Assembly: GCF_000020025.1 (NCBI RefSeq)
Contig: NC_010628.1
Location: forward strand, 6,630,001-6,662,000
Source of the DNA: Nostoc punctiforme PCC 73102
GTDB lineage: Bacteria; Cyanobacteriota; Cyanobacteriia; Cyanobacteriales; Nostocaceae
Reading direction: 5' to 3'
Length of the DNA: 32,000 nucleotides
Within the stretch, counting starts at the first letter, position 1, and each line of letters starts with the position of its first letter. The position numbers and the translations under genes were made by a program. Under the pieces are notes generated by a model. That model was not told where the DNA came from and searched no databases. It worked only from the letters and a program-made list of their open reading frames with translations. This document shows, piece by piece, positions 1 through 32,000 of this stretch.

Positions 1-2
1 AT

Positions 3-806
3 GGTGTGGAAGCAGTTAGTAATTGGGAATCTTGGCAACCACACTTAATTTTTATGGATATGCGAATGCCGATCATGGACGGCTACGAAGCTACAAGAAT
101 AATTAAAGGTAAACAAGTAGGGTATGAGACAGCCAATAGATTGCGGAGGTTCCCAAAATTTAAACAACTGACATCATCGGGGAGTCAGTACTTTAACGGT
201 GGGTTAAGCAATTCAGGTGACTATGAGGTTCTCAAAACTGTATACAAAGCCTCTCCCACGCCAGAAGTAGCTGGTGTCATGGAACACAATCGTGATGCTT
301 CTGGTGCGGCTATTTTGCGATCGCCAAAAGCCCTAGCTCCCTGTTTCGACTTGCTGGAGACGGGGCAGGGTTGTTTGAATAAACACACGATCGTTATTGC
401 CCTAACTGCTAGCGCCTTTGAAGAAGAACGTCAGAAAATTTTATCTATTGGCTGTGATGATTTTATTCGCAAGCCATTCACACAGGAAGTATTATTGGAA
501 AAACTGAGCCAACATCTGGGTGTAAAGTATACCAATCAAGTAGAAAAGCCAAATACAGCAGTTGCCGAGCAAGCTACACAGATATTTGTCAGTTTTGCTG
601 AACTCCTGAGTCATTTATCACAAATGTCACCTGAGTGGCTGCAAAAGATCCACTATGCCGCAGCCAGCTGTAGCGATGAACTGATTTTAGAGTTAATCAA
701 GCAAATTTCCTCAGATAATGTTCAGGTATCGCAAGTTCTCAGGGATTTAGCAAATAACTACCAGTTTGAGAAAATTATGGAATTGACTAGAACGAACGTA
801 GAATGA
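3..806 (+). CDS. C-terminal receiver (REC) domain plus about 100-aa tail of a hybrid sensor kinase/response regulator; 5' end lies outside the window
   Basis: The reading frame is open from the window edge. REC motifs are HLIFMDMRMPIMDGYEAT and TIVIALTASAFEEERQKILSIGCDDFIRKPF. An 89-codon non-REC segment (nt 117-383) separates them. The TGA stop overlaps the next ATG (ATGA at 803-806). Confidence 0.8.
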   Translation, partial: GVEAVSNWESWQPHLIFMDMRMPIMDGYEATRIIKGKQVGYETANRLRRFPKFKQLTSSGSQYFNGGLSNSGDYEVLKTVYKASPTPEVAGVMEHNRDASGAAILRSPKALAPCFDLLETGQGCLNKHTIVIALTASAFEEERQKILSIGCDDFIRKPFTQEVLLEKLSQHLGVKYTNQVEKPNTAVAEQATQIFVSFAELLSHLSQMSPEWLQKIHYAAASCSDELILELIKQISSDNVQVSQVLRDLANNYQFEKIMELTRTNVE

Positions 807-2638
807 ATTACGAGCATTTAGACCCTAATAAAAAAGATATTTTGATCGTTGACGATATGGCGGACAACCTGCGGGTTTTATCCTCAATATTGGCAAGGGA
901 AGGGTATAACGTTCGTAAAGCCTTGAACTGGCAAATGGCACTGACAGCAACTCAAACAGTATTGCCGGATCTGATTTTGCTCGATATTATGATGCCAGAA
1001 GTAGATGGCTATGAAATTTGTCAGGCATTTAAAGCTTGGGAGCTAACAGCCGATATTCCGGTGATTTTTATTAGCGCTTTAGATGATGTTTTTGACAAAG
1101 TTAAAGCCTTTAGGGTAGGTGGTGTAGACTACATCACCAAACCTTTTGAGTTTCAAGAAGTTTTAGTGCGTGTAAAAAATCAACTGGCATTGAGGTCAGC
1201 GCGATTAGAAATATTGAAACTAAATGTGGAACTGGAACATCGGGTAACACAGCGAACCGAGGAGCTAGAAAAAGCTCTCCAAAAACTTCAAAAAGAAATC
1301 AATTCCCGCCAAAAACTACAAAGTAAACTATTAGATATAGCGCTGCATGATTCGCTGACTGGATTACCAAATCGAGTGTTGTTTATGAGAAGACTAGACA
1401 ATGCTCTAAATCGAGCAAAACAAGAATCTAGTTATCAGTTTGCAGTACTTTTTTTAGACTGCGATCGCTTCAAAGTTGTCAACGATTCTCTTGGTCATCT
1501 GGTGGGAGATGAATTGCTGATTTCTATCGCTCGTCGCCTGCAAGCGTGTCTCATACCTATTGATACTCTAGCACGATTGGGTGGTGATGAATTTGGAATT
1601 CTCTTAGAAAAGATTACGGATATCAATATAGCAATCCAAGTTGCCGATAGGATTCTGCAACAGCTATCACTTGCTTTTAAACTATCAAGATATGAAGTCT
1701 TTATGAATGCCAGTATTGGCATTAGTTGGGGCAATAAAGATTACGATCGCCCAGAGTATTTGCTGCGGGATGCTGATACGGCAATGTATCGGGCTAAGGC
1801 TCAAGGAAGAGCTAAATATCATGTTTTCAATCCAGCGATGCATCAGGAAGCTATTCAGCTTTTAGAATTAGAGAATGATCTCCGAAGGGCTGTTGAAAGG
1901 CAAGAATTCCTCGTTTATTATCAGCCAATTGTTTCTTTAATTACAGGTAAAATTTCTGGATTTGAAGCATTGGTGCGCTGGCAACATCCAACTCGTGGTC
2001 TAGTTTCTCCTACAGAATTTATTCCTGTAGCAGAAGAAACAGGTTTGATTAATGCCATCAATACTTGGGTATTACAGTCAGCTTGTCATCAACTAAGCAT
2101 CTGGCAACATCAGCCAGTGACACCAGAACCTCTAACGATTAGTGTCAATTTGAGTGCTAGGTTATTTTTACAACCCAATTTTGTAGAACAAATTGACCGA
2201 ATTATTTATGAAACTAAAATAAATCCTACATATTTAGAATTAGAAATAACAGAAAGTGTAATTATGGAAAATACTAATGCAATTAAGATAATTTTTCAAC
2301 AACTAAAACAGCGAAGTATAAAGTTGGTTATGGATGACTTTGGTACAGGATATTCTTCTTTAAGTTACCTGCACAGCTTTCCTTTAAATGCACTCAAAAT
2401 TGATAAATCTTTTGTCAAACGTATGCAGGATAATAAAGAAAATATGGGGCTAGTACCAGCAATGATTGGCATTGCCAATTCAATGGGCATGAGTGCGATC
2501 GCTGAAGGTGTCGAAACAGAAGAACAATTAGCCCAGTTGAGAAGCCTAAATTGTAATTTCGCTCAAGGATTTCTGTTTTCTGAACCCATAGAACAACAAT
2601 TGGTTATTAAGTTGCTTGCCGTAGCACCTCAATGGTAG
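803..2638 (+). CDS. Response regulator with REC, coiled-coil, GGDEF (diguanylate cyclase) and EAL (c-di-GMP phosphodiesterase) domains
   Basis: 611-aa ORF. REC motifs are ILIVDD, LDIMMPEVDGYE and DYITKPF. The GGDEF motif is RLGGDEFGILL. EAL-domain motifs are EALVRW, DDFGTGYSSLSYL and EGVETEEQ. The start is translationally coupled to the upstream ORF. Confidence 0.9.
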   Translation: MNYEHLDPNKKDILIVDDMADNLRVLSSILAREGYNVRKALNWQMALTATQTVLPDLILLDIMMPEVDGYEICQAFKAWELTADIPVIFISALDDVFDKVKAFRVGGVDYITKPFEFQEVLVRVKNQLALRSARLEILKLNVELEHRVTQRTEELEKALQKLQKEINSRQKLQSKLLDIALHDSLTGLPNRVLFMRRLDNALNRAKQESSYQFAVLFLDCDRFKVVNDSLGHLVGDELLISIARRLQACLIPIDTLARLGGDEFGILLEKITDINIAIQVADRILQQLSLAFKLSRYEVFMNASIGISWGNKDYDRPEYLLRDADTAMYRAKAQGRAKYHVFNPAMHQEAIQLLELENDLRRAVERQEFLVYYQPIVSLITGKISGFEALVRWQHPTRGLVSPTEFIPVAEETGLINAINTWVLQSACHQLSIWQHQPVTPEPLTISVNLSARLFLQPNFVEQIDRIIYETKINPTYLELEITESVIMENTNAIKIIFQQLKQRSIKLVMDDFGTGYSSLSYLHSFPLNALKIDKSFVKRMQDNKENMGLVPAMIGIANSMGMSAIAEGVETEEQLAQLRSLNCNFAQGFLFSEPIEQQLVIKLLAVAPQW

Positions 2639-2910
2639 CTATCCACTAAGCACTTGAGAAGAATTTCATTGTTGATGTTCGTCGGCTAGATTATCTGTGT
2701 GGGCTATCTAGATAAGCTGCTCTAAGCAGGCTATCAGGTTCACTAAGCTCATAAATGGCTAATAGCTTTGGTAGTTTATAAAACTCTCTAGCCACTGTAG
2801 GAGCTAAACTATAAATATAAGTATTTTGGTGAAATTGATCAAAAAATCAGGATAATTTCAAATAAGCATTTACTATCCTCAATCATTACAAGCATAGCTT
2901 TTGATACATA

Positions 2911-4299
2911 ATGCATTTCAATCAAACTAACCATCATAAAAAAAATATTTTGGTGGTCGATGATACCCCAGATAATTTGAGGCTTTTATCGGCAATGTTG
3001 ACTGCACAAGGTTTTGAAGTTCGCAAAGCTTTAAACGGTAAAATGGCACTCACTGCATGTCAAATGGTTTTGCCGGATGTGATTTTGCTGGATATCAATA
3101 TGCCAGGGATGGATGGCTATCAAGTTTGTCAACAACTGAAGGCTGACGATAAAACTTGTGAAGTCCCAGTGATTTTTATCAGCGCCCTGGATGATGTTGT
3201 AGATAAAGTAAAAGCTTTTGATGTTGGTGGTGTAGATTATATTGCCAAACCTTTTCATGGGGCAGAGGTTGTGTTGCGAATTGAAAATCAGATTAATTTA
3301 CGTTTGCTCCAAGTTAGACTGCAAGAAAAAAACTTTTTATTACAAGAAGCTCTTGATAACTTAAAATCTGCTCAAGTTCAACAGATTCAGAACGAAAAGA
3401 TGGTGGCGCTGGGGCAGTTAGTGGCTGGGCTGGCTCATGAAATTAATAATCCCATCAGTTTTATTTATGGTAATCTCCAATATGCTGGTCAATATGTGCA
3501 AGACCTAGTAAATCTAATTGAAGTTTATCAACAGGAATATCCTAAACCTACGCCAAAAATTCAGCAAATATCCCAAGATGTAGACCTAAATTTTATGATT
3601 AAGGATCTACAAAACCTCATAGGTGCAATGTATAGAGGCTCCGATCGCATTCGGGAAATTGTGCTGGCGCTACAACACTTTTCTCGTCATGACGAAGCAG
3701 AGATGAAGCGGGTAAATATCCATGAAGATATCGAAAACACTTTGGTGATGTTACAATATCGACTCAGGGAAGCAGCAGACCGTCCCGCAATTATTGTAGT
3801 GAAAGATTATGGTAACTTGCCCCTAGTTACTTGTTATGCGAGTGAACTAAACCAAGTATTTATGCATTTATTGAATAATGCTATCGATGCAATAGAAGAG
3901 AAAGTGGGGAATCAATCTTTTAATCCTTATTCCCTAATACCACTTGACGGGAGTCGCTCTACGTGGGAGGACACGCCAGTTCCTGCACTTGGAGAAACCT
4001 CAAAACCGCAGTGGCTCTTCCCTACTCCCCAGATTAGGATTCACACAGAGGTGACAGACTTAAATACGATCAAAATTGCGATCGCAGATAATGGTCCTGG
4101 TATAGAAGAGTCGTTGCGATCGCGTTTATTTGACCCATTTTTTACCACAAAACCTGTGGGCAAAGGTAGTGGGCTAGGATTATCTATTAGCTATCAAATT
4201 ATCGTCCAAAAACACCGAGGAAATATTACCTGCACTTCTTCTGTTGGGCAAGGAGCAGAGTTTGCGATCGAAATTCCCATTGGGCAACCTGAGCATTAG
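2911..4299 (+). CDS. Hybrid REC-histidine kinase (N-terminal receiver, H-box dimerisation region, HATPase_c)
   Basis: 462-aa ORF. The REC is paralogous to the one at 803. The H-box is AHEINNPISFIYGNL, the N-box LLNNAIDA, the G1 DNGPGI and the G2 GKGSGLGLSIS. Confidence 0.9.
   Translation: MHFNQTNHHKKNILVVDDTPDNLRLLSAMLTAQGFEVRKALNGKMALTACQMVLPDVILLDINMPGMDGYQVCQQLKADDKTCEVPVIFISALDDVVDKVKAFDVGGVDYIAKPFHGAEVVLRIENQINLRLLQVRLQEKNFLLQEALDNLKSAQVQQIQNEKMVALGQLVAGLAHEINNPISFIYGNLQYAGQYVQDLVNLIEVYQQEYPKPTPKIQQISQDVDLNFMIKDLQNLIGAMYRGSDRIREIVLALQHFSRHDEAEMKRVNIHEDIENTLVMLQYRLREAADRPAIIVVKDYGNLPLVTCYASELNQVFMHLLNNAIDAIEEKVGNQSFNPYSLIPLDGSRSTWEDTPVPALGETSKPQWLFPTPQIRIHTEVTDLNTIKIAIADNGPGIEESLRSRLFDPFFTTKPVGKGSGLGLSISYQIIVQKHRGNITCTSSVGQGAEFAIEIPIGQPEH
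3920..4030. repeat. In-frame extra segment (about 31 codons) in the ATP-binding domain of the kinase, probably derived from a dispersed repeat
   Basis: The N-box to G1-box spacing is 65 aa here against 34 aa in the paralogous kinase at 27456..28901. The extra peptide NQSFNPYSLIPLDGSRSTWEDTPVPALGETSKPQWLFPT is low-complexity. Boundaries are approximate. Confidence 0.4.
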
Positions 4300-4354
4300 C
4301 CAACAGCAAACTCGGTAAATTGTCTTTTGAAGAGGGAATGAAAAGCTAATACAA

Positions 4355-4507
4355 TATAGGAATCCGCTTTGATTTTTGTATCCCTCACGGGAGCGTAGCC
4401 ATATTTACTTGCGTGGGAAGGCAAGAGGCAAGGGCAATAGGCAATAGGAAAGAAGGCTTTTTGAGTTGTACGGAGTTTTTTCACGCAATCAAATATGAGT
4501 GATATAT
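4355..4507 (+). mobile_element. MITE-like non-autonomous dispersed repeat, copy A
   Basis: Aligns along its length with 22801-22923 (+) and 22206-22340 (-). Shared blocks are TATAGGAATC..TTTGATTTTTG..GTAGCCATATTTACTTGCGTGG..AGGCAAGAGGCAAG..GAAGGCTTTTTGAGTTGTACGGAGTTTTTTCACGCAATCAAATAT. The ends are imperfectly inverted (TATAGGA / TCCTATC-like). It carries no ORF of its own. Confidence 0.65.
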
Positions 4508-4751
4508 CTTGTTTAGCAATCCTGTGAATTGGAAAGTGTTATTAAAGATAGCGCGGAATCGGCGATCGCTTTCTTGCAATTTGGCAGTGCGTTCTTGTAC
4601 TTTGGCTTCTAACTCAGTGTTGAGGATTTGGAGGTTGTGATAAAGTTCGGCTTGTTGAATAACGATCGTCCCGTCCTAGGAAGCGTCGATACAAAGCTCT
4701 ATCTTCAGCAGAGTCTTCTACAAAAAATACAGTTATTGCATTGACTGTCAT
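4507..4751 (-). pseudogene. Decayed remnant of a REC-PAS sensor kinase gene (N-terminal fragments only, frameshifted, truncated at MITE copy A)
   Basis: Minus-strand ATG at 4751 gives MTVNAITVFFVEDSAEDRALYRRFLGRDDRY, a receiver N-terminus. A second frame then reads QQAELYHNLQILNTELEAKVQERTAKLQESDRRFRAIFNNTFQFTGLL, a coiled-coil linker plus PAS start. That frame runs into the MITE and stops. Most of the REC and all kinase domains are absent. Confidence 0.55.
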
Positions 4752-4912
4752 GTATCTCAGCTCCTCAGGAAGCTGCGGGAGTAGGAGAGAAGAATGAATA
4801 CTCAGTAATAGCCAATACCCAATCCCCCATTCCCAATCTCTAATTCAGGAAATCCGGACTTTTTCTTGATTACAGACTACTATTTTTAGCCCCATAAACG
4901 CATAATAGAATA

Positions 4913-6133
4913 GTGAGCGATCTGTTCGTCCCTTTACAATCTCTCAAACAAGGTGACTGGTTCAAGCTCATCTGCGGAGCTAGCTTCCAGCATTTGCCGG
5001 CAGTCAGAAATTTAACGTTAGCCTATACTTTGGCGGGCGCTGACTGCATAGATGTTGCAGCTGATCCAGCAGTGATTGCAGCAGCGCAAGCAGGGCTACA
5101 AGTAGCTAAAACTCTAGCTAAAGATGCCCAAAAGCGAGGCTTTGACTACAAAGGCAACTTACCCTTTTTAATGGTCAGCCTGAACGATGGAGAAGACCCC
5201 CATTTTCGCAAAGCAGAATTTAATCCTACTGAGTGTTCTAGAGACTGTCCTAGACCCTGTGAACGGATTTGTCCGGCACAAGCAATCGTGTTTGACAGTA
5301 TCAAAGATGACTTTTCGGGAGTAGTATCCGAAAAGTGTTATGGCTGCGGTCGTTGCATCCCAATTTGTCCTTATGGTATAATTTATACAGCTTCATACGT
5401 GGCACCGCCAGGAGCGATCGCGCCATTAGTAATGTCAACAGGAGTAGATGCCGTAGAAATCCATACACAAGTAGGGCGGTTGGCAGAATTTCAGCGATTG
5501 TGGCAGGCAATTTCACCGTGGGCCGATCAATTAAAGGTACTAGCCATCAGCTGTCCCGATGGCGAGGGGATGACTGATTACCTAAGAGCAGTGTATGACC
5601 TGATTTCCCCACTCAAAAGTGCTTTAATTTGGCAAACCGACGGTCGTTCTATGAGTGGCGATATTGGCGATGGCACTACAATAGCCGCAGTGAGATTAGG
5701 GCAGAAAGTTTTGGCAGCGAAATTACCGGGATATGTGCAGTTAGCAGGCGGCACAAATAGCTATACCGTTGCTAAGTTAAAGGCAGTGGGACTGTTAAAC
5801 AGTGCTGAGTTCCGAGTTATGAGTGCTGAGGAACACTGTATTACTCAGCACGGGCTAAACCTTAGCTATCCGCTAACAGCACAGGCTAAACGCCCCGCTA
5901 CCACTAACAGCACTCAGCACTCCCACATCGCCGGGGTCGCCTACGGTAGCTACGCCCGTGTACTGCTGTCACCAATTCTCGAAAAGTTAGAGAATAAGGA
6001 GGTAAGTAACACCAATATGAAGACGACTGTTTGCCTAGAAGAAGATGAAGTATTACTTTGGCAAGCTGTAGAACTTGCTCATTCTCTCGTTTCCCAGATC
6101 AAGTCATCTCAGAGAAGGGAGAGTGAGCATTAA
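4913..6133 (+). CDS. ldpA: LdpA-like iron-sulfur protein (light-dependent period modifier, circadian input), GTG start
   Basis: 406-aa ORF. The N-terminus GDWFKLICGASFQHLPAVRNLTLAYTLAGADCIDVAADPAV and the two Cys clusters CPRPCERICPAQAI and CYGCGRCIPICPYG match my recollection of the LdpA family. It carries an extra repeat-derived C-terminal segment. Confidence 0.75.
   Translation: MSDLFVPLQSLKQGDWFKLICGASFQHLPAVRNLTLAYTLAGADCIDVAADPAVIAAAQAGLQVAKTLAKDAQKRGFDYKGNLPFLMVSLNDGEDPHFRKAEFNPTECSRDCPRPCERICPAQAIVFDSIKDDFSGVVSEKCYGCGRCIPICPYGIIYTASYVAPPGAIAPLVMSTGVDAVEIHTQVGRLAEFQRLWQAISPWADQLKVLAISCPDGEGMTDYLRAVYDLISPLKSALIWQTDGRSMSGDIGDGTTIAAVRLGQKVLAAKLPGYVQLAGGTNSYTVAKLKAVGLLNSAEFRVMSAEEHCITQHGLNLSYPLTAQAKRPATTNSTQHSHIAGVAYGSYARVLLSPILEKLENKEVSNTNMKTTVCLEEDEVLLWQAVELAHSLVSQIKSSQRRESEH
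5801..5925. repeat. In-frame repeat-rich segment inside ldpA (AGTGCTGAG direct and inverted copies plus a 31-nt tandem duplication)
   Basis: AGTGCTGAGT occurs at 5801 and GAGTGCTGAG at 5821. The inverted copy CTCAGCAC occurs at about 5844 and 5913. Tandem units are GGGCTAAACCTTAGCTATCCGCTAACAGCAC and AGGCTAAACGCCCCGCTACCACTAACAGCAC. The translation is SAEFRVMSAEEHCITQHGLNLSYPLTAQAKRPATTNSTQHS. Confidence 0.6.
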
Positions 6134-6289
6134 TTAAGCATAATTACTAAGTACAAAAGGATACTGTAATTTATGTTTAATTTATGTTTGTATAGTCAAG
6201 GTAGGAGGTTTGAGCATTGAATGAGCGCTTGAGAACAGTTAGAAGCTGAAAGTATCTGATTTACTGTTGTTTCCGTCACCATAGAAAGC

Positions 6290-8023
6290 ATGACGATTAC
6301 AGACGATCTCCAAAAGTTATTAGACATTTTGCCCCAAGACCTGCAACAAGTACTAGAGAGTCATCCCAAACGAGATAGTTTAGTAGAAGTGGTCTTGGAT
6401 TTGGGTCGTCGCCCAGAGGCTCGCTTTCCTAATCAAGCTGAGTATCTGAGCGAAATACCCGTTACTCAAGAACAGATAGATGATTGCATTCAACGAGTCG
6501 GAATTTTTGGCGGAGATAATCGAGCAGGAATTGAGCAAACTTTGCATCGGATCAGCGCGATCCGCAACCGTACTGGTAAGATTATTGGCTTGACCTGTCG
6601 CGTTGGTCGGGCGGTATTCGGAACCATTGGCATGATCCGCGATTTGGTAGAGACTGGTAAATCGATTCTCATGCTCGGTCGTCCAGGCGTGGGCAAAACT
6701 ACTGCCTTACGAGAAATTGCCCGTGTATTGGCAGACGATCTGCATAAGCGAGTGGTGATTATTGACACCTCCAACGAAATCGCTGGAGATGGTGATGTTG
6801 CCCACCCCGCCATTGGTCGCGCTCGGCGGATGCAAGTGGCTCATCCAGAACAACAGCATCAGGTGATGATTGAGGCAGTGGAAAACCACATGCCAGAAGT
6901 CATTGTCATTGATGAAATTGGCACGGAACTAGAAGCTTTAGCGGCTCGTACTATTGCTGAACGGGGCGTACAGTTGGTAGGTACTGCCCACGGGAATCAG
7001 ATCGAAAATCTGATTAAAAACCCTACCCTGGCTGATTTAGTTGGGGGTATCCAAGCTGTGACTTTGGGAGATGACGAAGCCAGACGGCGAGGCTCTCAAA
7101 AGACTGTTTTGGAGCGGAAAGCCCCTCCTACCTTTGAAATTGCTGTGGAAATGTTGGAACGCCAACGCTGGGTAGTACACGAAAGCGTTGCTGACACAGT
7201 AGATAATCTGCTGCGCGGTCGTCAGGCTACCCCACAAACGAGAACCGTTGATGACCAAGGCAAAGTTGCAGTTACAAGGCAATTAGCTGTTGTTAACGGT
7301 CGCGGTGGACAGTTAGGGACAGTGGAAGAATCTTTCCCACCGGCACGAGCGTCTAATGGCTGGCGTTCTTCTGGACAAATGGTTGCACTGCCACAATTGC
7401 CTGTAGAACGGGTGACTGGACGTAGTGAGTTTGATCGATTGCTGGATGAATCTTTCAATTATTCTGAGAGCATTGATTTAGATGCTGCAACTAGACAGCC
7501 AGGGCCCAATGGTGAAGATTTGCCACTGCACGTTTACCCTTATGGCGTTAGCCGCCATCAACTAGAACAGGTAATTAGCGTGCTAACTTTACCCGTGGTA
7601 TTGACAAAAGATATAGATAGTGCTGATGCAATTTTAGCACTGCGATCGCACGTCAAGAACCACGCCAAATTACGCCAAATGGCGAAAGCTCGTCATGTAC
7701 CCATTCACATGATTAAGTCCAGCACCATTCCGCAAATTACCCGTGGCTTGCGGCGGTTGCTGAACATGGACGACCCAGAAATGACCGATGACCTCGAGCT
7801 GCAACTGTTTTTGCACAGTGGTAGCGATGATGAGATGGATGCCTTGGAAGAAGCTAGACTTGCTGTTGAGCAAATTGTGATTCCTAAAGGACAGCCAGTG
7901 GAGTTATTACCGCGTTCTCCCCAAGTCCGCAAAATGCAACATGAGTTGGTAGAACATTATCGCCTCAAATCGCATAGTTTTGGCGAAGAACCAAATAGAA
8001 GATTGCGGATTTATCCGGCGTAA
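6290..8023 (+). CDS. Ycf45/SpoIIIAA-like AAA ATPase with C-terminal R3H nucleic-acid-binding domain
   Basis: 577-aa ORF. Walker A is GRPGVGKTT and Walker B VIVIDEIG. The C-terminal R3H-like motif is LLPRSPQVRKMQHELVEHYRLKSHSFGEEPNRRLRIYP. Confidence 0.8.
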   Translation: MTITDDLQKLLDILPQDLQQVLESHPKRDSLVEVVLDLGRRPEARFPNQAEYLSEIPVTQEQIDDCIQRVGIFGGDNRAGIEQTLHRISAIRNRTGKIIGLTCRVGRAVFGTIGMIRDLVETGKSILMLGRPGVGKTTALREIARVLADDLHKRVVIIDTSNEIAGDGDVAHPAIGRARRMQVAHPEQQHQVMIEAVENHMPEVIVIDEIGTELEALAARTIAERGVQLVGTAHGNQIENLIKNPTLADLVGGIQAVTLGDDEARRRGSQKTVLERKAPPTFEIAVEMLERQRWVVHESVADTVDNLLRGRQATPQTRTVDDQGKVAVTRQLAVVNGRGGQLGTVEESFPPARASNGWRSSGQMVALPQLPVERVTGRSEFDRLLDESFNYSESIDLDAATRQPGPNGEDLPLHVYPYGVSRHQLEQVISVLTLPVVLTKDIDSADAILALRSHVKNHAKLRQMAKARHVPIHMIKSSTIPQITRGLRRLLNMDDPEMTDDLELQLFLHSGSDDEMDALEEARLAVEQIVIPKGQPVELLPRSPQVRKMQHELVEHYRLKSHSFGEEPNRRLRIYPA

Positions 8024-8073
8024 CTTCTACCCCTAACCCCTCTTCGCAGTGCAAAGAGGGGTAAAGGAACAAA

Positions 8074-8100
8074 CCGCAAAGAACGCAAAGAGCGCAAAGG
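8074..8100. repeat. Three tandem 9-bp units (CCGCAAAGA ACGCAAAGA GCGCAAAGG)
   Basis: Read directly from the sequence. It follows an 8-bp-stem hairpin CCCCTCTT..AAGAGGGG at 8037-8061. Confidence 0.6.
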
Positions 8101-8126
8101 AAGTAAATATTTCAGCAATGCCAAAA

Positions 8127-8153
8127 AACCCGGTCATGAAGACCAGGTTTTTG
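8127..8153 (+). terminator. Candidate intrinsic terminator downstream of the R3H ATPase gene
   Basis: Stem AACCCGGTC / GACCAGGTT (8 of 9 pairs), loop ATGAA, followed by TTTTG. Confidence 0.5.
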
Positions 8154-8429
8154 TGGGGCCATATTTCCCCAAGGCTAGTTATAGAAGTTATTTATAAATC
8201 AGTGTTCTGCTAATTACTACCAAACTTAGATTATCAATTTCGGAAAATTATCGCTCAATTATCAAAATTTTCTCTCACTCACGTGTGCGATGCTTGGGTT
8301 GGGCTAGACCTACGCTCATATCTGCTATTAGCTTGATATCAGTGCGTAGGGGCATTGCTCTCTACTGATTGAAATTTAGATTACAACGTCTGTCTGAGAA
8401 TTTTGCTATTATTTGCTACTTTAAAATAT

Positions 8430-10322
8430 ATGCAAATAATTGAAATTTCTCCATTCCAAGCATTTCGCCGGAGTGTGACGACGGTAATGCAAGTAGTTCC
8501 AAAGGAGCTACGCTATGTGGCAATTTTGACATTACTGGGTGGTGCAGGCCCAGCGATCGCCATTTGGCTCAATAAGATAATTATTGATGAAATTACCCGT
8601 TTATTGAGTACGGGAACAACGCAGAATGCGATCGCTCTGATTCTTTCTCAACCTGTGCTACTCTCCAGTATTGCAGGTTCATTGCTGGTGAATTTGGTAA
8701 GTGATGCGATCGCTAACATCAATAGTTTTGTATATACTTCCCTGCGCGATCGGATTACAGGCTTTATCCAAGGGCAAGTAATTGAGAAGGTTGCCACTTT
8801 TGAAGATATTGCCCTGTTTGAAACACCTGACTTACTCAATTTGTTGCAGTTGACCGAAAAGGGAATGCAACGACTTCCAGAGCTTTGTATCAGGTTGGTA
8901 ACGATGTTAGAGGGAATTTTTATCTTCATTCCAGCCATACTGCTTTCGGTGTCCCTTGCTTGGTGGATACCACTAATTTTGTTTAGCTGCGTTACTCCTG
9001 CTATGTATGTAGAAAGGAAATATCGTAAGCAAGTTTGGAGGGTAGAAAAAACCCAAGCCAGTCTTCTTCGAGAAATGAACTTATATAAAACGGTTTTAAC
9101 TGGAGAGACATACGCCAAAGAAATACGCTTGTTTAGTTTGCAGCCTTTACTACTAGAACGTTGGTATGGACTTTATCGCACCATTTTTAGAGCAATGGAA
9201 CAGATCCGTCGTCGGGGGACAACGGCGGTTATTAGTTGGTCTTTACTCAGTGGCTTAGGCTTTGCGTTGCCATATTTATACGTAGTTCAGGGAGTGCTAG
9301 ATAGAACCCATACTTTAGGGGATTTGGCGCTTTACACTGGGGTAATTTTAGAAGTGCGTCGAAGTTTGGATAATTTGATGTCTGGCGGGTCAGAGTTGTA
9401 TGATATTGCACTGGCAACAACGCCCATTTTCCAACTTTTGGAATTAGAGCCGCAATTATCCAGTTCTCAATCAAAGTCATGGGGAAAAATCAGGGAATCG
9501 GCTGCTAACAATCAGAACTTTCAAAGAAATGGAAATCGGGAAAGTTTATCGGGTGAAGCATTACAGACAGGTATTGACATCAAAAATCTATCCTTTACCT
9601 ATCCAAATAGCGAGCGCCCCATCCTGAAAAATATCAACCTGAAAATTCACCCCAACGAGATGATTGTATTGGTGGGTGAAAATGGTGCTGGTAAGACGAC
9701 TTTAACAAAGCTATTGTGTCGGCTCTATGACCCTAGCCAGGGTGCGATTATTTGGAATGGGGAGGATTTGCGATCGCTCCCGTTAGAAGATTTGCGATCA
9801 CGGATTGATGTAGTTATGCAAGATTATGCACGTTTTCCGACTACCGTGCGCGAAAATGTTGCCTTTGGCAATTTACCTAAAATGCAGGATGACGAAGCGA
9901 TTAAGGAAGCGATCGCTGAGGCTGGTTTGGCGAAAGTAATTGAGAAGCTAGATGGTGGTTTGGAAACCCTCTTAGGCAAACAGCTAGAGGGTGGTATTGA
10001 TTTATCAGGGGGACAATGGCAGAGATTAGCGATCGCTCGTGCTTTGTTGCGACTGTCTCCAGCCGAATTACTCATACTTGATGAGCCAACAGCAAATCTT
10101 GACCCCAAAACAGAACATGAGATTTACAACATTTTGCGTACTCTAGCGAAGGGGAGAATAGCCGTTGTAGTTAGCCATCGCCTCGCCTTAGCAAAACTAG
10201 CAGACCGAGTAGTAGTACTAGAACACGGTCAAATTATCGAAGTAGGCACTCATGATGAACTCATCGCACTCGGCGGACAGTATCATTTGATGTTTACTCG
10301 TCAAGCTAGTAGTTACAACTAA
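8430..10322 (+). CDS. ABC exporter, fused permease plus ATPase (homodimer type)
   Basis: The ORF is open from a TTG at 8403, and the first ATG is at 8430. The N-terminal half is hydrophobic (TMD). Walker A is GENGAGKTT, the signature LSGGQWQR, Walker B LLILDEPT and the H-loop VVSHRL. Confidence 0.85.
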   Translation: MQIIEISPFQAFRRSVTTVMQVVPKELRYVAILTLLGGAGPAIAIWLNKIIIDEITRLLSTGTTQNAIALILSQPVLLSSIAGSLLVNLVSDAIANINSFVYTSLRDRITGFIQGQVIEKVATFEDIALFETPDLLNLLQLTEKGMQRLPELCIRLVTMLEGIFIFIPAILLSVSLAWWIPLILFSCVTPAMYVERKYRKQVWRVEKTQASLLREMNLYKTVLTGETYAKEIRLFSLQPLLLERWYGLYRTIFRAMEQIRRRGTTAVISWSLLSGLGFALPYLYVVQGVLDRTHTLGDLALYTGVILEVRRSLDNLMSGGSELYDIALATTPIFQLLELEPQLSSSQSKSWGKIRESAANNQNFQRNGNRESLSGEALQTGIDIKNLSFTYPNSERPILKNINLKIHPNEMIVLVGENGAGKTTLTKLLCRLYDPSQGAIIWNGEDLRSLPLEDLRSRIDVVMQDYARFPTTVRENVAFGNLPKMQDDEAIKEAIAEAGLAKVIEKLDGGLETLLGKQLEGGIDLSGGQWQRLAIARALLRLSPAELLILDEPTANLDPKTEHEIYNILRTLAKGRIAVVVSHRLALAKLADRVVVLEHGQIIEVGTHDELIALGGQYHLMFTRQASSYN

Positions 10323-10531
10323 GTAGGGGGATAAGGGAGCAGAGGGAAAGGATTAAGAAGATTTTACCCTATATCCTCCTTTCTTTTAATGCTGTATTTT
10401 ATACTTTTTAAGTTTTATAGCAGTAATTTCACCTGCTATATTACAAAAATCTATAGATAAAAACCGTGTTGACTCTGAAGCCAAAAATGATGTTTCTGTT
10501 GAATTATTAAGGTATCTAAGGTAACTACTTG

Positions 10532-10924
10532 ATGAGCAGAAATACTGAAAAAATGGCAGATGACTTTAATCAAAACCAAACCTCAGATTCTCCTTGGAAT
10601 CCTTTCGTGCCTACTAAAAGAGATATAAGCAGAACTAAAGAGCTATCAGAAAAAAGCCCTATCGTAGCTGGCGTGTTAACATTTTTTTTTATCCCTGCTG
10701 GCATGATTTATCTCGATAGAGGAGTAAATAATCTAAAAATTCTTGGATATGTATTTGTCACTGTTTTGATAATCTGTATATTTACATACGAAAAAAAAGA
10801 CCCTCTAAAAACACTAAGAATGGCTAATCTAGTTGAATTATGTGGTAAGGTAGCTATAATTACGGAGAATGTCAAAGCAGTTACTCTAGCCCGTAAGCGA
10901 TTACGTTCTAAGCAGTCTTCATAA
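10532..10924 (+). CDS. Hypothetical small membrane protein
   Basis: 130-aa ORF (ATG at 10532) with two hydrophobic segments, PIVAGVLTFFFIPAGMIY and ILGYVFVTVLIICIF. The context is AT-rich. I recognise no family. Confidence 0.45.
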   Translation: MSRNTEKMADDFNQNQTSDSPWNPFVPTKRDISRTKELSEKSPIVAGVLTFFFIPAGMIYLDRGVNNLKILGYVFVTVLIICIFTYEKKDPLKTLRMANLVELCGKVAIITENVKAVTLARKRLRSKQSS

Positions 10925-11056
10925 TTACTCAATATTAACTACTGTGCCTCAGCCGAAAATTATAAACAAGCTTTTATTATTTGGTATATAAGTTTGCCAC
11001 CAGATAAAAAAGCTTGCTTTTGTAGGCTCAGATATATTTCACACGAATGCGAAACA

Positions 11057-12250
11057 CTACTCCGGTAATTTATACTGCTCAACAATACGCTTGGCAAACT
11101 CTGGAACGTGCGCTTCTAATTTTTCTGGATGATTTCGCTTCACATACAAATAATTCCGAGTAAAGTGAGAATCAATCGAAAACCGCGCATATTCTAAACC
11201 CTTGGGGCCGATTTTTTCGATAACTACACCCATAAGTTTCGCTGCCCACATGGGGAGGGTAACGCCTTTATCGTAAGCGGGAATACTTTGCTGTACAGCT
11301 TCCTTGCGGTTGCCTTTAGACGTAACTGGTTGGGTGTCTAACTGGTCTTGCACCAAATCTAGCATTTCCTTACCAGTGTCATTTCTAACTACAATCCATT
11401 GCCAGCCGAAGGGTGCGCCCATGTAGCCAACAACTAAATCGGCTAGGGAGTTGACATAATCAAAACAACTCATACAAGATGGGGCAAAGACATCTTTGAG
11501 TTTGTTGGTCTTCAAGCCAAAGAAAGGCACTGTTTCTGATGAGCCATCCTCATGTTTGAAGTGAACCCGGAAGTCTTGCATGAATTCGTAATGGACAACT
11601 GTCTCTGGCGATCGGCTGGTGGTTTCTAAGAATTTTTGTAGTCCGGCGCGGTTAACATTATCTACGCAGGGTGTACCCAAAACATACAGCTTTTCTAAAC
11701 CCAGTTGTTTTTCTACGGCTCGTAGCGCCTGGATTTGGCAACCAACACCAATTACCAACAGCCGCTTCATCCCCGATTTTTCTATCTGTTCCAATACGGA
11801 AAGGTTAGGGGAAAGCGTTGGTTTATTTACCCGCGCTGCTAGTATTTCTTCTGGAGTTCGGGCAATGATGGGCATGGGTTGAAAGCGGTCTTCTTTGGTG
11901 TTTTGCACACAAACCACACCTTCAACTAAGCCACGATTGAGCATTTCAATCGCAATGCTGCTAACAATACCCGTCCATTGTGCGCCTTCGATGGGCTGCT
12001 GTTTCCGCGCCGCTATCATGTCTTGGTGGACACCAAAGTATAGCTCATCGGGATTGTCGAGATGGCGCGATCGCGTGTGCGTTTCAACTTCTAGTTCGCC
12101 TATTTGCTGATTAATAAAAGCGCAGGCTTCCTTGACATAATGAATATAGTATGTATCGCATAGTCCGCACTCGCTACAAAGTTCTTTAGCAGGGCGGCGG
12201 CTGGTAGGTTTTAAGGCTTTGGCTTTTTTGTGAGGAGAAACTGAGGTCAT
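11057..12250 (-). CDS. bciB: FrhB-family iron-sulfur flavoprotein, ferredoxin-dependent 8-vinyl (divinyl chlorophyllide) reductase BciB type
   Basis: 397-aa ORF. The N-terminal CSECGLCDTYYIHYVKEACAF and the central LLVIGVGCQIQALR and YVLGTPCVDN closely match my recollection of Synechocystis Slr1923 and its plant HCAR relatives. Confidence 0.8.
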   Translation of the reverse strand: MTSVSPHKKAKALKPTSRRPAKELCSECGLCDTYYIHYVKEACAFINQQIGELEVETHTRSRHLDNPDELYFGVHQDMIAARKQQPIEGAQWTGIVSSIAIEMLNRGLVEGVVCVQNTKEDRFQPMPIIARTPEEILAARVNKPTLSPNLSVLEQIEKSGMKRLLVIGVGCQIQALRAVEKQLGLEKLYVLGTPCVDNVNRAGLQKFLETTSRSPETVVHYEFMQDFRVHFKHEDGSSETVPFFGLKTNKLKDVFAPSCMSCFDYVNSLADLVVGYMGAPFGWQWIVVRNDTGKEMLDLVQDQLDTQPVTSKGNRKEAVQQSIPAYDKGVTLPMWAAKLMGVVIEKIGPKGLEYARFSIDSHFTRNYLYVKRNHPEKLEAHVPEFAKRIVEQYKLPE

Positions 12251-12342
12251 ATAAATTTTTTGTTTTATCCAGTAATCGCTTTTATTACAATACCTTTACT
12301 GGCTATGAATTCTTTCAACTCTCCTCCTCAAAAAGAAAGCAC

Positions 12343-13137
12343 TCAGAAAGGGAAGAACTGGAGCAAGACTGAGCCAAGGCTTCCCAAAAAGTCAACGAAA
12401 CTGGGGCTACCAGCGCTTACCTTATCATTTACGGGTGTTTGCAGTTCTTTAATAAAGGCTTGGGCTGTTTGTGTTCCAGGGCCATTGTTTTGGGATGTAA
12501 ACAATTTTTCAGCAACTTGGGCATCTTGGAATGCACCTTGTCTATCTAGTATTTGGTAACGGGCGACACCACGGGCTAAATAAGCACCAGCATATTCTGG
12601 TTGAATAGCGATCGCTTGATTAAAATAACTGATTGCTTGCTGTTGGTTGCCTTTTTGACCTTCCGCTACACCCAAAGCATAAAATTCGTCTGGTGAAGCA
12701 ATTTGTGATGGTATACCAACTGCACCTTGGAAGTTAGCACCATTCAAGTAAGCACCTTTCATTTCTGCATTTGTTAGATAAGTATTTCTCAAATCAGCAC
12801 CCGCCAAATTTGCCCCGCTAAATTTAGCTTCGCTCAGGTTAACACCAAATAAACTAGCGCCACTCAAGTTTGCACCCCGTAAATCAGCGCCGCTCAAGTT
12901 TGCACGGCTAAGGTTAGCACCTGTAAGATTAGCCCCGCTCAAATTAGCTCCAGATAAGTCAGCCATTACTAAACCTGCATTAACCAAATCACAGTTTTGA
13001 CATTGCTTGGTTGCTAATAATTGTCTAATATGTTCAGAATTTGCTGCTTGTACGCTTGTTGTCAAACTAATCGTGGTTAAAAATGCGGCTACACCTAGAA
13101 TTCGGTTCTTCATATTCGCGTAATATTTTTTACTCAA
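12343..13137 (-). CDS. Secreted pentapeptide-repeat protein with C-terminal TPR-like region
   Basis: The signal peptide is MKNRILGVAAFLTTISLTTSVQA. It is followed by KQCQNCDL, a long run of A(D/N)LSGANL pentapeptides, and the TPR-like AISYFNQAIAIQPEYAGAYLARG. The start could be 13137 or 13113. Confidence 0.85.
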   Translation of the reverse strand: MSKKYYANMKNRILGVAAFLTTISLTTSVQAANSEHIRQLLATKQCQNCDLVNAGLVMADLSGANLSGANLTGANLSRANLSGADLRGANLSGASLFGVNLSEAKFSGANLAGADLRNTYLTNAEMKGAYLNGANFQGAVGIPSQIASPDEFYALGVAEGQKGNQQQAISYFNQAIAIQPEYAGAYLARGVARYQILDRQGAFQDAQVAEKLFTSQNNGPGTQTAQAFIKELQTPVNDKVSAGSPSFVDFLGSLGSVLLQFFPF

Positions 13138-13607
13138 TATTCAACCTTGACTGAGATGGATTTATACCTCAGCATTATGATATGAGCAATCTTTACAATT
13201 TGACCTCTGTAGTTACCTATATCACTTGTAAATTTGGGTATAAGGGTTATAGGTTAGATTTAATACACCGTGTTTGCCGGGTATACCTTCTGTTGCGTCT
13301 GGTATACGATCGCATTTCTCTATTTTATAAATAAGCGATCGCATTGTAGAAAAATAACCAAGCTATGCCTATCAAGCAAAATGATGTACCTTCACAATAG
13401 TCGAAAATCAGGTAACAACCCTAAACTCAGTGCAAAACATCTCTTTAAATCAAGCATCTGCGACATCCAAATAGTTAGGATTTTCTTCAAGAAAGTAAAT
13501 CAGTGGAGCCGTATACAAGTCAAGGGGCAAAAAGAAAAATTTGCTTTTGTATTCCCCGATTTTAAATAAATATGAGACTATAGAAACATTAAAGCAGTCA
13601 GAAAAAC

Positions 13608-13874
13608 GTGAGTCAGCAAGACAAACTCTTAGACAAAATTCTCTCTGGGACTTCTGATACAGACATCCCTTTCGCCCAACTGTGGCAACTCTTATATACA
13701 CTAGGCTTTGAAGAACGTATTCGTGGCGATCATCGTATTTTTGTCAAAGCCGATGTTGAAGAAATATTGAACCTGCAACATAAAAAAGGAAAAGCTAAAA
13801 GCTATCAAATTAAACAAGTTAGGGCAGTGATTCTCAAGTATAAGCTAGGAAGTAAAAATAATGTTTCGGTATGA
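13608..13874 (+). CDS. hicA: HicA-family type II toxin (mRNA interferase), GTG start
   Basis: 88-aa ORF with LLYTLGFEERIRGDHRIFVK, the HicA-like GF..RG(S/D)H motif. It overlaps the downstream HicB-like ORF by 14 nt. Confidence 0.7.
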   Translation: MSQQDKLLDKILSGTSDTDIPFAQLWQLLYTLGFEERIRGDHRIFVKADVEEILNLQHKKGKAKSYQIKQVRAVILKYKLGSKNNVSV

Positions 13875-14070
13875 AATTATTCTCTACTGGAGTGAATTAG
13901 ATCAAGCCTTTATTGCTGAAGTACCAGAATTGTCAGGTTGTGCTGCTGACGGTAATACTTATCAAGAAGCCCTGCATAATGTAGAATTAGTTATGCAGCA
14001 ATGGATAGAAACGGCTAAAGATTTAGGGCGTTCAGTTCCTCAACCTAGACCACGTTTGATGTATATTTAA
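13861..14070 (+). CDS. hicB: HicB-family (UPF0150) antitoxin
   Basis: 69-aa ORF. YEIILYWSELDQAFIAEVPELSGCAADGNTYQEALHNVELVMQQWIETAKDLGRSVP is the typical HicB N-terminal domain pattern. Confidence 0.75.
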   Translation: MFRYEIILYWSELDQAFIAEVPELSGCAADGNTYQEALHNVELVMQQWIETAKDLGRSVPQPRPRLMYI

Positions 14071-14120
14071 TTGATACAAAAGCCAAGTCAAACTTAATAC
14101 GCTTGGGTTAAGAAAAATTG

Positions 14121-14192
14121 GAGGTTGAGTTAAGCAAAGTCCAACCCAACAAAGCCCCAGAAATGTTGGGTTTCGTTCCTAAACCCAACCTA
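14121..14192. repeat. Nostocales-type hairpin repeat (GTTGGGTTT..AAACCCAAC), one perfect and one degenerate unit
   Basis: The perfect 9-bp stem is GTTGGGTTT (14165-14173) / AAACCCAAC (14181-14189) with a 7-nt loop. The upstream unit GGTTGAGTTAAGCAAAGTCCAACCCAAC is degenerate. Confidence 0.55.
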
Positions 14193-14324
14193 AGCAATTT
14201 AAGGGTTTTGGTTCTAACTACACCGTATTGAAGTCAAACTAATTTTTTAACATCATCAGAAATATTTGACACCATCTGCCACAATTGTATCTATAGCAAT
14301 TCTCAATCATTTATGAAAAGTTAA

Positions 14325-14353
14325 ATACCCGACTTCTCAAAAAATTCGGGTAT
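14325..14353 (-). terminator. Hairpin just downstream of the methyltransferase gene
   Basis: Perfect 8-bp stem ATACCCGA / TCGGGTAT with a 13-nt loop, 17 nt after the stop codon. The trailing T-run is weak. Confidence 0.4.
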
Positions 14354-14369
14354 CGTGTAATTGGAAAGG

Positions 14370-15431
14370 TTAGTTACTGGAAATCTTACAAATTACCATG
14401 ATATGTGATTTGTATTTGTCAGTACTATATTGAATAAGTTGCAGTCCAGAACGTTCTAGTTCTTGCAAAAGCTTAGGCATTTCATATTTATGATGTCGCC
14501 AAATAGTAATTTCTTCACCTTCAGAGATTTCAATCTTTTTATCTATCCCCATCCGGCTGAAATTTATAGTGTAATCATGATTAAATCTTATGTTAGCAAC
14601 TATACTATCGGTTTTCAAATCATACTTTCTCACCAATTCGCAACCTTCAGATTCAATCCCAACCTTGTTTTTAACCCATCCATATATTTCTTCTACATGA
14701 TACTTACAGCCACCTCTGACGTTTCCATCCCATTTTGAGTTAGAGCCAATTTCATTAGTGAACACTAAGAAATCATTTTTGCCCATGCTCTCTCTAAAGT
14801 TTTTGAATACCTTATCTCTATTTTGATGGTTTCCAATAGTAACACCTAAGTGTAAAAATATTTTTGCTGTATTGTCCATTTCAAGATCAGGATTATTTTG
14901 AAATAAGGTTTTTGGTACACAATTATTTTCTATGTCAATTGTAGAACTGATAAATTCAACATTGGGAAACCATTTTTTAAAATTATTCTTTGATAAATTC
15001 AGTAATTCTTCACTAATATCTAAGGCAACATATTTATTGATCTTATTTAATTTATTAAGTCTTTGAACAAAGTCTTTAACTGGATAGGAATTCCCTGCAC
15101 CGACATCTACTATATTGATTTTCTCACCACTTTTAATATTGTCATTAAAATATTTAAAATTGCTTTTTAAAAGCTCAATTTCTACATTAGATATTCGATA
15201 CCATCTAGGAATGATATATTTTTGATAAAAATCATCCCAAATTTTTGCACCTCTCCCTTTATAAGAATACTTTAATGGGATTTCTCGTCTGATTTCTAAA
15301 GCACAAATTATTCCTAAAATTTCTTCTTCCGAAAAAATAGAGTAGAACTCAGAACTTGGCTTTGCTGTGCGACTGATAGCAGTTGACATCTCTGAGGAAA
15401 CTTGGGAATTGTCATGAAAATTTTGAGCCAT
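14370..15431 (-). CDS. EgtD-like SAM-dependent methyltransferase (Methyltransf_33 / histidine N-alpha-methyltransferase family), substrate unknown
   Basis: The ORF is open to a TTG at 15479, and the first ATG is at 15431. Block-by-block resemblance to EgtD covers IPLKYSYKGRGAKIWDDFY..IPRWY..E..LL, IVDVGAGNSYPVKDFV, YVALDISEELL, FLHLGVTIGN and EEITIWRHHKYEMPKLLQELERSGL. It is visibly AT-rich and contains no HIP1. Confidence 0.7.
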   Translation of the reverse strand: MAQNFHDNSQVSSEMSTAISRTAKPSSEFYSIFSEEEILGIICALEIRREIPLKYSYKGRGAKIWDDFYQKYIIPRWYRISNVEIELLKSNFKYFNDNIKSGEKINIVDVGAGNSYPVKDFVQRLNKLNKINKYVALDISEELLNLSKNNFKKWFPNVEFISSTIDIENNCVPKTLFQNNPDLEMDNTAKIFLHLGVTIGNHQNRDKVFKNFRESMGKNDFLVFTNEIGSNSKWDGNVRGGCKYHVEEIYGWVKNKVGIESEGCELVRKYDLKTDSIVANIRFNHDYTINFSRMGIDKKIEISEGEEITIWRHHKYEMPKLLQELERSGLQLIQYSTDKYKSHIMVICKISSN

Positions 15432-15636
15432 TATTCTTGTTCTTTGGTTTTCTTCGGTATTTAAATGGATTAGCCGCAATGCTTGCCAAAGATGTATCTT
15501 CCCATGCCGTTGTCCCCAAATTTGAACCGGAATTTAAACTTTTCATCATAAATAGATCCCATATTCCCTATTGACCAGTTGTTTTTTTACAATCAAAGTG
15601 CGAGATAATTTTCCAAAGATAGAGGGGTGAATTCTA

Positions 15637-17430
15637 GTGGTTCAGCAACCAAAACTCCAGGAAACTTCGTCGATACAGTCAATACAGCGTGTGCTGAAAA
15701 GTTTAAGCACTTACCGATGGACTTCGCTAGGAGCATTGGTCAGCCTGTTACTGTTGACGATCGCAAATGCCGTTACCCCACAACTATTTAGATGGGGAAT
15801 CGATCGGGGTATTACCCAAAAAAATCTCCAAGTTGTGCTGTACAGCGCCGCCTGGATGGTACTCGCCGCGATCGCTCGTGGTTTATTTAACTTTGGACAA
15901 AGCTATTTAGCAGAAGCAGCCTCTCAAGGTGTAGCTTATGACCTGCGAAACAAGATTTTCAGCAAAATTCAAAATCTCAGTTTCAGCTATCACGATCAGG
16001 CGCAGACTTCCCAACTCTTAACCCGTGTCACCAGCGATATTGAGCAGATCCGTACCTTTGTTGGTACTAGCTTAATTCAGGTCATTGGTGGAGTTGTCAC
16101 ACTGGTAACTATTGCAGTAATTTTGCTGGTGATGAACTGGGAACTAGCACTGATTACCCTAACAGCAGTACCCATATCAGCATGGTTGATGGCAAGATTT
16201 GTCGGTCGGAATAACAAACTTTTTCGGCAAGTACAAGAGCAATTAAGCGACCTGAATGCTGTATTGCAAGAGAACTTGTTAGGAATACGGGTAGTGAAAG
16301 CCTTTGTCCGAGAATCAGCCGAAAGGTCGCGTTACACAACCCTAAATGATGGTCTAGTTAGGGCAAACATGAAGACCATTAGCGCTATCCATAATACTTT
16401 CCCCTTTATCTTTTTGCTGAGTAACTTTGTCACACTGGCGGTTTTCGGCTACGGAGGAGCGCAGGTAATTGGGCGTAGATTTTCCATTGGCGAACTGGTG
16501 GCGTTTAACTCCTATCTGGCGTTGATTCTCCAACCAATTTTGTTGATTGGATTTGCTGCACCTGCGATCGCTCAATCAGCCGCTTCTGCTGAACGAGTCT
16601 ATGAAGTTGTCGATGCAGAAGTAGAAATTCGCGATCGCCCCGGTGCTGTTCCATTCGACACCTGCGTTGGTAGAATCACCTTTGAAAATGTTTCCTTTCG
16701 CTATCCGGGAGCCACGACTGAAACCCTCAAAGAAGTTTCCTTTGAAACAAGGCCCAAAGAGCTAATCGCCGTTCTCGGAATGACTGGTTCCGGGAAAAGC
16801 ACAATTATGAACCTACTTGCCCGTTTTTATGATGTCACAGGGGGAGCAGTTCGCATTGACGGACGAGATGTCAAAGATTTCACACTCAAAAGCCTGCGAT
16901 CGCGGATTGGCATTGTATTTCAGGAAACTACCCTTTTCTCTGGCACAATCCGCGAAAATATTGCCTACGCTAAACCCGATGCAACCCTAGAGCAAGTGAT
17001 TGAGGTTGCAAAAACCGCCCAAATGCACGATTTTATTATCAGTTTACCCGATGGCTACGAGACGATTGTGGGTGAACGGGGCGTAGGTTTATCTGGTGGA
17101 CAAAAACAAAGAATTGCGATCGCTCGAACCTTACTAACCGATTACAGCATTCTGATTTTGGACGATAGTACCTCAGCCGTAGATGCCAAAACTGCTGCTC
17201 ATATTCAAGCCGAACTAGATGGCTTAATGCGCCAAAAAGCTTGTACAACTTTTGTAGTAGCTCAACGCATTAGCACCGTTAAGAATGCCGATCGGATTTT
17301 TCTGATGGATAAAGGTCGATTAGTCGCCCAAGGTACTCACGAAGAATTGATGGAAACCAGCCCCCTCTACGGTGTGATTTTGGAATCTCAGGTAAAGGCG
17401 AAAGAAAAAAATGATACAAAACTAAGATAA
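15637..17430 (+). CDS. ABC exporter half-transporter, subunit with degenerate ATPase motifs (heterodimer partner A), GTG start
   Basis: 597-aa TMD-NBD. Walker A is GMTGSGKST and the signature LSGGQKQR. Walker B ILILDDSTS has Asp in place of the catalytic Glu. The H-loop VVAQRIS has Gln in place of His. SD-like GAGGGG lies upstream. Confidence 0.9.
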   Translation: MVQQPKLQETSSIQSIQRVLKSLSTYRWTSLGALVSLLLLTIANAVTPQLFRWGIDRGITQKNLQVVLYSAAWMVLAAIARGLFNFGQSYLAEAASQGVAYDLRNKIFSKIQNLSFSYHDQAQTSQLLTRVTSDIEQIRTFVGTSLIQVIGGVVTLVTIAVILLVMNWELALITLTAVPISAWLMARFVGRNNKLFRQVQEQLSDLNAVLQENLLGIRVVKAFVRESAERSRYTTLNDGLVRANMKTISAIHNTFPFIFLLSNFVTLAVFGYGGAQVIGRRFSIGELVAFNSYLALILQPILLIGFAAPAIAQSAASAERVYEVVDAEVEIRDRPGAVPFDTCVGRITFENVSFRYPGATTETLKEVSFETRPKELIAVLGMTGSGKSTIMNLLARFYDVTGGAVRIDGRDVKDFTLKSLRSRIGIVFQETTLFSGTIRENIAYAKPDATLEQVIEVAKTAQMHDFIISLPDGYETIVGERGVGLSGGQKQRIAIARTLLTDYSILILDDSTSAVDAKTAAHIQAELDGLMRQKACTTFVVAQRISTVKNADRIFLMDKGRLVAQGTHEELMETSPLYGVILESQVKAKEKNDTKLR

Positions 17431-17485
17431 ATAGTGTTGCTTGAGATTTTTATAACAACCTAGTAATCCAAAATTTAAAATTGCT

Positions 17486-19285
17486 ATGAGAGGCACTATT
17501 CCTGTTGTTGCATCTGAGCAAGCGAGTAAGCAACTTTCTACCCTGCGGCGTTTTTTGCAATACCTGCTACTTTATCGCAAAGAAATTCCCATCGCCTTGA
17601 CATTAGTATTTATTGGTGCTGTAACCCAGGCAATTGGACCATTTTTCCTCGGTTGGTCAATCGATCGCCTAATTGAAAAAGGTAATTTACAAGGACTCCT
17701 ACTGTTATTAGGGCTACTAGCGCTGAACTACGGACTTGGCATTATAGCAATCCGGGGTCAAATTATTCGAGTCGGCTGGATTATGCAGCGATTGTTGGCT
17801 CAACTGAGGCAAGATATTTTTCTCAAAATCCAAAGTCTCCCCCTCAGCTTTTTCGATCGCAGCGAAGCGGGCGATTTAATGAGCCGTCTGCTGAATGATG
17901 TCAATACTGTGAATCAGGCATTTGGACTGACGATCGCCCAAATGCTAGGCAACATTTTCAGTTTGGTTGGTATCATCATTGCCATGCTCTCAATCAACCT
18001 GCAACTTGGCTTATTGAGCAACCTGGTTGTGCCACTGATGATTTTTACCACAAGTTTGTTTGCACGTTGGGCAAGAGCCAGGTTTCGCGTTACCCGACAA
18101 ACCATTGGGGAGCTTTCCGCCAAGTTGGAAGAAGATATTGGCAGTGTCAGAGAAGCACAGGCATTTAATCGGGTACAGACAAACATCGCCCAATTTGACG
18201 TTCTTAACGCTGCAAATCGTGATGCCAACGTCGAAGCTGTAGCAATTACTTCGGCCTTTTTGCCCTCCATTGATTTTCTCAATACACTCGCAACCGCAGG
18301 TGTGCTGGCTTATGGTGGCTATCTTGCGGTCACTGGGGCTGTAACAGTGGGCGTGGTGACATCCTTTTTACTTTACGTCCAGCAGTTCTTCCGCCCTATC
18401 CAGATTCTCAGCCAGTTTTACACCCAAGCTCAATCTGCCTTCGCCGGATTAGAGCGAATCTTTCTATTACTAGATGAACCGTCAGAGCTCAAAGATGCAC
18501 CCGATGCGACAGAAATGCCGCCGATTCAGGGGGAAGTGAGATTTGAGAATGTCAAGTTTGGCTATAACCCAGATCAATTGGTTCTCAAAGGGGTGAATTT
18601 GCACGCCTATCCAGGGCAGATGATTGCACTAGTCGGGCCGACTGGTTCGGGAAAAAGTACAATTATTAACTTGATTTTGCGCTTCTACGATGTATTTGCT
18701 GGTGCAGTAAAAATTGATGATATTGATGTGCGTAGTGTTACCCAAGCCAGTCTGCGCCGTCAAATTGGCATCGTTTTACAAGATAATATTCTGTTCAGTG
18801 GTACTGTCGCCGAAAACATTGCCTTTGGCGCTCCTCATACTACCCAAGCTGACATCGAAGCGGCTGCACAACTGGCAAATGTACATGAGTTCATTACCTC
18901 ATTACCACAAGGCTATACAACCCAATTGGGCGAACGAGGAGCGCCCTTGAGCCAGGGACAACGACAACTGATTAGTATTGCTCGTGCGGTGTTGATTAAC
19001 CCACGAATTCTGATTCTTGATGAAGCCACCAGCAGCATTGACACGCGCACAGAAGCGCTAGTACAAAGTGCGATCGCTCGTTTGCTGCAAGGTCGTACCA
19101 GTTTCGTAATTGCCCACCGCCTCAGCACAGTTACTCAGGCAGATCAGGTATTAGTAATTCAGCAGGGACAAATTGTAGAGCAAGGTACTCACGCCGAACT
19201 CATCGAGCGGCAAGGTGTATACGCCAACCTCTATGGTCTACAACTGGGTGCAGCAGACACAACGGTTCTTCAAAACGAAAAGTAA
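17486..19285 (+). CDS. ABC exporter half-transporter, canonical catalytic subunit (heterodimer partner B)
   Basis: 599-aa TMD-NBD. Walker A is GPTGSGKST, Walker B ILILDEATS and the H-loop VIAHRLS. The signature is the non-canonical LSQGQRQ. Confidence 0.9.
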   Translation: MRGTIPVVASEQASKQLSTLRRFLQYLLLYRKEIPIALTLVFIGAVTQAIGPFFLGWSIDRLIEKGNLQGLLLLLGLLALNYGLGIIAIRGQIIRVGWIMQRLLAQLRQDIFLKIQSLPLSFFDRSEAGDLMSRLLNDVNTVNQAFGLTIAQMLGNIFSLVGIIIAMLSINLQLGLLSNLVVPLMIFTTSLFARWARARFRVTRQTIGELSAKLEEDIGSVREAQAFNRVQTNIAQFDVLNAANRDANVEAVAITSAFLPSIDFLNTLATAGVLAYGGYLAVTGAVTVGVVTSFLLYVQQFFRPIQILSQFYTQAQSAFAGLERIFLLLDEPSELKDAPDATEMPPIQGEVRFENVKFGYNPDQLVLKGVNLHAYPGQMIALVGPTGSGKSTIINLILRFYDVFAGAVKIDDIDVRSVTQASLRRQIGIVLQDNILFSGTVAENIAFGAPHTTQADIEAAAQLANVHEFITSLPQGYTTQLGERGAPLSQGQRQLISIARAVLINPRILILDEATSSIDTRTEALVQSAIARLLQGRTSFVIAHRLSTVTQADQVLVIQQGQIVEQGTHAELIERQGVYANLYGLQLGAADTTVLQNEK

Positions 19286-19324
19286 AATATATGTAGCTCA
19301 AATTTACCAATTGTCAGAAAAGGA

Positions 19325-19579
19325 ATGAAGCTACCTAACCTCGATTCAGAAACTATAAATCGCATTATTGAGATGGCATGGGAAGATAGAACATCTTTTG
19401 ATGCGATTGAGGCTCAGTTTGGACTGCTGGAGAAACAGGTAATTGCCTTAATGAGGCGTGAAATGAAAGAATCTAGTTTTCAGATGTGGCGAAAGCGAGT
19501 TACCAAACGCCATACAAAACATTTATCTAAGCGAGAATTTATTGCAGGTCGGTTTAAATCGCACAATCAAAAAACGTAA
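19325..19579 (+). CDS. DUF2805 / TIGR03643-family small protein
   Basis: 84-aa ORF. IIEMAWEDRTSFDAIEAQFGL..VIALMRREMK.SSFQMWRKRV..RHTKH matches my recollection of the family signature. Confidence 0.7.
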   Translation: MKLPNLDSETINRIIEMAWEDRTSFDAIEAQFGLLEKQVIALMRREMKESSFQMWRKRVTKRHTKHLSKREFIAGRFKSHNQKT

Positions 19580-19594
19580 CTAATTGAAAGTAAA

Positions 19595-20128
19595 ATGACG
19601 AAAGTTACACTCTATATTGCAGCTAGTTTGGATGGTTATATTGCTCGCAGCGATGGCGGAATTGATTGGCTATCAATCCTTGATATAGAGGGCGAAGACT
19701 ACGGTTATGGTACTTTCTACGAATCCATTGATGCTATTGTTTTGGGTAGCAATACTTATGAAGTAGGGCTGGGTTTTGATGAATGGCCTTATCCGGGGAA
19801 GAAATCATTTGTTTTCACCAAACGCCATCTCCAATCTGACCGCGAAGACGTTGTGTTTGTTTCTGATACAGTCAAGAACGCCTTGGCAAATATAGAGGCT
19901 CAAGGTTTTGAAAATATCTGGCTAGTTGGTGGCGGAGCATTAATCAATTCATTTCTTCAGCACAGCTTGATTGATGAATATATTATTTCAACTATTCCAA
20001 CTATCTTAGGTAGCGGTATACAGCTTTTCCCACCGCCTACCCCTGAAGAAAAATTGGAACTGATTAACTCAAAACAATATTCTAGTGGTTTACTGCAATC
20101 ACATTATAGGCGAACAGGGAAGCTTTAA
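19595..20128 (+). CDS. Dihydrofolate reductase-family protein (RibD C-terminal domain type)
   Basis: 177-aa ORF with VTLYIAASLDGYIARSDGGIDWL, the central GSNTYE and WLVGGGALINSFL. Confidence 0.8.
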   Translation: MTKVTLYIAASLDGYIARSDGGIDWLSILDIEGEDYGYGTFYESIDAIVLGSNTYEVGLGFDEWPYPGKKSFVFTKRHLQSDREDVVFVSDTVKNALANIEAQGFENIWLVGGGALINSFLQHSLIDEYIISTIPTILGSGIQLFPPPTPEEKLELINSKQYSSGLLQSHYRRTGKL

Positions 20129-20151
20129 AAATGTATAATTCCTAATTATGC

Positions 20152-20208
20152 TTCAAGTGGTGATAAGTCCGATACTCAAAAATTCGGGAAATTTAAACAC
20201 CACTTGAA
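20152..20208. terminator. Hairpin between convergent DHFR-family and thioredoxin genes (possible bidirectional terminator)
   Basis: Perfect 11-bp arms TTCAAGTGGTG (20152-20162) / CACCACTTGAA (20198-20208). The 35-nt loop contains a small inner hairpin (TCCGA..TCGGG). Confidence 0.4.
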
Positions 20209-20264
20209 ACGTCAATGCCGCTATTAGCTATCCCGTAAAAAGCCTTGTTAATTACGAATTAAGT

Positions 20265-20612
20265 TTAAACAACCTCAAGAAGCTTCTGAACAGCTTCGCT
20301 AAACTGCTCGTAAGGAGAAACTCCCACAATAGTTTCTGCTAAAATGCCATCTTTGAAAATTAAAACTGCTGGAATACTGCGAAGACCGAATTTTTTGAAA
20401 ATCGGCTTATTCCTGTCAACGTCTACCTTAACGACTTTGGCGCGGCCTTTGTATTCTTCAGCAAGTTGCTCCATCAAAGGACTTACCAGGCGACAGGGGC
20501 CACACCAAGTAGCAGTAAAATCAACAACAACAACTTTCTCTTCACTTCCATTTAAAACAACATCAAATTCACTTTCTTCAAGATAAGCAACTATCTGAGT
20601 ATCAGCAGACAT
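20265..20612 (-). CDS. Thioredoxin
   Basis: 115-aa ORF with VVVDFTATWCGPCR (active site WCGPC) and the downstream IPAVLIFKDG. Confidence 0.9.
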   Translation of the reverse strand: MSADTQIVAYLEESEFDVVLNGSEEKVVVVDFTATWCGPCRLVSPLMEQLAEEYKGRAKVVKVDVDRNKPIFKKFGLRSIPAVLIFKDGILAETIVGVSPYEQFSEAVQKLLEVV

Positions 20613-20762
20613 TTTTTAATTCCTTAGTATTAAACTAAATTGCAGCAAAAATCTCACTATACAAACTATACCTTCTTCTGTCCGTCAGGTTCACCAGCCA
20701 CCTGTATTGGAAAATCCCCGCTACTGAGCAAAAGTCAGTAGCAGGAATTTAATAATCTTACA

Positions 20763-20861
20763 TCTGGTGCCGCAGCTACGCCCGCACTTCTCTACGAGAC
20801 GCTGCGCGTTAAGCGTAGCTATGCCGCAGGCTTTACGACAAGGCTCAGTGACCATCGTAGA
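20763..20861. repeat. Modular small dispersed repeat, intergenic copy
   Basis: Nt 20763-20790 (TCTGGTGCCGCAGCTACGCCCGCACTTC) is the exact reverse complement of 29866-29893. Nt 20844-20861 matches the reverse complement of 29820-29837 at 15 of 18 positions. It carries an extra internal module relative to the 29.8-kb copy. Confidence 0.7.
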
Positions 20862-20899
20862 CATCGCACCAACCTACCTAATCCAAAAACTTCACGCCT

Positions 20900-21226
20900 T
20901 CAGGATGTAGAAGATGTAGAAGCATCATCTCGATCAAACAGTTCTAACAACCCAATGGTGCCTACAAAAAAAGTATAAGTGGCATATCGTATTGGCATCT
21001 TTTTTCTTGAAGGTGCATAAAAAGCTGCTACAATAGCTTCGATAAAATGGCACGTTATGGCAAAACGCTCAATCCAAAAAATTGGATTAAGGCTGCTGGG
21101 AATATTACTATTAGTTAGTAATGCATAAATATTCCATGATTCTAATCCAATTGCGCTGGATATAAGAACTGTAGATATAATTTTTACCATTGTAAAAATT
21201 TTCCTCTTTATAAGTTTTAAGTTCAT
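20900..21226 (-). CDS. Hypothetical small membrane protein
   Basis: 108-aa ORF with an alternative start at 21190 (MVKII). It has three hydrophobic segments. I recognise no family. Confidence 0.45.
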   Translation of the reverse strand: MNLKLIKRKIFTMVKIISTVLISSAIGLESWNIYALLTNSNIPSSLNPIFWIERFAITCHFIEAIVAAFYAPSRKKMPIRYATYTFFVGTIGLLELFDRDDASTSSTS

Positions 21227-21651
21227 GCTTTTCGCAAAACAATTGTTGAAAATTCTCTACAAGACTCGATGAAGTAACAGATAAGTTTATCTGTGAGAAA
21301 CTACGCAAAAAATATCTCAAACTCTTATTTCTCGGTGTTCTCTGTGCCTAGTTTTTCTTTTACTCATGCGTAAATCTTATGTGTGTTATCTGAAATTCCC
21401 CTTAATTCAATCAATCTTATATCATAATTTCCATTTATTTTTGTAAAAGCCTATAAAAAAAAATTGGCATGGTGTATTTAATTCTGCCATACCCGTAAAC
21501 CCTATGAGTAATGAAAATTAATTTACCAGATATTTAAAAAATGATAAAAGTGTGGAATAATGCATTGGTGATAAATTTAGTCGAAATAAGAGTCATAAGT
21601 CAGGAGCCAGAATACCCTTTCAGAGAAGCAAGCTACAGAATAAATTCTGTA

Positions 21652-21721
21652 ACGACACTTCGACTTCGACAAACTCAGTGCATCGCTAGCTGATAGCGCA
21701 GTGTAAAGCCTGCGTCATAGC
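21652..21721. repeat. Fragmentary relative of the 20763 repeat family
   Basis: GTAAAGCCTGCGTCATAGC (21703-21721) matches the reverse complement of 20818-20836 at 18 of 19 positions. The adjacent CACTTCGAC and ACTCAGTG blocks resemble other modules of the family. Confidence 0.4.
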
Positions 21722-21830
21722 AATTCTTAAAGAGTGTCTTAATTCTGACCTGAGCTAACTGAAACGTCTCCAGCTTGACTTCTAAATTCTTCTTCAATCC
21801 CCTCTAGATTTTGATAAAAAATGAAAAGCT

Positions 21831-22040
21831 ATGATTGCTCAACATTACAACTCAATTCACGTTGAAAATGACTTGCTTCAACAAATCCAAATTAAAGAAA
21901 ATCAGTTAAGAATTGCACAAGAATCTAATATGATTCATGTAGCAGAAGCACTACAGAGTCAGTTATTAAAGTTGCAGTGTCAATTATCAGAGCCGCAAGA
22001 CGTTGAAGTCCAAGCATTGATGAGTTTGCTAGACGAGTAG
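21831..22040 (+). CDS. Hypothetical 69-aa protein, coiled-coil-like
   Basis: ORF only, in an AT-rich region, with no recognised motif. Confidence 0.3.
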   Translation: MIAQHYNSIHVENDLLQQIQIKENQLRIAQESNMIHVAEALQSQLLKLQCQLSEPQDVEVQALMSLLDE

Positions 22041-22205
22041 AATTGTAACTTTTTGTTACAAAAAATATTTAAAGCACAAAAACTCTATTTGTGGAAAGCA
22101 GAGTGAAGTTATTGTGATGCCTGAAAGTGCTATTTATGCGCTGTAGCTCAAAGCGAACTAAAGTATCAGTATCATAGAATCACAATACTTCCGACTTAGA
22201 TAACA

Positions 22206-22340
22206 TATAAGGCTCAGATTTGATTTTTGCGAAACTGGTAGAACTCAAAGAAGCTTTTTTTCTGGTGCCTCTTGCCTGTCCACACAAGTAAGTATGGCTA
22301 CACCATGCTGCGCGAATAGAAATTAAAGCTGACGGCTATA
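22206..22340 (-). mobile_element. MITE-like dispersed repeat, copy C (inverted orientation)
   Basis: The reverse complement aligns end to end with copy A: ATATAGCCGTCAGCTTTAATTTCT..GTAGCCATACTTACTTGTGTGG..AGGCAAGAGGCA..CTTTGAGTTCTACCAGTTTCGCAAAAATCAAATCTGAG. It abuts the stop codon of the ORF at 22341. Confidence 0.6.
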
Positions 22341-22649
22341 TTAGGGTTTTTGCTGCGTAGGTGGTCTTTTAATCTGCTGTACTGACTCAATCTTAAGAAC
22401 AGGCTTAATTGAGCGCAGTTGCCTTTGCCTAAGAATTTGAATTTCTCTCTCAATCGAATCTTTTCCTTGTCTAAAAAAGTCTTGAGAATTATATGGAACT
22501 AAGTCACGGGATAAACTTTGAGCTTGTGCAGGAGTCAAACTAGGAAGGGGTTGTTCTGCATTGGCAGAAGTTTGCACAGCCAGCAAAAAAGCTGTTGAAA
22601 TCAGCAAGAGTTGGATTTTTATACATCTAGTTAATATCAGGTTTAACAT
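22341..22649 (-). CDS. Hypothetical secreted protein, possibly a 3'-truncated gene
   Basis: 102-aa ORF with signal peptide LLLISTAFLLAVQTSANA. The TAA stop lies exactly at the junction with MITE copy C. Confidence 0.5.
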   Translation of the reverse strand: MLNLILTRCIKIQLLLISTAFLLAVQTSANAEQPLPSLTPAQAQSLSRDLVPYNSQDFFRQGKDSIEREIQILRQRQLRSIKPVLKIESVQQIKRPPTQQKP

Positions 22650-22800
22650 GATTGATACATCTGTTGTGTAACTGCTGCTTCAAACCATTTTCTGTTGGTC
22701 TTACTATAAACAAGGTACACTTATTGGCTTGTTAATTACCTCCCGCAAATGGGTGAATTAATCAGTTAAACTACCTTATTAAATATTTTGAACTAGCTGA

Positions 22801-22923
22801 TATAGGAATCAACTTTGATTTTTGTTCGCGCATACCTACTTGTGTGGTAGGCAAGAGGCAAGAAGAAAGAAGGCTTTTTGAGTTGTAAGGAGTTTTTTCA
22901 CGCAATCAAATATAAGTCCTATC
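22801..22923 (+). mobile_element. MITE-like dispersed repeat, copy B
   Basis: Shares both termini and the AGGCAAGAGGCAAG..GAAGGCTTTTTGAGTTGTAAGGAGTTTTTTCACGCAATCAAATATAAGT block with copy A. It lacks two internal segments present in A. Confidence 0.65.
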
Positions 22924-23280
22924 TTATCCAAGGTTCGAAATAGGAAAAAGTTCTGTTAGGTTGGGTCGCACTCTTGGGAATAATACTACTTGGGCGATAG
23001 CCTCAATATACCTCAGTGATACTGCTGTATTATATACTTCTTGTCTGTAACAGCTAATACTAAATCATGAAATTGTATTTTATACAGGTATTGTTGGTCA
23101 AATTTAGACAATATCAACAGAGATATTGGCTGAAACATGGTTATTCTATGTTTTATGCTTGCTAATTGTTAAATTATATAAATTTAATTTATACTAAAAT
23201 ATATCAGTATTTTAACTGTTGTCTTACCTGTTAATACTTACTTAATATGTAGCACAATCTTTTTAATTATCTTAGCCATT

Positions 23281-23574
23281 GTGAAATCTCTTCTACAGAC
23301 TTACTTAGAACAAGAAATTTGGATATTAGTACGAGAAAAGTGGTATTTCGCCACAATTATTGGAGTTTGGGATGATTTGTTATGGTTTAAACATAGAACT
23401 TACAACAAAGATACAGAAGAGGATACCCTCTGGGAAATGGTTGTAAAAATCAGTGAAGTAGTTGCTATTGATAAAGTTAGGTCTGTTATTAGTAGAAAAC
23501 CAGACGTGCTTATTTCACGGCTACTAGAAACTGAGCAAGGCACAAACGATTATCATCAAGATCATGAACATTAA
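23281..23574 (+). CDS. Hypothetical 97-aa protein (GTG start)
   Basis: ORF only, AT-rich. A 9-bp perfect hairpin GCTTGTCTC / GAGACAAGC at 23601-23639 follows it. Confidence 0.35.
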   Translation: MKSLLQTYLEQEIWILVREKWYFATIIGVWDDLLWFKHRTYNKDTEEDTLWEMVVKISEVVAIDKVRSVISRKPDVLISRLLETEQGTNDYHQDHEH

Positions 23575-23760
23575 TTAATAGCTTAATAGTAAAAATACTT
23601 GCTTGTCTCCTACATTCACTGATAAAACTTGAGACAAGCGGTATAAATCAGTAAGCTAAGAGAGTAAATATATTCACACAACGGAGGTTTAATAATAATC
23701 TGATAGACTATCTTAAATTTGAAATTATAAAAGCTGGTAGCTCAGGGCTGATAACTAAAT

Positions 23761-25431
23761 ATGAGTGAAGCCTTATTCTGTATCGAAAATCTGCGAGTTG
23801 CCTATCCTCAACGGAGTGGAGAAGAGGCAAGCTGGGCGGTTGATGATGTATCTTTCACCTTGCAACCAGGTGAAAGAATGGGATTGGTGGGAGAGTCAGG
23901 TTGTGGTAAGTCAACTATCGGGCGGGCAGTAATGCGTTTACTACCAGCCTCTAGTTGTGTTGAGGGAAAGGTGACATTTCAAGGACAGTCGGTGCTTGAC
24001 TTGATGCCTAACCAGTTGCGGAAATTTCGAGGAGAGGCGATCGCCTTAATTTTTCAAGATCCCATGACACGCCTCGATCCGTTGATGACGATTGGTAAGC
24101 ATTGTATCGAAACTCTTCAGGCGCACTCACCACAATTATCAACGCGGGAAGCCAAAGAAAAAGCACTTGCTACTTTGGCGAAGGTAAATATTCCCGCTAG
24201 TCGCTGGAATCAGTATCCCCACGAATTTAGCGGTGGAATGCGCCAACGGGTTGCGATCGCTTTAGCTTTACTCCTCAACCCCAAGTTAATTGTTGCCGAT
24301 GAACCCACCACCAGTTTAGATGTCACCGTCTCCGCGCAGATATTGCAAGAATTAACTCGCCTGTGCGGTGAAGAAAACATGGGATTGTTGCTGATTTCTC
24401 ACGATTTAGCAATGGTGGCTGAGTATTGCGATCGCATTGGCGTGATGTACCAGGGCAAAATGGTCGAAATGGGTTCTACAGAAACCGTCTTTAGACAACC
24501 TCAACATGAATACACGCGATCGCTCTTAAAAGCAGCTTTACACATTCAAGCAGTAAACGATGATGGAGAATTGATAATTGCCAACGACTCAGAAAAGCAA
24601 TTACCGATTATTAATAAGCAATCTCCAATTTTGAGTATTACAGAACTCAAGCAATACTACACCATAGAACCTAACTTTATCGAACGACTGTTTAACACAC
24701 AAGCGCAGACAATTAAAGCAGTAGATGGTATCAACCTGGATATTTATCCAAGAGAAATTCTCGGCTTAGTCGGTGAATCAGGTTGCGGTAAAAGCACACT
24801 ATCACGAACAATCCTGCAACTAATTCGTCCCACCAGTGGCAAAGTTAAATTTTTAGGACAAGATTTAACTACACTGTCGCCTCAAGAAATTCGCTCCTCA
24901 CGGCGACAAATCCAAATGGTTTTTCAAGATCCTCATGCTTGTCTCAATCCAGCGATGACTGTGGGACAAAGTATAGCCGATCCTTTATTTATCCACAATT
25001 TAGCCGATCTTGTTAAGGCAAAAGAACAGGTTTTGTGGATGCTAGAGAAAGTTGGGTTAACACCCTCAGAAGTATATTATGAGCGTTATCCATCAGATTT
25101 ATCTGGGGGGCAACAGCAAAGAGTTGCGATCGCTCGTGCTTTGATTACTCACCCTAAACTTTTGATTTGCGATGAACCTGTGAGTATGTTAGACGCAAGC
25201 GTGCAGTCGCAAGTACTAGATTTGATGTTGCAATTAAAAGAAGAATTTGAGTTAACTTATCTGTTCATCACTCACGATCTCTGGTTAGCTAGATTTTTGT
25301 GCGATCGTATTGCCGTGATGAATGGTGGCAAAATTGTCGAACTCGGTCTAACAAAAACTATTTTTGCCAATCCTCAGCACCCTTATACCAAAACACTACT
25401 AGCTGCTGCCCCCTTACTAGCACGCGCCTAA
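23761..25431 (+). CDS. ABC transporter ATP-binding protein with two fused NBDs (oligopeptide/dipeptide/nickel importer ATPase type)
   Basis: 556-aa ORF. Walker A occurs twice (GESGCGKST), as does the signature (FSGGMRQR, LSGGQQQR) and Walker B (LIVADEPT, LLICDEPV). The C-terminal motifs QPQHEYTRSLL and NPQHPYTKTLL are typical of DppD/OppF-like ATPases. Confidence 0.9.
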   Translation: MSEALFCIENLRVAYPQRSGEEASWAVDDVSFTLQPGERMGLVGESGCGKSTIGRAVMRLLPASSCVEGKVTFQGQSVLDLMPNQLRKFRGEAIALIFQDPMTRLDPLMTIGKHCIETLQAHSPQLSTREAKEKALATLAKVNIPASRWNQYPHEFSGGMRQRVAIALALLLNPKLIVADEPTTSLDVTVSAQILQELTRLCGEENMGLLLISHDLAMVAEYCDRIGVMYQGKMVEMGSTETVFRQPQHEYTRSLLKAALHIQAVNDDGELIIANDSEKQLPIINKQSPILSITELKQYYTIEPNFIERLFNTQAQTIKAVDGINLDIYPREILGLVGESGCGKSTLSRTILQLIRPTSGKVKFLGQDLTTLSPQEIRSSRRQIQMVFQDPHACLNPAMTVGQSIADPLFIHNLADLVKAKEQVLWMLEKVGLTPSEVYYERYPSDLSGGQQQRVAIARALITHPKLLICDEPVSMLDASVQSQVLDLMLQLKEEFELTYLFITHDLWLARFLCDRIAVMNGGKIVELGLTKTIFANPQHPYTKTLLAAAPLLARA

Positions 25432-25512
25432 CTCAACAAAGTGAGGAGTTATGAATTACTAACTCCCCACTACTAACTCGTGTACAGACGCGATTAATCG
25501 CTTTTCTAACTC

Positions 25513-26454
25513 CTAATTCTCTTCCCTCCCCTTAAGCAATTTAGTTGCTTCTCCACTCGAAGCATATAGTTCAACGAATCTTTTAAATAGCAATGCAGTC
25601 TCGTGATTTGAAGCCCTGCTTAAGTGGAATAAACGCCCTATATTTTTATCCGCTAAAGCTCTTAAATAGGGCAAATCTTCAAATAGTGTCAAACAAGAAG
25701 CAAAATGCAATATTATTTGTAATAATGGCTTTGGCCACTCTAGGTCACTATATATATCTATAAAGAACTGATGTTCTGAGTCATTTAACGGAAAAGCATT
25801 AAATAAAACAACTATCCTTTTGTTATTGTAAACTGGAATGCTCAATTCAACGGTATATGGAGTATGTAATATTAAATCTACCTCCACAATCGGTTGCCGC
25901 CAAATTCTCAAAGGATTAGCTGGCGAGTCTAATATTGTTTGGAATTTGATTATTCCACCAGTGTTAGTGGGCTGAAATTGGCTAATTTGGAAAATTTTCA
26001 GGTTATTAAGGCTAAAATTATGAACTGTTTCTAAATGCTTTAAGTTCAATAGATGATAAATTTGGCAAAGATAAGGAAACGGTAAAATATACTCCTGGCT
26101 GATCATGTGGAGCTTTCTTACTTGAAGCTTATTCGCTTGAGTACGAGCGACATATTCTTGATATTGGCTGGCACCTAAATCATTACTGTTAAAGCTTTCG
26201 TTAGGCTTGAGATATAGCCAACTCACAAAAAAGAAAGAAGCTGTAAATAGCTGAAATAGTTCTATATAAGATAAATAGCCATCAGCAAATGCAGCGACAC
26301 TTCTATCGGTTATTCCAAAAAGCCAAGATGGAATACCAAATATCCAGATATTACTTTTAATTTGATCTATAAAAAGTGCTATTTCAACATTTGAGACATT
26401 CTTACCTTGATTTACACTTAATTCATCATTATTTTTTAGACAATTAGTAAACAT
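25513..26454 (-). CDS. Hypothetical 313-aa protein with hydrophobic N-terminal third; family not recognised
   Basis: A long ORF in AT-rich, HIP1-free DNA. Hydrophobic segments are IWIFGIPSWLFGI and LFQLFTASFFFVSWLYL. I can name no catalytic motif with confidence. Confidence 0.55.
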   Translation of the reverse strand: MFTNCLKNNDELSVNQGKNVSNVEIALFIDQIKSNIWIFGIPSWLFGITDRSVAAFADGYLSYIELFQLFTASFFFVSWLYLKPNESFNSNDLGASQYQEYVARTQANKLQVRKLHMISQEYILPFPYLCQIYHLLNLKHLETVHNFSLNNLKIFQISQFQPTNTGGIIKFQTILDSPANPLRIWRQPIVEVDLILHTPYTVELSIPVYNNKRIVVLFNAFPLNDSEHQFFIDIYSDLEWPKPLLQIILHFASCLTLFEDLPYLRALADKNIGRLFHLSRASNHETALLFKRFVELYASSGEATKLLKGREEN

Positions 26455-27013
26455 AATATTTCTAATACACGTAATTTTAGTAATCTATAAAATCTATTTA
26501 TATTAATCTTAAATACCAATCTACAGCCATAACCTCTATCTTTAGCTGTATATACAAGTTGTATTTATTTCTATCCATTTAAAAGAAGTTCTTATGAGTA
26601 TGGCTAAAAATTCAATCCCTGATTAGATGTAATACTAAATTCTACGCATATCTAAATTCCTTGTAAGTCTTGCTCTTAAAGCATTTAATCTTGTATTCTC
26701 GGATTTATGTATAAATTAAAAGGAACAAATTTGCTAAAATCTTTCTGCTAGCTGAGTACAAAACATTAAACTATCTCACTTTTCCCAGTGGTATATAGAT
26801 AAAAAGTTTATTTTTCCTGACATAAGAAACTGATCTAAGTAGTGCGGTATGAAAAAATCAACCTATTTAAATATAAATAAATAGGATTTCTCTACCTATT
26901 GAGGTAACAGAGATATAGGTGCTTGTATATCAAAAGAGTATTTCTAACTAGTCAGAAAGACAAAATTATGTAAAAGCCCAGAACTGTGGATCTGAATGTG
27001 GAAAAGGTCATTT

Positions 27014-27039
27014 TCAGGGTTTCCCAAACCCTGATTTTT
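27014..27039 (+). terminator. Terminator-like hairpin plus T5 in a noncoding region
   Basis: Perfect 9-bp stem TCAGGGTTT / AAACCCTGA with loop CCC (27014-27034), followed by TTTTT (27035-27039). Confidence 0.45.
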
Positions 27040-27093
27040 CCATAGGCTGATTATCAATAGCTCTAAGTTAATGATAATCAGCCTATGGAAAAA
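27035..27093. repeat. Perfect 22-bp inverted repeat with 15-nt spacer
   Basis: TTTTTCCATAGGCTGATTATCA (27035-27056) is the exact reverse complement of TGATAATCAGCCTATGGAAAAA (27072-27093). Confidence 0.8.
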
Positions 27094-27455
27094 GCCAGGC
27101 TTTTTCGGGACTTGAGGACTTAGCGTGAAAAGTCAGAGCGGCAGAATCCCGGTGATATAAAGCTCTCGCTGTTATGAAAAGCCAGGGGATTTAAATGTAA
27201 CTAGTAGTTAATATTTGATATTGATTTGGGCAAAATGATCTCAGGCTCTTTCTATGACAGTAGATTTGGCCAAATTCTCTAATGATAACTTCTTCACCAG
27301 TAAATTCATAGATATGAGCAACTGTACCAAAACAAAATCTCTGCATGGCTATCGCATTTTCAAGTTACTTTACTCTGGTAATAGACAAATCAATTCACTG
27401 TATTGAGATATGGATAGCTTTCTCAATGTTTAAAACTAAAAAATAGTGAATCAGT

Positions 27456-28901
27456 ATGTCTATTGAAGAGTTAAATCAAGAGTTAACCAGATTACGTCAA
27501 TGCCTTCAGCAACTAACAACAGATAATGCTGAACTACGCCATGCAGTTCTAGAATATACTACTCAATTAAAGCAACACAAGAGCGAACAGCAAGCTGCAC
27601 TGCATGAGCGCCAACGGATAGAAGAACAACTGCAAACTACTCAACAGTTTCTGTATTCTGTGATTCAAACCATGCCTGTAGCAGTTTTTGTCAAAGATGC
27701 GGCTGATCTGCGAATTGTCTTATGTAATCAAGCCGCAGAAAAGTTAGCTGGTGTCAGTGCTGATGAAATTCTAGGAAAGAACGACTACGACCTATTTCCC
27801 AAAGAAGAGGCCGATTTTTTTACCCAACGAGATCACGAAGCACTTAATAGCAAAACATTATTAGAGATTCCTGAAGAAATAATTCGGAAAAAAAGCGGCG
27901 AAACCCGTATTTTACAGATTAAAAAAGCTCCAATTCTTGATTCTCAAGGTCAGCCTAAATATTTACTAGTGGTTCGAGACGACATTACAGAAGATAAACA
28001 AGCAGAAGCTCAACTCAAACAGCAAGCAATAGAACTAGAGCAAACTCTCAAAGAATTACAAAGTACTCAAGCTCAACTTATCCAAAGTGAGAAAATGTCG
28101 TCTTTGGGTCAATTAGTTGCTGGAGTTGCCCATGAAATCAATAATCCAGTAAATTTTATCTATGGCAATTTAACTTACGCTAACCAATATATCCAACAAC
28201 TACTGAATCTACTTCATCTTTACCGCATAAACTATCCCAATCCTGCTCTTGAAATTCAAACGACAATTCAAGAGATGGAATTCGATTTTTTAGTCGAAGA
28301 TTTGCTGAAATTACTCTCTTCAATGGAAGTCGGTGCTGAACGCATACAGCAAATTGTGGTTTCTCTTCGTACCTTTTCGCGGCTAGATGAAGCTGAGTTA
28401 AAAGCAGTGGATATTCATCAGGGTATTGACAGTACACTGAGTATTTTGGAGCATCGTTTGAAAACTAGAGCCAATCATGTCCAAATTCAGGTTGTTAAAG
28501 ATTATGACAATTTACCTTTAGTTGAGTGCTATGCTGGCCAGCTAAATCAAGTATTTATGAATATTTTGTCCAATGCAATTGATGCTTTAGAAGAGCCATT
28601 AATTCAAGGTAAACTCTCGCATAACCAGCCACAAATTCGCATTTGTACTCAACAACTGAATCCTCAAAAAATAGTTATTCGGATCATCGATAATGGCCCT
28701 GGTATTCCTGAACAAGTTAGACAAAAGTTATTTGATCCTTTTTTTACTACCAAAGATGTGGGGAAAGGTACTGGTTTAGGTTTATCAATTAGCTATCAGA
28801 TTATTACCGAGCGGCATGGTGGTTCGTTAGAGTGTGTTTCTTCTCTTGAAGGGGGAGCAGAACTTATTATTACAATTCCAGTTGCACAACCCAAACAGTA
28901 A
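27456..28901 (+). CDS. PAS-domain sensor histidine kinase (coiled coil, PAS, H-box, HATPase_c)
   Basis: 481-aa ORF. The PAS-like region runs from FLYSVIQTMPVAVFVKD to LLVVRDDITEDKQAE. The H-box is AHEINNPVNFIYGNL, the N-box ILSNAIDA, the G1 DNGPGI and the G2 GKGTGLGLSIS. It is a paralogue of the kinase core at 2911. Confidence 0.9.
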   Translation: MSIEELNQELTRLRQCLQQLTTDNAELRHAVLEYTTQLKQHKSEQQAALHERQRIEEQLQTTQQFLYSVIQTMPVAVFVKDAADLRIVLCNQAAEKLAGVSADEILGKNDYDLFPKEEADFFTQRDHEALNSKTLLEIPEEIIRKKSGETRILQIKKAPILDSQGQPKYLLVVRDDITEDKQAEAQLKQQAIELEQTLKELQSTQAQLIQSEKMSSLGQLVAGVAHEINNPVNFIYGNLTYANQYIQQLLNLLHLYRINYPNPALEIQTTIQEMEFDFLVEDLLKLLSSMEVGAERIQQIVVSLRTFSRLDEAELKAVDIHQGIDSTLSILEHRLKTRANHVQIQVVKDYDNLPLVECYAGQLNQVFMNILSNAIDALEEPLIQGKLSHNQPQIRICTQQLNPQKIVIRIIDNGPGIPEQVRQKLFDPFFTTKDVGKGTGLGLSISYQIITERHGGSLECVSSLEGGAELIITIPVAQPKQ

Positions 28902-28972
28902 TTTGGATTCAAAATGTGTGATTGCAGATATCTGGAACATAGCGAGGATTTGGGGGATTGGTCAACTAAAAT

Positions 28973-29028
28973 TCGCAATTTGCAATGACGCTCTTTCGTC
29001 GCTAACGCTGCGAAGATCGCAATTTGCA
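28973..29028. repeat. 12-bp perfect direct repeat TCGCAATTTGCA x2 flanking a short GC-rich spacer
   Basis: Copies lie at 28973-28984 and 29017-29028. The spacer contains the small hairpin GACG..CGTC. Confidence 0.5.
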
Positions 29029-29204
29029 GTTAAAAAAATATAAAGTTTATAAATCGAATCAGGAATAAGAATTTATTCTGTGTTATTTAGAACCAAGTTT
29101 CGCCTGAAAGCCTTTAATGCTCAGTATCTGAAAAATAAAATAATTTATCTATTTGATGCCAAGCTATCTGGGGGAATATAACGAAACTCCAGTGAGGTTA
29201 AGCA

Positions 29205-31064
29205 ATGGTTAATCAGACATACACAGTTGATGTCTTAGTTGTCGGTGGAGGAACCGGAGGCACTGCGGCTGCTATCCAAGCGGCGCGACGGGGAGCTAAA
29301 ACGATATTGGTGAGTGAATTTCCTTGGTTGGGGGGAATGCTAACTTCGGCTGGGGTGCCTGCACCCGATGGCAACGAATTAGAAGCCTTTCAAACGGGTT
29401 TATGGGGTGCGTTTTTGCAGGAATTGCGGCAACGGCAGCCCGGAGGATTAGATAACAGCTGGGTAAGCTTTTTTAGTTACGATCCTCAAATTGGGGCAGA
29501 GATTTTTGCAGATTGGGTGCAGGAATTACCAAATCTGCACTGGATTTCTGGACAAGTACCAATAGAGGTATTTCGCCAAGGCGATTCTATTACTGGTGTG
29601 CGCTTTGCTGATTTTGCTGTCATAGCCAAAATTATTCTCGACGGTACAGAATTAGGAGATTTATTAGCTTTAGCTGAGATACCTTACCGTTGGGGCTGGG
29701 AATTGCAATCTGAATGGGGAGAACCAAGTGCCCCAGTGGTTTTTAACTCTTTCACCCAGAAATATCCTGTGCAAGCGCCCACTTATGTAGTGATTATGCA
29801 AGACTTTGGTGATGCTATGTCTACGACATTCACTGAGCGATCGCGTAGCGTTTCGCAGAGAAGTCGAAGTGCGGGCGTAGCTGCGGCACCAGAAATTCCG
29901 GCTGCCCCTAACTATAATCTATCCCAGTTTACAGATGCTTGGGATGGCTATGGAGCAGAGACATTTTTGAATTATGGACGTTTGCCTGGTAATCGATTCA
30001 TGATTAATTGGCCAATCTGTGGCAATGACTACGGCCAAGGATTAGGGCGGCTGATAGAGTCAGATGTGTCCAGAGGTGAATTCATCCAAGAATCTCGCTG
30101 GCATAGCCAAAATTTTGCCCATTTTATTCAAAATCAGCTTGGTCGTCGCTATGGTTTAGCAGAAAAAGTATTTCCTCACGCCCCTACAGCTTTTGCACTG
30201 CATCCCTATTATCGGGAAAGCCGCCGCTTATTAGGACTAACTACTGTCCGAGAACAGGATATTTTGCCGATTGCTGGGGGAAGAGTTGCATCTATATTTA
30301 ATGATGCGTTCGTCCCTGGCGTTTGCGAAGCAATCGCAGTTGGTAACTACGCCAATGACCATCATTATCCTGGTGTTCAATTTTCACTACAACCAAAATC
30401 TATCCGTTGGGGCGGGCGTTGGACTGGAACACCCTTTACAATTCCCTACAGTTCCCTAATTCCAGCCACAACAGATGGTTTTTTAGTTTGTGAAAAGAAC
30501 ATTTCTGTCTCTCACATTGCCAATGGCGCTACCAGATTACAACCTGTGGTTATGGGCATCGGTCAAGCAGCAGGTATGGCGGCGGCGATGTGTGTTGAGT
30601 TAAACTGTCAGCCGAGGCATTTACCTGTTAGATCGCTGCAAACAGCTTTATTAGAGGATAATCGTTCAAAAACAGCAATTATTCCTTTCTTTAATCTTCC
30701 ACCCAATCGTTCGGATTGGCTGCACTGGCAACTGTATTACTTAAATAACCCACAAGCCTATCCAGATAGTGGTTATTGCCCTTGCCCATCGGAGAATGAG
30801 TACCGTGACTCTGCTTTTGATAAGGCATTAATTCGGGAAAGTAACTGTTTTCAAGGCATTTTCTCCCGCTTGGAACAGCAGGAATACAGATTTGCTGTCA
30901 CAGCGCCAACCGCATATCAAGGGCAAAATTGGCAGCTTGTGACTTTGCGATCGCATATCGACGAGCAATTACGCACTTACCCCCACGAACAATTAGTTAC
31001 ATTGTGGGGTCGTCAGAACCACTTTGGTAATTGGTTATTAGTCGAACATTTAAACGGAGGATAA
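29205..31064 (+). CDS. FAD-dependent oxidoreductase (FAD_oxidored family)
   Basis: 619-aa ORF. The N-terminal dinucleotide-binding motif is DVLVVGGGTGGTAAAIQAARRGAKTILVSE. SD-like GTGAGG lies upstream. The ORF contains an in-frame dispersed-repeat copy. Confidence 0.85.
   Translation: MVNQTYTVDVLVVGGGTGGTAAAIQAARRGAKTILVSEFPWLGGMLTSAGVPAPDGNELEAFQTGLWGAFLQELRQRQPGGLDNSWVSFFSYDPQIGAEIFADWVQELPNLHWISGQVPIEVFRQGDSITGVRFADFAVIAKIILDGTELGDLLALAEIPYRWGWELQSEWGEPSAPVVFNSFTQKYPVQAPTYVVIMQDFGDAMSTTFTERSRSVSQRSRSAGVAAAPEIPAAPNYNLSQFTDAWDGYGAETFLNYGRLPGNRFMINWPICGNDYGQGLGRLIESDVSRGEFIQESRWHSQNFAHFIQNQLGRRYGLAEKVFPHAPTAFALHPYYRESRRLLGLTTVREQDILPIAGGRVASIFNDAFVPGVCEAIAVGNYANDHHYPGVQFSLQPKSIRWGGRWTGTPFTIPYSSLIPATTDGFLVCEKNISVSHIANGATRLQPVVMGIGQAAGMAAAMCVELNCQPRHLPVRSLQTALLEDNRSKTAIIPFFNLPPNRSDWLHWQLYYLNNPQAYPDSGYCPCPSENEYRDSAFDKALIRESNCFQGIFSRLEQQEYRFAVTAPTAYQGQNWQLVTLRSHIDEQLRTYPHEQLVTLWGRQNHFGNWLLVEHLNGG
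29820..29893. repeat. Modular small dispersed repeat, in-frame copy inside the FAD oxidoreductase CDS
   Basis: It has a 28-nt exact match and an 18-nt 15/18 match to the ends of the intergenic copy at 20763-20861, in opposite orientation. The translation is STTFTERSRSVSQRSRSAGVAAAPE. Confidence 0.7.
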
Positions 31065-31093
31065 GAAGAGTTTATTTTCAGTAAAACAGAATA

Positions 31094-31128
31094 CTTTTTG
31101 ATTAATTATCCGGATATTAATCAAAAAG
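31094..31128. promoter_or_regulatory. 35-bp near-perfect palindrome centred on TCCGGA (DIF1-like hexamer), 44-78 nt upstream of the patX-like start codon
   Basis: The sequence is CTTTTTGATTAATTA-TCCGGA-TATTAATCAAAAAG. The arms match apart from a one-base indel, and TCCGGA lies at 31109-31114. Confidence 0.4.
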
Positions 31129-31171
31129 CTAAGTATCAGTGAAGTGGAGAGTTCCAAAATAGACATTTGCT

Positions 31172-31399
31172 ATGCGTGCTGCCATTTCACTTTTAGTATC
31201 GAGTCTGGTGTTCGGCCCCTTAGCTTCTAACTGCCAAGCAATGGTCAATCACTTATCAACTGGGCTACTTTCCACGCCTACTTCGGAACAGTGGCTCTCG
31301 GCAGCATCTGAACAAAATCCAGATGATGCGCCACGTCATCGCGGTAGTGGGCGTAGGGAAGTGACACAAAAATTCGGAAATACCTATGTTGTGGTTTAA
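31172..31399 (+). CDS. patX: PatX-like small secreted peptide carrying the HetR-inhibitor motif HRGSGR
   Basis: 75-aa ORF. It has a hydrophobic N-terminus (MRAAISLLVSSLVFGPLASNCQA), a Ser/Thr/Pro-rich middle, and RGSGR encoded at 31340-31354 with His before it. About 600 bp of ORF-free DNA follows to the window end. Confidence 0.6.
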   Translation: MRAAISLLVSSLVFGPLASNCQAMVNHLSTGLLSTPTSEQWLSAASEQNPDDAPRHRGSGRREVTQKFGNTYVVV

Positions 31400-32000
31400 C
31401 TACTGTAGGATAATGCCTGTTTTTCAAAAAGAACCAAAGTTCCAGAAAACACGATGTTATGCCAACATATTTGACACAGCTTTTCTGACAGAGATATATA
31501 CAGTTGACACGCGAAAATCTTCAGCGATCGCTTAGTATTTCAACTGCAAGCTTTGTATATCATTCGTTGGTCTTTTAATCTGGCGATCAAAACGCAAATA
31601 AAATTAAGTGTCTTGATCAACAGCATTAACAACTCCCAAAAGCTACATAACTGTTGCTTATATTCGGTCGGAAGCTCTGCATCTCAATCCTTAACGGCTC
31701 TAGAAATAGATGTTATTTAGACTATCAGTTAATCTAAAGCACGTCTAATTCAAACATTTTGCTTGCTAAGGAAATAGTCTTAAGGCAACTTCATTCACTT
31801 TATTCCCCAATATCTTTTCTTCTCATACATTGAGTAGCTGGCTTCTATATGAGCAACTAATGGGTCTTCACTTCGACGCGTGTTTAGCGTCCTTTACCTA
31901 AGCATAAAATCCCTTTCGTTCCATTTGAGCCTATCTAGGACATGGATTCGCACAAGTAGTATAGATTGATTGCACTTGGCAACAAATATTACTATTTATG

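Follow-up and report, generated by a model that had tools for sequence, protein, structure and literature searches.

Judged by its sequence, the gene at positions 31172–31399 (+ strand) of the DNA analyzed here is a genuine patX orthologue, already catalogued and annotated. This DNA, referred to below as the window, is a stretch of 32,000 nucleotides from Nostoc punctiforme PCC 73102. We put the probability at about 0.92 that the gene is the Nostoc patX orthologue encoding an RG(S/T)GR-type inhibitor of HetR, the heterocyst master regulator. The evidence presented here concerns the gene, its family membership, purifying selection, a conserved promoter, and a conserved genomic position. The gene itself is ordinary and already known, and there is nothing new in it: patX genetics were dissected in 2020 (PMC7761841), maturation in 2025 (PMC12756182), and the sigma factor of the promoter in 2026 (PMC13342950). 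What the analysis provides is a precise promoter annotation for this orthologue; a corrected rule, that the patX genes of heterocyst formers do not lie directly upstream of hetR and that the linkage is broken in this Nostoc lineage; and a conserved, patX-specific downstream element, the only part that might repay more work.

The ORF listing of the window gives an ATG start and 75 codons plus a stop, with the translation MRAAISLLVSSLVFGPLASNCQAMVNHLSTGLLSTPTSEQWLSAASEQNPDDAPRHRGSGRREVTQKFGNTYVVV. Residues 1–23 (31172–31240, + strand) form a predicted Sec signal peptide, based on hydropathy and family conservation. It consists of MR, a 16-residue hydrophobic core, and then NCQA ahead of the likely cleavage point; the site after NCQA and the identity of the final peptide are both likely assignments drawn from the sequence. 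Kyte-Doolittle means over 11 residues were 1.35–2.2 across residues 1–19 and went down to −2.3 at the motif. The predicted HetR-inhibiting hexapeptide, HRGSGR, is encoded at 31337–31354 (+ strand; residues 56–61), with 14 residues between it and the stop. The initial annotation had described just such a 75-aa ORF, hydrophobic at its N-terminus and carrying HRGSGR 14 residues from the stop, and the ORF listing and hydropathy profile confirmed it. Its further description of the middle as Pro/Ser/Thr-rich is fair but mild, the 32 residues concerned including 5 Ser, 3 Thr, and 3 Pro.

Assignment to the PatX family, also proposed in the initial annotation, was borne out by curated models and by an alignment of homologues. 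The protein matched the NCBIfam equivalog NF047413, “heterocyst-inhibiting protein PatX,” with 90.2 bits (E = 1.1e-25; the cutoff is 30 bits) over profile positions 1–68 of 69, and a public collection records PF28278 (PatX) for the exact 75-aa protein. A Pfam-A scan of the ORF with a copy that predates PF28278 gave no match, and the NCBIfam and precomputed Pfam matches were used instead. A homology search returned 114 proteins, every one of which carries PF28278; those with named sources were all from Nostocales, and many were labelled PatX in NCBI or UniRef. The ORF had been expected to be one that automated annotation usually misses. That expectation is out of date: besides the existence of the two PatX models, the identical 75-aa sequence has several NCBI accessions and the UniRef name PatX, and it is called on at least 119 contigs.

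When 23 members from about ten genera were aligned, the predicted signal-peptide segment proved to be the most conserved stretch of the family. Its core positions M1, R2, L8, V9, S10, L12, F14, G15, and L17 were invariant, as were P54, H56, R57, G58, S59, G60, and R61 at the motif, and the middle was variable. Thus HRGSGR, which contains the PatS-type pentapeptide RGSGR, was present in all 23 members. Some Nostoc and Desmonostoc PatX proteins (P0037, P0046, P0048, and similar) are longer, with 104–128 aa. They carry an insertion of 29–53 residues straight after the signal peptide, and their N-terminus and HRGSGR are unaltered.

A short ORF with a five-residue motif might be a chance or decaying ORF, or might belong to a relative of PatS or HetN instead of PatX. 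Shuffled windows contained a mean of 0.085 RG[ST]GR motifs, so a window of this size is expected to hold one by chance only occasionally, and we encountered one chance case: in L042 (557–670, − strand), RGTGR occurs within an N-terminal fragment of an FAD-oxidoreductase homologue, where GGGTGGT has become GRGTGRT. Therefore, RG[ST]GR by itself is not diagnostic. Across the six frames of the 32-kb window, however, the motif occurs once only, in patX, and the gene has much more than the motif. In comparisons with five Nostoc loci, the patX coding DNA had 0–1 differences per 228 nt, whereas the flanks of those loci were 94–98% identical. Seven codons differed from those of Nostoc sp. KVJ3 (PatX 99% identical), and in 6 of them the change was synonymous. 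This pattern of substitution indicates that the coding DNA is under purifying selection. Because this selection is joined by the full-length match to a curated model and by 114 homologues, we conclude that the gene is a bona fide patX orthologue; its syntenic position in nine genera (below) agrees with this. The ORF is real and not a product of chance, and we regard the alternatives in this paragraph as extremely improbable.

PatS and HetN themselves also fit poorly with a secreted 75-aa precursor. PatS is a peptide of 13–17 aa, and HetN is a short-chain dehydrogenase/ketoacyl-reductase-like protein of about 287 aa that carries RGSGR internally. PatS resembles PatX in being the source of a HetR-inhibiting RGSGR peptide, in its DIF1 promoter, and in its transcription in proheterocysts. 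It differs in having only 17 aa in PCC 7120, in lacking a signal peptide, and in that its precursor is probably cleaved in the cytoplasm; moreover, its RGSGR is at the extreme C-terminus, whereas the PatX studied here has a hydrophobic leader and 14 residues past the motif. HetN likewise contains RGSGR and inhibits HetR, but it shares neither sequence nor architecture with the 75-aa PatX, and the patX ORF had no dehydrogenase family match. HetN is expressed in mature heterocysts and acts in pattern maintenance (PMC7761841).

The promoter region was examined in 12 aligned patX upstream regions from nine genera. The hexamer TCCGGA, a DIF1 motif, was invariant in all 12, located 62–63 nt ahead of the ATG; in the window it lies 63 nt ahead, at 31109–31114 (+ strand). 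In 11 of the 12 it was followed 16–17 nt later by [A/C]GTA, represented in the window by AGTA at 31132–31135 (+ strand) after a 17-nt spacer. The published promoter recognized by sigma-HetZ has a −35 element T-35 C C G G A-30, a spacer of 16–17 bp, and a −10 element TGnA, with A tolerated at −13 (PMC13342950). The arrangement TCCGGA-17 nt-AGTA matches it, and we identify it as the predicted sigma-HetZ promoter of patX, with TCCGGA as the −35 and AGTA as the −10 element. Transcription would be predicted to start near 31144–31145, giving a leader of about 27 nt. The authors of that study reported that sigma-HetZ directly activates patX (PMC13342950), and the patX DIF1 promoter had earlier been found to give hetZ-dependent, proheterocyst-specific expression (PMC7377430).

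A repeat search also revealed a 35-bp palindrome at 31094–31128, with perfect 13-nt arms at 31094–31106 and 31116–31128. It is centered on the CCGG of TCCGGA, so that the arms bracket the −35 element. In Desmonostoc the arms are preserved by change on both sides; in the other genera only the outer T-tract (T5) and A-tract (A5) persist.

The expression pattern, export, processing, and HetR binding of this PatX are assigned by orthology with experiments in Anabaena/Nostoc PCC 7120. On that analogy, after nitrogen step-down the sigma factor HetZ, switched on by HetR, would transcribe patX in prospective heterocysts from the promoter at 31109–31135; in PCC 7120, patX is induced in prospective heterocysts 6–8 h after step-down (PMC12756182). 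The 75-aa precursor would then leave the cytoplasm by the Sec pathway by means of its N-terminal signal peptide. The signal sequence of PCC 7120 PatX drives Sec export, and deletion of the signal peptide abolishes activity (PMC12756182). The periplasmic peptidase PatP would trim the precursor to a short peptide containing HRGSGR; cleavage of the exported PatX precursor by this conserved peptidase (Alr1666) has been reported (PMC12756182). Finally, the peptide would spread along the filament, bind HetR in neighboring cells, and block its DNA binding, and those cells would stay vegetative. The corresponding hexapeptide of PCC 7120 PatX, HRGTGR, binds HetR and prevents it from binding DNA (PMC12756182). 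When PatS, HetN, and PatX are all missing from PCC 7120, differentiation becomes near-complete and lethal (PMC7761841).

The PCC 7120 gene, asl2332, is similar in both product and context. Its protein is built alike, with a hydrophobic N-terminus (a Sec signal in PCC 7120, a predicted one here), a middle part that varies, and H-R-G-(S/T)-G-R close to the C-terminus. The gene has a DIF1/sigma-HetZ promoter and lies between an FAD oxidoreductase gene and gifA-glnA. The proteins differ in that PCC 7120 PatX has 77 aa and RGTGR, whereas the protein encoded here has 75 aa and RGSGR.

We also considered that a true PatX-family protein might serve here mainly in HetR-independent signaling or in filament fragmentation through necridia. 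Such a role would be compatible with the finding that PatX transcriptomic effects in Leptolyngbya BL0902 looked largely independent of HetR (PMC11298460) and with the proposal that control of necridia is the ancestral PatX function (PMC12756182). Loss of patX alone leaves the PCC 7120 pattern normal when combined nitrogen is absent, which can be cited in favor of such a role but which is also explained by the masking of PatX by PatS and HetN. HRGSGR is nevertheless invariant across the heterocyst formers among the 23 aligned members, the heterocyst-specific sigma-HetZ promoter is invariant upstream of patX, and in PCC 7120 both the binding of the hexapeptide to HetR (PMC12756182) and the lethal differentiation of the triple inhibitor mutant (PMC7761841) count against such a role. 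A mainly HetR-independent role is therefore improbable, and inhibition of HetR remains our preferred reading.

The genomic position of patX is conserved on both sides. Its constant upstream neighbor is a gene for a 619-aa FAD-dependent oxidoreductase (29205–31064, + strand), which matches all2333 of PCC 7120 by position and whose stop lies 101–111 nt from the patX ATG in every Nostocales locus examined. The downstream side was followed on Logan contig L002, which is 100% identical to window positions 21172–32000 and continues 9.4 kb past the window. There, about 756 nt from the patX stop, a convergent gene encodes a 352-aa methyltransferase (L002 10985–12043, − strand). It is followed by gifA (IF7A; L002 12334–12534, + strand; 66 aa; NF052599, 118 bits) and glnA (L002 12666–14087, − strand; TIGR00653, 684 bits), all three genes lying beyond the window, and the last gene found after glnA was an allophycocyanin-beta-like (apcB-like) gene. 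The block FAD oxidoreductase >, patX >, (variable gene) <, gifA >, glnA <, apcB-like > was found in nine genera. Comparison with orthologues, suggested in the initial annotation, thus yielded both an invariant RGSGR in 23 members and a syntenic position shared across nine genera. In PCC 7120, the neighbors of asl2332 are all2333 in one direction and alr2331, asl2329, and alr2328 (glnA) in the other (PMC7761841), and the locus studied here is syntenic with it in the order glnA(alr2328)-asl2329-alr2331-patX(asl2332)-all2333.

In every Nostocales locus examined, gifA and glnA were 2–3 kb downstream of patX, so that there is a stable linkage between a patterning gene and genes of core nitrogen assimilation. 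What lies between patX and gifA varies, as a comparison of L002 with L090, L093, L214, L092, L091, and L215 showed. Nostoc, Cylindrospermum, and Sphaerospermopsis have the 352-aa methyltransferase gene there, and a gene for a DUF455 protein takes its place in Calothrix 7507, Desmonostoc, Fortiea, and FACHB-152; in Anabaena PCC 7108, Gloeotrichia, and KVJ3 none was called.

The initial annotation placed hetR just past the window on the + strand, interpreted the 600 bp of ORF-free DNA after patX as the long, multi-promoter hetR upstream region, and took a location immediately upstream of hetR to be part of the definition of PatX. That definition is reportedly due to Elhai and Khudyakov in 2018, the year in which patX was described. 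Extension of the contig did not reveal hetR: it was absent from the 32-kb window and from the 9.4 kb beyond it on L002, the downstream genes being those listed above. No match was obtained by tblastn in the window or in six loci with an exact PatX (10 kb on each side) with a HetR probe that was an approximate sequence, about 90–93% identical to real HetR proteins. Subsequent HetR searches, including that of the hetR loci below, used P0166, an actual HetR sequence from a database. In KVJ3, a close relative and the closest genome examined, one 4.03-Mb contig carries both genes, hetR at about 1.46 Mb and patX at about 3.52 Mb, a separation of 2.07 Mb.

To survey hetR loci more widely, we used 80 loci from 80 Nostocales species with 10-kb flanks; 75 of these had more than 2 kb of upstream sequence. 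None of the 75 had an RG[ST]GR ORF within 2 kb upstream of hetR. A match to the PatX profile within 10 kb of hetR was found in three loci only: in Umezakia and Chrysosporum patX is 7–8.5 kb upstream of hetR on the opposite strand, and in Aliinostoc it is about 9.6 kb downstream. The 10-kb flanks narrowly miss a patX at about 11 kb, and this was offset by scoring the FAD-oxidoreductase gene at the flank edge. That gene was present at the far edge, on the minus strand, in 18 of the 59 loci with a full 10-kb upstream flank, implying the same patX-hetR arrangement in them. In N. flagelliforme FACHB-838, a close relative (PatX 91% identical) which likewise has both genes on one contig, patX (42314–42541, −) and hetR (53841–54737, +) are 11.3 kb apart, separated by FAD-oxidoreductase, HTH, PIN, ADH, PHO4, and EamA genes. 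Nostoc sp. FACHB-152 has hetR on the strand opposite to patX, 9.7 kb upstream of it. On the evidence of these gene orders, loose patX-hetR linkage is common in Nostocales, its usual form having hetR 7–11 kb upstream and divergent.

The same comparisons suggest how this linkage was lost. In several Nostocales the order on the hetR side is hetR-EamA-PHO4-ADH-(HTH/PIN)-FAD oxidoreductase-patX (L217, L092, L007). In KVJ3 the ADH-PHO4-EamA-hetR block is intact but split from FAD oxidoreductase-patX, and in the window the hetR-side block is replaced, upstream of the FAD-oxidoreductase gene, by a PAS histidine kinase gene and a gene for a 313-aa protein (25513–28901). Together, the split in KVJ3 and the different upstream genes in the window indicate that an older loose linkage was broken by rearrangement in this Nostoc lineage. 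As a result hetR is unlinked here, with none present in the more than 31 kb before patX or in the 10 kb after it; the locus differs in this from the PCC 7120-like FACHB-152.

Direct adjacency of the two genes does exist outside this group. In the non-heterocystous Leptolyngbya sp. BL0902, patX is adjacent to hetR (PMC11298460). That pair (GFS31_32390/32400) resembles the gene studied here in having a PatX-type precursor behind a predicted DIF1 promoter, but hetR is immediately downstream and apparently cotranscribed (PMC11298460), which was not so in any Nostocales genome examined. The hetR upstream region is also long in Nostoc, with 1.8 kb free of genes in KVJ3, which speaks for a patX followed by a long hetR leader. 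The genes found on L002, the blank tblastn searches, the 2.07-Mb distance in KVJ3, and the count of 0 in 75 leave that reading with almost no probability. We conclude that the initial annotation carried the Leptolyngbya arrangement over to a Nostoc. Adjacency to hetR does not define PatX in Nostocales, asl2332 itself not being beside hetR (PMC7761841); its absence consequently does not count against membership in the family.

Because there is no hetR in the 9.4 kb beyond the window, the ORF-free DNA after patX is not the leader of that gene. This spacer separates two convergent genes by 756 nt and has conserved elements of its own. The statement that about 600 bp after patX are free of ORFs held up, in that 31400–32000 contained only ORFs of 55 aa or less, none of them conserved as protein. 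Small conserved ORFs were sought in the spacer as well and rejected: the similarity extended over all frames and both strands and was limited to close relatives. Since it is independent of frame and strand, we conclude that the spacer is non-coding.

Three features were recognized within or just beyond this spacer. The first is a short AT-rich hairpin followed by a T-rich stretch at 31451–31471 (+ strand). RNAalifold on sequences from seven genera predicted 8 pairs, mostly kept, with one pair changed on both sides. The predicted energy of −4.6 kcal/mol is weak, and the hairpin was not called by the terminator scan; tentatively, it may be a weak or leaky patX terminator.

The second is a conserved element of about 60 nt at 31484–31544 (+ strand), which is specific to the DNA downstream of patX and is the sole unexplained item at the locus. 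It is 93% identical between the window and Desmonostoc, compared with 79% for the surrounding spacer. An nhmmer search of 1.69 Mb of Nostocales loci located it exclusively on the patX strand, 78–101 nt past the stop codon of that gene. It was present in Nostoc, Desmonostoc, Calothrix PCC 7507, Cylindrospermum, Anabaena PCC 7108, Sphaerospermopsis, and Fortiea, and marginal in Gloeotrichia; the same program did not detect it in the PCC 7120-like FACHB-152, Umezakia, Chrysosporum, or Aliinostoc. Its presence thus distinguishes the locus studied here from the PCC 7120-like one. The element is single-copy in Nostoc, Desmonostoc, Calothrix 7507, and Fortiea. Tandem arrays occur in Cylindrospermum (4.8 copies with a 64-nt period and 97% matches; L089 6313–6619), Anabaena PCC 7108 (2.5 copies), and Sphaerospermopsis (3 copies), the other two arrays being at L091 6332–6511 and L216 10338–10529. 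The TAGTAT-like 3′ end is restricted to the final copy in the arrays of Anabaena and Sphaerospermopsis.

Several attempts were made to match the 60-nt element to known sequences. An Rfam search of the region from patX to glnA, with E values up to 1, gave only two sub-threshold chance matches (Bacteroides-1 and a plant miRNA). Inspection by eye for an NtcA box (GTA-N8-TAC), a HetR site, an HLR1/RpaB repeat, a Pho box, or a second DIF1 motif found none that fits. A stem that appeared conserved within the element (CAGTTGA/TCAACTG in Nostoc) is lost in Cylindrospermum and Anabaena, and the idea of a conserved RNA fold was dropped. When metagenomes were scanned with the pattern CAGARATAYANACAGTT, at least 120 loci were listed; none of those listed matched the profile of the element, and they are therefore regarded as chance matches.

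The third feature is an intrinsic terminator on the + strand at L002 10910–10935, equivalent to positions 32081–32106 of the window coordinates and thus just outside the window. It is strong, with a stem of 11–12 bp and a T-run, and lies 680–730 nt after the patX stop. It is kept, with compensatory changes in the stem, in four genomes: those of the window lineage, KVJ3, N. flagelliforme, and Cylindrospermum (with equivalents in L008, L217, and L089). The rest of the spacer, from 31545 to the end of the window at 32000 (+ strand), lacks protein-level conservation and runs on to this terminator; after the 60-nt element there are thus about 560 nt without ORFs, partly conserved, with the terminator at their end.

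A conserved + strand terminator at this position implies that some + strand RNA crosses the spacer. From the arrangement of these features, that RNA would be either a long patX 3′UTR or an independent non-coding RNA whose transcription the 60-nt element starts. We suggest, as a tentative idea that is rather less likely to be right than wrong, that the element, the ORF-free DNA, and the terminator form an undescribed patX-linked regulatory module. It could consist of an array of binding sites and a −10 box, TAGTAT, driving a non-coding RNA, or of a long regulatory 3′UTR. If such a module exists, it would tie heterocyst patterning to the neighboring gifA-glnA nitrogen-assimilation genes.

The remainder of the window gave a few additional observations. 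The 313-aa ORF at 25513–26454 (− strand) had no Pfam or NCBIfam match and was called in all related contigs. Positions 1–20612 contain no tRNA genes and encode ordinary cyanobacterial housekeeping and signaling functions. These include a response regulator with GGDEF and EAL domains (803–2638), a hybrid kinase (2911–4299), LdpA (4913–6133), and an R3H/AAA protein (6290–8023), together with ABC transporters, a pentapeptide-repeat protein, and an FrhB/FdhB-like protein.
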